Source: an uncultured Chthonomonadaceae bacterium
Lineage (GTDB): Bacteria > Armatimonadota > Chthonomonadetes > Chthonomonadales > Chthonomonadaceae
Direction: 5' to 3'
Assembly: GCA_963817895.1 (NCBI GenBank)
Contig: CAWFQB010000002.1
Coordinates: 1-64,000 of the forward strand
DNA: 64,000 nucleotides
The notes beneath the pieces are model-generated. The model saw only the letters and a list, made by a program, of their open reading frames with translations. It searched no databases and had not been told where the DNA came from. Positions 1-64,000 of this stretch are shown here, piece after piece (the stretch's first letter is position 1; every line of letters starts with the position of its first letter). The position numbers and the translations under genes were made by a program.

Positions 1-2
1 TC

Positions 3-488
3 GAGTCGGTTGACATGGCGGAGATGCGCGCGTTCTACGATGTGTTCTGGGAAACCAGCCTGCGCGGGCGGTTCTTTGCCGAACCCTACGGCTTTTTCCT
101 CAATCTCGGCGCGGCGCTGTTTCCCGCCAATCGCGCGTTTTTGTTTTTCGCGCGTTGGCAGGGCGAAATTCTGGCGGCTATCCTCGTCGTATTTTTCGGG
201 CGGCGGGCAACGTACCTGTACGGCGGCTCTTCCACGCGCCACCGCAACTTCATGCCGAACTACGCCCTGCACCACGCGGCGATGCAGGCGGCAAGGCAAC
301 GCGGCTGCGCGGAATACGACTGGTACGGCTATGACCCGTTCGGCCAGCCCGGACATCTGTTCGCGGGCATTTCGCGCTTCAAAACCCAATGGGGCGCGCG
401 GCGCGTAGACGGCATGGGCGCACACGACCTGATTTTCTACGACGAACTCGCCGACCGCGTAATCGAACGCCTGAATACCTTTTCCTAA
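3..488 (+). CDS. FemAB/FemX-family peptidoglycan bridge aminoacyltransferase (GNAT fold), 5'-truncated by the window edge
   Basis: ATYLYGGSS...MPNYALH...A..RGC.EYDWYG and GISRFK.QWG motifs typical of the FemABX C-terminus; the frame is open from the window start. Confidence 0.8.
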   Translation, partial: ESVDMAEMRAFYDVFWETSLRGRFFAEPYGFFLNLGAALFPANRAFLFFARWQGEILAAILVVFFGRRATYLYGGSSTRHRNFMPNYALHHAAMQAARQRGCAEYDWYGYDPFGQPGHLFAGISRFKTQWGARRVDGMGAHDLIFYDELADRVIERLNTFS

Positions 489-650
489 ACACAAATTACC
501 TTGGGTACAAAATATTATTAGCGTATTCCTTACTAATGCAGGATTTATCCTGCAACGCCGATAACTATCCCCTGTGTGCCACAATAGGTTGAGACAAAAT
601 CCCGTACACGAAATAGTGTAGATCGCCAGGGCGGAGAATGGATTTCTCAG

Positions 651-1097
651 ATGAATACGCCGTTGACAGACAGCCCAACCACTCGCCTCACCAACAATGG
701 ACACCACAGCGCGCCCTCCCCCGCGCTGCGCCCGGAGGCGCAGGTGCAAACGCGCCCCCCGCGCCGCCGCTTTACCGCTGCGTACAAGCTGCGCATCCTT
801 AAAGAAGCCGACGCCTGCGTCAAGCCGGGAGAGTTGGGGGCGCTGCTTCGCCGCGAAGGGCTGTACTCCTCCACGCTTGCCAACTTCCGCAAACTGCGCG
901 AGGCGGGTCAGTTGGGCAAGAAGAACTCTGCCCAGGCGCAGAAGCAGCGCAAAGACAAAGAAGCCGCCCGCCAACGCGATGCCCGCAGGATGGCCGCTCT
1001 GGAAACCGAGAACCAGAAACTGCGCGTTCTGCTGGAACTCCAAAAAAAAGTAGCGGCCTTGCTCGACCTGACACTGGAAGAAACCGCCTCCGAATAA
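651..1097 (+). CDS. IS3-family transposase OrfA (HTH)
   Basis: RRRFTAAYKLRILKEADAC...GALLRREGLYSS, then a coiled coil and ELQKK over an A8 run. Confidence 0.85.
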   Translation: MNTPLTDSPTTRLTNNGHHSAPSPALRPEAQVQTRPPRRRFTAAYKLRILKEADACVKPGELGALLRREGLYSSTLANFRKLREAGQLGKKNSAQAQKQRKDKEAARQRDARRMAALETENQKLRVLLELQKKVAALLDLTLEETASE

Positions 1098-1099
1098 GC

Positions 1100-2123
1100 C
1101 TGGTTGCCGAAGCGGGCGCAACGACCGGGATTGGCCGCGCCTGTGATGCGGTGCAACTGAGCCGCGCCCGCTTCTACCGGGAGCAACACGCTGGTACGGG
1201 CACAATCCAAGAAGGCGTCCTGTTCCCAAAGCAGAACGGGGTTCTCCTCGCCGCTTGTCGGAAGAGGAACGCGCCCTGTTGCTCAATCTACTCTTGTCGG
1301 AACGCTTTGTAGACGCTTCGCCCCGGCAGGTGTATGCGCAATTGCTGCAAGAAGGCGTGTATCACGCTTCCTATCGCACGGTGTATCGCCTGCTGCACGA
1401 ACACCAAGCCATCTGTGAGCGTCGGCGGGTTCGCAGGCATCCGGCGTATAGCAAACCTGAACTTAAGGCAACCGGCCTTAATCAGGTGTGGACATGGGAC
1501 ATCACCTACTTGAAGACGCCCATTCGGGGTCGCTTCTATTACTTATATGTGGTTATGGACATCTACAGTCGTTATGTGGTCGGCTGGATGCTCGCAGACC
1601 GGGAGTGTCAATACCTGGCGCACAAGCTGCTGCAAGAAACCTGTCGTAAATACAACATCGCGCCTAACCAACTCACCCTCCATGCGGATCGCGGCGGGCC
1701 ATTAAAAGCCAGTCGGTAGCGCAGCTCTTACTTTCGTTGCAGGTGACCCGTTCGCACAGCCGCCCGCGTGTCAGCAACGACAACCCGTACTCGGAAGCCG
1801 GGTTCAAAACGATGAAGTACAGCGCCTACTTCCCGGAGCGCTTTAGCAGCCAGGAAGACGCGCAGACGTTCTGCCAGGACTACTTTGTCGGGTACAATAC
1901 GTGCCACCACCATACCGGCTTGGTGTTGCTTACGCCCGAACAGGTGCATTTCGGCGAAGCAACGCAGGTATTGGCGCAGCGGCAAGTCACGTTAGATAAC
2001 GCCTATGCCGCGCATCCGCAACGCTTTCGAGAGCGTCCGCAGGCGGGGCAGTTACCCAACGTCGTCTGGATCAATGCGCCTGCGTTGCCCGTTGGCGAAG
2101 GCACAGCACCGGTTGCCGGTTGA
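1100..2123 (+). CDS. IS3-family transposase OrfB (rve integrase core), split by frameshifts
   Basis: DDE motifs WTWDITYL, LHADRG, DNPYSEAGFK spread over ORFs 1255-1719 and 1737-2123; start approximate. Confidence 0.85.
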
Positions 2124-2393
2124 GTGGCGAGGAATGACTGCTCGCTACATAAAAATACTTTCGCTTTTTGTCTCAAAATCCTTGACACATTCCGATCTGT
2201 ATACAAGTAGCAGGATAGAGGTGATCTTCAAGCAGATCCAAGAGTAGATTGGGGACAAATCAGTAGATATTAGATTAGGATAGGAGGCCTTGCTGTTCCT
2301 ACAATCCAACTTTCATGTGGTTTGTTCAATATCGCTCCCACCTTTCCTATCTCCAGTATTTGTATATAGTGTAGGACACATAAGGAGATCAAC

Positions 2394-3131
2394 ATGAACA
2401 CGATAGTAGCAGAAGATGAAGGATTTGCAAAGGGTATCCGCCTCATTGCTCAGTGTCTGTCACAAGGTTGCTTACGACTACGATTTGCTGGGATACATGA
2501 GGCTCCTCAACTTGAAATAACAAGCAAAACATTATTAGAGGAAGCAAAGAAATCATTTGGTGTTTCAGATGAAGCCTTTATCAGTATTCATCATGAACTG
2601 CCTGACATGATTGGAGCCGTTCTTACCAATACGCAAACTCCGTACATCAGTATGCGCACTTCTGTTAACATTCGTCGCCTGACTCAGCAGGCTGGCAAGT
2701 CAGTGACAGATGAAGAAGCAGAACAAAAAACAACGGTGGAAACTCTTAGAAAACGTTTGCAGCTTGTGCGTGAGGAGTTAATCACCCCGCGCATTACTGA
2801 AAGGTTTGTACTCCGAAAAACGTCAGCTAATCCTCTGCTTCTCCAGTGCTCTGGAGAAGTTGCAAAGCAAGTCTACTCCACAGTGACAAACGCAGGTGTA
2901 GGCTATTATGCAACACTTGTGGTATTTACCGAAGGAGTTGATGTTGCCGAGAACACGCCAGTATTCTTCTCATCTATTGGCTTCCCTTTTGGAGATCGTA
3001 AGCGTCAAGATCAAATTACTCTGGCATGCGACGAAAGCGATCTGGATGCGTTGATTGATGTGTTACTCAACTTACGAGATAGGTTGAAAGAACAAGTAAA
3101 ACTGGAGACACAGCAGAATGACTCAAACTGA
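2394..3131 (+). CDS. Hypothetical protein (245 aa), gene 1 of AT-rich cassette; C-terminus possibly COMM-domain-like
   Basis: Strong RBS TAAGGAG before ATG; long ORF in AT-rich DNA; overlaps the next start. Confidence 0.75.
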   Translation: MNTIVAEDEGFAKGIRLIAQCLSQGCLRLRFAGIHEAPQLEITSKTLLEEAKKSFGVSDEAFISIHHELPDMIGAVLTNTQTPYISMRTSVNIRRLTQQAGKSVTDEEAEQKTTVETLRKRLQLVREELITPRITERFVLRKTSANPLLLQCSGEVAKQVYSTVTNAGVGYYATLVVFTEGVDVAENTPVFFSSIGFPFGDRKRQDQITLACDESDLDALIDVLLNLRDRLKEQVKLETQQNDSN

Positions 3132-3799
3132 GATAGATGAGCAAGCCGCGAAACTACTCGCTCCGTTTCCTGGTACATATTCTCAGGTCTGGAACGAACT
3201 GGATATTGAAAAGAGGTTGGCGGCGTTGGGGCTACCTCCTACTGAGCTTATCCATTATCTTAACTCCTGTTTGGGCAGATCAGCCCCTTTCGCATTAGAA
3301 GAAGCGGATACAACGGCATTTTCACTATTTGGTGACTACATCAATAACCGGATTGACAGTACAAACCAACATACATTTATAAGTGGAGCAAACGTAACGG
3401 CTCCCCCGATTGAAGATGTAAGAAACACTGTTGCACGTCATGCCACTCGCCTTAGTAAGCAATTTGGGGACCTAACGGCCCGTTTACCCGAAAGCATCTT
3501 GCTAAAGGAAGCCTTACGCCGACTTGAGCATGAGGCTGCACGTTACGACTACGAACCACTCAGTCGAATAGCGGCTATACTTCATAACGTTCTTGCGCTA
3601 CAATGCTATAGAAGCGTTTGATGATGTCATGCTACAAGGTTTTCTCGCAGCCCTGCAACAAGCTACTAACGGGCGCGCAGATCGAGTTGATCCTTTCGCA
3701 TGTGAATTGGCACTTTACAAAACCGGTCTTGACTGGCTGCCGCCAGTTCCATACTGGGATGAAGACGAAACCGCGGAGGATGATAGTGACGAGGAGTAA
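3118..3799 (+). CDS. Hypothetical protein (about 226 aa after one frameshift near 3592) with acidic tail, gene 2 of cassette
   Basis: ORFs 3118-3621 and 3593-3799 join as ...ILHNVL-RYNAIEAF...; ends WDEDETAEDDSDEE. Confidence 0.65.
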
Positions 3800-4245
3800 A
3801 TTGGATGTCGGATGCTGCCAAGAGCCTTTTTGTAGAGACGACAATTCATATCTGGCGTCATACTGCAACAGATGCTGCTAAACGCCGCATTGAGGGCAGC
3901 ATCAAATCTACACAATGTGTCACTTCAACTTATGTGGAAGCAGAATACATTAATACTTATTTGCGAGCGGCAGTACAAGCCTACAACTGTATTGTCGCAT
4001 CGGAAAACTTTGAAGATGCACTTGGACGTTGGGAAACCTATTACGCGAGCCAGTACAAACTTGGTGTTCGTTTCCTCATCAACGCTATTTTCAGGAACAA
4101 CAATGAGAAAGCCGACTCTCTCCGCCGTCTACGAGAGTTGATTGAACAACGCTTGATGTTGCCGTTTGATTCCCGCGCCCAAATATTTGATGTTATAGAC
4201 CCTACTCAATGTGCCGCTGCTCATGTACGCCCACATCTAATTACA

Positions 4246-5391
4246 AACTCACCTTACGCAGGCGAGCAGTTTGTAGTCACAGATTTGCTGTTGTTGACGG
4301 TAGAATAGTGTCATGGACAAACAACTTCTGGACCTTTACTCAGACTATCTCCTTTGTTCGTTCGGCCTGACTACCGCGACGGGCCTTTCCACCCTGCTCG
4401 ACGGCGCGATTAGCCACGACAAGATCACGCGGTTCTTGTCAGGACGTGACTTCACTTCTTCGGACCTGTGGCATCTGGTCAAACCCTTGGTACGGCAGGT
4501 ACAATGTGAAGACGCAGTTCTGGTCTTCGATGACAGCATCGAAGAAAAACTCTATACGGATGAAAGCGAACTCATTTGCTGGCATTGGGATCATTGCTTC
4601 AACCGCAACGTGAAGGGCATCAACATTCTGACCTGTTTGTATCGCGCGCCCACTGCCGCTCTGCCCGTTGCCTTCGAGTTGATCCAAAAGTCGGCTTGGG
4701 AAACGCATAAGAAGACGGGCAAACCCAAGCGAGTGTGTCCCAAGACCAAGAACGAATACCTGCGCGAGATGGTGGCGCAATGTCAGAAGAACCAATTGCC
4801 TTTTCGCTATGTCCTGGCCGACGCTTGGTTCAGCGCGGCAGAAACGATGATGCACCTCAAAAACGAAGGCAAAACCGACTTTATCTTCCCGATTAAGGCC
4901 AACCGCAAGGTGGCTTTGTCCCAGGAAGACAAGTTGGCAGGCCGCTATATGCCCGTATCCTCGCTTTGCTGCGAAGCGGACGCCGTATTGAACATCTGGC
5001 TGGAGGGGGTAGACTTCCCCCTTCTGCTGTGTAAGCAGGTCTTTACAAACAAGGACGGCAGCCAGGGCGTTCTCTATCTCGTGACGAGTGACACGACGTT
5101 AAGCGGTTGCGACATCCAGACGATCTACCAAAAACGGTGGAAAGTGGAAGAGTATCACAAATCGGTCAAGAGCAATGCGAGTTTCGCCAAGTCGCCGACC
5201 AAAACTATTCGGACCCAGAGCAACCATATCTTCGCCTGTTTATGGGCGTATGTGAAGTTGGAAAGTCTGCGTTTGCAGACGCGCTTGAACCATTTTGCGA
5301 TGAAAGGCAGGCTCTACAAAGCGGCCCTTGCCAGCGCCTACCGCGAACTACAACTGCTCAAAGGCATGAGTGCGCCTGCGTAAGGTGAGTT
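4246..5391 (+). mobile_element. IS701-like insertion sequence
   Basis: Perfect 19-bp terminal inverted repeats AACTCACCTTACGCAGGCG (4246-4264 and 5373-5391); no target duplication seen. Confidence 0.9.
4313..5383 (+). CDS. IS701-family DDE transposase, intact
   Basis: SHDKITRFL, VLVFDDSIEEK, VLADAWF, YQKRWKVEEYHKSVK motifs. Confidence 0.9.
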   Translation: MDKQLLDLYSDYLLCSFGLTTATGLSTLLDGAISHDKITRFLSGRDFTSSDLWHLVKPLVRQVQCEDAVLVFDDSIEEKLYTDESELICWHWDHCFNRNVKGINILTCLYRAPTAALPVAFELIQKSAWETHKKTGKPKRVCPKTKNEYLREMVAQCQKNQLPFRYVLADAWFSAAETMMHLKNEGKTDFIFPIKANRKVALSQEDKLAGRYMPVSSLCCEADAVLNIWLEGVDFPLLLCKQVFTNKDGSQGVLYLVTSDTTLSGCDIQTIYQKRWKVEEYHKSVKSNASFAKSPTKTIRTQSNHIFACLWAYVKLESLRLQTRLNHFAMKGRLYKAALASAYRELQLLKGMSAPA

Positions 5392-5747
5392 GGTAAGGTC
5401 TACATACTAACATTAGAATTTCCATCTGCTGATGCACCACCAGGACTAAAACTCTTTCTAGCTAGGAAACATATTCTGCTAAGTCAAGTTGAGGCTGCAA
5501 TCACTTCAAATGATAAACATTGGCGCATGGTACGAAGCGGCTTACAAATGTTACTGCGGGGTGAATACAACCTCGGATTGCGCAAATGGCAGAAGATAGC
5601 CGACATTGTCATCGCTCTTGAGGCGCAACAAGCCGATTGTGAACTCTACAGCGGCAACAGGCAACACTTCGAGTTGGTATGCCGTGCAATGCAGATGCCT
5701 TTCAAACCTGAAAGCCGCGAATGATGCTGTGGTGAGGAACACTAATT

Positions 5748-6555
5748 ATGACAATTGCTTCCATTGCTTCTATTCCAATCGTTCAATTCGAGCGCGAGGG
5801 GTATGTCCTGTTTCCGCATGTTCTGGATGGGGATTTGATTGCCGAAGCCGGAGAGCATGTGGAGTGGCTTCAGCAGACAGCATCCCGACCTGCGCCCGGA
5901 ACAACTCGGACACACGCTGATGACCGATGATCCGTTCTGGGTGCGATTGGTCAGCGACGACCGATTGCTCGACATCGCGCAGCAGTTCATCGGACCGAAC
6001 ATCGCCCTGTTCGCCTCGCACTACATCAGCAAGCCGCCGTTCGACGGTCAGCCCGTGCTGTGGCATCAGGACGGCAGTTACTGGCCGCTCGATCCGATGG
6101 AGGTGGTGACATTGTGGCTGGCCGTAGACGACTCCACGCCCGAAAACGGCTGTATGCGGGTGATACCGCGCACACAAACGATGGATTTGCAGGAGATGAA
6201 GAAGCGAACGGACGTGCAAAGCGTGTTGAGTTCCGGCATGGACGATGAATTCGTAGACGAGTCGCAGGCGGTTGATTGCGTCCTGCCCAAAGGCGGCGTG
6301 TCCGTGCATCATCCCAATCTCATTCACGGCTCCAACGCCAACCACTCTCCCCATCGTCGCTGCGGCCTGACCATCCGCTATATTCCCACGAGTACCCACA
6401 TCCTGATGCGCGGCCCGCTCACGCCCGAAGGCCGCTGGCCGAGCGCGTTCCTGCTGCGCGGCGAAGCCGTCGAGGGCATCAACGACTACAACCCCTATCC
6501 GCGCTATGTAGAGGGCAAGCATAAGCCGTTCAAAGGTTGCGAGGATTGGAAGTAG
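5748..6555 (+). CDS. Phytanoyl-CoA dioxygenase (PhyH) family protein, frameshift near 5878
   Basis: FEREGYV N-terminus, WHQD, ENGCMRVIP, HGS.AN.S..RR motifs. Confidence 0.88.
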
Positions 6556-6567
6556 GTCTCACCCGGC

Positions 6568-7611
6568 TTATAAAAAGCCGGTTACACTGGCCTCTTGCAG
6601 CAGATTGGCATATTTAGGATAACGTTGCAGAATGGTTTTTACCTGCGCGACGCGGGGTTCCAGATCGCCGCGCAGCATAAAGAAGGGGATTTTGCGGACA
6701 AGTAAATCCGCTATAATCTGCTTTTGAAACACGCGGCGGTTGGTGTCGCCGGAACGATCCCAGGTGTCGTCGTAGGGTATATCATCCGCGCAGACAAATA
6801 CCAGATCGTAGCGGGACGCGCACTGGTTCGCCAGTTGTTCCAAACGGGAATGAGCCGCGCCGTGATAGTATAAGGAAAACAGGCGCGTGGTCAGGGCATT
6901 GGTGTCCGTGAACAGTGTGCCGTTCGCCTGTGTCAGTAAAGCCTCTTCGCGTTCCAGATGGCCTTCGGCAAGTTCCGCTAACTGTTCCAAAGTCAGGCGG
7001 CGTTCGCTCTGATGCGCGTCCCAATACTCGCGCCCGTATTCCGGCATCCAGACCGTGTTCATCTCCTGCGCCATGCGTTCGGTTAGCGTGGATTTTCCGG
7101 TTGAGGGCGCGCCCAAAAACACGACATTTGAGATGAGATCGCGGTAGACAAGTGGATGCAGATACGAGCGGTTGGTATAGGGATTGGCGCGAATGGCCGT
7201 GCCGGAAACGGGGAATCTGGCGCGGTCACAATCCACCAGACGGTTTTCGCACCCAAACGCCTGACTGATGTGTTCGCCGTAAAACTCGCTGCTGTAAAAG
7301 TGGGTGATGCGCTGCCCGCCAGTCCGCTCCGGCTTGAGCAGAGCCAACAGGTAGGTTTCGTGCATCCGCTTGATTTCGAGCGTGTTACCGACCTCATTGG
7401 AGCCGTCCCACGCTTCCACAATATGAGCGCGGGGATACAAACGGCGCAGCCAGTCGGCGCGAACGGGAAGCGGAACCGGCGTGATTTCGGGGCAGTCGTA
7501 GATGACAATGTACAGTTCATCCATCTCCGCCAGCGCGGTTTCAATGACAAACTGATGCCCCCGATGCAGGGGCGCGTATTTTCCTAATGTAAGTCCGATT
7601 TTGGGCGTCAT
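6568..7611 (-). CDS. NadR-like bifunctional nucleotidyltransferase / ribosylnicotinamide kinase without HTH
   Basis: GKYAPLHRGH (HxGH), P-loop GAPSTGKST, EYGREY, FTDT motifs. Confidence 0.85.
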   Translation of the reverse strand: MTPKIGLTLGKYAPLHRGHQFVIETALAEMDELYIVIYDCPEITPVPLPVRADWLRRLYPRAHIVEAWDGSNEVGNTLEIKRMHETYLLALLKPERTGGQRITHFYSSEFYGEHISQAFGCENRLVDCDRARFPVSGTAIRANPYTNRSYLHPLVYRDLISNVVFLGAPSTGKSTLTERMAQEMNTVWMPEYGREYWDAHQSERRLTLEQLAELAEGHLEREEALLTQANGTLFTDTNALTTRLFSLYYHGAAHSRLEQLANQCASRYDLVFVCADDIPYDDTWDRSGDTNRRVFQKQIIADLLVRKIPFFMLRGDLEPRVAQVKTILQRYPKYANLLQEASVTGFL

Positions 7612-7640
7612 AGGTTTCACAACCACAAAGCGGGCGCGGA

Positions 7641-8132
7641 TTACGAAGCGTAGCGAACAATGGGGGCGGGGAAATATGGATGCGCCGTCAGTTGCAGATG
7701 ATGCGTGGCGTTTTCAATGCGCGGCTCGGTTTGAAATCCAAGCCCTTCGTACAGGGCTGCCGCTTCGGGTGTTTCCGCTCGCAACGTGAGCAGTTTGTAA
7801 TGCGGACGCGCCTCATGGATAATCGCTTCCATCAGCATTTTGCCCACGCCCTGCCGCCGATACTCTGACAGAATATACACGCGCCGCGCCCGTCCAACCT
7901 GCGGGTCGAACAAAAACGGGTCGCGATTTAAACCCCCAATGCCGATCAGCGTTTCCCCGTCATACGCGCCGAACAAGCCTTCCCCCGGCAGATCGAAACG
8001 ATTACTTCCATTCTCATACTCCTCTACGAGGGTATCCAGAAACCGAAAGCCCTGCTCCTCACTCTCCCGAACAAGCCGCGTTACTTCCTCAATGTTCAGC
8101 GAGTGGATACGCTTTATCTGAATGTTTTGCAT
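7641..8132 (-). CDS. GNAT family N-acetyltransferase
   Basis: YRRQGVGKML motif A and ALYEGLGF. Confidence 0.88.
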   Translation of the reverse strand: MQNIQIKRIHSLNIEEVTRLVRESEEQGFRFLDTLVEEYENGSNRFDLPGEGLFGAYDGETLIGIGGLNRDPFLFDPQVGRARRVYILSEYRRQGVGKMLMEAIIHEARPHYKLLTLRAETPEAAALYEGLGFQTEPRIENATHHLQLTAHPYFPAPIVRYAS

Positions 8133-8150
8133 GATGGGAACTTGATTTCT

Positions 8151-8300
8151 TGTCTTGAACCGTGATCAGGCATGATTTAGATGATTATCATGATTGAGAA
8201 AACATATCACGAACCCGTTCTCCTGATTAGGAACATCGCGCGTAAAACAGCGCATCATCATGGTAATCACCAAAATCATGCCTGATCATGGTTCAAGACA
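8151..8300. repeat. 150-bp palindromic MITE/REP-like element, copy 1
   Basis: Arms TGTCTTGAACCGTGATCAGGCATGATTT / AAAATCATGCCTGATCATGGTTCAAGACA; second copy at 47810-47960. Confidence 0.85.
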
Positions 8301-9309
8301 ACACATTCAACTGTCGGACGGCTTCGGCAATGACTTGCCTCTCTACATCGGCGAGGGGCGGGTCGAGGGAACAGCCTGCCGCCAGTTTATGCCCGCCGCC
8401 GCCGAACACGTTGGCAATTTTGTTGACGTTCGCGCCTTCACGCGCCCGCAGGCTGATACGGACTTTCTTACCCGGCACTTCCCGAAACAGAATACCGATT
8501 TCCGCGCCCTGCACCGCCCGGACGTGCGACACGATTCCCTCCGTGTCCGCGTCCTCGCCGTTCGTGTCGGCAAAATCCTGAGCTGTTACACGCGCCCATG
8601 CAACTCGTCCGTCCGGCGTGGTTTGCAGTGAATCGAGGGCGCGTCCGAGCATTTTGAGACTGGCGAAACTGCGGTTTTCAAACACGAGTTCGGAGATCAC
8701 GGCGGGCTGCGCTCCCAATCGCTGCAACTGCGCCGACAGTTCCAGCGTGTCCGGCGTGGAATTGGGATAGCGGTACGAACCCGTATCCGTGATAATGCCT
8801 GTCAGCAGGCAGTCGGCCACGTTTTTGGTCGCGAGTGGTTGAGGGGCAGTCGTCTGCAAGCCTTCCAGCAGCAGCCAGATTAGTTCCGCCGTTGCTGAAG
8901 CCCGCGCGTCCAGAATCTGAATCGCGCCGAACGGCCCGTCCGCGACGTGATGGTCAATGTCCATAACGAGCGGCGTCGCTTCCACAACCAGCCGAACTGA
9001 CTTACCGACGCGCTCAATGGCTCCGGCATCGCACACAATCGCCAGATCGAAGTCGCGCCGCACCGTCTGCGTCACAACCCGTTCGGCTCCAGGCAGCCAG
9101 CGGTAAATGTCCGGCACGCCGTCCGCCATCAGCGGCGTCACGTCTTTGCCCAACGCGTCCAGAATATGCGTCACGGCCAGAACCGAGCCGAGCGCGTCGC
9201 CATCCGGGTTGACATGACTGGTAACGACAATGCGTTGCGCCTTGCTGATAGCGCTTACAGCCTCCTGAACGCCCTGACGAACCGCCTGCTTTATGGACGC
9301 CAATATCAC
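8293..9309 (-). CDS. nrnA: DHH/DHHA1 oligoribonuclease / pAp phosphatase
   Basis: HVNPDGDALGS, DIDHH, DTGSYRY, FGGGGH motifs; position after rbfA. Confidence 0.9.
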   Translation of the reverse strand: MILASIKQAVRQGVQEAVSAISKAQRIVVTSHVNPDGDALGSVLAVTHILDALGKDVTPLMADGVPDIYRWLPGAERVVTQTVRRDFDLAIVCDAGAIERVGKSVRLVVEATPLVMDIDHHVADGPFGAIQILDARASATAELIWLLLEGLQTTAPQPLATKNVADCLLTGIITDTGSYRYPNSTPDTLELSAQLQRLGAQPAVISELVFENRSFASLKMLGRALDSLQTTPDGRVAWARVTAQDFADTNGEDADTEGIVSHVRAVQGAEIGILFREVPGKKVRISLRAREGANVNKIANVFGGGGHKLAAGCSLDPPLADVERQVIAEAVRQLNVLS

Positions 9310-9370
9310 TTATTCCACTCCATCTTTCACTTCTGCCGTTGTCTTCTCCTCAGCCGCTACAGGCGCGTCT

Positions 9371-9726
9371 TCAGATTCTGGGCTTGAGATCATCCTCTAC
9401 CGAATGAAGCAGTTCAAAGATACGCGCCCCGCGCTCAATGCCGTAATCGTAGAGAAATTCCAGTTCCGGCGCGATACGCAAATGCGCCCGCCGCGCGAAC
9501 TCGCCCCGCAACATCCCCGACGCCCGGTTCAGCGCAATCAAACTCTGCTTGCGCGATTCCTCATCCCCCAACACGCTGATATACACTTTGGCATGGCGCA
9601 GGTCCGCGAAATCTCCGCGCCCGTCAGCGTGATAAATCCCAAACGCGGATCGCTCAAATCGCGCCGGATAATCTCGCTGATCTCCTGCACCAACTGCTCC
9701 TGCACTTTTTCCTGTCGCACACTCAT
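9371..9726 (-). CDS. rbfA: Ribosome-binding factor A, frameshift near 9605
   Basis: SDPRLGFITLT, then AKVYIS and LRIAPELEFLYD; operon context. Confidence 0.92.
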
Positions 9727-9853
9727 GACGGTTGTTCCAATCTGGGGAAGGTTTCAGGTGTCAGGTGTCAGGTGTCATGGAAATGCTCTTTTCCTCACTT
9801 TTACTCTATGCAGAGTAAGCCAGAGTGAGACACAAATCCCTGACCCCTGACCC

Positions 9854-10135
9854 CTAATCTATCTCCATCTCTACTTCGCCCACATCCAGCAGTGGGTTGC
9901 TTTCCAGCGTGTCCAGCACTTTGTCCAGAACGCGGTTGACGTGCTGTTTGTCGTTGGACACGAAGGCGACGCCCAATGTCGCCTTGCGCCACTGATCCAG
10001 ATCGTCCACTTCGGCAATCGAAATGTTGAACTTCTGGCGCGTGGTTTCAATCACGCTTTTGATAATCTGCCGCTTATCTTTCAGCGACTGTGTATCGTGC
10101 ATCCGCGCGACTATGGTAAGGGTTCCGATGTGCAT
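9854..10135 (-). CDS. ylxP: DUF503 family protein
   Basis: SLKDKRQIIKS...KFNISIAEV..LDQW; lies between infB and rbfA. Confidence 0.9.
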   Translation of the reverse strand: MHIGTLTIVARMHDTQSLKDKRQIIKSVIETTRQKFNISIAEVDDLDQWRKATLGVAFVSNDKQHVNRVLDKVLDTLESNPLLDVGEVEMEID

Positions 10136-10145
10136 AGTTAAGAGT

Positions 10146-10267
10146 AGGTGTCAGGTATCAGGTGTCAGGTGTCAGGGAAATGCAACTTGTTCCTACTTAC
10201 TCCTGTTTGGAACGAGACTAAGGCAGGAATGTAATTCCCTGACACTGACACCTGATACCTGACACCT
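10146..10267. repeat. Inverted pair of TCAGGTG heptamer arrays
   Basis: (TCAGGTG)n ... (CCTGACA)n; related arrays at 9751-9855 and 26133-26203. Confidence 0.85.
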
Positions 10268-12265
10268 TTAGTATCGTGGGACCTGGCGCATTTCAAAACA
10301 TTCCAGAATGTCGCCCTCTTTGACATCCGTGAAATCCTGAAGGACCACGCCGCACTCGTAGCCGGTGGCAACGTCGCGCACGTCGTCTTTCACGCGGCGC
10401 AGGGTATCAATTTTGCCGGTGAAGATGATATCCTTGCCCCGTCTGACGTTGACGCTGGCTCCGCGCTGGAGTTTGCCTTCCGTAACGAAGCTGCCCGCGA
10501 TGACAATGCCCTTCGGGGTTCGGAAGACCTGCCGCACTTCGGCTTTGCCCAGGTCTGCCGGCTCGTAGATGGGCGTAAGCAGGCCCTTCATGGCCTTATC
10601 CATGTCCTCGGTCAGGTCGTAGATGATGTTGTACAGGCGAATATCCACGCCGTCACGATCAGCGGTTTTTTGCGCCGCCACTTCCGCGCGCACGTTGAAA
10701 CCGATGATGATAGAGCCGGTCGTTTCCGCGTACAGCACGTCCGAGTCGGTGATGTTGCCCACATCGCTGTACTTGATGTTCAGGCGCACTTCGGCCTCTG
10801 TCTTGTTGGCTTCCAGTTTGTGCAATTGTCCGACAACCGCTTCCACGCTGCCCTGCACATCGCCCTTGACAACCAGATTCAGGTCTTTCACGGATACCAG
10901 AGCCGAAGCGCGGGCATAGTCCGCCAGCGTCGAGCGCCGGATCGTGCCGCTCAAACGGTTATCGCGCTGTACCTGCGTCCGGTCATCGCTCAGAGTTCGC
11001 GCTTCCTTTTCGGTCTTCGTGACCTGCACCTGATCGCCTGCATTGGGCGCGTTGTTCAGGCCGACCACTTCAACGGGCGTTGCGGGCGGCGCTTTCAGCA
11101 GCCGTTCGCCCCGCTCATTAATCATCGCGCGCACTTTGCCGAACGTGGAACCGGCCACAATGTTGTCGCCAACGCGCAGTGTGCCGGACTGCACCAGAAC
11201 GGTTGCGACCGGCCCGCGTCCCGGCTGCACATTCGCTTCCACAATCGCGCCCGTCATCGGCGCGGAGGGGTCCGCCTTGAACTCCTGCACTTCCGCCACG
11301 AGCAGAATGTATTCCAGCAGTTCGTTGATGCCGGTTCCATCCTTCGCGGAAACAGGCACGGAAATCACGTCGCCGCCGTAATCTTCCACCACTAAATTGT
11401 GTTCGGTCAACTGCTGCTTGATGCGGTCGGGCTTGGCGTCCGGCTTGTCCATCTTGTTCATCGCGACAATGATGGGAACTTCAGCGGCCTGCGCGTGATT
11501 GATCGCTTCCACGGTTTGCGGCATGATGCCGTCGTCGGCAGCCACAACCAGAATCACGATGTCGGTCACGCTTGCGCCGCGCGCCCGCATTTCGGTAAAC
11601 GCGGCGTGGCCGGGCGTGTCCAGAAACGTGATTTTCTGTTTCCCGCCGTTATGGTCTACCTCTACCTGATACGCGCCGATGTGTTGCGTGATGCCGCCAT
11701 GTTCGCCATCCACCACTTTCGTCTTGCGAATGGTGTCCAGCAGCGACGTTTTGCCATGATCGACGTGTCCCATGATGGTGACAACGGGCGGGCGCGGCTG
11801 CAAAGCTCCCGCAAGCGCTTTCGGTTTCGGCGCGGGTTTGGGCGCAGGCGCGGGCGCAGCCCCCGTCTCGGTTGCGGACGGCGCGGCGACCGGCTTTTCA
11901 GTTTTGGGCGCGAGCGTGAAGCCGAACGCGGCGGCCAGTTTACTGGCAAGGTCGGGCTTGATGCGCTGTCGGGGCGCAATCAACTCGTTCATGCCCATCA
12001 ATTTTTTTACGGCGTCGTTGGCGGTAATGCCCATCGCGTCGGCAATGTCCTGCACCGTTGGGTTCGGCCCGACTTCGGCCACTTTGCCTGTCGGCGCGGC
12101 CTTGAGCAGCATTTCGCGCACCATGCCGGCTGTTTCCAGATCAAGGGTCGCGTTTGTGCCGGACGCTTTCACGCCTAAATCCATCAAATCCGCCATCATC
12201 TCGGCGGGGGTCTTTTTCAGTTCTCTCGCTAAATCGCTAACTCGTACTCCTGCAATCGCTGTCAT
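10268..12265 (-). CDS. infB: Translation initiation factor IF-2
   Basis: [28 protein letters not shown]; likely start MTAIAGVRV at 12265. Confidence 0.97.
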
Positions 12266-12362
12266 GCGTCTTCGTTCTCGCTTTCCTGCGGCGTTCGCGC
12301 CGCTCCTCGGGTTGTTGGTGGTTACATTGGTGTTCGCTCCTCGGTTGAGAATCGCCGTTCTT

Positions 12363-12722
12363 TCAGAAAGCGGGCGGCAATTCGGTATCTTCCGCTGCGG
12401 GTTCAGCCGAAGTTGAAACCGGTGGCGGCATGGACACAATAGGTTCCGGCGAAGGATTTAATGCAGCCTGCGCGTTCAATTCCTCGAACAGGGTTTCCGG
12501 CACGCCGCTCACTTTGAGCGAGCGTTCCAGCTTTTTTTGCTTGCGGGCCAGCATAATGCAGGTTGTCCGCGCGCAAAGGTAGGCGCCCCGCCCCGACAGT
12601 TTGCCTGTCGGGTCGTAGCGGAGCGAGCCATCGGGTTGGCGCGCGATGCGCAGCAAATCGCGTTTCTCATCAGTTGCGCGACAGGCGACGCAGGTGCGAA
12701 TGGGCGTGTGTTTGGGCTTCAT
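12363..12722 (-). CDS. ylxR: YlxR / DUF448 RNA-binding protein
   Basis: PIRTCVACR...DPTGKLSGRGAYLC. Confidence 0.92.
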   Translation of the reverse strand: MKPKHTPIRTCVACRATDEKRDLLRIARQPDGSLRYDPTGKLSGRGAYLCARTTCIMLARKQKKLERSLKVSGVPETLFEELNAQAALNPSPEPIVSMPPPVSTSAEPAAEDTELPPAF

Positions 12723-12828
12723 AGGGTTAGGTTGTTAGTTGTTAGTTGTTATGTTGTTAGGTCTTAGATGCTAACCTTATCTCACGACACGAGCCGAGTT
12801 GCTGTTGCAGTAACCTAACAACCTAACG

Positions 12829-12858
12829 CAAAAAAACCGACGCAGGGATGCGGCGGCA
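12829..12858 (-). terminator. Intrinsic terminator-like hairpin between nusA and ylxR
   Basis: Minus strand CCGCCGCA-TCCC-TGCGTCGG followed by a T-run. Confidence 0.55.
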
Positions 12859-13166
12859 GAGGCAGACGCGCACTTAGGCCGGTTCGGATTGTCGGCGCAG
12901 GCGCGCAAACGGATACGAACGGCAGCAGGCGACTACATCATAGCCACTCCCCTGTTTTCCACGCGGTTACGCGCGCTGATGCCGCGCCGGGTGAATTCCG
13001 GCGCAACGCAGTCACGCGAACCAGTCGTTCTAATTGTCTTCATGATCGTTTCAACCGTGTCGTTCTCCGGGAGAGGTTCCTCCCGCTAAGAGCTTATCCC
13101 AACTAGCCCTCAACCCCTAACCCCTTCTCCCAAAGTTGGGAGAAGGGGAACCTATTGGGATAGGTT

Positions 13167-14426
13167 CTAAATCAATAAATCTTCACTGCCTGCAGTTTCG
13201 TCTGCGTCGGTTTCCTTTGTGCCGATAGGTTCCTCGGACAGGTTATCCTCTTTATCGGTGGAAGCGCCGCCAATGATAATCTTTTCTTTGTCCGAATGTG
13301 TGTTTGGATCGGAAGATTTCGCGCCGATGGTTACGGCCTCGTCTTCGTCCACATCGGCCTCGGTCATTTTCATCAGGGTGGCGCGGGCAACCTGCGCTTC
13401 GCTGCGAATGTCAATGCGCCATCCGGTCAGGCGGGCGGCGAGTCGCACATTCTGGCCGGCCTTGCCGATAGCGAGCGAAAGCTGCGTGTCCGGCACAACC
13501 ACAAACGCGCTTTTGTCATCATCCTTAACGGTGACTTTCACGGCTTTGGCCGGGGAAAGCGCTTCGCCAATGAAGGTTGCCATGTCCGCGTTCCAACGCA
13601 CAATGTCAATTTTCTCGTCGTACAGTTCGTTGACGACGGCCTGAACGCGGCTGCCCCGATGTCCCACGCACGAACCAACCGGGTCTACCTTTTCGTCGCG
13701 GCTCGTCACAGCGATTTTGGAGCGCGCGCCGGGTTCGCGCGCCACACTTTTAATCGTCACCACGCCATCGGCGATTTCGGGAACTTCCAGTTCAAACAGG
13801 CGGCGTATCAGGCTAGGATGGGTGCGGGATACCACGACCTGCGGCCCTTTGTTGGTGTCGCGCACTTCCAATACATATACTTTTATACGGTCATTGATGC
13901 GATAAGGTTCGCTTTCCACCTGTTCCTGCGCGGGCAGCAGGGCGTCAATTTTGCCCATGCCGATGATAATGTTGCGCCCCTCGCGCCGGGACACCATGCC
14001 CGTGACAACCTCGCCCTGCTTCTCGGAATACTCATCCATCACCTTGCGGCGCTCGGCTTCGCGGATGCGCTGCACGACCACCTGTTTGGCGGTCTGCGCG
14101 GCAATCCGTCCGAAATCCCCCTGCTTCACGTCCAGCGCCAGCACTTCGCCGACAAGAATATTCGGGTCGTGCTTGCGGGCGTCGGCAAGGCTGATCTCGT
14201 TGTAATCGTTGGTAACCTCTTCCACAACGACCTTTTCCGAATACACTTTGAACGGCGTGGTCGAAGCGCGGCTGCTGTCAATTGTGACCTTGACCTCGCC
14301 GGGAACGGGATTATTTTTTTTGTAAGCAGTCGCCAGAGCGGACTCGACCGTCTCGATCAGCGTGTCGAGCGGAATGTCTTTTTCTTTCGCGATCTGCTGC
14401 AAGGCTTCCAGAAATTCACCACTCAT
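13167..14426 (-). CDS. nusA: Transcription termination/antitermination factor NusA
   Basis: FGRIAAQTAKQV, AREPGARSK, SLAIGKAGQNVRLAARLTGW. Confidence 0.97.
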   Translation of the reverse strand: MSGEFLEALQQIAKEKDIPLDTLIETVESALATAYKKNNPVPGEVKVTIDSSRASTTPFKVYSEKVVVEEVTNDYNEISLADARKHDPNILVGEVLALDVKQGDFGRIAAQTAKQVVVQRIREAERRKVMDEYSEKQGEVVTGMVSRREGRNIIIGMGKIDALLPAQEQVESEPYRINDRIKVYVLEVRDTNKGPQVVVSRTHPSLIRRLFELEVPEIADGVVTIKSVAREPGARSKIAVTSRDEKVDPVGSCVGHRGSRVQAVVNELYDEKIDIVRWNADMATFIGEALSPAKAVKVTVKDDDKSAFVVVPDTQLSLAIGKAGQNVRLAARLTGWRIDIRSEAQVARATLMKMTEADVDEDEAVTIGAKSSDPNTHSDKEKIIIGGASTDKEDNLSEEPIGTKETDADETAGSEDLLI

Positions 14427-14459
14427 GCTATTTCTCCCAGCATGTCAGCCTTGTAATAC

Positions 14460-14484
14460 AAAAGAGTGGGCTGAACCCACTCTT
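14460..14484 (-). promoter_or_regulatory. rimP/nusA-leader-type hairpin
   Basis: Minus strand AAGAGTGGG-TTCAG-CCCACTCTT plus T-run, about 35 nt upstream of nusA; resembles the hairpin usually found before rimP. Confidence 0.6.
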
Positions 14485-14842
14485 GTTCGGGCGACGTTAT
14501 CATGCAATCGAAGTATATCACACCGGCAGGGAAAAAGCAAGGGGGAGGGGTTGGGGGTTGGGGGTTGGGGGTTGGTGGTTAGTTCTATAGACTGCCTGAT
14601 TCTTGCGGCAGAATAATTCAGAAATTTATTCTGACGACGCAGGAATGGGGCTGGAAACAAGGGAATATAGCGTTATGCGGTTCGGCGTTGTCCCCTCAAC
14701 CCCCTTGCGGCGTTCCGTTACCCCCTTGCGCAACTACCTATGTTGAGGAAGCGTCAGATATTGGGCATGAAGCGTGAAGACAGTATTATCTTTACGTTCA
14801 ATGCTCGACGCGCCACGCTTTCCTGTAATGGAGACTTCTGAA

Positions 14843-16132
14843 ATGCGAATCATGTTCATGCTGCCGGTTGTGTTGGGATTGAGCGTTCTTGCGGGGTGTG
14901 GCGGAGGCAGGGGCGAGCCTGTGTATAATGGAACGGGGTCTTCCGCCACAAAGAGTTTGCGCTACACGCTGACCGATCTTGGCGCGCTGCCGGTTAATTC
15001 CAGTTCGGCCTCGAAAGCCGTCCCGCAACAGTCGGGCGGAGCGGCAAACGCGGCGGGGCAGGGTGTCAACACCCGTTCCTCCCTGACTCGTTCGTCCTCG
15101 TCTCTGAAAGGCAGAAGCGTTGCCGACCTGACGGGTTTGGGCGAGGCCATTATCAGCCTGCATGGGGCGGCCATCAACAACGCGGGGCAGGTGGTCACAA
15201 CAGCGGGAAGCGTTTTCAACACGCAGGGGGCGCAGGCGTTCGTGTATCAGGCGGGAACCAAAACCACGCTGGGAACGCTGGGCGGCACGGCCAGTTTCGG
15301 CTTCGATGTCAACGCTTCCGGGCAGGCGGTGGGGGCTTCCAGTCTCGCCGGGGATAACGGCTTTCACGCCTGCCTGTACGATCAGCATCAGGTCACGGAT
15401 TTAGGCACGTTGGGCGGCAGCAGCAGCGCGGCTTACGCGCTGAACAACGCCGGGCAGATCGTCGGCATTTCGGACACGCAGCCCGCCTCCTCTGCTCCTC
15501 CGACCGATGCGACCGATCCGGCGACTCCCCACATCTTCCTGTACGAGAAGGGGCAGATGCGCGATTTAGGAACCCTGCCGGGATACGACACAACGCCCTA
15601 CGCCATTAACGACAGCGGGCAGATTGCCGGACGCGCCGTTTCCCTCGGTTCCGACAACCTGACGGCAATCACGGTCAACAACGGCATGATTACGCCCCTG
15701 CCCTCACTGGGCGGCAATTTCGACGGGGCTTTTGGCATCAACAACAACGGCGTGATCGTCGGCGCGTCGGCTACCGCGCCCCTGAACACTCCCAATTACC
15801 AGCAACATGCCGCGATGTGGCAGAACGGCAAAATAACCGATCTGGGTACGCTGCCCAACGGCAATCACGCCATCGCGTTCGGCGTCAACAGTCAGGGCAA
15901 CATCGTAGGCGGGTCTACGGCAGCAGCCCACAGCCTGTACGATCACGGGTTTGTGCGTCCGCATAACGGTACGATGCAGGACCTCAACACCCTGATTCCG
16001 GCGAATTCCGGCTGGCTGCTGCTTGGGGCGCAAAGCATCAACGATCAGGGCCAGATTGTCGGCACAGGCCGCGTCAACGGCGAGTTTCACGCTTACCTGC
16101 TTACGCCTGCCGGTACGGCAACAGGACTTTAG
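14843..16132 (+). CDS. HAF-repeat extracellular lipoprotein
   Basis: Lipobox LAGC; repeated DLGTLGG..S.A..IN..GQIVG and HA(F/Y) units. Confidence 0.88.
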   Translation: MRIMFMLPVVLGLSVLAGCGGGRGEPVYNGTGSSATKSLRYTLTDLGALPVNSSSASKAVPQQSGGAANAAGQGVNTRSSLTRSSSSLKGRSVADLTGLGEAIISLHGAAINNAGQVVTTAGSVFNTQGAQAFVYQAGTKTTLGTLGGTASFGFDVNASGQAVGASSLAGDNGFHACLYDQHQVTDLGTLGGSSSAAYALNNAGQIVGISDTQPASSAPPTDATDPATPHIFLYEKGQMRDLGTLPGYDTTPYAINDSGQIAGRAVSLGSDNLTAITVNNGMITPLPSLGGNFDGAFGINNNGVIVGASATAPLNTPNYQQHAAMWQNGKITDLGTLPNGNHAIAFGVNSQGNIVGGSTAAAHSLYDHGFVRPHNGTMQDLNTLIPANSGWLLLGAQSINDQGQIVGTGRVNGEFHAYLLTPAGTATGL

Positions 16133-16283
16133 TTCACCTGCGTCAGCGACATAAGTCGGTACACCTTCAAAGCAGAATGACAGGGTACGTTGTAGGGGTT
16201 CTGCTTGCTGAACCCTCCTCAAAAGTTGGCGGAATTCTCCTCAAACAGGGCGCAGCAAGCACGACAGAGGGCGCAGCAAGCAG

Positions 16284-17614
16284 CATAAGTGTCGAAAGCC
16301 CGCCTGCTTGCCTTATTTTGGCTAATCATCGGGTACAAATGGCGTTGCGCACAGCACCTGGCGCGTCCATACACGGCAGTCTTCGGCCAACCAGAACTTG
16401 ACGGAACGCCAACCCCGATCAATGCCCGTCTGCTGTTTGTACCAGATCAGCAGCAAGGCGGCAATCAGGCTCATATAGATCATGATGGTGATGCCGTTCT
16501 CGTTGCGACTGAGCAGGTGACTATACGAGAGGTGTTGCTTGACAAACTTGAAGAACACCTCGATGTCCCAACGGGAACGGTACAGGGCCGGGATTTCAGC
16601 AAAAGTATACAGACCTGCGTGTTGCCCGTCCTCAGACACGGGCAAGTTGGTCATCAACACGAGCGGCAGCCACAGGTTGCGCCGTTTGTCAAAGCGCAGA
16701 CCGTGTACCAGCACCAGCGGCATCCTGTCCCAACGCGCTTGTTCCTCCTGCGTTTCTTGATTGTTGCCAAACACCGCCTGCTGCACCTGTACCAGCACAA
16801 AGTCCGGTTCCTGCGCTTGGGGCGCTTGTGTGGGCAGACACTGTGGGGCGGCTTGCCACAGCGTTTGCACTTGCTGAAAGGCTTGTTGGCTGTGCGGCGT
16901 CAGCCAGAAACTGCCCGCCTGATGCAGCCGCGGCAAACGGGAGCGGTCATGGCAGCCTTTGTCGAATATCCAGAAATCGCCGGGTTGGGTATGCGCCAGC
17001 ATGGTATCGCCCAGCGCCACACAATCGCTCTTGTCGGACTTGGATTTGCACACCTTGAGTAACTGTGGCAGGCCCTCCTGGGAGAGTTCCACGACGCTCT
17101 TGACATGGCGCAGCGTCTTGTCAGGATTGGTCGTCTGATTGGACAAACCAAACGTCAGGAGCTTGGCCGACAGCGTGACCGTGGTGGCGTCAATGCGGCG
17201 CAAACGCAACGTCTGTGCCGTTGCCGGGGTGATCTTGGGAGACAACTTGGCGTACAGGTCGCCAAACAGGTCGCCAAAATAGGCCGGAGGCAACTTTGCC
17301 AGACACTTGCCCCAACTGCTATGGTCGCTACGACTGCTATGGTCGCTACGACAGCCCGTTTGCTGCTGATACGTTTCCTCCAGCACCCGCTGGCTCAACT
17401 CAGGATGGTTGAGCAGCCCATTGAGCAGGCACAAGAATACGACGGGGCCGGGCAACCGTACATTAGGGTGTACATCTATTTCATAGTGACACGCCAGTTG
17501 TTCCAAGCGTGTCAGGGGTACAAAGTCAAAGAGTTTTTTCAGAGCAATCATGCTCTGATTCTACAACCAACGGGGCGTACTCGCAAGTGAACGAGCGGGC
17601 TTTCGACACTTATG
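16284..17614 (-). mobile_element. IS4-family insertion sequence
   Basis: 20-bp inverted repeats CATAAGTGTCGAAAGCCCGC; 10-bp target duplication CAGCAAGCAG (16274-16283, 17615-17624). Confidence 0.92.
16322..17551 (-). CDS. IS4-family transposase
   Basis: RIDAT, IFDKG and YREK-type LYRSRWDIEVFFKFVK motifs. Confidence 0.92.
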   Translation of the reverse strand: MIALKKLFDFVPLTRLEQLACHYEIDVHPNVRLPGPVVFLCLLNGLLNHPELSQRVLEETYQQQTGCRSDHSSRSDHSSWGKCLAKLPPAYFGDLFGDLYAKLSPKITPATAQTLRLRRIDATTVTLSAKLLTFGLSNQTTNPDKTLRHVKSVVELSQEGLPQLLKVCKSKSDKSDCVALGDTMLAHTQPGDFWIFDKGCHDRSRLPRLHQAGSFWLTPHSQQAFQQVQTLWQAAPQCLPTQAPQAQEPDFVLVQVQQAVFGNNQETQEEQARWDRMPLVLVHGLRFDKRRNLWLPLVLMTNLPVSEDGQHAGLYTFAEIPALYRSRWDIEVFFKFVKQHLSYSHLLSRNENGITIMIYMSLIAALLLIWYKQQTGIDRGWRSVKFWLAEDCRVWTRQVLCATPFVPDD

Positions 17615-17843
17615 CAGCAAGCAGCGCCCCTACGGTGATGGCGTCAGCGTCGGTTCTTCCATTTCTAAATCCCAGGCATCATCATCCCACCAACGTTGCG
17701 ACAGCACTCTTCTGAGCAAGCGTCCACTCCTGCTTTGCATGGCTTTTATTACGATACCCGTTTCCGGCATTCTTGCACAACGGGCGCGACTCAAATATGA
17801 GTCGCGCCCGTCATGGTGGAAAAGCGATATTGCGCCTGGGAGA

Positions 17844-18542
17844 TCACAACGTTTTGCGGCGACGCGCAGACCAACACCCAATCCCCAACACCCAACACGC
17901 TCCTAACGCGACACTGCCGGGTTCGGGAACCGCGCTTGCCGTCAGGTTATCGTAAAGGTAGAATTCGCTGGCGGACGTTTGTACGGTGACGCGATTGAAG
18001 GGGTTGTTCGAGTTGATAACGCCAAAATAGGCCGCGTTGGTGAATGAGGCGTTAGGACCGAACGTGCCGACAGTGAAACTCTGGCTCGTACCCAGTACTG
18101 TATTTTGCAGCGCGAACGTGAGGGTATTAGCGGCAGGCGTATCGCCTACGTTGATGAGGTATGTTCCAAAAGCCACTATGGGCTGATTGAAGGTGAATAT
18201 CTGGTTCACGTTGAGCAGGTTGAACAGCGCTTTCGGCGTACTGATGGCGAGCGAGGGGGCGCTGGAAACAAACGTGTTACCCGCCGTTGCGGTAATGCCG
18301 GTCGCGCCAAAAACAAGCGTCGGACTGACCTGATTGTTAGGCAGGCCGTCAACGGTTTCCGTTCCGAAAACGGGGAGGGCGGCTTTAAAGTTGGCTTCCG
18401 CCTGTGAGGAAAAAGTCAGCGCGCCGCGAGGGTCGCCCGCGCCAAAGAACGTGGTTTGCGCCTGAGCCGTCGCGCCGAAGGCAAACAGGCACATGAGAAG
18501 GATAAATGCGGACGGAACAAAGTAGCGTACAGAATGCTTCAT
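17844..18542 (-). CDS. PEP-CTERM sorting domain protein
   Basis: Signal peptide ending AQA; C-terminal VPEPGS, hydrophobic stretch, RRRK. Confidence 0.88.
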   Translation of the reverse strand: MKHSVRYFVPSAFILLMCLFAFGATAQAQTTFFGAGDPRGALTFSSQAEANFKAALPVFGTETVDGLPNNQVSPTLVFGATGITATAGNTFVSSAPSLAISTPKALFNLLNVNQIFTFNQPIVAFGTYLINVGDTPAANTLTFALQNTVLGTSQSFTVGTFGPNASFTNAAYFGVINSNNPFNRVTVQTSASEFYLYDNLTASAVPEPGSVALGACWVLGIGCWSARRRKTL

Positions 18543-18637
18543 AAAGGTTTTGTCCTCGTGGAAAATTGTCAGCAATGGGAAAGCGGGCGCAAACATTCCG
18601 CCTGTTCCCGTAATTTCTATAGGCTGCGCAACGCGTC

Positions 18638-18670
18638 AAAAGCCCCGCGTTGTTGAAGAGCGGGGCTTTT
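18638..18670. terminator. Intrinsic terminator
   Basis: AAAAGCCCCGC...GCGGGGCTTTT just downstream of the 18690 gene. Confidence 0.7.
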
Positions 18671-18689
18671 GCCGGCCAGGAAGCGGGGA

Positions 18690-19334
18690 TTAGCGGGCGC
18701 GGCGGCGCGCGAGGAAGCCGCCGAACGTCAGCCCGCCCGCAAGTAGAGCGAGGCTGCCGGGTTCGGGAACCGGCGTCGGATTCGCCACGATGCTCACATT
18801 GTCCACATAAATGAGGTCGTTGTTGTTTGCCCCTGCGTTGAAGGCGGTGCTGCCGAGAACGAACGTCAGCTGTGTGGTGTTACCGGTGGCAAGCACGTTG
18901 TTGGCGGTAAATGTGAATGGCCCTGCGGAGGCAAACGGATCGAAGTTAGCAACGGTCACGCCGCCGAACTGAAGTTGCAGGTTGCCAACATCGCCAATCG
19001 TGAAATCACGCCCGAAATCAAAGCTGATGTTGTAAGTCTGGCCCCCCGTAGTTGCCAGCGTCTGCTGAACGCCGGTGACAGGAACACCAGGGTTGTGCCT
19101 GTTATAGAACTGCAGGCTCTGCCCTGTAATTACTCCGGTAACGATGTCTGCCTGACCGGCCGCAACCGTATAAATGCCATCTCCAAGATCGGAGGTGTGC
19201 GCGCCCAACGTGGCGCTCTCAAAGTCGGGGTCCATCACGATATTTTGCGCATGAGCGGCAGGGGAGCCGATCACCGCGAGGAGAGTAGCGGTGGTTAGCG
19301 CGCCTCGGAAACGAGCATGATTCATGAAGTTCAT
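18690..19334 (-). CDS. PEP-CTERM sorting domain protein
   Basis: Signal peptide ending AHA; VPEPGSLALLAGGL...RRRAR. Confidence 0.9.
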   Translation of the reverse strand: MNFMNHARFRGALTTATLLAVIGSPAAHAQNIVMDPDFESATLGAHTSDLGDGIYTVAAGQADIVTGVITGQSLQFYNRHNPGVPVTGVQQTLATTGGQTYNISFDFGRDFTIGDVGNLQLQFGGVTVANFDPFASAGPFTFTANNVLATGNTTQLTFVLGSTAFNAGANNNDLIYVDNVSIVANPTPVPEPGSLALLAGGLTFGGFLARRRAR

Positions 19335-19675
19335 TCTTTCCCGGTAAACCGATGAACTTTACTGCCTGTTGATGTTGTGACTGCAAATTCGCGGCGGCGT
19401 CGGCAGTATCCCAGATTCCCCTTTCAAAAGCAACTGGAAGCAACAGCCGAATAGACAGCGGCTGTTGCTTTCGTATAATGCGCGCGGCTCACAGATGTGA
19501 GTACAATCACATCTCCATATTGACATATTATTGCCTGTGCTAAAAATGGTTTGCGTGGAAGTTGGACGTTTGCGCAAAAGTTGGACATCTGGCGGCGACT
19601 ATGCTTCTCGTTTAGTGTAAAATATGTGGGAAGACTGATCTTTATCTATATCCATTGGCAGGAGCGCGGCATCAA

Positions 19676-21007
19676 ATGACGGAATCACTGGGACAACTTT
19701 TGCGGCGATGGCGGCAGGCGCGCGGACTGTCGTTGCGCGTTCTTGCGGAACGCGCGCAGGTCGGCAAATCTACGTTGAGCTACTGGGAAGCGGGAACGTT
19801 TGAACCGCGCCTCGTGGAACTGGAAGCCACGCTAACGACCCTTTGCGTGTCGCCGGAAGAACGTGCGCAGGCGTTGGCGCTGATTACGGCTCCGCGTGGC
19901 GAAGCGCGGCGGCGGGCATTACAGAACATGCCTCGACTGGAAGCGCAACTGGGGCCGATCCCCGGTAACGGCGACTTGCTGCGCGCCCTGCGCCACCGAA
20001 AACGCTGGAGTCTGGAACAAACCGCGGAACAACTGCGCGTTTCCCCCGGCACACTCAGCCGCTGGGAGCAGGGCAAAACGACTCCCCCACAAGAACGCCT
20101 TGCCTTACTGCTGCCCCTGCTCGGCGCGCTTCCGCAAGAGCGCGCTGTTCTGACCTCGGCGCAGGGCTGGCATACACCCCTTCTGCGCGATGAGGGGCGT
20201 AAGTTCGCCAACCTGGAAGCAAGGTTCAGAAAATTTGTTCCGCTCACTCACCTGCACAAAAGCGCCACGTACAGCGATCTGGGGTTTCTAACATTTACGG
20301 CGGAAATCTGGCGGCTGGCGACTAAGGACATCAAGGCTCGACGTTTACTGGCAGAAGTTTATGCGAACTATGCCAGTTATCTCACTGTCTATGACCGCAA
20401 GCACGAAGCGAGAGTCTATGCGGAACGCGCTTTGCATCTGGCGTCGGAAACCAGTGTTCCGGTCACATCTGCCGTGATGGCGGTCATTGCCGCCGCTCAT
20501 GCGCGGGTACATTGCCATCAATTATCCGCATCCGGGCTGCGCCCCGCGCCCCGCGCGTTGCGCGAAGGCATGGCAATTCTGGATACGTGGCAGTCGCCGG
20601 ATATGGAAGCGGCGCTGAGGGGCTGGCTACTCAACAACCGGGCGCAATATCTGGCGTGGGACGGGGGCGGAGAACTCGCGCTGGCGTTAAGTGAAGAAGC
20701 GTGTCGAGCGGCGGAACAAAGCGGGAGTCCTTTGGAAGTTCTGCTGCGCCGGCAAGGGCGGGCTCAATTGTTGCTGCGCATCGGCAGGCCACGGGAGGCA
20801 CTCGCGCAGATTGAAGAGTTGGCGAACGACAGGATTACGGCGGAAATCGCGCTGATCGGGGCGGAAATTCGGCTGACGCAGGGAGATACGGCAGCCGGAC
20901 AGAATTGGATAGCTTACGCATTGCGCGAAATCGAAGACCATGACCTGACGCATCTGCGCCTACGCGCCCGGATGATTGCGCAACGCCTTCACGCGCTCGG
21001 TCACTAA
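19676..21007 (+). CDS. Transcriptional regulator with two XRE-type HTH domains and a TPR-like C-terminus
   Basis: GLSLRVLAERAQVGKSTLSYWEAG and WSLEQTAEQLRVSPGTLSRWEQG; helical remainder. Confidence 0.85.
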   Translation: MTESLGQLLRRWRQARGLSLRVLAERAQVGKSTLSYWEAGTFEPRLVELEATLTTLCVSPEERAQALALITAPRGEARRRALQNMPRLEAQLGPIPGNGDLLRALRHRKRWSLEQTAEQLRVSPGTLSRWEQGKTTPPQERLALLLPLLGALPQERAVLTSAQGWHTPLLRDEGRKFANLEARFRKFVPLTHLHKSATYSDLGFLTFTAEIWRLATKDIKARRLLAEVYANYASYLTVYDRKHEARVYAERALHLASETSVPVTSAVMAVIAAAHARVHCHQLSASGLRPAPRALREGMAILDTWQSPDMEAALRGWLLNNRAQYLAWDGGGELALALSEEACRAAEQSGSPLEVLLRRQGRAQLLLRIGRPREALAQIEELANDRITAEIALIGAEIRLTQGDTAAGQNWIAYALREIEDHDLTHLRLRARMIAQRLHALGH

Positions 21008-21013
21008 CCCGCC

Positions 21014-21460
21014 ATGTCCATACACGCTTACATCGAACTTAAAATCAGTTGTGAACAGCAGATGCAGCTGGAAGTATGCAATGGCTGCGACGCCTGTTGG
21101 CTGCGTTGCGCCCACGATGTACCCGCATCCTGGCACGAATGGGAAACGCTGCAATCTCATATTGCCGCCCTGTCGCCTGATGAACATCAGCGTCTTGAGG
21201 CTGTTCTCGCGCAGGACAAGACCGCTGACCTCGGCGACGATGTGACCGTGCAGATGTGCCGCTACTTCGACATGTCCACGCATCGCTGCGCCGTCTACCC
21301 CGCCCGTCCCCTCGCCTGCCGCCTGCTCGGACACGTCGAATGGATGCCCTGCCCCATCGAAAAAGTTCCTCGCCCCATCAACACCGCCGACGCCCTCAAA
21401 CTGATGCATGCGTATGCCGAACAGGAACGCCATACGTTCGCGGAATGGGAACTGCAAAAG
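21014..21460 (+). CDS. YkgJ / CxxCxxCC cysteine-cluster protein; 3' end runs into a repeat and the true stop is unresolved
   Basis: CNGCDACWLRC, CRYFD....CAVYPARPLACR. Confidence 0.82.
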
Positions 21461-21720
21461 ACGAGGAGAGGGAACCGCGAAATACACGAAATACACAAAA
21501 AAGGAAAAAAACAAAAATACGAACCACGGAGAACACGGAGGACACGGAGAAACACGGATGAGAACAGAAGAAAACAACAAAGGGCGGGCGTGATGAATCA
21601 AGCCCCTGCGATGTTTGTTTTAATCCTGTTCCATCCTGAGAATCCTGTTAATCCTGTCTATTCTCCTTTTGTTGTCCTTTTTTCGTTTGTTTCGCGTGTT
21701 TCGCGGTTCCCTCTCCTCGT
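21461..21720. repeat. 260-bp composite element with 22-bp terminal inverted repeats and nested 9-mer arrays
   Basis: ACGAGGAGAGGGAACCGCGAAA at both ends, inverted; internal AAATACACG, ACACGGAG and AATCCTGTT units. Confidence 0.8.
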
Positions 21721-21729
21721 ATCCCTGTC

Positions 21730-22580
21730 TTACTGTTGCATGTACGCAATGCCCCGCGCCGCGTCTTCCGCGCCGAGTTCGAGGATAGCGGGCAGGGGAG
21801 CGAAGAGCGGGTGTTGGCACAGATGGCGCAGTCCTTCGCTGATTGTGCCTTCGCCCGGAACGGCGTGGCGGTCGCGGTGGCTGCCGCAGGCTTCGCGGGC
21901 GTCGTTGAGATGCAGGACGCGCAGATAGGCGGTCAATCCGGCGGTTTCCAGTTCGTCGGCAAGATGCTGTGGCGCGTCGGGCGCGGCAAGATCGAAACCC
22001 GGCGACATGCAGATGGCAGGTATCCAATACAAGCCCAAATTTTGCCGGGTCGGGACTGAACGGCCTGTACCACCTGCCCGATTTCCGCAATCGTCTGCCC
22101 CAACTCCGTGCCTTCGCAGCCGTTTTCCAGCCACACGGACGCGCCCGGTTTCAGTTTTGCAAGCACATCCGCCAGTTTCACGGCAAGCGCATCGAGCGCG
22201 GCTTCCCGCGTGTCATGCCCCTTCTGGTAGCCGCCGTGAAAACACACGCCCGCCAGTCCGAGCGAGGCGGCGAGATTGGCGTCCCCGATAAGGGCGTTGA
22301 TGGAACCATGTCGAATCCGCACATCGGGTGAGGCGATATTGGTAATCAGCGAAGCGTGAACCATGCCCCATAGCGGCAACGTTTCGCCGGTTCCATCCGT
22401 ATTCGTCATTGCCGCCGCCGCTGCCTGATATGCTTCCTGATCCGCCTCGCCGGGAATATCCACTTTCGACAGGCGCATGGGATTGCGCAGCGTGGTTTGA
22501 AACGTTGCAGAATGGCGGGCCGATAGCCGATACGGTATTGTTGCCAGCGGCGGATCGAAATGGTAGCCGAAACGGGGCAT
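21730..22580 (-). CDS. nfo: Endonuclease IV (AP endonuclease family 2), frameshifted
   Basis: VHAS, FHGG, LENG, LDTCHL, HLNDA..GSHRDRH..GEG.I, ILE motifs across frames. Confidence 0.82.
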
Positions 22581-22895
22581 GATTGCTCCTAAAGATAGAG
22601 AAGAGTTAGCCGCGAAAACACGCGAATGAACGCGAATAAATGCAGTTGTTGCTACTTGCAAGTTGGACACCGCGCCCGTAAACTCCTGCTTGTTTGCCGC
22701 CGCGCTGAAAAACTGCGAAACAGGAGAGACGCGCGTCACAAAACCGGCAAAAACAGCGTATACTATTAAAAAGTTTCTGCCATATTCAATCTTAAGTTTT
22801 CTCCCCACTCTCCATAAAAGCGTCTCCCCTCTCCTAGCGCGTTGCGCGGCAAGGAGAGGGGCCGGGGGTGAGGTCGTATTCCGAAAGCAACCATT

Positions 22896-25241
22896 ATGAA
22901 GGTCACTCGCAACCATTTCACACATTTTTCGCGCCCGACCCGTTTTGCTCTGGCCGCGCTTGCTTCCCCCTTTCTGGCGGCGACGCTTGCCGGGTGCGCG
23001 GGCGCGGGCTATGGCGATTTCAACCGGGGCTGGGCGGCGACATCAACAGCGGCTACAACTCCTCCATCGCCGGACGCCAGAACGACCGCAATGCCGGCCC
23101 GAACAGTGGGATTGGACGGGGAACCTTTCCGATGCTGTCCACCTCCTTTCAATTGAGCAGCCTGCCCGGCGATCCGTTCGACTACGAAAAAGTCAACGTG
23201 CAGGTCACGCTGCGCAAGCCGGACAACAGCACGGTAGATATTCCCGCCTTTTACGATGGCGACAATACGTGGCGCATGCGCTTCACGCCCACTGCGCCGG
23301 GAACCTACGCCGTCGCATCCGTGAAACTCAACGGCCAGATCGCCCACGAGGAGAAGCTGGAAAAGAAGGATTGGAGCGTCAGCGGCGAGACGCAGCCCGG
23401 TTTCGTCCGACTGGATCGGGGCGACCATGCCCGGTTCGTGTTCGACAACGGCGCGCGCTACTATCCGCTCGGCCACAATCAGGCGTGGCACAGCGACAAA
23501 CTGCCCGACACGCCCGCCCTGTTCGCCAAAATGCATGACGCGGGCGAAAACTGGTCCCGCGTGTGGATGACGCACTGGGACGGCAAAAATCTGGATTGGC
23601 CCTCCGACGCGCCCGATGCCAAAGCGGATAAATCGGACAAAACCGACAAGACCGCCAAACCGGGCAAGGCCGTCAAACTCGGCGACATTGACCTTGCCGC
23701 CGTGAAAAAGTGGGACGCCATTGTGGAGGGCGCGCAAAAGAACGGCATCTATTTCCAGATGGTGTTGCAGCATCACGGGCAGTATTCCACCAAAGTAGAC
23801 CCGAACTGGAACGCCAACCCCTACAACGTGAAAAACGGCGGATTTCTGCAAAACCCGGAAGAGTTTTTCAGCAACCCGCAGGCCCGCGCGCTGACCAAGC
23901 GCAAACTGTACTACATTCTTGCCCGGTGGGGCTATTCGCCCAACATCCTCGCGTTTGAACTGTTCAACGAAGTGGAAGGCACGGACGCGGGCAGGGGCAA
24001 AATGACCGATCAGATCGCGCTCTGGCATCGGGAAATGGCGCTGTTCCTGCGCCAGTACGACGGCTACCGGCATCTGCTGACAACGAGTTCCGCGCCCGCT
24101 ATCGCTTACGACAGCCCCATATGGGAAACCGTAGATTATGTGCAGACCCACACCTACCCGTCCGACATTCTGACGGCATTGGGCGCGACCGAAACGCCGG
24201 AAACCTACGGCGCGACCAAAACCGCCAAAAGCAAGAAGCCTCAAAACCGGAATTCATCGGCGAGTTCGGGCCGTCCGGCTTGACGGATACCGAGGGCGTC
24301 GGCCTGCATCAGGGATTGTGGACGAGCCTGATGCGCAACGGCACGGGCGCGGCGCAATATTGGGACTGGAACACGGTCGAGCAGCACAACCTGTATTCGC
24401 ACTTCAAAGCGGCATCTGGCTTTGTCACCGCATCCGGGCTTGCCAATCACGGTTCTCTGGTCAATACCACGCTGCCGATTGAAACCACCCAAACCGCCGC
24501 ATTGCGCTTCGGGCCGGGAGGCGGATTCGTGAAAGCCGCGCAGAATGAGTTCGTGGTCGGCAAAGAGGGCGCTCCGCAGGGCATGGATCAGTTCCCGACC
24601 TTCCTGCAAGGCGAGGCGCACCGCGACATGATGCCCAAACCGCTTACTGCTGCACGTCCAGTATCCGCAGCCGGGAACGTTCACGGTCAATGTGGAGAAA
24701 ACCTCGAAAGCGGGCGCGCATCTCAAAGTGTCCGTTGACGGCAAAAGCGTGGAACGCGATTTCGCCGCCGGGGATGCCGACCGCGCCCCGAAAGCCGACG
24801 AGCGGATACTGAAAGTGGATGTGCCGCAGGGCGCGCACGCGATTACGATTGAAAATACGGGCAAGGATTGGCTGGTTGTTCGCCAATTTTCCCTGAGCAA
24901 CTACGCTTCCGCTCTCGCCTGCTCCGCCCGCGTGGGTAAGGATTTCGCCGTCGCGTGGGTCTACCATCGCGGCAATATCTACGAAGCGCCTGCCAAAGAC
25001 GCCAAAGCGTCCGCGCAGGAGACGCGCAACAGGCAAAATTCTCATTACCGGCTTGCAGCCCGGCAAATACCGCTATACGTGGTGGGACACGTATGCGGGC
25101 AAAGCCCTGACGGCTGAAGACGTGAGCGTTGACAAAGCCAAGGACGGCATTCAACTGCCCACGCCGCCCATCACAAATGACGCCGCGCTCTACATCACCA
25201 AAGCCGTTGCCGCCGCGCCGATCAAAACCGCGAAGAAATAG
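22896..25241 (+). CDS. Secreted DUF5060 + GH5-like glycoside hydrolase, several frameshifts
   Basis: LAGC lipobox; PAFYDG..WRMRFTP; ARWGYSPNILAFELFNEV; PEFIGEFG. Confidence 0.78.
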
Positions 25242-25249
25242 AGGGAGTT

Positions 25250-25378
25250 TTCACCACCAAGACGCCAAGAACACCAAGAAATACAAGGAAGCAGAGGGCA
25301 AGAGGAGCTGTAGAAGTACAGTTCTTCTTGTTTTTCTTCATTTATTTCTTGGTGTTCTTGGCGTCTTGGTGGTGAAAT
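25250..25378. repeat. Inverted pair of 9-mer arrays between convergent genes
   Basis: TTTCACCACCAAGACGCCAAGAACACCAAGAAAT and its reverse complement. Confidence 0.8.
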
Positions 25379-25379
25379 A

Positions 25380-26129
25380 CTACTCTGGCTTTTGCGCGAC
25401 GCAGAAGATGGTGACGCCGAAGGGCAGGTTGACGTGGCGGGCGAGGGTGTTTTCCAGCGTGAACAGGCCGGTGAGCAGGCTGTTGAGGGGCGCGGGGAAC
25501 AGGGGCATGGCGGCCTGTGGCGGATCGTGGGGCGGTTTCTTCGCGTTCAGGCGGCGTTGCAGGGAGACGACCGGGTACAGCGTGGTCATGGTGTGCGACA
25601 GTTTTTCAACCTGAAAACCGGCAGCCTGAAAGCGTTCCGACACTTCGGCGCGGATGTAGCGGCGGTGGTGCATCAGGGCAATGTCGTGTTCGCTCCACAG
25701 ATGCTTGTACGCGGGAATGGTGGCGATCACGCGTCCACCGGGTTTCAACACGCGGTAGAACTCGCACAGGGCGGCGCGGTCATCCGGCAGATGTTCCAGC
25801 ACGTCCATAACCGTAATCAGATCGAAGCGGTTTGATTCGAGCGGCAACTGCATGGCGTCCGCGCCAAGCAGATGTTTCAGTCCCCGCCGCCGCGAGAATT
25901 GCAGCGCGAGCGGGGAAAAGTCCATCGAAACCACATTGCCCCACTTTGTCAGCCGCGCCGACATTGCCCCCGTGCCGCAGCCCACGTCCAGCATCGTCAA
26001 CGGTTCGGCCCGCGGCCCGCCGCGTCCGTACCGTTCGGCGATCAGCCCTTCCGCCAGCCGATGCCGCCCGACAAACCACCAGTAGGTGTCTTCCAGCCGG
26101 TACATCCGTTCGTATTCGCCAGGATTCAT
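25380..26129 (-). CDS. Class I SAM-dependent methyltransferase
   Basis: LDVGCGTG, DVLEHL, LKPGG. Confidence 0.9.
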   Translation of the reverse strand: MNPGEYERMYRLEDTYWWFVGRHRLAEGLIAERYGRGGPRAEPLTMLDVGCGTGAMSARLTKWGNVVSMDFSPLALQFSRRRGLKHLLGADAMQLPLESNRFDLITVMDVLEHLPDDRAALCEFYRVLKPGGRVIATIPAYKHLWSEHDIALMHHRRYIRAEVSERFQAAGFQVEKLSHTMTTLYPVVSLQRRLNAKKPPHDPPQAAMPLFPAPLNSLLTGLFTLENTLARHVNLPFGVTIFCVAQKPE

Positions 26130-26204
26130 GGTAGGTGTCAGGTGTCAGGTTTCAGGTGTCAGAGAACAGGCCATCTACCTGATACCTGACACCTGACACC
26201 TGAT

Positions 26205-27080
26205 TCATGGTATGCGCAGTTCTGCTGCGGAAGAGGGGGGATCGTAATGGGTGAGGCGGATGCGGAACACGGTTTTCGCCATGCGATAGGCGTCCCGCGC
26301 AAAGCGCACTTTGGAACCCTCCACATGCTGCCAGCGTACCGGCACTTCGGCGATTCGGTAGCCGAACACGCGCATGGCAAGATACAGCGCTTCTACATCG
26401 AAGGCGAAGTGGTCTACCTGCGCGCGCCGGAAAATCGCAAGCGCGGACGCGCGCGTAAACAGTTTGAAACCGCACTGCGTATCGTGAATACCCGGCACAG
26501 CCATTAGCTGCACGATTTTGTTGAAACTCTTTCCGCCGAACTCGCGCAGGAAGGATTGCCGCTTGATGAGTTCGGAGCCAACAACGTCGCGTGACCCGAT
26601 GGCGATGTCATAGCCTTCGTTCAGTTTCGCCAGCAGTTTTTCAACCTCTTCAATGGGCGTCGAAAGATCGGCGTCGCTGAACAGCAGTCGTTCGCCCTGC
26701 GCCCGCAGCATCCCAAACCGCACCGCGTAGCCCTTACCCCGATTGTCGGCATACGTCAGCAGGCGAACCTGTGTGCGGCGGGCAGTGATGTGCCGCACGA
26801 TCTCTTCGGTCTTATCGCTGCTGCCGTCGCTGACCACCAGTATCTCGTAGGGATAGGGCTGCGCGTCGAAATACGCCAGCATCCGCTTCAGCGAGTTGCC
26901 GATACGCGCCTCTTCATTGTAGGCAGGCACGATGATGGACAGCATCGGCTCGGACGGATCGCCGCGCCAGACGCCGGGTTCGGCAGGCGGTTCGCCGTCA
27001 ACGCTGTTTGTCGCGCTCTGCCGCACGGGGGGTGGGACAGACCCGGTAATCGGATCAACGCTCAAGTACTTCTCCTTCAT
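26205..27080 (-). CDS. GT2 glycosyltransferase (dolichyl-phosphate beta-glucosyltransferase-like)
   Basis: SIIVPAYNEE, DGSSD, NRGKG, DADLS, DTQCGFK, FAFDVE. Confidence 0.9.
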   Translation of the reverse strand: MKEKYLSVDPITGSVPPPVRQSATNSVDGEPPAEPGVWRGDPSEPMLSIIVPAYNEEARIGNSLKRMLAYFDAQPYPYEILVVSDGSSDKTEEIVRHITARRTQVRLLTYADNRGKGYAVRFGMLRAQGERLLFSDADLSTPIEEVEKLLAKLNEGYDIAIGSRDVVGSELIKRQSFLREFGGKSFNKIVQLMAVPGIHDTQCGFKLFTRASALAIFRRAQVDHFAFDVEALYLAMRVFGYRIAEVPVRWQHVEGSKVRFARDAYRMAKTVFRIRLTHYDPPSSAAELRIP

Positions 27081-27290
27081 TCATAGGAAAACAGGCAAGG
27101 CCGCCGCGCCGTTCTCTATTTACCAATACGGCGGCGTGGGGAGAAACGTCACCGCACAGAAAGGGACTGCAAACCGGGAAACATGGCTGGCGATTCCCAA
27201 AATTTCCCGCTTCATTATAGCCTGTAGAACCGGGCTTGTCAATACAGACAGCAATGATACAAAAATACACGCTTATTTGCCGCGCGGCTA

Positions 27291-27320
27291 TTGACAGCAC
27301 AGGCCGAAACGGTGTATAGT
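27291..27320 (+). promoter_or_regulatory. sigma70-type promoter of lexA
   Basis: TTGACA-N18-TATAGT. Confidence 0.6.
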
Positions 27321-27366
27321 AGACAAAAGTACGTCGTAAATTTTGCGTACAGGAGGAGATACACCT

Positions 27367-28005
27367 ATGACTCGTGGATTAACGGACAAGCAAGAGAAAA
27401 TTCTCGGCTTTATTATGGATTATGTCAACGACAAAGGCTACCCGCCAAGCATCCGCGAAATCGGCAACGAATTCGGCATTTCCAGTCTGCGCGGCGTCAC
27501 TGTGCATCTGGACGCGCTGGAGCGCAAAGGCAAGATCAAGCGACTCAGCACGTCCCGCTCCATTACCGTAATTGGCAGAACCGGAGCCACCGCCCCGATT
27601 CGCAACGTCAGCTTTGTGCCGCTTGTCGGAACCATCGCCGCCGGCGTCCCGATAACTGCCCACGAGAACATCGAATCGCATATTCCCGTGCCGCAGGAGA
27701 TGATCCACAACGTCAAGAAGCCGTTCGCGCTGCGCGTCAAAGGCGACTCGATGATCAACGCCCACATCATGGACGGCGATTACGTGGTCATCAAGGAGCA
27801 GAACACGGCGGAAAACGGCGACATGGTAGCGGTTCTGCTCGGCGACGAGGCGACTGTGAAGCACATCCAGTTCACTCACGACGGCGCGCGCCTGATTGCC
27901 GCCAACCCCGCCTTCGCCCCGATCGAAGTGAAGCGCGAAGACAGCAAAATCATGGGCAAAGTGATCGGCCTGATCCGCAACTACGATGCCAATTACAGTT
28001 TCTAA
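27367..28005 (+). CDS. lexA: SOS repressor LexA
   Basis: GYPPSIREI wHTH, IAAG cleavage site, GDSM and ATVK catalytic dyad. Confidence 0.96.
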   Translation: MTRGLTDKQEKILGFIMDYVNDKGYPPSIREIGNEFGISSLRGVTVHLDALERKGKIKRLSTSRSITVIGRTGATAPIRNVSFVPLVGTIAAGVPITAHENIESHIPVPQEMIHNVKKPFALRVKGDSMINAHIMDGDYVVIKEQNTAENGDMVAVLLGDEATVKHIQFTHDGARLIAANPAFAPIEVKREDSKIMGKVIGLIRNYDANYSF

Positions 28006-28020
28006 AACACATGCCACCTT

Positions 28021-28059
28021 AAAAAGCCGCTGCAACCTTCGGGTTGCAGCGGCTTTTTT
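28021..28059. terminator. Bidirectional terminator between lexA and rplL
   Basis: AAAAAGCCGCTGCAACC-TTCG-GGTTGCAGCGGCTTTTT. Confidence 0.88.
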
Positions 28060-28081
28060 GCGCTGTTCGGCAAGCGATAAA

Positions 28082-28481
28082 CTAACCGGCGGGCTTGATT
28101 TCGATCTTCGCGCCTTCGGCCTCGAACTTGGCTTGCAGGGCTTTGGCATCGTCCATGTTGATGCCTTCCTTGATCTTGGCGGGCGTGGATTCGACCAGGT
28201 CTTTGGCTTCCTTCAGACCCAGGCTCGTCACTTCGCGGACGACCTTGATGACGTTGATCTTCTTCTCGCCAATGGCGGTCAGAACGGCGTCGAAGCTCGT
28301 GGGAGCCTCTTCGACAACGGCGGCTTCGGCTCCGCCACCGCCACCGGTTGCGGCGGGCGCGGCAGCCTGCATCGGCGGACACGCCGAAAACGTCCTGCAG
28401 GGCTTTGGACAGTTCGGACAATTCCAGCACGGACATGCTTTTGATGGCTTCGACAATCTCTTCACTGCTAAGTGCGGGCAT
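28082..28481 (-). CDS. rplL: 50S ribosomal protein L7/L12, frameshift near 28372
   Basis: [14 protein letters not shown] and [24 protein letters not shown]. Confidence 0.95.
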
Positions 28482-28592
28482 TTCAATTCTCCTTGACTTT
28501 GGTGTTCGGTATTCGGTGTTGGGTGTTCGGTTGACAGCCTTATTTCACAAGAATAAACTTCATTACTTTTGAATTGTCCAAACACCGACTAG

Positions 28593-29145
28593 TTACGCGG
28601 CGGCTTCGGCGGTTTCCGCACCCCCGCCCTGTTTGTCGGCAATCGCCTGGATGGTGCGGACAAAGTCGCCAATGATGTTGTCGAGCGTGCCGACCAGAGT
28701 TGCTGACAGGCGCGTTGAGCGAGCCGAGCAGTTGCGCGATGATCTGCTCTTTGGGCGGCAGTTTGGACAGCGCGGTGACTTGCGCCACATCGTAAACGCT
28801 GCCGTCAATGTATCCGCCTTTGAGCTTGATGTCCGGCTTTTTCAGCGCGGTCAAAAAGTCAATCACGGCTTTGGACGTGGGCACAACGTCGCCTTTGGCA
28901 AACGCGATGGCGGTCGGTCCGGCCAGCAGCGTGTCCAGTTGCGCGCCGGCCTGCTCGCCGATGGCGATTTTGAACAGCGTGTTCTTGACAATGTGGTACT
29001 CGGCGTCCACATCGCGCAGTTTCTTGCGCAGGTTGGTGACTTCCGCGACGGTCAGGCCGCGATAGTCGGTCAGAATGGCTCCCTTGCTTTGCGCCACAAT
29101 GTCGCGCAGTTCGGAGATGACCAGTTCTTTCTGTGCGTTGGGCAT
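28593..29145 (-). CDS. rplJ: 50S ribosomal protein L10, frameshift near 28700
   Basis: DYRGLTV, VKNTL, GPTAIAF, LSKLP. Confidence 0.95.
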
Positions 29146-29277
29146 GGGTGGTCTCCGGTGGTTGGTGGTTGGTGGTTGGTGGCTGGTTGTTTTGACTGAG
29201 AGTTGGTATGTTTGTATCAACCAACTGCTCAGATATAAGTATTCAACCAATCACCCATCACCAACCACCAACCACCA

Positions 29278-29485
29278 ACAAAAATCCCGGCCATTCGCTT
29301 CGTTTGCGCGGGCGCAGACAAAGGCGAATTCCGGGGCGTGAGGGTTGGGACGCGCAAGCGCGTTCCAATTCAGTATCGGGAACTCGACTCAACCTCGGCG
29401 GGCTTCCATGAAAGGGAATTTAAGCGGCGCATTTTGTTCAAGCGAACTCAAAACATAACGCGCGAACACCGGCTGTCTGCGGCGA
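29278..29485 (-). ncRNA. L10 leader RNA
   Basis: Minus strand CCGCAGACAGCCGG...TTAA...CCCGCCGAGG core, then a hairpin with T-run upstream of rplJ. Confidence 0.8.
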
Positions 29486-29736
29486 GCAAAGCGTGAAAGC
29501 GAAATTAGATTATGTTCTATCGGGTCAATGCGAAAGCAGTATGCCATACGTGTCCTGCTTCTGTCAAGGGTTTGCTCGAGATTCTATCTGCGCCAACTTC
29601 GCGGCTATTCTTACTCGCCCCTGCTAAATACAGGAGAATATGCCGACAGGCGTAAACCTGTTTATATAACGAGGTGTGCGGTACGTAAAAATACTTGAAA
29701 AAATTACACTTTTTTCGTTAATTTTCAAAATAAACG

Positions 29737-29765
29737 TTGACACAATCTATGGCAAATGTTATACT
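29737..29765 (+). promoter_or_regulatory. Near-consensus sigma70 promoter of the cold-shock gene
   Basis: TTGACA-N17-TATACT with extended TG and an AT-rich upstream tract. Confidence 0.75.
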
Positions 29766-29819
29766 TGTCCGGCTGAGTTCCCCGCTCAGCATGCACATCT
29801 AGTAAGGAGGACGTCAGTT

Positions 29820-30023
29820 ATGCAATCAGGTAAAGTGAAATGGTTCAACGATGCCAAAGGCTACGGCTTCATCGAAACCAACGAAGGCAAAGACATCTTT
29901 GTCCACTACTCGGCCATTATGAAGGAAGGCTTCAAGACGCTGGCAGAGGGCCAGGAGGTCTCTTTTGAAGTGGTTGACGGCGCTAAAGGCCCACAGGCCT
30001 CCAACGTGACATCCACTGCCTGA
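29820..30023 (+). CDS. Cold-shock protein (CspA family)
   Basis: [40 protein letters not shown]. Confidence 0.96.
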
Positions 30024-30227
30024 CAGCAATCCCCCGGCTTACCATCCAATTTTTTCCGTCCTTCCCGGTTCTCCGGCGCGAAGACACCTTTTTTCCTGCT
30101 ATACAATTTCTTCCAAATTCTTCGGACTTCGGCAGAAATTCGCTCTTGTCATACCCGGCTTTCGAGCCGCGATTAACGGCCCATAGGCCGCAGATAATGT
30201 AGATTTAAGCTGAACATGGGGCCTCTT

Positions 30228-30272
30228 TACCGGCTGGTTCGCGCACTCGCGCAACGAGCCGGTTTTTATTTT
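30228..30272 (+). terminator. Intrinsic terminator
   Basis: ACCGGCT...AGCCGGT followed by TTTTATTTT. Confidence 0.65.
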
Positions 30273-30630
30273 TCACTCCACAAGAGTATATTTCTCGCGT
30301 CGTCTGCCACATGCCTGTCTCACGAATTACCAATCACCAGCCACCAGCCACCAGCCACCCACTACCCTCCACCAACTAAGGGAACTTCCGCCAAAAGTGG
30401 TACGTAGGCAAAAACGACAAGGCGTTTTTACGAGGCGCGCAGAACTGCTGGAATCGGGCATATTTGTCTGATGTTGGCCGTTCCCGTTCTCGGAATCGCC
30501 TGTATTTCACACGTAAGCGAGTATAATGAGGAAAAGAGTTGCTTTCGCGGCGCGTTGCTGTTGCAGCCGCAGGCGAAACGGATTGAACATCCACTCGTTT
30601 CTTCAACCGTACTCAGGGGAGGAAACTTAA

Positions 30631-30954
30631 ATGAGTAACGCCGTTGCAGTCACATCCAGCGAATTCGATCAGCAGGTGCTGAAGTCCGAAACGCCGGTGA
30701 TTGTGGATTTCTGGGCGGTCTGGTGCGGCCCGTGCCGCATGATTGCGCCACATCTGGACGCGCTGGCAACCGAATACGCCGGCAAGGTGAAGGTCGTCAA
30801 GGTCAACATTGACGACGAGCGGGAAGTGACCGAGCGCTACGGCGTCCAGTCCATCCCCACGCTGTTCTTCTTCAAGGATGGCAAAGTGGTGGATCAGGTC
30901 GTGGGGGCCGTTCCGAAAAACGTCATCGCCAGCAAACTGGACGCCCTGCTTTAA
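30631..30954 (+). CDS. trxA: Thioredoxin
   Basis: VDFWAVWCGPC, SIPTL. Confidence 0.96.
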   Translation: MSNAVAVTSSEFDQQVLKSETPVIVDFWAVWCGPCRMIAPHLDALATEYAGKVKVVKVNIDDEREVTERYGVQSIPTLFFFKDGKVVDQVVGAVPKNVIASKLDALL

Positions 30955-31048
30955 TCAGCAGCGTTTCCGCGAAACGATGCGCCCGCCCATTCTGTGATAA
31001 TACAGAATAGGCGGGCGTAACAACATTGTCTGTCATGAGAAAGAGACT

Positions 31049-31750
31049 CTATTTACCCGTTTCCGTGTTGCCGCCTGCTGCAGCGGTCTTTGGGGCGGCT
31101 GTCAGCGCGCATTTCTTTGAGCAGAGGCACAATGCGGGGTGACGGTAAAAACGGCATCCGTGACGTAGGAGGCAAACCACTGCGCATCCGTTTTCTGCGC
31201 GTTGGCCGCCACTTTCTTCAGTTTGATTTGCGCGTCCTTGTCCAGTTTTGCCGCGATTTTGAACTGCTCCGGGGTTAGAATATCCTCCAGCGCGCCGGAC
31301 AGCAGGACGATGGTATCCTGATCCAGTTTTATGCGGCTGGTAATAAGCTGCTTTTCCGCCGCCTGCGCATACGTGTCGAACTCCGGCGGAATGGGTTCCC
31401 CTTGCAAGGCTTTCTGCTTGACATCGTGGATACGATCCGCCAGTTTGGCAAGCGTCGGTCCGGCAATCGCTTTCAGTTTTTTTGTCATACGCAGCCTGGG
31501 AAGCGGAGATAGCCGCCGCCATTTTGTCCATCTGTTCCGGCGTCAGTTTCAGCGGAATCAGCGGGCGCAGAAAATCAATGTCGTTCACATCGGCAAGCAG
31601 TTGCGCGACATCGGGTCCGGCTTTGTCCTTCTCCTGCGCTTGCGCCAGACGAGGCCCCGCCCATAAAAGAAAGCGTCAGCGCGATAATCAGCAGGAACCC
31701 GGTTCGCGTCCGCCGAATGATAAGCGTAAGCGATTCGCGGTCAGAAGCAA
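31049..31750 (-). CDS. Hypothetical exported helical protein, frameshifted, start approximate
   Basis: Signal-like stretch and coding-like fragments in ORFs 31575-31892, 31049-31588 and 31102-31488. Confidence 0.5.
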
Positions 31751-31915
31751 GCCGGGAACGCCTACCTATTCTGTACTGAATGCAGGGCCGGCAGATGATA
31801 AGCCCCATGATGAAACTCCAATCTAAATTGTTGTATGCGCGTGTATGAAAAAGATGCCGGGAAACTGAAAACCCTTGGCGGTAGTGTATCATATCCCAAA
31901 CAGGAAACGTAAGCT

Positions 31916-32411
31916 ATGCCGGAATTCTGGCCGATTATTTACGCAGACGCGCCGCCCGCAGTTTTCGCTATCTTCGCGAACAGACGCAGGGCTTGACTTC
32001 CGAACAGGCGCTTTCTTATGCGGACACAGACTGGCCGGACCAGAAATGGGGCATCGGGCAAAACGGCAGCATTGCGGGCATCGTCTATCATGTCGCAGCA
32101 TGGAAACATCTAACTCTGCCGTTGTTCCTGCCGGACGGCAAAGCGGGCGGGCGAAGGATTTTGATGCTACCGCCGCGCCCGCGCTCCGAAGACTGGCCCG
32201 CCATTGTCGCCTGGCTGGAACAAATCGGCGCGCTCTGGCTGGAACGTCTGAACCAATTGCCCGATGAAGATTTCGACGCCAAACGCGAATGGGAAGGCAA
32301 TGACAATTACCCCTTGCGGACTACGTATCAGAGATGCTGGAACACGATATTCAACATGCGGCGCAGATTGAGTACCTGCGACAGCGATTGCAGGCGCAAC
32401 GTGTTGTATAA
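31916..32411 (+). CDS. DinB/YfiT-like protein, frameshifted
   Basis: SIAGIVYHVAAW and, in a shifted frame, EHDIQHAAQIEYLR. Confidence 0.7.
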
Positions 32412-32589
32412 TACAGGAAGAACTTGCGCGTCAGGGCTGGTATCGGGTTACAGTCGCCGATTTCGCCCCATCTGTCTGTGTTTAGACGCGCCGACGGGTT
32501 TGCAAGTTACACCCTGAGCAAGCCTGCTTATCGTTTGTATTGAACGCTCTCCTTCATTTTACCTGCGCGTTTGCGTGGAGCCATTTTTT

Positions 32590-33855
32590 ATGAACAAATC
32601 GCTGTCCAATTCTCTTACACTGATATTCGCCGTCATCGGCTGCCTTGTATCCCTGCTGCTGACGTTTGGCGAACATGTTGCCAGTTCCGCCACCGGCTGT
32701 TTCAGAACGGCGAGGGCTGCGCGTCCACAACCGGGAGCGCGTACGGGCATGTCGGCCCCGTGCCTACGGCTGTCTTCGGAATTTTGATGTACGTCGCGTT
32801 CATCGCGCTCTGCGTCACGCGGGGCAAGCGCCTGCGCCTGATGCGGGACCGGGAAGCGGCGCGGGCGGCGGCGTATGCGTCTTCCGCCGTCCTCGGAATT
32901 TGAGAACGCGAACCTGAGCGACGACGAGCGGCAGGCCGTTCATACCCCGGACGTTGCGGATACGAGCAGCGGCGTTTTGTCCGGCGGCGTTTCCACGCGA
33001 ACACTGGACGCCGCGACATGGGGACTGGCGCTGCTCGGCTTCGGCATTTCCGTGTGGCTGCAATATGTCGCCATCTATCAACTGCACAGTTTCTGCAAAT
33101 ACTGCTTCGCTTCGGCAACTCTGGTCACGCTCATTTTCGCCCTCGCGTCTCGCGATTATCCTGCTCGACGGACGCAAACTGAACGGCGAGCAGAAAATGA
33201 TCGGCGGCGTGCTGGCGCTGATACTGGTGTTGGGCAGTTTCATGGTGATTCCCGATATTATGATGTATTCTCGATCATCCGCCGCCGCGCACGCCATCCG
33301 ATTCCTGATGCGCGCGGCGCGCTGACCAATTCTCTGCTGCATTTCAAAGGCAATCCCAACGCCAAATACATGCTGATCGAGTTTGCGGATTACCAGTGCG
33401 GACATTGCGCGTTGGCGGCGAAAGAGATGGACAAATTGCTGAAGTCCACGACCAAAGATATTCGCTTTGTCTTCCGCAACAACCCGTTTCCCAACCACAA
33501 GTGGGCGCATGAGGCGGCGGCAGTTGCGGAAGCCGCCGGGGAACAGGGCAAATTCTGGGAAATGCACGACCTGCTGTTCAAGCATCAGCAGGATTTGGAA
33601 GGGGCGCTGTTTACCGGCGCGGAGTTTGAAAACTACGCCCGCGAACTGCATCTCAACATCGCGAAATTCAACAAAGATCGAACGTCGGACGCCATCGAAA
33701 CACGCATTAAAGCGGATCTGGCCGCAGGCATGGTCGGTCACGTCGAATTCACGCCGACGTTCTTTTTCATCGCGCCGACGCACGTCACCAGCCTGCCCGG
33801 CACGGTAGAGTTGGGCAAATTTCTGAGCAAGCCCAACAGCAAAGAGTGGGAATAG
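32590..33855 (+). CDS. VKOR + DsbA-like thioredoxin fusion, frameshifted
   Basis: VKOR segments (GC...S.YG, FCKYC) followed by EFADYQCGHC, QGKFWEMHDLLF, FTPT. Confidence 0.8.
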
Positions 33856-33911
33856 GGTATTCGGTGTTCGGTGTTCGGATAGTGTCGCAGGCGGTTTTTG
33901 TGAGGCAAACT

Positions 33912-35045
33912 ATGGTCAAACTTTCACAGGGTTCGGGGGCGGGTTTTCAGTTACGCATGCAGGGATTCCTCTCGGTTATAGCGTTGAGCGCGGCGTTGTT
34001 TGCGCCCCGCGTCGTCCGGGCGGATCAGCCGGTGTGGGCGACCGGGCATATTCTGGACGCGCAAAACCGTCCCATGGCCGACGCGATTATCGCCGTTTAT
34101 GATGATAACAACAAAGTCGTGGATTACGCGCGAACGGATGAAAACGGTGAGTATGCCCTTGCCGTGCCACGCAACGCGCTTCACCTGCAGGAGCATCACT
34201 CGCCCGGATTTTTCGCGGAAGTGTTCGGCGGCGTGACGCGGTTTGTGGGCAGCACAGTAGGATTTGTCGCCAATCCCCTGCGTTCCGGGGTGAAAGCCAT
34301 CACGTCCGCCGAGGCCGCGAACTTTACCGGCCCCCTGACCAAAGGCGGCATCGCGGTTGGCGGCGCAGTGGTGGATCAGGCGCTATTCGCCGTCAGTCCC
34401 AAACCCAGACGCCCCGTAGATTTGGAAGCCCGGAAAATGCCGGGTTCCTTATTCATCAAGGTCATCGCCCCGCAGCGCAACGATCTTGTCGGCGTCACTC
34501 GCGTGCTACTGGGTGCAAAAAGAGACATTCAAGGCGCATGGCAGGCAGACGAGACTTTAGCCGCCTGGCTTGACCCGGTGCAATTGACTCCCGCAGATTC
34601 GGACAAGCCCTCCACGTTTCAATCCACCTATTTTAACTTTACGTCCGCCCGTTTGGAGCCGAGTTTGGCGCAGCCGGGCGCTGTCGTTCGTATTATGGCT
34701 ATGCTGCAAACGCCGCCCGAACCCGCCGCGCATGTGATTGTGGTCGCGCAAAACAACCGCACGGGGCAGAAGTGGGAGTTGCAGCCGGTCGGGAATGGCC
34801 GCTATCAGGCGGAATTTGTGGTGGACAAACATGCCCCGCATGACGATCACAACATTACCATTCTGGCCTACGCCGCCAGTGAATTGAAGCCGGGGCGCCG
34901 CCCGGATGTGGAAAAAGGCATCGAAGGCGCGGGAATGTGGAACTCCAAAAAGCCTTATATCTACAATCCCCTGCTGGCCGTCAGCCGCAACCGCGCCCAA
35001 CTCGCGCTGACGATTCTGGGACCGAGCAAGCATAATAAAGATTAG
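33912..35045 (+). CDS. Secreted protein with carboxypeptidase-regulatory-like N-terminal domain
   Basis: Signal peptide; GHILDAQNRPMADA...RTDENGEY. Confidence 0.6.
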   Translation: MVKLSQGSGAGFQLRMQGFLSVIALSAALFAPRVVRADQPVWATGHILDAQNRPMADAIIAVYDDNNKVVDYARTDENGEYALAVPRNALHLQEHHSPGFFAEVFGGVTRFVGSTVGFVANPLRSGVKAITSAEAANFTGPLTKGGIAVGGAVVDQALFAVSPKPRRPVDLEARKMPGSLFIKVIAPQRNDLVGVTRVLLGAKRDIQGAWQADETLAAWLDPVQLTPADSDKPSTFQSTYFNFTSARLEPSLAQPGAVVRIMAMLQTPPEPAAHVIVVAQNNRTGQKWELQPVGNGRYQAEFVVDKHAPHDDHNITILAYAASELKPGRRPDVEKGIEGAGMWNSKKPYIYNPLLAVSRNRAQLALTILGPSKHNKD

Positions 35046-35076
35046 TTGCCCTCAACCCCCTCCTAGTTTGAATATA

Positions 35077-35258
35077 CCTCACCCCCGGCCCCTCTCCTGG
35101 CCGCGCAACGCGCCAGGAGAGGGGAGACGCTTTCATTGGACGAGATGAACGAAGTTCGTAATGAACTTCGCTCTTAACGATGAAGGAGGGGAGCGGGTAA
35201 CTTCAATTAGCCCCTCTCCTAGCGCGTTGCGCGGCCAGGAGAGGGGCCGGGGGTGAGG
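35077..35258. repeat. Inverted pair of CCTCACCCC...CCCCTCTCC/GGAGAGGGG hairpin repeats
   Basis: Copies at 35077-35133 and 35211-35258; relatives at 13107, 22817, 49953, 50217 and 61966. Confidence 0.85.
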
Positions 35259-35288
35259 TGTATGAGTGAATAAGGACATAATAGGTTT

Positions 35289-36887
35289 ATGATTGTCGAA
35301 GTGGACTATCTCGTGATCGGGAGCGGGTTGGCGGGGCTGACGTTCGCGCTGAATGTGGCTCCCAACAAACGTGTCGCGCTGCTGACCAAAAAGACGCGGG
35401 CGGACGCCAACAGCAGTTGGGCGCAGGGCGGGATCGCGGGCGTCCTTGCCGACAACGACAGTTTCGCGCTGCATGTGCAGGATACCCTTGTCGCGGGCGC
35501 GGGATTGTGCCATGAGGACGCGGTAGAGATTCTGGTGCGCGAAGGGCCGGAGCGCATCCGCGAACTGATGGACATGGGCGCGCAGTTCAACATGGAAACC
35601 GATGATGAGGGGCAGGAGGTGCTTTCGCTTGGGCGCGAGGGCGGCCATTCGCGCAACCGTATCGTGCATACCGCCGATTACACGGGTTGGGAGTGTGAGC
35701 GAACCCTGCTGGAAGCCGTGAAATCCTGTCCCCAAATCGAGGTGCTGGAACACTATTTCGTGACGGATTTGGCCCTTGAAGACGGCCCGAATGGAACTGT
35801 TTGCGTGGGGGCATATGCGCTTAACGGCGAAACAGGTGAACAGACTACCTTTCGCGCCCGCGCTACGCTACTGGCAACCGGAGGCTGCGGACACGTTTAC
35901 CAGCATACCACTAACCCGCTTGTAGCAACGGGCGACGGCGTGGCGATGGCGTGGCGGGCGGGCGCGATTGTGGGCAACATGGAATTTATTCAGTTCCACC
36001 CGACCACGCTGTACCATCCCGCCGCCCGCGCCTTTCTGATTACGGAAGCCCTGCGCGGCGACGGCGGCATTTTGCAGCATGGCGACGGCGAGCAGTTCAT
36101 GGAGCGGTATCATCCCCTGCGCGAACTGGCCCCGCGCGACATCGTAGCCCGCGCTATCGTGGCCGAATTGAAGCGGCGCAACGTGCCGTGCGTGTATCTT
36201 AACGTCACGCATCTTGCCCCCGAACATCTCCGTTCCCATTTCCCCACTGTGTATGAGAAATGCCTGAGCGTGGGCATTGACATTACCCGTGATCCTATTC
36301 CCATTGTACCCGCGCAGCATTACCAGTGCGGCGGCGTGGTCACGGACTTGAACGGAGCCACCAACATTACACACCTGTACGCGGCGGGCGAAGTAGCCTG
36401 CACGGGCGTGCATGGGGCGAACCGGCTCGCCTCCAATTCCCTGCTCGAAGCGATGGTGTACGGCTATCGCGCCGCCCATCACGCCCTGCAATCTCCGAAC
36501 GAAAAAGCCCCTGTGTGGCAAGCCGATCCGGTTGATTTGACCGGAAACGTTGCTTCCGCGTCTATTTGTAATGCTGACATGATTTCTCACATCCGCGAAC
36601 TGGTTCAAAAAACCATGCAGCAGGACGTAGGAATTATGCGGACGACGGCGGAACTGCAAGCGGCGCAGGCTGTTCTTCAGGAGTGTCTTGCTCTGATTGG
36701 TTCCACTCCCCTCCCCACCCCCGAAGCGTGGGAAGTTCTCAATATCGCGCAGGTCGGCGCGCTAATCATCGAATCCGCCCTGCGCCGCCACGAAAGTCGC
36801 GGCCTGCACTTCACCCGCGATTTCCCCGAATCTCTTGACAATGAACGACATGATACTATGTTGTTAAAAGGAGCGTTATGTCAATGA
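35289..36887 (+). CDS. nadB: L-aspartate oxidase
   Basis: IGSGLAG, SSWAQGGIA, REGGHS..RIVH, QFHPT, GVHGANRLASNSLLE. Confidence 0.96.
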   Translation: MIVEVDYLVIGSGLAGLTFALNVAPNKRVALLTKKTRADANSSWAQGGIAGVLADNDSFALHVQDTLVAGAGLCHEDAVEILVREGPERIRELMDMGAQFNMETDDEGQEVLSLGREGGHSRNRIVHTADYTGWECERTLLEAVKSCPQIEVLEHYFVTDLALEDGPNGTVCVGAYALNGETGEQTTFRARATLLATGGCGHVYQHTTNPLVATGDGVAMAWRAGAIVGNMEFIQFHPTTLYHPAARAFLITEALRGDGGILQHGDGEQFMERYHPLRELAPRDIVARAIVAELKRRNVPCVYLNVTHLAPEHLRSHFPTVYEKCLSVGIDITRDPIPIVPAQHYQCGGVVTDLNGATNITHLYAAGEVACTGVHGANRLASNSLLEAMVYGYRAAHHALQSPNEKAPVWQADPVDLTGNVASASICNADMISHIRELVQKTMQQDVGIMRTTAELQAAQAVLQECLALIGSTPLPTPEAWEVLNIAQVGALIIESALRRHESRGLHFTRDFPESLDNERHDTMLLKGALCQ

Positions 36888-37207
36888 TTACCCTGAATGG
36901 CGAGTTTTATCTGAAAGGCATAGATGGTGATCCAGTCGTTTTTATTGCTGCCAATGACCAACCCCGCCTGCTGCAATGGTGGAATGACAACAGCATATTC
37001 ACGCAACTTTTTTATCATCCTTACCCAACTACTAAGGTTTCTACTCCGACCATTTACTTTGCAAAAAGCCTCATTGGTCAGTTACAAGAAGGCGATAAGG
37101 TCACTATCACTATTAACCAAAGTTGCTACCCTGATTTCTCAATCTCGAAGGTTTGGCGCAAAATGCCACTTTCAGAACGCTGCTATCTCAAAAACGGTTT
37201 AAGGTAG
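36878..37207 (+). CDS. Hypothetical protein, AT-rich
   Basis: RBS AAGGAG and overlap with the nadB stop; no recognisable family. Confidence 0.45.
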   Translation: MSMITLNGEFYLKGIDGDPVVFIAANDQPRLLQWWNDNSIFTQLFYHPYPTTKVSTPTIYFAKSLIGQLQEGDKVTITINQSCYPDFSISKVWRKMPLSERCYLKNGLR

Positions 37208-37331
37208 CAACTTGGGTTATTAATCTACGTCCTGAGAGTCGTGGAAATGGGATAAAGACTCTAAGTGTCTTATACGCCTCGCCAACACGAAAAGCCTCGT
37301 AGTCCGTCAAGGTAGAACGTATGGAAACACC

Positions 37332-37411
37332 GTAGGGGTTCTGCTTGCTGAACCCTCCTCAAACAAGGCACAGCAACCGTTCGCAGAGTGCGCAGCAAGC
37401 AGTGCCCCTAC
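37332..37411. repeat. GTAG-type REP doublet, intact
   Basis: GTAGGGGTTCTGCTTGCTGAACCCT...GCGCAGCAAGCAGTGCCCCTAC. Confidence 0.8.
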
Positions 37412-37528
37412 CCTCGCCTTCTATCTTGATGGTGTGCTACAAATTCTCCTCACCTAACAACTAACAACCTAACAACTATCCTTTCCTCCTCAACATGTCT
37501 CTAGTACGTGGAAGGAGCGGGAAGCGGC

Positions 37529-38254
37529 ATGGCGATTGCGCGGCGGTTACAATATCTCAGCGATGCGGAAGTGGTCAGTCTGGCGCAGATGGGCAGTCTG
37601 GAAGCCTGTGACGAACTGGTGTTGCGGTTCCGAAACGCCGCTGTGCTTGTCGCGATGCAGATTGTGGACTGTAGGGAAACCGCGCATGATGTGGCGCAGG
37701 AGGCGTTTCTGCTGGCCTTTCGCGCCCTGCCGAACCTACAGGAACCGGGCAAGTTCGCGGGCTGGCTTCATGCCATTACCCGCAACCATGCGCGGCGAGT
37801 AGGAGCGCGGAACAAACGCCAATCGCCAACCGAATCGGACAATCTGGAACTGCTGCTGACCCAACAGCAGGAGCCTGCAACGGGCGAACCGCTGGAACAG
37901 ATACTGGAAGCGGAGCGCGAAACGGCTATTCGTAACCTGTTGTCCGATTTACAGCCGGATATTCAGATGGCGATGCGCCTGTTCTATTATGAGCAATGGC
38001 CCGCCGGTCGGATTGCCGACTTCCTTGCCCTTCCTCTCACTACGGTAAAATGGCGGCTGCATGAGGGACGCCGACGGCTTGCGCCCCGCCTTGCCGAACT
38101 CTTGGAGAAGGAGAAACCCGATGCCCGAACGCAACCCAAAACAGGAAATCAGAAGAATCCGCAACCTGCTGCTGAAAATGGCGGAAACATCCGAAAAGTC
38201 GGAACTGACCGGCAGCTTCGAGGGCGGAATCCGCAACTATGTGAAACGCTATAA
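37529..38254 (+). CDS. ECF sigma-70 factor
   Basis: DVAQEAFL, KFAGWLHAITRN (region 2), IADFLALPLTTVKWRLHEGR (region 4). Confidence 0.92.
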   Translation: MAIARRLQYLSDAEVVSLAQMGSLEACDELVLRFRNAAVLVAMQIVDCRETAHDVAQEAFLLAFRALPNLQEPGKFAGWLHAITRNHARRVGARNKRQSPTESDNLELLLTQQQEPATGEPLEQILEAERETAIRNLLSDLQPDIQMAMRLFYYEQWPAGRIADFLALPLTTVKWRLHEGRRRLAPRLAELLEKEKPDARTQPKTGNQKNPQPAAENGGNIRKVGTDRQLRGRNPQLCETL

Positions 38255-38960
38255 CGCGATTGTGGAGCATCTGGAAGAGGAAGACATCGTACCCGAAGAC
38301 CTGTTTTCCGAACTGGATGAGGACGAAACCAATTTCGGGCAGTTGGGCGCGGAAGCCACCCTGCTGGCCGACTACATCAGCGAAGACGCGGAAGAATCGC
38401 CCAAAGAAAACGCCAAGCGGGAACAGAAGGAGGGATTGGGGCCATTAGTCGCCCTTGCGCCGTTCCTCGGCTCGTCGGAATTGTCGAAACTGGTGCGCGA
38501 ACGTTTGGGCGTGACCGTCACCGTCTCGTCGGATCAGCCCACGCCGCCGAAGCCGCCCGTGCCTCCCGTACCGCCTGTACCGCCACACGGAACGACACCG
38601 CCTGCGCCGTCACAGGGCCCGGATTTGAGTACCATTGTCGTGCTGGCTCCGTTTCTGGATGCGGAAGCCGTCAGCCAGATGGTCTTTGCCGCCGTGTCTC
38701 AGCGCAAAGTCAGCGATCCCAACGCTCTGGTCGCGCTGGCGCCCTTTATGGACAAAGCCGATTTCAGCCGTCTGGTGCGCGAGCAACTCCCCGGCTGGTT
38801 TGGCGCGCAGCCCAACGCGCCTAACGCGGAAAACACGCCTGAACCGCAACCGCCCACTTCCGGCGGTTCCAGTTCCTCGTGGTCCACGCTGCCGGATTCC
38901 AACGCCGACAAGTGGCCCACGCCGCCAACGCCGCCCACCCCTCCCAACGAACTGCGCTGA
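38121..38960 (+). CDS. Hypothetical protein with three LAPF repeats and Pro-rich linkers
   Basis: RBS AAGGAG; LVALAPFL, IVVLAPFL, LVALAPFM. Confidence 0.7.
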   Translation: MPERNPKQEIRRIRNLLLKMAETSEKSELTGSFEGGIRNYVKRYNAIVEHLEEEDIVPEDLFSELDEDETNFGQLGAEATLLADYISEDAEESPKENAKREQKEGLGPLVALAPFLGSSELSKLVRERLGVTVTVSSDQPTPPKPPVPPVPPVPPHGTTPPAPSQGPDLSTIVVLAPFLDAEAVSQMVFAAVSQRKVSDPNALVALAPFMDKADFSRLVREQLPGWFGAQPNAPNAENTPEPQPPTSGGSSSSWSTLPDSNADKWPTPPTPPTPPNELR

Positions 38961-39097
38961 CAGCTTGACTTGCAACCCTATCGGTCAATAGAAACGGCGA
39001 CGCTTTTCCAGTCGAAAGCGTCGCCGTTTTATGGCTCAGGCAAACACCTTCAAGCCTTACTGAAGGTTATTCATGAAAGTTTAAGCGTAGATGTTTG

Positions 39098-40209
39098 TCA
39101 AACTGGGAATTCGATCACAACGTTTGCGCCGCCTTCCGGGCGGTTCTCATATCTGATTCGTCCACTCAGGTCAATACGAACAATGTGGCCCACAAGATCA
39201 AGCCCGATGCTGGAGTCGATCAACGGGTCAAATGTCGCTTTAAACCCCGGCCCATCATCACACACCTGAAGTGTTACCATCTCCTCATCCGCAGTGAGGG
39301 TCACGATCACGCTGCCCGCGCTATATTTCAGGGCATTGGTGCAGATTTCATTCGCAACCAGCGCCAAAGCCGTCACCTGCTTGCCCGTCAGGCGCACAGG
39401 CGCGAGTTGGTGTTTGAGGAGTTTCTGCCCTGCGGTGTTTTGCAGCAATGCCAGCAGTTTTTCCAAAACAACATCTGCGGGTACTGTTACCGACGGCCCT
39501 TCCGGGGTCACTTCATGGGTGAGAAGGTCATGCACTTCCGCCAAAGCCCGCACATGGGCGACAATCTGTTGAACTTCCTCGACAGGAAGAGTGCCTTCAT
39601 GTTCCGCCGCCTGCATCTCTACCAGAGCGGCGACCATGTGAAGATTGTTCTTTGTTCGGTGCAGCCCGTCGCGAATGCCGCGCTGCAACCGCGCGTTCAG
39701 CGCTTCAATATGCTCCTGCGCCTGCTTACGGGCCGTAAAATCGCGTAAAATTTTGATGTATCCACATAGCAAGCCCGCATCATCGCGCAGGCCGGTCATA
39801 ATGCCGCTTGCCCACAGGCGCGTGCCATCCTGCCGCTGATGCCAGCGCTCATCCTCCGCCCGCCCTGTGGCCGCCGCCGTTTTCAACTCACCGGCAGACG
39901 TGTCCCGCGCCTCGTCTTCGGGCGTAAAAATGAGGGCAATGGGGCGTCCCAGCGCCTCATCCTCATGTAGCCCAGAATACGCTCGGCCCCGGTGTTCCAG
40001 GCCACAATGCAGCCTTCAATATCCAGAACAATAATGGCGAAGTCACGCACGTTGTCTTCAATGAGGCGAAGGCGCTCCTCGCTGTTCATCAGCGTGGCAA
40101 TGCTTTGCAGGTGTTCAGAGTTTTTCAGAGGAGATGGGCGCGCGTTTTGGTTGGATACACTCGCGTACCGCGTGACCGCCGCGTGTTCATTATTCATGGT
40201 GTTTATCAT
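39098..40209 (-). CDS. PAS-domain sensor histidine kinase (HisKA_2/HWE type), frameshift near 39965
   Basis: WNTGAERILGY PAS, HRTKNNL, NEICTNALKY, DDGPGF, IGLDLV. Confidence 0.88.
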
Positions 40210-40490
40210 ACAAACTCCTGGCAAGCGCAACGCTCAGGTTGTTGAAATAGATACATTAAGATGATGGCTGCGTCAGAGGCAGAAAAGAAAAAGCGCAGGA
40301 GCAGGGCGGGGCAGATACAATGGATACGCAGAGTTGCCGAATATTAAATGTTCGGCAGAAAACATTCAAAAATATAGCGCAACGCATCGGATTTCTCAGG
40401 TAATCATACCATAGAATCAGACCCGGCGCAGGATTAATTTGTTATCTACACTTTTAATGCGTCACTATCTGGCATGGTATAATACTTTGA

Positions 40491-41749
<1,259 letters not shown>

Positions 41750-41779
41750 AGAATACACGACATTATCGCTGAAGACCGC

Positions 41780-42583
41780 GTGGCCGTGCCTGTGGATCAG
41801 CTCAACGTTCCCGTAAAGACAGACAATGACCGTTCACGCAATGGACGGCATGAGACTGTGCCTGTCAAAGAGGGTTCCAAAGAGGCTGCCAACGCGGTTC
41901 AGGCGGCAGAACAGGCCGCGCCCCGCCCGGTCACGTACCGCGACGTTCGCAGCAATCCCAAAATCCGCGCCTACATCGAAAAAGCCAACGAGCAGATGCT
42001 GGAAATCGGCTACAGCGAACACGGCCTGCGCCACGCCGCCCTGTCCGCCGCCATTGCCCGCAATATTCTGCTCGAACTCGGCATGGAACCGCGCGTAACC
42101 GAACTTGCCGCCATTGCCGGGTATATGCACGACATCGGCAACTGTGTCCACCGCATCTACCACCCGCAAATCGGCGCGACAATGGCGATGCAGTTGCTCG
42201 ACCAGATGGGCATGGACGCGCGGGAAATCGGAACCGTGCTGGGCGCTATCGGCAACCACGAGGAACCGGAAGGCGTTCCCATCAACGCCGTCACCGCTGC
42301 CGTAATTATCGCCGACAAGTCCGACGTTCACTTTACGCGCGTGCAAAACCCCGATCCGACGACCTACGACATCCATGACCGCGTGAACCATGCCGTGCAG
42401 AAATCGCACATTATGATTGACCGCGAAGCCAAAATCATCACGCTCGACTTGATCATTGACGTGAAGGAGGCGACCGTGATGGAATACTTCGAGATATTCG
42501 TGATTCGCATGAGGCTGTGCCGCCACGCCGCCGCCAAACTCGGCTGCCAGTTCCGCCTCATCATCAACGGCACAGAACTATAA
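41780..42583 (+). CDS. HD-domain phosphohydrolase
   Basis: EHGLRH, YMHDIGN, GNHEE, IIADKSD. Confidence 0.85.
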   Translation: MAVPVDQLNVPVKTDNDRSRNGRHETVPVKEGSKEAANAVQAAEQAAPRPVTYRDVRSNPKIRAYIEKANEQMLEIGYSEHGLRHAALSAAIARNILLELGMEPRVTELAAIAGYMHDIGNCVHRIYHPQIGATMAMQLLDQMGMDAREIGTVLGAIGNHEEPEGVPINAVTAAVIIADKSDVHFTRVQNPDPTTYDIHDRVNHAVQKSHIMIDREAKIITLDLIIDVKEATVMEYFEIFVIRMRLCRHAAAKLGCQFRLIINGTEL

Positions 42584-42652
42584 AAACCAGCAGGAGTTTT
42601 CTCCGTTCTTGTGTAATATTGGCGGTAACGCTAAACTTTGAGGACAACTGCC

Positions 42653-43975
42653 ATGCTACGCCTGCATCGTTACACTCTTTTCTTGCTTTTACTCTGCCTT
42701 TCTGCCTTTTGCGGTTTGGCGCGGGCCGACGATAAGGGGTTTGTCAAAATCTTCGACGGAACCACGCTCAACGGCTGGACTCTCGTCGGCGGAGCAGGGC
42801 CGGGATACGTGCCGCAGAACGGCATACTGGACTGCCCCGCTGATGGCGGCGGCAACCTGTTCACCGTCAAAGAGTACAGCGACTTCGTGTTCCGGTTCGA
42901 GTTCAAACTGTTCGCCAACAGCAACAACGGCATCGGTCTGCGCGCGCCCTTAGAGGGGGATGCCGCGTACATGGGCATGGAGTGTCAGGTTCTGGATGAC
43001 AGCGGCTCGATGTACACCAAACTGGAACCCGGCCAGTACCACAGTTCCCTGTACAAAATCGTGCCTGCCAAACAGGGTTCGCTCAAACCCGTAGGCGAAT
43101 GGAACCGGGAAGAGATTACCGCCATTGGGCGGCACATCAAAGTGGTCGTCAACGGCAAAGTCACCGTTGACGCGAACCTTAATGACATTACCGATCCCGC
43201 GATACTGGCGCAGCATCCAGGTATGATGCGCGACCGGGGACACGTCGGCTTTTTGGGACACGGGCCAAGCGAAGTGCAGTTTCGCAGCGTCTTTATCAAA
43301 GATTTGGGCAAGGCGGAGCGCGAGAACACGCCGCCGATGGGCTTTACCGCGCTGTTCAACGGCAAGGATTTGAAGGGCTGGAAGGGGCTTGTCGCCGATC
43401 CGCCGCACCGCGCGCAGATGAAGCCGGAAGAATTGGCGGCAGCCGAAGCAAAGGCGACAGTGGAAGCGCTCAAGCACTGGAAAGCGGAAAACGGCCAGAT
43501 CGTTTACGACGGCAAAAACAACAGCCTGTGTACGGTCAAAGATTACGGCGACTTCGAGATGCTGGTGGATTGGAAAATCCCCCCGCGCGGCGACAGCGGC
43601 ATCTATTTGCGCGGCAGCCCGCAGGTGCAGATTTGGGACCCGATCAATCATCCCGGCAGGCCGAACGAGGGTTCCGGCGGGCTTTACAACAACATGAAAA
43701 ATCCGAGCGGCCCGACGCACACGGCGGACAATCCCGTTGGCGAATGGAATCGCTTCCGCATTTTGATGGTCGGGGATAAAGTGACCGTGTACCTCAACAA
43801 TCAGCTTGTGGTTCAAAACGTCACGATGGAAAACTACTGGGAGCGCGACAAACCGATTTATCCGACCGGGCAGATCGAACTTCAGCATCACGGCGACTCG
43901 CTGTACTTCAAGAACATCTACATTCGGGAAATAAAAACCGGTACATCTTCCACCACACAAAACACGCGGCAATAA
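42653..43975 (+). CDS. Secreted tandem DUF1080 (3-keto-disaccharide hydrolase-like) protein
   Basis: Two FxGxxLxGW...Y.DF...(N/D)(N/S)GI...GEWN...G..LQHHG-type domains. Confidence 0.88.
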   Translation: MLRLHRYTLFLLLLCLSAFCGLARADDKGFVKIFDGTTLNGWTLVGGAGPGYVPQNGILDCPADGGGNLFTVKEYSDFVFRFEFKLFANSNNGIGLRAPLEGDAAYMGMECQVLDDSGSMYTKLEPGQYHSSLYKIVPAKQGSLKPVGEWNREEITAIGRHIKVVVNGKVTVDANLNDITDPAILAQHPGMMRDRGHVGFLGHGPSEVQFRSVFIKDLGKAERENTPPMGFTALFNGKDLKGWKGLVADPPHRAQMKPEELAAAEAKATVEALKHWKAENGQIVYDGKNNSLCTVKDYGDFEMLVDWKIPPRGDSGIYLRGSPQVQIWDPINHPGRPNEGSGGLYNNMKNPSGPTHTADNPVGEWNRFRILMVGDKVTVYLNNQLVVQNVTMENYWERDKPIYPTGQIELQHHGDSLYFKNIYIREIKTGTSSTTQNTRQ

Positions 43976-44116
43976 CAGTTTTTGTGTCATAATTCTTGCT
44001 GTTATAAGGTATGGACAGCCCTGACGTTTTTCGCGTTCAGGCAGGGGTAAGGCATTTTCGCTCAGGGATGGAGCGGGAACCGTTTTGTTCGGCACGGATT
44101 GGCAGTGAGGTTCGGT

Positions 44117-46978
44117 ATGGTGACACTGGATGCGCGAATTGCCCCCGCCGGCGACGTAACGCTGATGTTCACGGACATCGAGGGTTCCACGCGGGGATGG
44201 GCCACTTATGAGGGACGCTTTCATGCGGCCCTGCTTCGCCACAACGAATTGCTGCGGAAGGCCATTGCCGCGTACAACGGGTATGAAGTAAAAACCATCG
44301 GCGACGCTTTCATGGTCGCTTTCGACAGCCCGCTGGCCTCCGCTCTCTGCGCGCTGGAGATCGAACGACTGATCGAGGCCGAACCCTTTGAGGAGGTGAA
44401 CGGCCTGCGCGTTCGCATCGGCCTGCATACCGGTGACATACAGCCGAGCGACGGCGATTATTTCGGCAACCCGGTCAACCGAACCGCGCGTATTGAGGCC
44501 GCAGCGCACGGCGGCATGATTCTCATGTCCGAAGACACGGCACAACGACTAACAGAGGATTTGCCGGATGGGGCCAGCCTGATTGATCACGGCTTCCACA
44601 CGCTCAAAGATTTGGGCGCGCCCCTCAAACTGTTCGGCCTGACGCACATTGACCTGCCGGTTCGAGACTATCCGCGCCTGAATACGCTGCCGCCCGAACT
44701 GCACAACTTTCCCGCCGAACTGACCAGTTTCGTGGGGCGTGACCGCGAAATCCGAGAACTCACCGAAATGCTCATTGAGGGCAAAAAGCGGCTGATTACC
44801 CTCACCGGGCCGGGGGGAACCGGTAAAACACGCCTGTCGCTGCAAGTGGCGGCAGAGTGCGTACAGCATTTCAAGCATGGTATGTGGCTGGTAGAACTGG
44901 CGGGCGTGTCGCGGGCGCAGGACGTGCCGGGCGCAGTCGCAATCGCGCTTGGCATCCCCCTTTCCACGGATGGCGATGTCAAAACGCAGGTGATTGCGCA
45001 TCTCAAAACCCGTACCTGCCTGCTGGTTCTGGACAATTTCGAGCAGGTGGTGGAAGCCGCCCGCTTTGTCAACGACCTGATGAAGCAGTGCGCCAAAGTT
45101 TCCATTATCGTCTCATCGCGGGAACTGCTGCAAATCGCCGGGGAACAGGAGTACCCGCTGGAACCGCTCGGCCTGCCCCCGGACAGCGTAACCGTGAAAA
45201 CGTGGCAGCAGTACGCCAGTCTGCGCCTGTTCGTGGAGCGCTGCATGGCCGCCCGTCCCGCTTTCAGCGTCACGGAAGACAATCTGGGCGATGTGGTCAC
45301 GATCTGCCGCCGCGTGGATGGCCTGCCCCTCGCGATGGAACTGACGGCGGCATTGTCGCGGGGAATGACGCCGCAGCAGATTGTACCCCGTTTGCAGGAC
45401 AGATTGCGGCTGCTGGCCTCGTCGCGCCGCGATCTGGAACCCCGGCAGCGTTCCATGCGAGGCGCGATTGACTGGAGCTACGACTTGCTCACGGAGGACG
45501 AGCGCACACTGTTCGCGGAGTTGTCTGTATTCGTCGGCGGGTTCAGCGCGGAAGCCGTAGACGCCGTATGCGAAACCCCGATGGCGTTCGACCTGATCTT
45601 CACCCTGCGGGACAAATCGCTCGTGCGGGGCGTGGAAGTAGACGGCGAAATGCGTTACGCCATGCTGGAAACTCTCCGCGAATACGCAAGAGAAAAACGC
45701 GAAGCCGACAATGCCAGTCCCGACCTGAATTTCCGCCACGCCACGTACTATCTGGAACAAGCGCAGAATTGGAGTTCGCAACTGGACGGCTCCGAGGCGG
45801 CAATGGCGCAGCGCCATTTTCAGCGTGAAATTGACAACATGCGAACCGGCATGGATTGGGCGGTCGGGCAGGACGATTGCGAAATGGTGTCCAGGTATGG
45901 CCGCGCGCTTGCCCGGTTCTTTCTCGCCAAAGGCTTGTATGAGGAGGGCGACCAGCGATTGGCAACAGCAGCGGAAGCCTGTCGGAATGGCGGCGATCAG
46001 CAATCCTTAGCTCTGCTGCTGCTACAGCGCGGACGTGTCGCCTTTCGACGCATGCTTTTAGATGACGCAAATCAATTTTATCAGGCAAGTTATGATATAA
46101 GCAAACAGATTGAGGACACACAGCGATTGATTCCGGCTCTCGGAAACCTGGGCAACGTCGCGTGGGCTAAAAACGATCATCAAAAGGCGCAAGCATTTTG
46201 GGAGGAGGGACTGATGCTTGCGCGGGAAACCCGACAACCCCGCTACGAAGCCGGAATGCTTGACAATCTTGGTATTCTCGCCACCAATAAGGGCGATTTT
46301 GAGGCTGCGACCCTTTACTATGAACAAGCTTTGTACATTCACCAGCAGGCTAAAGATAAGCGATTGACAGCATACGCGCTCATGCATCTCGGAGAAGCAC
46401 TACAGGGACAAGAGCAGTACTCGCAGGCATTCGCGAGTATGCAGGAGAGCCACAATCTATTCCTGGAGCTTGGGGCACGAATGGAAACTGCCATCACTGC
46501 CATTAATTTGGGCCAACTCCTTCTGGAAACCAGCGATATACAAAATGCGGCGCGGCATATTGACATGGGACTGGCAACCGCGCGCGAAATCAAGGACGCG
46601 CGTTGCGAGATGTACGGCCTGACGGCGCAGGGTTGTCTCTACTTAAAACAAGATGATCCCCGGCAGGCTCTTTCCAGCCTGCGCCAATCCCTGCGCCTTG
46701 CGCACCGGATTGAAGATCACAAGCAGACCGTACAAATTTTGTACCATGCGGGCTTATGCTTACAGATACAGGAGCAGTGGAAAGCCGCATACCGGATTTT
46801 TGCGGTTGCGCAACGGGAACACCGGGCGCACAATTTGTGGGGCGATCACCTTCTTGAACCTGTCATGCGCCAGTTGCGAATTGTTTTGAACGCTGCTGCC
46901 GTGCATTCGCTCGAGGAGCAGGCGGAAACCTGCGAGATTGTGTCTCTGCTAGATATATTTGAGCCTATTTCCCCGTAA
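44117..46978 (+). CDS. Class III adenylate/guanylate cyclase + STAND (NB-ARC-like) ATPase + TPR protein
   Basis: FTDIEGST, KTIGDAF, DYFG.PVNR.AR; GPGGTGKT, LLVLDNFE, DGLPLAMEL; C-terminal TPRs. Confidence 0.92.
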   Translation: MVTLDARIAPAGDVTLMFTDIEGSTRGWATYEGRFHAALLRHNELLRKAIAAYNGYEVKTIGDAFMVAFDSPLASALCALEIERLIEAEPFEEVNGLRVRIGLHTGDIQPSDGDYFGNPVNRTARIEAAAHGGMILMSEDTAQRLTEDLPDGASLIDHGFHTLKDLGAPLKLFGLTHIDLPVRDYPRLNTLPPELHNFPAELTSFVGRDREIRELTEMLIEGKKRLITLTGPGGTGKTRLSLQVAAECVQHFKHGMWLVELAGVSRAQDVPGAVAIALGIPLSTDGDVKTQVIAHLKTRTCLLVLDNFEQVVEAARFVNDLMKQCAKVSIIVSSRELLQIAGEQEYPLEPLGLPPDSVTVKTWQQYASLRLFVERCMAARPAFSVTEDNLGDVVTICRRVDGLPLAMELTAALSRGMTPQQIVPRLQDRLRLLASSRRDLEPRQRSMRGAIDWSYDLLTEDERTLFAELSVFVGGFSAEAVDAVCETPMAFDLIFTLRDKSLVRGVEVDGEMRYAMLETLREYAREKREADNASPDLNFRHATYYLEQAQNWSSQLDGSEAAMAQRHFQREIDNMRTGMDWAVGQDDCEMVSRYGRALARFFLAKGLYEEGDQRLATAAEACRNGGDQQSLALLLLQRGRVAFRRMLLDDANQFYQASYDISKQIEDTQRLIPALGNLGNVAWAKNDHQKAQAFWEEGLMLARETRQPRYEAGMLDNLGILATNKGDFEAATLYYEQALYIHQQAKDKRLTAYALMHLGEALQGQEQYSQAFASMQESHNLFLELGARMETAITAINLGQLLLETSDIQNAARHIDMGLATAREIKDARCEMYGLTAQGCLYLKQDDPRQALSSLRQSLRLAHRIEDHKQTVQILYHAGLCLQIQEQWKAAYRIFAVAQREHRAHNLWGDHLLEPVMRQLRIVLNAAAVHSLEEQAETCEIVSLLDIFEPISP

Positions 46979-47138
46979 AAAGACGTGGATTTTCTTTTTT
47001 TATAGCAAAACAAGGAAAATGCGCTGATTGGCACGAATTATGCAATCTATTATGTTGATAGATTAAGCACTGCCATTCTGCGGCACAAACTATATCCAAC
47101 ACTTTTCGCGTTCGTAATCCTTCACCCATGGAGTTCTG

Positions 47139-47816
47139 ATGAAACCACTTTTTCTGCCGCTTCTCGTATCTGCGCTCGGCCTCGCGCTTTCTGCCGCTCC
47201 CTCGCTTGCGCAATCAATTGGCCCGCCCGCGCCAACGCCTGTGACCGCGACATATACCATCCCTACGGATTTCGATCCCGATTCGGTTACGTTTACATCC
47301 ACCGGGCAGACGTTTGCCATCACGGATCAAACCGACCCGATTACCGGGCAGTTGTTGTCGCCGCTGTCGAATGGCGGCGGTGGTCTTAACATTTTTGCCG
47401 CTGTTCCCAATCCTCTCGGCGCCAATTCCGCTACCATACCGATTGTGGAAGTAGATTTCTTCACAACTTACACCGGACCAATCACGCTTGTCAGCCTGGC
47501 CGGTTTTGGTTCCGGCGCCACTCCCTGGTTTGCGGAGATGTTGAATCCTCCCGTCGGGCAGGCGTTTCGCTTCTACAAAACCCTGCCCACGCAGGCCAAC
47601 ATCAACACCACCAATCCCAGCATTGACCCTACCGAGTATGCTATTTTCACTCTCACTCCCCGCGATCCTAACGACGCGGTGTTCTTGAATTCATTGTTCA
47701 CTATCAGCGGCTTCACGTCCGTTCAGAACGTTCCCGAACCAGGGACAATCGCCCTTTTCGGCGCGCTTGCCGTCAGCGGCGGCGTGGCGTGGCGACGGAG
47801 AAGGCGGACTGTCTGA
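47139..47816 (+). CDS. PEP-CTERM sorting domain protein
   Basis: Signal peptide; VPEPGTIALFG...WRRRRR. Confidence 0.88.
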   Translation: MKPLFLPLLVSALGLALSAAPSLAQSIGPPAPTPVTATYTIPTDFDPDSVTFTSTGQTFAITDQTDPITGQLLSPLSNGGGGLNIFAAVPNPLGANSATIPIVEVDFFTTYTGPITLVSLAGFGSGATPWFAEMLNPPVGQAFRFYKTLPTQANINTTNPSIDPTEYAIFTLTPRDPNDAVFLNSLFTISGFTSVQNVPEPGTIALFGALAVSGGVAWRRRRRTV

Positions 47817-47960
47817 ACCATGATCAGGCATGATTTTGATGATTACCATGATGCTGCGCTGTTTTAATGTGTGATTTGTCTGATTAGCGAAAGGCTATGA
47901 GGAAGGCGCCTCCTCAATCATGGTAATCACAAAAATCATGCCTGATCATGGTTCAAGACA
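47810..47960. repeat. 150-bp palindromic MITE/REP-like element, copy 2
   Basis: Same arms as 8151-8300; the internal AAAACAGCGCA segment is in the opposite orientation. Confidence 0.85.
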
Positions 47961-49158
47961 ATAAAGCCCTGTCCAGATCATCCCACAGGTCTTCAACGGT
48001 TTCCAACCCGATGTGCAGGCGGATGAGCCAATGCGGTTCGGCTTCTCCGATGGCCGCGCCTGCTGCAAGGGAGGGGAGCGCGAGGCTTTCGAAGCCGCCC
48101 CAACTGCACCCGATGGCGAAGTAGCGCAGGGCGTCCACCACGCGGTACGCTTCTTCTTTGCCCGGTTTCTTCAGCATCACGCTCATCAGGCCGTTCGTTC
48201 CGCGCAGTTGTTTGCGCGTAAGTTCGGCCTGCGGGTCGTCAGGCAGGCCGGGATAAAACACCCGCGCCACGCTCGGATGTTCGCGCAGGGCGTTGGCGAT
48301 GCGCTTGCCGCTCTGCTGATGGCGTTCCATGCGTATCGGAAGCGTTCGCAGGCCGCGCAGCAGCAGCCACGCGGCAAACGGATCGAGCATCGCGCCGAGC
48401 AGACAGCCCTCGTCGAACGTCAGTTTCCGCATCCGCTCCGCGTTTCCAACCACAACCCCTGCTGTAACGTCGCTATGCCCGCCGAGATATTTGGTGGCCG
48501 AATGTACGACCAGATCAATGCCATGCGCGAGCGGGTTCTGGTAAATTGGCGTCGCCCACGAGTTGTCAATCACGGTGGACGCGCCCCATTCGCGGGCAAG
48601 GTGGGCTATCGCGCTCAAATCCTGCTGCTTCATCACCACGCTTGATGGCGATTCCAGATACAGGAGGGTAGTATTCGGGCGCAGCGCGTCCGCCCACTCC
48701 TGCGTATCACCCCCATCCACAAACGTCACGCCGATGTTGAAGCGTTTCAAATAGTCGCGCAAAAACTGCCGGGTCGGGCCGTATGTGGTTTCCGGCGCAA
48801 TTACATGGTCGCCCGCTTTGACACAGGCCAGTATCGCGGCGGAGACCGCGCCCATGCCGCTGCCAAAGCACCGCGCCCGTTCCCCACCCTCCAGAGCGGC
48901 AATCTTCGCCTCGGCAATATCCGTTGTCGGGTTGCACACCCGCGAGTAGTCGTACACTTCGGACACGCCGCCCGCTGGATGCCCGTCCTCCTCCGAAGTG
49001 GGCGCGTAATTACGCTCCCGCGCCGCGCAGTTCGGAAAGGTAAACAGCGAATTCTGGTAAATCGGCGGAATCACCGCGCCCCGGTACTCTTCAGGGTTCT
49101 CGCCTAAATGCGCGCAAATAGTTTCAAAGTGGGGTCGTTCGTCGGAAGGCATTGGCAA
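47953..49158 (-). CDS. Cys/Met metabolism PLP enzyme (cystathionine gamma-synthase / beta-lyase family)
   Basis: YSR..NPT, SGMGA, DNSWATP, HSATKYLGGHSD, SWGGFESL. Confidence 0.92.
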   Translation of the reverse strand: MPMPSDERPHFETICAHLGENPEEYRGAVIPPIYQNSLFTFPNCAARERNYAPTSEEDGHPAGGVSEVYDYSRVCNPTTDIAEAKIAALEGGERARCFGSGMGAVSAAILACVKAGDHVIAPETTYGPTRQFLRDYLKRFNIGVTFVDGGDTQEWADALRPNTTLLYLESPSSVVMKQQDLSAIAHLAREWGASTVIDNSWATPIYQNPLAHGIDLVVHSATKYLGGHSDVTAGVVVGNAERMRKLTFDEGCLLGAMLDPFAAWLLLRGLRTLPIRMERHQQSGKRIANALREHPSVARVFYPGLPDDPQAELTRKQLRGTNGLMSVMLKKPGKEEAYRVVDALRYFAIGCSWGGFESLALPSLAAGAAIGEAEPHWLIRLHIGLETVEDLWDDLDRALLS

Positions 49159-49288
49159 CTCCGGTGTTCAGGTATTCAGGTGTTCAGGTGTTCAGGAACT
49201 AAACTGCAAGCCTGCCGCGCAAAAGCAAACATGTGCCTCTTGCATTGTCCTGAACACCCGAATACCTGAATACCTGAATACCCTCTCC

Positions 49289-49873
49289 TTATATCTTCGT
49301 CATTTTATCCTGGATGTCGTCCACGCCAAAGCCAAGATCGTCTTCGCTCGGCGCGGGATAGTCTTCAATATACCATTTCGCGCCCACTTTGCGGCATTTG
49401 ATCTGGCGGATTCGCTCCACTTTGTATTTGCCGTCCTCGTCCGTGTAGGTCCCTTTTTCCGTCACGGACGCGACAATGTGCGTGGCGTCCCCCGGCGTCA
49501 TGCCGCGCAGGGTGTAAGCGGTGGGTATGAACGTGCCGCGCGGACGCTCGAACAGAATGGGCGGATGCTTGCTGCCGGGCATATCTTTCGGACCATACCC
49601 TTGCAGCCACTGATACCGCTTTTCCACCATCAGGTCGTCGGGGTTGGGCGTCATCAGCTTTTTAATCATCGTCACTTTGTCTTTGCGCTGATACGCTTTC
49701 TCGAACTGCGTGACAAGCGCGGTCACTTCCACTTTCGCGCTGCCGCCCTTTTCCGCAGCCGCCGCTTTGGTTTTGCGCGGCGGTTTGGCGTAGGCGTTCA
49801 TGCTGCCTGCGCCTACTATAACTCCCATCGCGCTCACCACCGCCAGCGCAGATTTAGCCAAATTTGTTCTCAT
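49289..49873 (-). CDS. Hypothetical secreted protein
   Basis: Signal peptide ending AYA; RBS GGAAGGAAAG. Confidence 0.65.
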   Translation of the reverse strand: MRTNLAKSALAVVSAMGVIVGAGSMNAYAKPPRKTKAAAAEKGGSAKVEVTALVTQFEKAYQRKDKVTMIKKLMTPNPDDLMVEKRYQWLQGYGPKDMPGSKHPPILFERPRGTFIPTAYTLRGMTPGDATHIVASVTEKGTYTDEDGKYKVERIRQIKCRKVGAKWYIEDYPAPSEDDLGFGVDDIQDKMTKI

Positions 49874-50288
49874 GTCTTTCCTTCCTTCATAGTTCATTTT
49901 GGTACTTAGCCTCCATATGCGATTAGCACTCTGTCACATGAAATTAGCGCCTCCCCTTCTCCCAAGCTTTTTTGGGAGAAGGGGCCGGGGGTTGAGGGCT
50001 ACTCTCTTTACTTCGTCACGCGCTACCGAAAACCCTTCTTCGCCATGAGTACGTTCCCTCGCTTGCGTCGTGACACTATCCCTGAATCGGACAACATTCC
50101 TAAAATAAAGTGTCAGGAGATGAAAAACACGTCAAATGCGCCAAAAACCTGTAACAGCAGGAGAAACCAGACGACAAATAGAATATCACCTTTGTGCTTC
50201 TTAAATTAAAGATTAGCCCCTCTCCTAGCGACGCAGGAGCGGTCAGGAGAGGGGTTGGGGTGAGGTAAATTCAGGACAGGAGCGGCAG

Positions 50289-51617
50289 ATGCTGACGATT
50301 GCAGGCGGGAAACGGGGCGGATTTTGTGACGGCGTGACGCGGCGCGAATTTTTGAAGATCGGCGGGCTGGCATTGGGCGGATTGGGCCTGACCGACATAC
50401 TCGCGGCGGAAGCGCGGGCGGGCATTCGCTCGTCTCACAAAGCCATTATCATGGTCTATTTGCCCGGCGGCCCGCCGCATCAGGATATGTTCGATCTGAA
50501 GATGGACGCGCCGAGCGAAATACGCGGCGAGTTCAAGCCCATCAAGACCAAAGTGCCGGGAATTGAAATTTGCGAACACCTGCCCAAAATCGCCGCCATG
50601 ATGGACAAGTTTGCCATCATTCGTTCGCTTGTCGGGGCGCGGGATGAACACGATGCCAGCGTTTGTCTGAGCGGCTATTCGGCTGCCGAGTTAGCCCAAA
50701 ACCACGCGCCCTGTCTTGGCTCGGTCGTGTCCTACCTGAACGGGCCGGTTGACAAGACCGTACCCGCGTTTGTCGGACTTTCGCCGCGCATGGGCCACAT
50801 GGAATGGGCGCTATCGGGCGATCCGGGCTTTTTGGGACTGGCGCACAGCCCGCTCAAACCCGAAGGCCCCCTCATGGCCGACATGACGCTCAATGGCATT
50901 TCGCTTGACCGCCTGCGTGACCGCCGCCTGCTGCTCAACAGTCTGGACCGCTTCCACCAGAAAGTAGACACGTTACAGGGCATGGACGCGCTGCATCAAC
51001 GCGCGTTCGACCTGCTGACTTCGCGCAAACTCGTGGACGCGCTGGACGTGAGCAAGGAAGACCCCAAAATACGCGCCCGTTATGGCGTGGGCGATGTGAA
51101 ACTTGTGGACGACGGCGGGCCGATGGCGAACGAGCATTTTCTAGTAGCGCGGCGTCTGGTGGAAGCAGGGGCGCGGTGCGTTACTATCGGCTACGGACGG
51201 TGGGACTATCACGACAAGAACTTCGCGCAATTGAAACTGCGCCTGCCGATGTTCGATCAGGCCGTGAGCGCGCTTGTGCAGGATATTTACGACCGGGGCA
51301 TGGATAAGGACGTTTCCGTTGTCGTGTGGGGAGAGTTCGGGCGTTCGCCGCGCATCAACAAGGACGGCGGGCGCGACCACTGGCCCCGCGTGGCAAGCGC
51401 ATTGCTGGCGGGCGGCGGCATGAGAACCGGGCAGGTCATCGGCTCCACAAACCGCTTCGGCGAAGAACCCGACTCGCGCCCCGTTCACTTCAAGGACGTG
51501 TTCGCGACCCTGTACCACAACATGGGCATCAACATCAAGGATACGCCCGTGATGGATTCGCTTTCCCGTCCCCACTACCTGCTCGACGACCACGACCCGG
51601 TTCAGGAACTCATTTAA
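50289..51617 (+). CDS. DUF1501 family protein
   Basis: TRREFL, GGPPHQDMFDLK, ARRLVEAG, WGEFGRSPRIN..GRDHWP. Confidence 0.92.
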   Translation: MLTIAGGKRGGFCDGVTRREFLKIGGLALGGLGLTDILAAEARAGIRSSHKAIIMVYLPGGPPHQDMFDLKMDAPSEIRGEFKPIKTKVPGIEICEHLPKIAAMMDKFAIIRSLVGARDEHDASVCLSGYSAAELAQNHAPCLGSVVSYLNGPVDKTVPAFVGLSPRMGHMEWALSGDPGFLGLAHSPLKPEGPLMADMTLNGISLDRLRDRRLLLNSLDRFHQKVDTLQGMDALHQRAFDLLTSRKLVDALDVSKEDPKIRARYGVGDVKLVDDGGPMANEHFLVARRLVEAGARCVTIGYGRWDYHDKNFAQLKLRLPMFDQAVSALVQDIYDRGMDKDVSVVVWGEFGRSPRINKDGGRDHWPRVASALLAGGGMRTGQVIGSTNRFGEEPDSRPVHFKDVFATLYHNMGINIKDTPVMDSLSRPHYLLDDHDPVQELI

Positions 51618-51619
51618 CG

Positions 51620-51659
51620 AAAAAGGGGCGGGTGGTTCGCGAACCACCCGCCCCTTTTT
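51620..51659. terminator. Perfect palindrome, probable bidirectional terminator
   Basis: AAAAAGGGGCGGGTGGTTCGCGAACCACCCGCCCCTTTTT between DUF1501 and the tRNA. Confidence 0.8.
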
Positions 51660-51662
51660 CTA

Positions 51663-51745
51663 TGCCGAAGATGGGAGTCGAACCCATACGAGGTTGCCCT
51701 CGACGGTTTTTGAGACCGTTGCGTCTGCCATTCCGCCACTTCGGC
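51663..51745 (-). tRNA. tRNA-Leu(CAA), CCA not encoded
   Basis: GCCGAAG acceptor stem, anticodon arm ACGGT-CTCAAAA-ACCGT, long variable arm, GGTTCGACTCC. Confidence 0.95.
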
Positions 51746-51936
51746 TTAACTCTTCGTATTATACGGCACGTTCCCCTCTTCTGTCAATGTTAGGTTGTTA
51801 GTTGTTAGGTTGTCAGGTGTTAAGTTCTCAAGTTGTAATCTTGTCGCGCTGAAGTAAATGCCTTTCTTCACATTGTCCTGAAGACCTAACAACCTAACAA
51901 CTAACAACCTACCCCTTCCCTTGGTATAATAGAAGC

Positions 51937-52828
51937 ATGACTTCTTCGAGCCTGACGCCTGCCAACCTTGCCGCTGCCTCAAAAAGGGTTCCTTTCGTCG
52001 CCGTTTATTCGCGCATTGTTTGGAACAATGGCGCGGCGCGTTGTTACTCTTGTAATCGTGAGCTGCGGCAGTGGAGTGGGCTGTTGTGGTTCAATCAGCA
52101 TCGGCGTATGGGATGGCGGGAAGCGGTCAGTCCGGCGTACTGGGTGGCGCGTTCGCGGGGCGAAGATTTGTACGATCCGGCAAAAGGCTTGCTGATGCAC
52201 GGCAACCGGCAGCTTCGGAAGTGGCTTTGACCTTTGACGATGGGCCGCATGTGGAGAGTCGCGGGCGAAATTTTAGATACGCTGAAACAGTATGGGGCGC
52301 ACGCCACTTTTTTTGATGTGGGCGAACATATGACTCGCGCAGCCGGAGCTGGTAAAGCGCACCCTTGCCGAAGGACATGAGATCGCCAACCATTCCAATA
52401 CGCACCTGCGCCTCGACGGACTTTCCCCTCGTGACCGCCACCGCGAAATAAACGACGCGGCCATTGCCTTTTACCGCGTGAGCGCACAGCATTTGACCCT
52501 GTTGCGCCCGCCCGGAATGAGAGTCAATGATGCCGTTTTTGCCGATTGCCGCGATCTAGGCTATACCGTTGTCGGCTACAACACGGTTGCCCGCGACGCC
52601 GACCCGGAAACCGAGCCAGATTTCATTGTGCAGCGCACCTGTGACCGCGTAGAGAACGGCAGTATCCTGCTTCTGCACGATTACCCCGCAACCGCTAGAG
52701 CTTTGCCGGAAATTCTCAAACGCCTGAAATCCGAAGGTTATCATTTCGTTACCGTATCCGAAATGATTGACCATCTTCCCCCGCTCCCGCATCAGCAGGT
52801 TCTCGCCTTTCAGCAAGCGCATCCGTAG
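51937..52828 (+). CDS. Polysaccharide deacetylase (NodB/CE4), multiple frameshifts, start approximate
   Basis: VALTFDDGP, ATFF, GHEIANHSNTH, RPPG, ILLLHD across frames. Confidence 0.85.
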
Positions 52829-52856
52829 CAGTATCAACAGCAAGGCTGACAGGTTC

Positions 52857-53231
52857 CTATGGCACGGGCAGACGCCGCAACGTGAACACGCCGCCGTCCA
52901 CAATCGGCATATCCAGATGATAGCCATACATCAATGAAATACCAATGAGCGCGTCTCCATTAGTTTCATTCACAGGAACCGCCAAAGGCTGTCCGTCCCA
53001 CATAACAGTTGCTTCATAAACCCGAAGCGCTATGGAACTTCCGTCCGCAAGCGTTCCTCTGCCCGCTCTTCTGTAGCGCAGGCCAAGCGCGGCGATTATG
53101 TGAGGCGGTAATGTCAGCCATGCCGTAAAGCCGGTATCTAAAACTCCGTCAATTTCGTGTGGATGTCCGGCGGCATCCAAAACTATCAGCCGCAAAATTC
53201 CTTCGCGGTGAGCGGTCATAACTCCATTCAT
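52857..53231 (-). CDS. Clan AA (retropepsin-like) aspartic protease
   Basis: VLDTGFT.WLTLP, TLADGS, LIGISLM. Confidence 0.85.
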   Translation of the reverse strand: MNGVMTAHREGILRLIVLDAAGHPHEIDGVLDTGFTAWLTLPPHIIAALGLRYRRAGRGTLADGSSIALRVYEATVMWDGQPLAVPVNETNGDALIGISLMYGYHLDMPIVDGGVFTLRRLPVP

Positions 53232-53638
53232 TATCGCGCGCGTCCTCCACCCAAGCGGTGCGTGTAGCCGTATCCGACCCGAACCATCCAGACCTGAGCC
53301 ATTGGAAGTCGCGCCTCCATTTTCGCGGCAGCGGAAAGTTCATCCTCGCCGATTTCCCACGCGCCGGTGTCAAGATCAATCATCACCCATTCGCCATTGT
53401 GGTCAGGTTCAACGACAGGCTTCACGGCGCGATTGTATATTTCGTCTCCAAGCCGCGCGGCTTCTTCGGGCGCATACCGGGGTTGCAATACGGGCATTGT
53501 TGTTTCTCCTTCGCCGTTCTTATCTGGTTGAAATTCATTTATCAAATGCGCGGCAAAGCGGTTTGGACGCGCGGTTGCATAATCTACATGGTACTCAGGC
53601 CGCAGTTCTTCCGTATCATGTTGCTTATGCGCCGACAT
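53231..53638 (-). CDS. Small protein typically paired with clan AA proteases; internal start likely at 53497
   Basis: EEAARLGDEIY...GEWVMIDLDTGAWEIG...VWMVRVG; AGGAG RBS before the ATG at 53497; stop overlaps the protease start. Confidence 0.7.
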   Translation of the reverse strand: MSAHKQHDTEELRPEYHVDYATARPNRFAAHLINEFQPDKNGEGETTMPVLQPRYAPEEAARLGDEIYNRAVKPVVEPDHNGEWVMIDLDTGAWEIGEDELSAAAKMEARLPMAQVWMVRVGYGYTHRLGGGRAR

Positions 53639-53719
53639 TGTATGACTCCTTTTCTTCCCGCGTTTTCGCGTTGTTGCCTATCAGTATAGCAAATGCGGAT
53701 GGGTTTGACAAGCGCGGGT

Positions 53720-55654
53720 TTAGCGGTAGTGTTGTGCCTGCATCTCAAATAGGTGAGCATACTTGCCGTTTAAGAGCATCAATTCGTCGTGTGAACCGCT
53801 TTCTACGATTTCGCCGTTTTCCAGCACGTAGATGCAGTCGGCCATGCGGACGGTAGAAAAGCGGTGGCTGACGAGAACAGTGGCGCGGTCTTTAGCCAGC
53901 AGGCGGAAATCGCGGAAGAACTCGTATTCGGCGCGGGCGTCCATCGCGCTTGTCGGCTCGTCCAGAACGATGATCTGGGCGTCGCGCAGAAACGCCCGCG
54001 CCAGCGCCACTTTCTGCCATTGCCCGATACTCAATTCCGCGCCGCCCTCGAACATTTTGCCCAATGTGGTTTCGTAACCCTCTTTGAGTTCCGAAATCAC
54101 GGCATCCGCGCCCGCGTACCGCGCCGATTCGATGATCTGTTCGCGTACCGCCTCTTCTTCCAGTGGTAACGCGATATTGCCTAACCAGATGTTTTCCCTT
54201 GCGGACAGTTGGTACTTCTCGTAATCCTGAAAAATCACGCTGATCTGCTGTCGCAGGTCGTTGGTATGAAAGTCGCGTATATCCGTGCCGTCCAGCGTGA
54301 TGCGCCCGCTTGTCGGGTCGTACAGGCGGCACAACAGTTTGGTAATCGTGGTTTTTCCGCTCCCGTTTTCGCCGACAAGCGCGATCATTTTACCCGGTTC
54401 CACATGCAGCGTCACGTCTTTCAGCACCGTTCGGCGGCTGTTCGGGTAGTCAAAGGCGACGTTTTCAAACACGATTCCGCGCTGCATCGGGTTGGGAACC
54501 GATTGGGGATTTACAGGTTCCGCCACTTTGCGCTCGATTTCCAGAAACTCGTCTAAATCGGACAGGAAGAGGCTGCTTTCGTACAGGTCGGCAAGGTTGC
54601 TCAACATCTGCTGAACCAGTCCCTGCCCCCGCTGAAACGCGCCGAAGTACATGGTCAGGCCGCCGAGCGTGGTTTGCCCCTGTAGGGTTCGCCACGCGGC
54701 AAACGCATACGCGCCGTACATGGCAACGGTTGCCAGCACCTGCGCGGCGAAATCGAGCAGGGCGTTGCGGGATTGCATTTGCAGGCGTTCGCGCCGTATT
54801 TCGGTTCGCAGGGTTTTCGCCCGTTCGAGAAACAGTTTGCCCAACTGGAACAGGCGGATTTCTTTGGCGGACGAGCCGCCCGTCAGCAGCGAGTCGAAGT
54901 AGTTGGAGAGCCGTTCGGTTGGGGTTCGCTTGCGCTGCCAGCCGTACATGCGTCCGCTGAATCGGATACGAACCAGCGCGCCGGGAACGGTGGATAGAAA
55001 CAGCAACAGCGCAATAGCCCAGTGCAGCGACAGCAGCAGGCCGACGAGGGCGAGGAGAGAAAACGCGCTTTGGGCGGCGTACAGCAGATTGTTGACGATG
55101 CTGACGGGGCGATACGACGCCTGACTCTGCGCCCGCCGCAACGTATCGTAAAAGCGGGCGTTCTCATAATACTCCAAATCCACTTCGATAGATTTGGCGT
55201 GAACCACTTCCGTTACATAATCGGTAACATGCGCGGCCTGCCCGTTGCGTATCAGACTGCTGATAGCCGTCAATACCGCGCTGAGTAGCATTACGCCGCC
55301 CTGTAGTCCGATGTACCAGCCTACCTGCCGGAACGCGAACTCCCGCGATGGCGAACGCAGTCCGTTGGCAACGGCATCCACCACCAGTTTGCTAAAATAA
55401 ATCGGCAGCGTGGTGAGGATGGCTTGCAGGGGCAGGAGGGCGATACTTGCAACCGTCCACGAGGGCGCTCCCTTCCAGACAAGAACAAGGGCGCGTTTAA
55501 TCGTCTTCAGCTTTTGTTTCGCGCTTGTCGCTTTTGCCGTCTGCTCCTCGCCCTCCTCTTCAGGATTGCGTTTTTTGCCGCCCCCGCCCCCTTCCGGTTT
55601 ACGTCCGGGCGGCATATCCCCTTTTGCCTGCATGTTCGCCATTGTTGCCTTCAC
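53720..55654 (-). CDS. ABC exporter, fused permease/ATPase
   Basis: TM domain; GENGSGKTT, LSIGQWQKVALARA, VLDEPTSAMD, SHRFST. Confidence 0.93.
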   Translation of the reverse strand: MKATMANMQAKGDMPPGRKPEGGGGGKKRNPEEEGEEQTAKATSAKQKLKTIKRALVLVWKGAPSWTVASIALLPLQAILTTLPIYFSKLVVDAVANGLRSPSREFAFRQVGWYIGLQGGVMLLSAVLTAISSLIRNGQAAHVTDYVTEVVHAKSIEVDLEYYENARFYDTLRRAQSQASYRPVSIVNNLLYAAQSAFSLLALVGLLLSLHWAIALLLFLSTVPGALVRIRFSGRMYGWQRKRTPTERLSNYFDSLLTGGSSAKEIRLFQLGKLFLERAKTLRTEIRRERLQMQSRNALLDFAAQVLATVAMYGAYAFAAWRTLQGQTTLGGLTMYFGAFQRGQGLVQQMLSNLADLYESSLFLSDLDEFLEIERKVAEPVNPQSVPNPMQRGIVFENVAFDYPNSRRTVLKDVTLHVEPGKMIALVGENGSGKTTITKLLCRLYDPTSGRITLDGTDIRDFHTNDLRQQISVIFQDYEKYQLSARENIWLGNIALPLEEEAVREQIIESARYAGADAVISELKEGYETTLGKMFEGGAELSIGQWQKVALARAFLRDAQIIVLDEPTSAMDARAEYEFFRDFRLLAKDRATVLVSHRFSTVRMADCIYVLENGEIVESGSHDELMLLNGKYAHLFEMQAQHYR

Positions 55655-56015
55655 CTGTAGGTCGCATCGTTGTTCAAACGATTGTTAAACATTTGTTTGC
55701 TATTCCGGTTGATATTGTAGACAAATTTCGCGCTTTCGTCAACCCATGCTTTCGAGCAGGCATGGCTTGAAACGCGCTGTTGCCTGTCGCTGAAAAATAG
55801 GTCGAAAATAAACTAACAGGTGGTTTAGCAAATTAAACAGAGGCCGCGATAAGGAGGGTGGGAATTCGCTTTCATGCTCCCTGTTTCAGGATGCCGGCCC
55901 TGACAGCGAACGGCGCAGGAAGTGCCCAGGAAAGGAGGTGGGTAAGTTGGTTCACATAGCCCTTACTCACTTCCGACACGTTGCGGTTCGCCGCTAACGT
56001 TTCGGAACGTGAGCC

Positions 56016-56061
56016 AAACACCCCGTCAGCGTTGCAAAACGTTGCCGGGGTGTTTATTTTT
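56016..56061 (+). terminator. Intrinsic terminator after a short ORF upstream of cimA
   Basis: AAACACCCCG...CGGGGTGTTT followed by ATTTTT. Confidence 0.7.
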
Positions 56062-56303
56062 ATGGATATTTCGAGAGGGGCAATATACCGGTTTAAGGTT
56101 CGCTTCCAATCGGCTATCTTATCTCGCTTTGAAGTGGAAGATGGGAACATGGTATACTGTTGACACTTTTCAATTGATTGGAAGCTGGATAAAGTTTGAG
56201 TTCCCTGCACTGTTCTGTTACACAACACGGATGCGGCGGGGATGATTGTCAATTTAACTATGCACAGTGAACGCAACAATGCCGTTTGCGAAAGGAAAAT
56301 CTT

Positions 56304-57982
56304 GTGAACAGTCAGAACGCGCAAAAACAGTATGTGGAAATCTACGATACGACACTCCGCGACGGATCGCAGGGCGAGGGGATTACCTTCAGCGTCGAGG
56401 ACAAGATTCGCATTGCGCGGCGTCTGGACGAGTTCGGGATGGACTTTATCGAGGGCGGCTGGCCCGGTTCCAATCCGAAAGACGCCACGTTCTTCGAGCG
56501 CATGAAAACCGTAACGCTGCATCATGCGCGGCTGGCCGCTTTCGGCAGCACGCGCCGCGCGGGATTGCGGGCGGAAGACGACGCGCAGTTGAAAATGCTC
56601 GTGGACGCGGCAACCCCGGTTATCACCATCTTCGGCAAATCGTGGACGGAGCATGTGCTGCACGCGCTGAAAACCACGCCCCACGAAAATCTGGACATGA
56701 TTGGCGACAGCGTGGCGTTTCTGAAAAGAACATGCGCCGACTGTGATTTACGACGCCGAGCATTTTTTCGATGGCTACAAGAGCAGCGCGGCGGAGGGTG
56801 TGAACGCTTTCGAGTCTGGAAATTACGCGCTGGCGGGGTTGAAACGCGCATTGGACGCGGGCGCGGATCGCATTGTTTTGTGCGATACCAATGGCGGCAC
56901 ACTGCCGTATGAGATGGCCGCGATTGTGCGCCGCGTTCGTGAAGCGTTTCCCGAACGTGCGCAATTGGCATCCACACGCACAATGACGCGGAATGCGCGG
57001 TCGCCAACGCTCTTGCGGCTGTTCAGGAGGGCGCGATGCATGTGCAGGGTACGGTGAACGGATACGGCGAACGGTGCGGCAACTGCAACCTGCTGCCCGT
57101 GATCGCGTCCCTGCGCCTGAAACTCGGCTTCGACTGCCTGCTGCCCGATTCGCTGGAGCATCTGGCCGCTCTTTCGCAGTACGTGGACGAAATCGCGAAT
57201 CTGACGCCGGACACGCGCCGGGCGTATGTGGGGCGCAGCGCGTTCGCGCACAAGGGCGGCGTTCATGCCGATGCCGTGCTGAAGGGCGCGAGTTACGAGC
57301 ATATCAACCCGGAACTGGTCGGCAATTCGCGGCGGCTGCTGGTTTCGGAACTGGCGGGCAGCAGCAGCATCGCGGGCAAAGCGACGGAATACGGCTTCGA
57401 CCTGAACCGCAAATCGCCGCAAACCCGCGCTTTACTGCAGTCCATCGCGGAACGGGAACACGAAGGCTACAGCTACGAGGGCGCGGAGGGTTCGTTTGAA
57501 CTGCTGTTGATGCAGGCGATGGGGACGTATCCGGCAGATGTTCGAGTTGAAAGGGTTCCGCTGCATCGTGGAACGCCGGGGCGACGATCAGGAACCGATC
57601 ACGGAAGCGACGGTAAAACTCGTCGGTAGACGGCGTGGAAAAACTGACGGTTGCGGAAGGGGACGGTCCCGTTCACGCTCTGGACGGCGCATTGCGCAAG
57701 GCGCTGCTGGAATTCTACCCGGAGTTGGCGCACATCAAATTGACCGACTTCAAAGTCCGCGTGGTCAATACGCGGGAAGGCACGGCGGCCAAAGTGCGCG
57801 TCATCATTGACAGCACGGACGGCGAGCAGGCGTGGAGTACGGTCGGCGTGTCCACCAATATGATGGAAGCAAGCTGGCACGCCCTCGTGGACAGCGTTGT
57901 GTACGGCCTGCTGCGACGTCAGGAATCCCTGTCGAAACTGTTGCCGTCCGGTCTTGAAGTAGCCGCGAATGAACGCAAATAG
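56304..57982 (+). CDS. cimA: Citramalate synthase, several frameshifts
   Basis: [60 protein letters not shown]. Confidence 0.9.
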
Positions 57983-58002
57983 ACGCGAATGATAAATGAA
58001 CA

Positions 58003-58177
58003 TGCAAAACCGCGCTCTGGAAGTCCGCCGCGAACCCTTCGCCCTCCCCAACGCGCCCTACGGCTTTGGCTACGGCGCCCTAACCATCGATCTGGAATGA
58101 GAACCGTAACGCCCCTTGCCCTGCCCCATGCTGAAATCCGCGTACGCGACCTGTTACCGCCATCCCCTGCGCTATAA
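58003..58177 (+). pseudogene. C-terminal remnant of a Uma2/DUF820-family endonuclease
   Basis: QNRALEVRREP...YG and VTPLALPHAEIRVRDLLP in two frames. Confidence 0.5.
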
Positions 58178-58940
58178 TTTCCACTCTTCGCGTTTCTGTT
58201 CCATTGTGACGGTTTCGCCTTGCATCCAGGCATAATGCGCGGGCGGGTTGTCACCGATCCAGCGCGGGTCTACAGGTTCGTTAGCGCGTTGGTAGCGAGT
58301 GTCGCAGCTGATGCGGAAGCGCTTGCTTGTATTACTCACGCTGCCGTGCATGGTGTACATGCCGAAAATCAGCGCGTTGCCCGCCTGAAACTCGGTTGTC
58401 TGCCATTGCCCGCCGAAGCGGTCTATCATTTCTACGGCGTCATTGGAAAACGCGCCCGTAACGTGGTCGCGGTCAACATCCATTTTGCCATAGGTTTCCC
58501 TCACGCGCTCGAACGCCTCGCCCCTGTGGGAACCAACAAGAACCGCAAGCGGCCCCATATCGTAGGAAACGTCGCCAATCGGAGTCCAGCAGGTGTACAG
58601 ATTCTGTGTTCCCCGCCCCATGTACACAATGTCGTAATGCGCCCCTGTGAAATCCCCCGGCCCGACCACGCGCAGCCACTTGTAATCGAACGTCAGCGCG
58701 TCGCCTTGCAGAAACCGGGCAAAGAAGCCCATCACTTCGGGCGATTCCACAAGATTCAGGAAGGCCGGGTTGCGCGTCGTCGCCTTGCTGCCGCCTAGAA
58801 ATCCGCCCCGCGCCCCGTCTGCCGGAACCGCCAATTCCAGCGGATACTCGTGGCTGATTTGCCCGTTCTGATCCAGATTGGCAAGCAGCATTTTCCGCGC
58901 CGCGTTTACTCTCTCCCGGTCGTGCAGCCCGCGTATCAAT

Positions 58941-60004
58941 AGATACTCCGACAAATAAGTTTGGATTTATTCTTGGCGCGGGTAGAATAGACGTATGAAC
59001 CTTCACGAACTTGGCCGCTATCCCGAAAACAAAGTCCGTTCGCTCTTCGGACTACCCCACGCCGCCTTAGCTGAACTCTTCCTGGCAGCGCTTCCCGAAA
59101 TCGAGCGCCGTCGCCAACAAGAACAGGCCAACAAGCCCACGCGCCGCCGCAAGGTGGGAGGCGGCCGCAAACGCCTGCTCAAGCCCTACCAGGAAGTGTT
59201 GCTGACGCTGCTGTACCTGCGCCACAACGTCGCCTTCTCTGTGGTGGGCATGCTGTTTGGCGTCAGCGCCGATGTGGCGGAGAACACCTTCCATGAGATT
59301 GTCGGCGTCCTCAAAGACGTGTGTCCGGCCAACCGCTGGGAAGCGGAGAAACGCTGGACCAAGAAAGAACCCTCCTGGAAGCCCGAGGAGGTGGATCAGG
59401 TGATTGTGGATAGTTTCGAGACGCCGGTTCCGCGTCCCTCGATTGAACCCAAGCAACGCGCCTTCTACTCGGGCAAGAAGAAAGACCACACGCTCAAGAC
59501 CGAGGTCATCACCAACCGCAATGGCGACATTCTTGATGTGGATGCGGGCTATCGCGGCCCGAAGTCGGACAAGAAAGTGCATGAGCAGAGTACGGTTGCC
59601 AAGCAGTTTCCCCATGCGACGGTCAAAGGCGATCTGGCCTATCAAGGCTTACCCCACAGCGAAGTGCCGCACAAGAAGCCACGCGGAGGCGCGTTGAGCG
59701 CTGTGCAGAAAGAAGAGAACCGCGCCTTTTCCTCAGGGCGTGTGCGTGTCGAACATAGTATCCGGCGCGTCAAAGCGTTTCGGATGGTGCGTGATGAATA
59801 TCGTCTGGCGACGGGATTGTTCCGTCGCACTTGCTTCTGTGTGGTGGGTCTGGTGCAATTGATCGCGCTGACACGCGAGCCGCAAGGCGCGTAAGCCGGG
59901 AAAAGTAAACGCGGAAAAAGGGTTTTCGACGGGTGGAGTGTGTCTGCTCCACCTGAGCGCTAGCCTGCCTCAAAACAGCCTATATACTATTTGTCGGAGT
60001 ATCT
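58941..60004 (+). mobile_element. IS5-like (DDE_Tnp_4 type) insertion sequence
   Basis: 17-bp inverted repeats AGATACTCCGACAAATA; 3-bp target duplication AAT. Confidence 0.9.
58995..59894 (+). CDS. IS5/ISL2-type transposase, intact
   Basis: GGGRK..L, IVDSFE..V.RP, YSGKKK.HTLK, GDLAYQG, RVRVEHSI. Confidence 0.9.
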   Translation: MNLHELGRYPENKVRSLFGLPHAALAELFLAALPEIERRRQQEQANKPTRRRKVGGGRKRLLKPYQEVLLTLLYLRHNVAFSVVGMLFGVSADVAENTFHEIVGVLKDVCPANRWEAEKRWTKKEPSWKPEEVDQVIVDSFETPVPRPSIEPKQRAFYSGKKKDHTLKTEVITNRNGDILDVDAGYRGPKSDKKVHEQSTVAKQFPHATVKGDLAYQGLPHSEVPHKKPRGGALSAVQKEENRAFSSGRVRVEHSIRRVKAFRMVRDEYRLATGLFRRTCFCVVGLVQLIALTREPQGA

Positions 60005-60280
60005 AATAAATAACCGTCTTCCTCCATACGCGCCTGTAACTGCGCCGGGTCATGCAGCAATTCGTTCGCGTCGCGCAACTCGCCTAAATACTTGGCGCCC
60101 ATTTCTAATTCATGTTTGCCGATTGTCAGTTTCATGGCGTGTTCCTAACCTTCGATGCTACGCATAGTTTATCTTAGGGGATCATCTTAAACGGACGAAC
60201 AGTTACACAGACACGTCGGGTTGAAGCCCTGCGCTGCAAAGTACGAGTGACCTGCGGACACAACACGCCCAGGCCTGCTT

Positions 60281-61132
60281 TCATGTATCGCGGGAAGCAA
60301 TACTGTTGTCCGCCCGCAGCAATTGATTCGGCTCTATGGCGTCAGGGATAGTGGCGGCTCGCAGCAGCATATCGGGACGGGAAGAGGACGCGGAAGGCCG
60401 CAGCAAAGACTGGCTTGCCTGCTGTTGTTCCAATCGCTGTTTGAGATATAGCAAACATTCCTGCGCCGCTTCGCGCGTTTCCGGTTCGGTTGTGGATGCC
60501 ATAGCAAGGCTCTCCACATACGGCACGGCTTTGCTGTCGCCAATCTGTTCGAGCGCCTTCAAAACGGTTCGTATCCATTCCGTATTCTTGTTATTGAGCG
60601 ATTGACAAAGCAAGGTTTGCTGCTGTTCGTTTAATAAGCCTGCGTCCGAATGTTGTAACTGCGGTAACAGTTCAGACAAGCTTTTGATGATAACAGAACG
60701 CACTTCTTGATACCGATACGCCTCTACAAGCGGCCCGATAAACCGCTTATCGTACAGATTCGAAACAATATTCAGCAGCAATTTCAGACGGGGATGGTTG
60801 GTCAAGGGCATTATAAATGCTGCAATTATTCCAAAACCGCCAAGCATTATGTGTAAGGCTGCCTCCCATCTATATCGAAGCAAATCGCGAAACATATACA
60901 GCAAAGCACATGTAGCAACAAATTTGTACCATTGCAGCATACGCTGGACACGGCATAAATCGTGTTCAAGCCAAACTAACAAGGTATTCAAGCGTTGGGT
61001 GTCAGCAGCAATAGCAGTAATAATCTCCTGCTTTGCCTGTTCGCGCTTTGCGGTATCTTTATGGCCCAACTGCTTGATTAGCGGATTGAGTTTTTCGTCT
61101 GAAGTGGCGGGCCGTCTGTTCAGAAAGGACAT
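60281..61132 (-). CDS. HEAT-repeat membrane protein
   Basis: Two hydrophobic segments; LKALEQIGDSKAVPYVESL; repeated LLRA/LLRP tail. Confidence 0.75.
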   Translation of the reverse strand: MSFLNRRPATSDEKLNPLIKQLGHKDTAKREQAKQEIITAIAADTQRLNTLLVWLEHDLCRVQRMLQWYKFVATCALLYMFRDLLRYRWEAALHIMLGGFGIIAAFIMPLTNHPRLKLLLNIVSNLYDKRFIGPLVEAYRYQEVRSVIIKSLSELLPQLQHSDAGLLNEQQQTLLCQSLNNKNTEWIRTVLKALEQIGDSKAVPYVESLAMASTTEPETREAAQECLLYLKQRLEQQQASQSLLRPSASSSRPDMLLRAATIPDAIEPNQLLRADNSIASRDT

Positions 61133-61138
61133 TAGGAC

Positions 61139-61959
61139 TTACCCTCTTGCGGGTTCGGACATGGTGGCGCGGGCGCGGTTGGAGGCTTCTACCAGACAGT
61201 CTTCGTTGTCCATGACCTGCTGTAAATGCTTTTGGCGTTCGGGGAGTTGCCGTGTCGCGCATAATGTCGGAATGGAGATGGTCAATCCAGAAGCGGCCCT
61301 GCGCGGCGATGAAACTGCGCAAATCCTTTAATTCCGCGTCCGTTGTGGCCTGATTACATAAGTTCAGGGTGAACATGCGCCGGGAACTTCCCCCGCCGAA
61401 CGCGGAATGTTGCAGGTTGTGGTTGAAAACGACCACATCTCCCGGCTGCGATTCCAGCGGTACGCAGGGAACGTCGCGCTGCGCGATCCCGAACGCGGAT
61501 TCGGATTGATTGACGCGCCGCAAAGAGGAGAGAATGGGATTGCCGACGACGTGACTGCCCGGTATCACGCGCAGGCAGCCCGTATCTCTTGGCAACGGGA
61601 TCGAGATACAGCGCTATTTTAATGTAGGTGGCCTCGTCGTGCCAGCCGTCGGAGTGCCAGCCCGTATTGCCGGTGTAATAGTTGCCGTCGCCGCCGATGT
61701 AGTTGAAATCATCGCCAAGCAGACCCGACGCGATGCCCTCAACAACCGGATGATCCAGCAGCGTACAGAGTTTCGGGGACTGGTCAATAAACGGCACGAT
61801 GCACGTCCGGCGCGAACCGTCGTGTTTGGGACCGGCAGCGCGGGCGTGGATGCCGGTAAACTCGTCCGTAATCCATTCAACATCCGTCTTCAACGCGCCC
61901 GGAAGCGCGAGATACCCGAACGTTTGGAAGAAATTACGCTGTTCTTGTGACAGTTGCAT
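61139..61959 (-). CDS. PhyH-family dioxygenase, frameshifted
   Basis: FFQTFGYL, WHSD, GCLRVIPGSH, PGDVVVFNHNLQH. Confidence 0.87.
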
Positions 61960-62061
61960 TGTTGACCTCACCCCCGACCCCTCTCCTTGCCGCGCAACGC
62001 GCTAGGAGAGGGGAGAATGTTGTTGTTAGATGGCACGGTAGATGTAGTTGGCAGACGCCCC

Positions 62062-62722
62062 TCAACCCTCAATCACAAACACCGGCCTGCACCACGCGCC
62101 GGAGTGTCCTTTCAGATTGATGGGCAGGGCCATGAAGGTTTGCGGCAGGGGCAGTTGGTAGGCTTCGGGCGGGAAGCGCAGTTCTTCCACGATCCAGATA
62201 CCCTGACCGAGCAGGATGGTGTGTACGGCCGCGTCGTTTGCTTTGTCCCAGCCGCCGATGCCCCAGTGATCCACGCCCAAGCCCGCGTATTTTGCGCTCG
62301 GCAAGCCAGTGCGCGGCATCGGGCGTCAGTTTGGGCGATTGGTACAGCCACATTTCGCTGCGTTCGCGGATGTCGCCCCACCCGGTCGCCATAAGAATAA
62401 TGCTGTCGGGCGGAAGCGGGTCGGGCAGCGCGGCGGCCAACCGTTCCGGCGTAATCAGGGCGGAGGGTTCCAGGGGGCGTAAATCCGCAATATAGGCCGG
62501 ACCGACAAAACTTTCCAGGGGCAGCATATCTATGGACGCGCCGCCCGCGATTTTGTGGAGGGGCGCGTCGAGATGGCTTCCCGTATGGCTGGCAAGCGTC
62601 AAGGTTTCCCAGTGCCACTCCGCCCGCTCATGGTCGGAAGAAACCTCCGAACGCACGGGAGGATGCGCGGGGCAATTCGGACCCGCATCATAAATAGGCT
62701 GCGAAAGATCAAGGAAGCGCAT
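62062..62722 (-). CDS. Cyclase family protein (kynurenine formamidase-like), frameshifted
   Basis: DLSQPI, HTGSHLDAPLH, G.D, VH..LL...IVEEL, GAWCRPV. Confidence 0.88.
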
Positions 62723-62908
62723 GGTAATGAATTCCAGTGAGAGTGAGAGTGGAGAGTGAGAGAAACAACGCATTGACTCTCACGCTTCACTCTCCACTCT
62801 CGCTATTTCTATTGGAAACGGCTAAAATACCTGTCATACTATCAGCAGAATACGCGATAATTCGCGTTTGCAGTCGTTCATTCCTCTGTTTTTAGATAAG
62901 GGAACTCC

Positions 62909-64000
62909 GTGAAGCAAAATATTCTTCGCCTGTTGTTGGCAAGCGGTCTTGCGCTGTGCCTGATAGGGAAATCCGGGCAAGCGCAGGAAACTGAACGCGC
63001 CGAGTTGCTGAAAGATGTCAGCAAACTGGTCGCGCCGGGGTGTATTCCGGGGGATTTTGCCGTGTTCGGCGACAATGCTTTTGTCGTCGCTGACCGGACG
63101 GCAGGGCAAAACGCGCCTGCCCATGCTTGCCGCCACGCGCTACGGCATTGGACGCGCCGCCGCAATCGGACACGAGGGATTTTTCAGCGCGGACGCATTG
63201 GAAAACGCCGACAACGCGCATCTTGCCCGCAATCTGGCGCTGTGGGCGGGGCAAAAGCCGCTCGCGGGCCTGCGCATCGGCCTGCATGATCAGAGCGAGG
63301 GGACTGGCGAACGCGCTTACCGCGCTTGGCTGCCATGTTACCGTTCTGCAAGCCGCCGACCTGCCCGCGAAATTGAACGCGCTGGACGTGTTATGGCTGA
63401 ATCAGAGCAGTCTGGACGGGGCGGGCAATCCGGCGCGAATTGAAGCCGTACAGCAGTGGGTGCGCAATGGGGGCGGGCTGATAGTGGACGGGCCGGCGTG
63501 GGGCTGGCAAATGACGCATCCCGGCCTGATGCTGCCCCGCGACCATAGTGGCAACATTTTGCTTGCGCCAATGGGCATTGTGTTCGCGGGCGGTATGCTC
63601 GACGCAGGCAACGCGCAGGGATATACCCCCGATACCGCCAATACGGAACTGACGCAGGTAAACCGCGCGCTGGACGCCTTAGAGCAAATGAGCGGCCATC
63701 GCCGCCTGCTGACCGGCCCGGAACTGGAACAGGTGACTGCCACGCTTGGCGAAGCGGTTGCCGCCCTGCCCCCTTCGCAGGAAATGCTGGTACAGCGCAT
63801 CGAAACCCTGTGCGCCGACAAAGCGGGCAATGTGGTCCCAACCCACGAAACGCCTGTTACCATTTCCATGCCGTTCGCCCGCCTGAAAGCCGTGCTGGAC
63901 GCGCAGCAGTTCCGGCGTTTGCCGCCCGAAAAGATCATCGCGCACCCCTCCGCCGCCTCGTTTCCCGGCGCGGTTCCCGCACGGCGCGAAACGCGAAACG
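62909..64000 (+). CDS. Secreted protein, probably N-terminus of an M60/TCAF-like peptidase; partial and frameshifted
   Basis: Signal peptide; GRAAAIGHEG, WVRNGGGLIV.G.AWGW, AHPSAASFPGAVP; the catalytic region lies outside the window. Confidence 0.6.

Follow-up and report, generated by a model that had tools for sequence, protein, structure and literature searches.

Three co-directional genes lie between an insertion sequence and a phyH-like gene at the start of the window, a 64,000-nucleotide stretch of DNA from an uncultured Chthonomonadaceae bacterium (genome G000), and the last of them is split by a second insertion sequence. A first-pass annotation had proposed that they form a horizontally acquired module of scaffold or sensor, regulator and RNase effector. 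This raises the questions of whether the genes are a foreign unit, what each of them encodes, and what such a unit would do.

Structure and origin of the locus

The cassette consists of gene 1, gene 2 and gene 3 on the same strand (+, 2394-5724), and the features of the locus are summarized in Table 1. The tight coupling described earlier was found in the sequence: genes 1 and 2 overlap by 14 bp, genes 2 and 3 are separated by 5 bp (3800-3804), and GAGGAG lies at 3791-3796, before gene 3.

Table 1. Features of the cassette and its flanks (E, profile or Pfam E value).
Feature	Position	Strand	Evidence
FemAB/GNAT-family gene, 3′ part (left flank; contig begins inside)	3..488	+	Pfam FemAB E 4.5e-16
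IS3-family insertion sequence, frame-broken	570..2194	+	Pfam rve + HTH_Tnp_1; NCBIfam IS3 below cut-off (fragment)
Leader; ribosome-binding site AAGGAG (2382-2387)	2195..2393	+	Sequence; GC 0.40
Gene 1, predicted COMMD-like, 245 aa, intact; helical N-domain with β-hairpin and C-terminal COMM domain	2394..3131	+	Profile and homologue model
Gene 2, likely antitoxin, ~226 aa read through one frameshift; conserved C-terminal helical domain	3118..3799	+	Profile and BLASTP
Gene 3, 5′ part: predicted PIN strands S1 and S2 with E11, E47; start of insertion	3805..4247	+	Profile E 6.5e-51
IS701-family insertion sequence inside gene 3; transposase 4313-5383	4248..5389	+	NCBIfam NF049921 338.7 bits, above cut-off
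Gene 3, 3′ part: remaining insertion and predicted PIN core with D217, E223, N235; open frame from 5392	5390..5724	+	Profile E 7.9e-39
PhyH-family dioxygenase (right flank), frameshift near 5876	5748..6555	+	Pfam PhyH E 4.6e-31

The GC content of the cassette without the IS701 element was 0.452, compared with a mean of 0.568 (SD 0.028) for G000, which bears out the AT-richness noticed earlier; 0.35% of 3110 genomic segments of 2.4 kb had a GC content as low. The cassette lies between a femAB-like and a phyH-like gene, which are direct neighbours in the same-genus genome G389; there the femAB orthologue is followed by 54 bp and then by an intact phyH (268 aa). Related contigs are one base shorter than the window at 5876 or 5878, within the frameshifted phyH. 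The foreign GC content and the adjacent flanks in G389 support the conclusion that the cassette is a foreign, inserted module, in agreement with the horizontal acquisition previously suggested.

The IS3-family element, correctly located just upstream by the first-pass annotation, is a common resident of G000 (14 copies), and the window copy is distinguished from all 13 others by 7 substitutions and 4 one-base indels. It has its own ends and no second copy at the right flank, and a role as carrier of the cassette is without support. The IS701-family element has a 24-nt terminal inverted repeat and 13 copies in G000. Its other 12 copies, all flanked by 7–8-bp target duplications, set the boundaries given in Table 1 in place of 4246-5391; the window copy has no matching target duplication (4 of 7 bases agree). 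When a 7-bp duplication is allowed for, gene 3 encodes 256 aa rather than the 257 aa reported before. A frameshift is present in gene 2 as claimed, and its site, given as 3592, may lie anywhere in 3575-3621, the homologues fitting best at approximately 3595-3607. The window copy is broken by IS701 in the PIN gene and by this frameshift, which is either real or a sequencing error; reads from four sequencing runs covered only the IS701 element and phyH. With its putative toxin gene interrupted by IS701, the module is probably inactive in G000.

The large PIN protein and its partner

Two homologues from genome G010, both intact, were 45% and 39% identical to the 5′ part of gene 3, and the 3′ part was collinear with intact homologues. 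All PIN motifs quoted earlier were present (E11, E47, D217 and N235 in the 256-aa numbering). When the model of the intact homologue P0005 (pLDDT 96.7) was compared by VIA with 48,161 chains, the best 17 were all PIN-domain proteins and the PIN core fold, a parallel sheet with helices on its sides, was recovered; the superposition on VapC21 gave Z 11.8 and rmsd 3.0 over 133 aligned residues. Foldseek alone gave no match for this model at E <= 0.001. The homologue model supports a PIN fold for gene 3, as originally supposed.

Neither half of the window protein and neither G010 homologue matched a Pfam PIN family; PF01850 was matched at E <= 0.05 by 10 of 130 PIN relatives (best 4.5e-6), and no window or G010 protein reached its gathering threshold. 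The word-indexed search with the 5′ half among proteins of 259-2000 aa found no match, nor did the PIN profile among PDB sequences below E 0.02. With 360 clusters at 50% identity, the gene 3 family is, judging from its sequences, a wide, unnamed family of large predicted PIN proteins, in which a PIN/VapC fold is combined with an insertion of ~120 residues, mostly with four conserved cysteines. Such a family with a Cys4 insertion is defined by the locus independently of the nature of gene 1.

Residues of the putative metal site are conserved among 130 homologues (D/E10 in 127; E/Q46, D214 and N/D233 in 130 each), and 109 of these share an additional Glu. The first three acidic residues are conserved, corresponding to E11, E47 and D217 of the window protein. 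After S4 the window protein has Asn, as do 99 of the 130 homologues, and 31 have Asp; the acid at this position of PIN domains is described as almost invariant in the work of Matelska et al. (PMC5499597). All four cysteines of the insertion are kept in 117/130 homologues, and at most one is retained in the window subfamily (10 of 10 rows).

A profile built from 20 partner genes matched both halves of gene 2 (E 1.4e-7 and 4.1e-8), and BLASTP gave 30% identity to the two G010 partners (E 2e-8 and 9e-9). The C-terminal helical domain was common to all 20 distinct genes compared upstream of such PIN genes (leave-one-out E 3.6e-9 to 2.2e-32), a count that sets aside several fragments in genome G403 and its copy C249, which showed no partner. 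The partner and PIN genes are separated by -38 to +24 bp. An antitoxin-type gene directly before, and translationally coupled to, a toxin-type gene is the arrangement of type II toxin-antitoxin loci, and it was seen at these loci.

The N-termini of the partners are variable. A Phd domain above the Pfam cut-off was fused to 2 of the 8 partners scanned (L020 and L022, Chloroflexota), a receiver-like domain was present on one partner below the cut-off (E 0.0068), and the gene-1 N-domain was fused to the partner in head position in G337 (E 1e-6). Window gene 2 gave no Pfam match. No Phd-like N-terminus was seen in the five other three-gene partners (Pfam scan for G402, the rest by eye), and the partners of the two G010 loci and the G389 two-gene locus were likewise without a recognised DNA-binding domain at the N-terminus. 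To the eye, the N-terminus of the G389 partner resembled gene 1, but the similarity was not significant (E 1.7), and the AbrB-like reading of the L026 and L035 heads was set aside as one of appearance, with no Pfam hit. On these comparisons gene 2 looks like an antitoxin rather than a separate regulator. Its helical domain would be a new antitoxin-like domain able to carry a head of the Phd, AbrB-like, receiver-like or COMMD N-domain type.

Gene 1, gene order and distribution

The first-pass annotation had found no nameable family for genes 1 and 2. This holds for Pfam, NCBIfam and PADLOC, and gene 1 now appears COMMD-like from the model of a homologue. Window gene 1 was matched by a leave-one-out profile of 5 homologues with E 3.5e-12 (Z=1). 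The fold was read from the model of the archaeal homologue P0175 (pLDDT 75, pTM 0.56, built on 6 sequences), which is 16–22% identical to the window protein. Foldseek placed a COMMD or COMMD-like chain at every one of ranks 1-11, the best with E 2.1e-4 and probability 1.00 and the prokaryotic COMMD-like protein 9q6a with E 6.3e-3, and COMMD chains filled ranks 1-4 in the VIA structure comparison. The matches are modest (TM 0.25-0.34, Z 4.5-5.8). The N-domain (residues 12-124) aligned with 8f2r_C at Z 5.1 and rmsd 3.5 over 94 residues, and also matched 9zn0 and 4nkn; it is helical like the HN domain of COMMD-like proteins, with a modest Z and an extra hairpin. The COMM domain aligned separately from the N-domain (8esd_F and 6bp6_B, Z 4.5) and has the expected three antiparallel strands and long helix (E134-142, E152-159, E175-180 and H182-200). 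A Myb/SANT-like DNA-binding domain was rejected for the N-domain, its Z of 3.6-4.5 being within background.

Sequence searches with the gene-1 family gave no such matches: Pfam PF07258 reached E 0.27 at best, in one homologue and below the cut-off, the word-indexed homologue search returned gene 1 alone, and the profile found nothing among PDB sequences below E 0.02. From the structural comparison, gene 1 is predicted to be related to the COMMD ring proteins of eukaryotes. The COMMD-like fold of this family, a modest match, is new here, and the lineage would bear on the origin of the eukaryotic Commander complex.

Six genomes, including two from archaea, have the order COMMD-like gene, partner and PIN gene; five are further to that of the window, and the co-occurrence of the three genes elsewhere was thereby established. 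All six gene-1 homologues found, from bacteria and archaea, lie directly before a partner and a PIN gene, with overlaps or gaps under 30 bp at the locus and 12–27% identity among members; the G250 locus was discovered via gene 1 alone. Gene 1 was present at 5 of 20 other loci, contig ends limiting the absence at L021, L026, L028, L030 and L039 among the remaining 15. Its absence from these 15 loci indicates that gene 1 is dispensable, and by sequence comparison the invariant core is gene 2 and gene 3. The three-gene label changes 3 times on the PIN tree, which indicates that the three-gene form is old or was repeatedly assembled.

The module is sporadic. The A2 profile matched 6 of 401 genomes of the phylum, and 2 of 251 genomes of an archaeal class were positive. 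G403 gave 11 matches, mostly fragments, and one full-length copy, C249, had no partner directly upstream. Protein P0025 had no match in plasmids or phages and protein P0177 none in plasmids, none of 45 pattern matches in viral contigs was confirmed, and the metagenome scan gave nothing beyond two copies of the G010 loci.

PADLOC-DB 2.0 (2023 library) returned no family for 5 window pieces, 8 PIN homologues, or the gene-1 and gene-2 homologues among 101 neighbours, and the cassette genes gave no match when the window pieces were compared with Pfam, NCBIfam and PADLOC. One of 15 scanned loci, a two-gene locus, was placed in a defence island (PDC-S39, PDC-S01, type III methyltransferase and HEC-09 matches), so that defence-island proximity, which had been put forward as a check, is the exception. 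The five other three-gene loci adjoin recR/porG, ispDF, sulfatase, thioredoxin/arginase and NUBPL genes. PDC-S39/DUF4209 (HEPN-like), directly upstream of the partner and PIN genes at both G010 loci, was not seen upstream at other loci, is absent from the window and unrelated to gene 1, and was rejected as a fixed third part.

The first-pass annotation had named three findings that would count against it: no co-occurrence of the genes, no PIN fold and a match to a named system. All were examined and none was observed. Its interpretation is partly supported, with corrections on gene roles and context: the foreign module with a PIN protein stands, gene 2 looks more like the antitoxin than a separate regulator, and the core is genes 2 and 3.

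Possible function and relation to known systems

We give roughly an even chance to the reading that this mobile operon is a three-component toxin-antitoxin module with a predicted PIN toxin, a predicted protein antitoxin and a predicted COMMD-like oligomer as the controlling part. By analogy with VapC, the PIN protein would cut RNA (tRNA or rRNA), and the free protein would halt growth. The insertion, with Cys4 in most of the family, may be a metal-stabilised docking or specificity domain, and the helical domain of gene 2 would bind and block the PIN. Gene 1 would dimerise via its COMM domain, possibly into an 8–10-mer ring, and exert the kind of control that in two-gene versions would come from Phd, AbrB-like or receiver-like domains, holding or repressing the antitoxin-toxin pair until a stress or infection signal frees the toxin. 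In its favour are the PIN fold and conserved metal-site residues of homologues, the close coupling of partner and PIN genes, the Phd fusions of the helical domain, the COMMD-like fold of a gene-1 homologue and the gene order kept in six genomes. The modest COMMD match, made on an archaeal homologue, the lack of gene 1 at 15 of 20 other loci, the two-gene G010 and G389 loci that also have no recognised DNA-binding N-terminus, the Asn after S4, the presence of at most one Cys in the window subfamily and the partnerless C249 are points against this explanation.

Effectors of the PIN and toxin-antitoxin kinds have roles in defence against phages. An abortive-infection system, in which a COMMD-like ring would sense a phage protein or structure and free the PIN RNase from gene 2 so that the cell is killed or arrested, is possible but unlikely. 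Its rare, patchy and foreign-GC occurrence, the interchangeable N-terminal domains of the partners, which resemble swapped inputs, and the one locus among defence genes are consistent with it; however, that locus is of the two-gene type, the three-gene loci lie beside other genes, and PADLOC models match none of the three genes. We regard as doubtful the more specific idea that COMMD-like rings are immune or stress-sensing scaffolds, an 8–10-mer ring holding the antitoxin-PIN RNase pair and releasing it on phage infection. If true, the eukaryotic machineries derived from bacterial conflict systems would come to include the ancestral form of the Commander ring.

Phd-PIN pairs are textbook type II loci, and the lack of detectable gene 1 at 15 of 20 other loci would suit an ordinary two-gene pair whose VapC is unusually large and whose addiction module stabilises the COMMD-like gene as a co-travelling passenger. 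We consider this improbable, as the divergent gene-1 members hold the same position in 6 of 6 cases across bacteria and archaea and the G337 partner carries the gene-1 N-domain as a fusion. Least probable, and very unlikely, is a regulated RNA-processing or signalling nuclease or catalytically weak scaffold with genes 1 and 2 as subunits: the Asn at the fourth metal position, the structured 120-residue insertion and the sub-threshold receiver-like domain fit it, but the sporadic distribution, the frequent decay (window and G403 fragments) and the Phd fusions are what would be expected of a selfish or conflict module and not of a housekeeping enzyme.

The closest known systems are compared below. 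In VapBC and Phd-VapC systems (VapC21 5sv2, VapBC11 6a7v, FitAB 2bsq), the PIN core of ~133 residues superposes on the model with Z 9-12, the antitoxin-first operon has overlapping genes as here, and Phd occurs on some partners of the present family. In contrast to VapC, the PIN proteins here have 245–290 aa with the ~120-residue, usually Cys4, insertion; the putative antitoxins have, where a short disordered tail is usual, a helical domain of ~120 residues that matches nothing in Pfam; and there is a third, COMMD-like gene.

Prokaryotic COMMD-like proteins (9q6a, 9q6c) and human COMMD1-10 (8f2r, 8p0w) have a helical N-domain, after which come a sheet of three strands and a long helix, as in the gene-1 model. 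Both domains match in order, at 200–245 aa and under 20% identity, and the model has an additional β-hairpin after the first helix. Prokaryotic COMMD-like proteins are characterised by obligate COMM dimers and by their closure into rings of 8 or 10 subunits; for gene 1 a ring is a proposal, and a CT584-like hexamer geometry is a possible alternative. The prokaryotic proteins were described in 2026, with their function given as unknown, by Liu et al. (PMC13392464), whose main text reports T6SS-like (Myxococcota) or species-level genomic contexts, judges the proteins to be without DNA/RNA-binding surface residues and predicts no complexes with neighbours. These statements weigh against a repressor role of gene 1. 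Unlike the contexts reported there, gene 1 is encoded with a predicted PIN nuclease and an antitoxin-like gene; PIN, toxin and operon are unmentioned in that main text, as are PIN and VapC in its 4 text supplements. A literature search, largely confined to journals outside subscription, found no paper that links PIN or toxin-antitoxin loci to proteins of the COMMD-like or COMM-domain type. A COMMD-like lineage always beside an antitoxin-like gene and a PIN nuclease would offer a testable read-out for the job of the ring.

Three-component toxin-antitoxin systems include paaR-paaA-parE and omega-epsilon-zeta, in which the first gene encodes a repressor of the HTH or RHH type and ParE or zeta serves as the toxin. 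The present locus resembles them in having a separate first gene, an antitoxin-like protein without a recognised DNA-binding domain, and the putative toxin last. It differs from these systems, as they are generally described, in its COMMD-like first gene and its PIN-like toxin.

Insertion and present state of the cassette

The coordinates of the cassette and its neighbors are listed in the table. The 14-bp overlap, the 5-bp gap, and the GAGGAG motif that the first-pass annotation had described are all present in the cassette sequence. The G000 assembly, in which the window opens contig C2, has 7.5 Mb in 14 contigs with a GC of 0.57; the cassette without its IS has a GC content of 45.2%, and only 0.35% of 3110 G000 windows are equally low. 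The femAB-like and phyH-like flanks lie only 54 bp apart in G389, a genome of the same genus, which indicates that the span from ~489 to ~5747 is an insertion. The cassette is real and foreign. The IS3-family element (14 copies) and the IS701-family element (13 copies) are both residents of G000.

Features of the window around the cassette
Feature	Positions	Remarks
IS3-family copy	570-2194	Same 7 substitutions and 4 one-base indels against all 13 other copies
Gene 1	2394-3131	Co-directional with genes 2 and 3
Gene 2	3118-3799	Co-directional with genes 1 and 3
Gene 3	3805-5724	Co-directional with genes 1 and 2
IS701-family copy	4248-5389	Ends of the element
phyH	5748-6555	Appears frame-broken; one base absent at 5876 or 5878 in related contigs
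rbfA	9371-9726	Named by eye; frame appears broken
infB	10268-12439	Named by eye; frame appears broken

For the IS3 copy, either decay of an older insertion or low sequence quality close to the end of the contig would explain the differences, and the assembly is probably rich in indels. The other 12 IS701 copies have target duplications of 7–8 bp. The flanks of the window copy (4236–4247 and 5390–5396) match at 4 of 7 bases, so that among the 13 copies it alone lacks a matching duplication. The 12 bases of its left flank are shared with the left flank of the copy at C5:101963. This mismatch and the shared flank point to gene conversion between IS701 copies or a polishing artefact. Allowing for a 7-bp duplication, gene 3 encodes 256 aa collinear with intact homologues. 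The frame of gene 2 changes between 3575 and 3621 (best fit, ~3595–3607); this may be an error, since indels are common in the surrounding sequence (the IS3 copy has four of its own and phyH has one). Whatever its nature, the module is likely inactive in G000 because the nuclease gene is split.

In G389, ~4 kb separates a two-gene version (partner and PIN only; L014, 8796–10189) from the orthologous femAB-phyH site; this version lies behind a gene that by eye resembles formate-tetrahydrofolate ligase.

The large PIN protein and its partner

The 5′ half of gene 3 has two intact homologues in G010, a genome of the same phylum (2/301 genomes matched, counting G000). A profile built from 8 close relatives matched 360 clusters (50% identity) at E ≤ 0.001, and nearly all full-length relatives among the matches listed have 240–290 aa. 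The model of P0005, an intact homologue, was calculated from 130 sequences (pLDDT 96.7). Foldseek gave no match for it at E ≤ 0.001. An exhaustive structural aligner placed PIN proteins at the first 17 ranks, and VapC21 aligned at 133/135 residues (Z 11.8, rmsd 3.0) spread across model range 4–253. The PIN fold proposed for gene 3 is thus supported by the model of its homologue, which indicates a VapC core split by ~120 inserted residues.

Putative metal-site residues are conserved among the 130 homologues (D/E10, 127/130; E/Q46, D214, and N/D233, each 130/130). Nuclease activity is likely; Asn occurs at the post-S4 position in some active VapCs. All four insertion cysteines are found together in 117/130 homologues, a pattern that hints at metal binding by the insertion, but in the subfamily of the window gene (10 rows) no more than one is retained. 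In the PIN alignment, its ten members have C, F, a variable residue, and W at P0005 positions 132, 152, 159, and 209. Two family members of 454–456 aa (P0158 and P0072) have a 200-residue N-terminal extension, which in P0158 resembles, by eye, a restriction-endonuclease-type domain.

Large-PIN loci were found in 6/401 genomes of the own phylum and in 2/301, 1/81, and 2/251 genomes in clade searches. When 185,579 genomes were scanned by pattern, 12 loci emerged: ten in Chloroflexota, one in Methanosarcinales, and one in Poribacteria. One Poribacteria genome, G403, has 11 profile matches (L034–L044), mostly fragments, on eight contigs and with three different partner heads; the profile matched 0/80 other genomes of its phylum.

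We compared 20 distinct upstream genes, excluding near-copies (L023, L027, and L033) and repeated loci. A helical domain of ~120 residues at the C-terminus is common to all 20 partners (leave-one-out E 3.6e-9 to 2.2e-32); each half of the window gene 2 matches the partner profile. In G403, one full-length PIN copy lacks a partner-type gene immediately upstream, and several fragments allowed no verdict. The N-terminal heads vary between loci: Phd/YefM exceeds the Pfam cut-off in 2 of 8 partners scanned (L020 and L022) and is similar by eye in L021, L025, L028, L029, and L030; the L031 head is receiver-like (E 0.0068, below the cut-off), and those of L026 and L035 are AbrB-like by eye only. Fusion to Phd in a gene immediately ahead of a PIN gene typically marks a type II antitoxin, and the shared domain is therefore likely to neutralise the PIN protein.

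The predicted COMMD-like protein

Sequence searches with gene 1 recovered only itself; a weak pointer came from an Atlas cluster in which 23% of the members are COMM_domain proteins (score 0.82). Homologues precede the partner gene in G285, G362, G402, and G942. A profile of five sequences matched 4/401 genomes of the phylum and 2/241 of the archaeal class; G250 was the sole new match, again with partner and PIN directly downstream. All six sequences belong to a single family, with leave-one-out E values of 3.9e-8 to 5.5e-31 (3.5e-12 for the window protein).

The compact archaeal homologue P0175 was modelled in place of the window protein (pLDDT 75, pTM 0.56). Its model has a helical N-domain with a β-hairpin, and a C-terminal three-stranded sheet and long helix. 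Foldseek ranks 1–11 were filled by human COMMD chains together with 9q6a, a bacterial COMMD-like protein (best match: E 2.1e-4, probability 1.00, TM 0.34, full length). A second aligner placed COMMD entries at ranks 1–4 (Z 5.8–4.6), and the HN and COMM domains each matched separately. The scores are modest; two methods, both domains, and the domain order agree with COMMD-like proteins as defined by Liu et al. (PMC13392464).

Distribution, context, and relation to known systems

Gene 1, partner, and PIN occur in that order in six genomes of bacteria and archaea (G000, G285, G362, G250, G402, and G942). A tree of 18 PIN proteins needs 3 changes to account for the three-gene label (bootstrap range 3–4), which indicates repeated loss or gain of gene 1. 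No recognised head is present on the partners at the three-gene loci. In G337, the gene 1 N-domain is fused to the partner in the position that Phd occupies elsewhere (E 1e-6). These results suggest that gene 1 would supply in trans what partner heads supply in cis. G389 and both G010 loci, without gene 1 and without a recognised head, are exceptions; the Phd loci are kin of one another. Since the pattern is unclean and COMMD-like surfaces are judged unsuited to nucleic-acid binding by Liu et al. (PMC13392464), a scaffold or sensor role for gene 1 is as open as a repressor role. The best mechanism, to which we give about an even chance, is a three-component toxin-antitoxin module with a COMMD-like third part.

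A considerably less probable reading takes the COMMD-like part as the infection sensor of an abortive-infection system. The defence scan covered 101 neighboring proteins of 15 loci (near-copy L027 was excluded, and L005, L014, L021, L028, L031, L035, and L039 lay outside it). The proximity to defence islands raised in the first-pass annotation was seen at one of the 15, on G010 C310, among several defence matches. The G942 locus has a PDC-S70 match ~1 kb upstream, and other matches are generic cyclase, cNMP-binding, helicase, ParA, or subtilase domains. The three-gene loci stand singly amid housekeeping genes; such surroundings suit a mobile toxin-antitoxin module that stands alone better than a component of a defence island, and abortive infection is compatible with them. 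The G010 loci L004 (4630–6543) and L005 (2111–4108) both directly follow a DUF4209 gene of 640–665 aa, which at L004 is PADLOC PDC-S39; MqsA, HD, AAA_14, type III methyltransferase, and NYN genes are also near L004.

It is unlikely that gene 1 is a passenger beside a two-gene toxin-antitoxin pair. No gene 1 was found at the remaining 15 partner loci, at five of which contig ends limit the view, or in whole-genome checks of G403, G389, G337, and G010, as a passenger would predict; the G337 fusion and the shared position of all six gene 1 family members, each just ahead of partner and PIN, argue against it. Least probable is a non-toxic nuclease, despite a post-S4 residue that is mostly Asn in the gene 3 family, whereas it is nearly always acidic in PIN domains according to Matelska et al. 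(PMC5499597).

Among the papers listed by the literature searches, none joins COMMD-like proteins with PIN or toxin-antitoxin loci; the main text of PMC13392464 does not mention PIN, toxin, or operon, and its four text supplements do not mention PIN or VapC. The module is conserved across bacteria and archaea and is undescribed within reach of the database and literature searches. PADLOC, Pfam, and NCBIfam offer no model that names any of the three genes, in line with the candidate undescribed system of the first-pass annotation, and the cassette belongs to no named family. In its predicted working, the cassette resembles VapBC or three-component type II systems.
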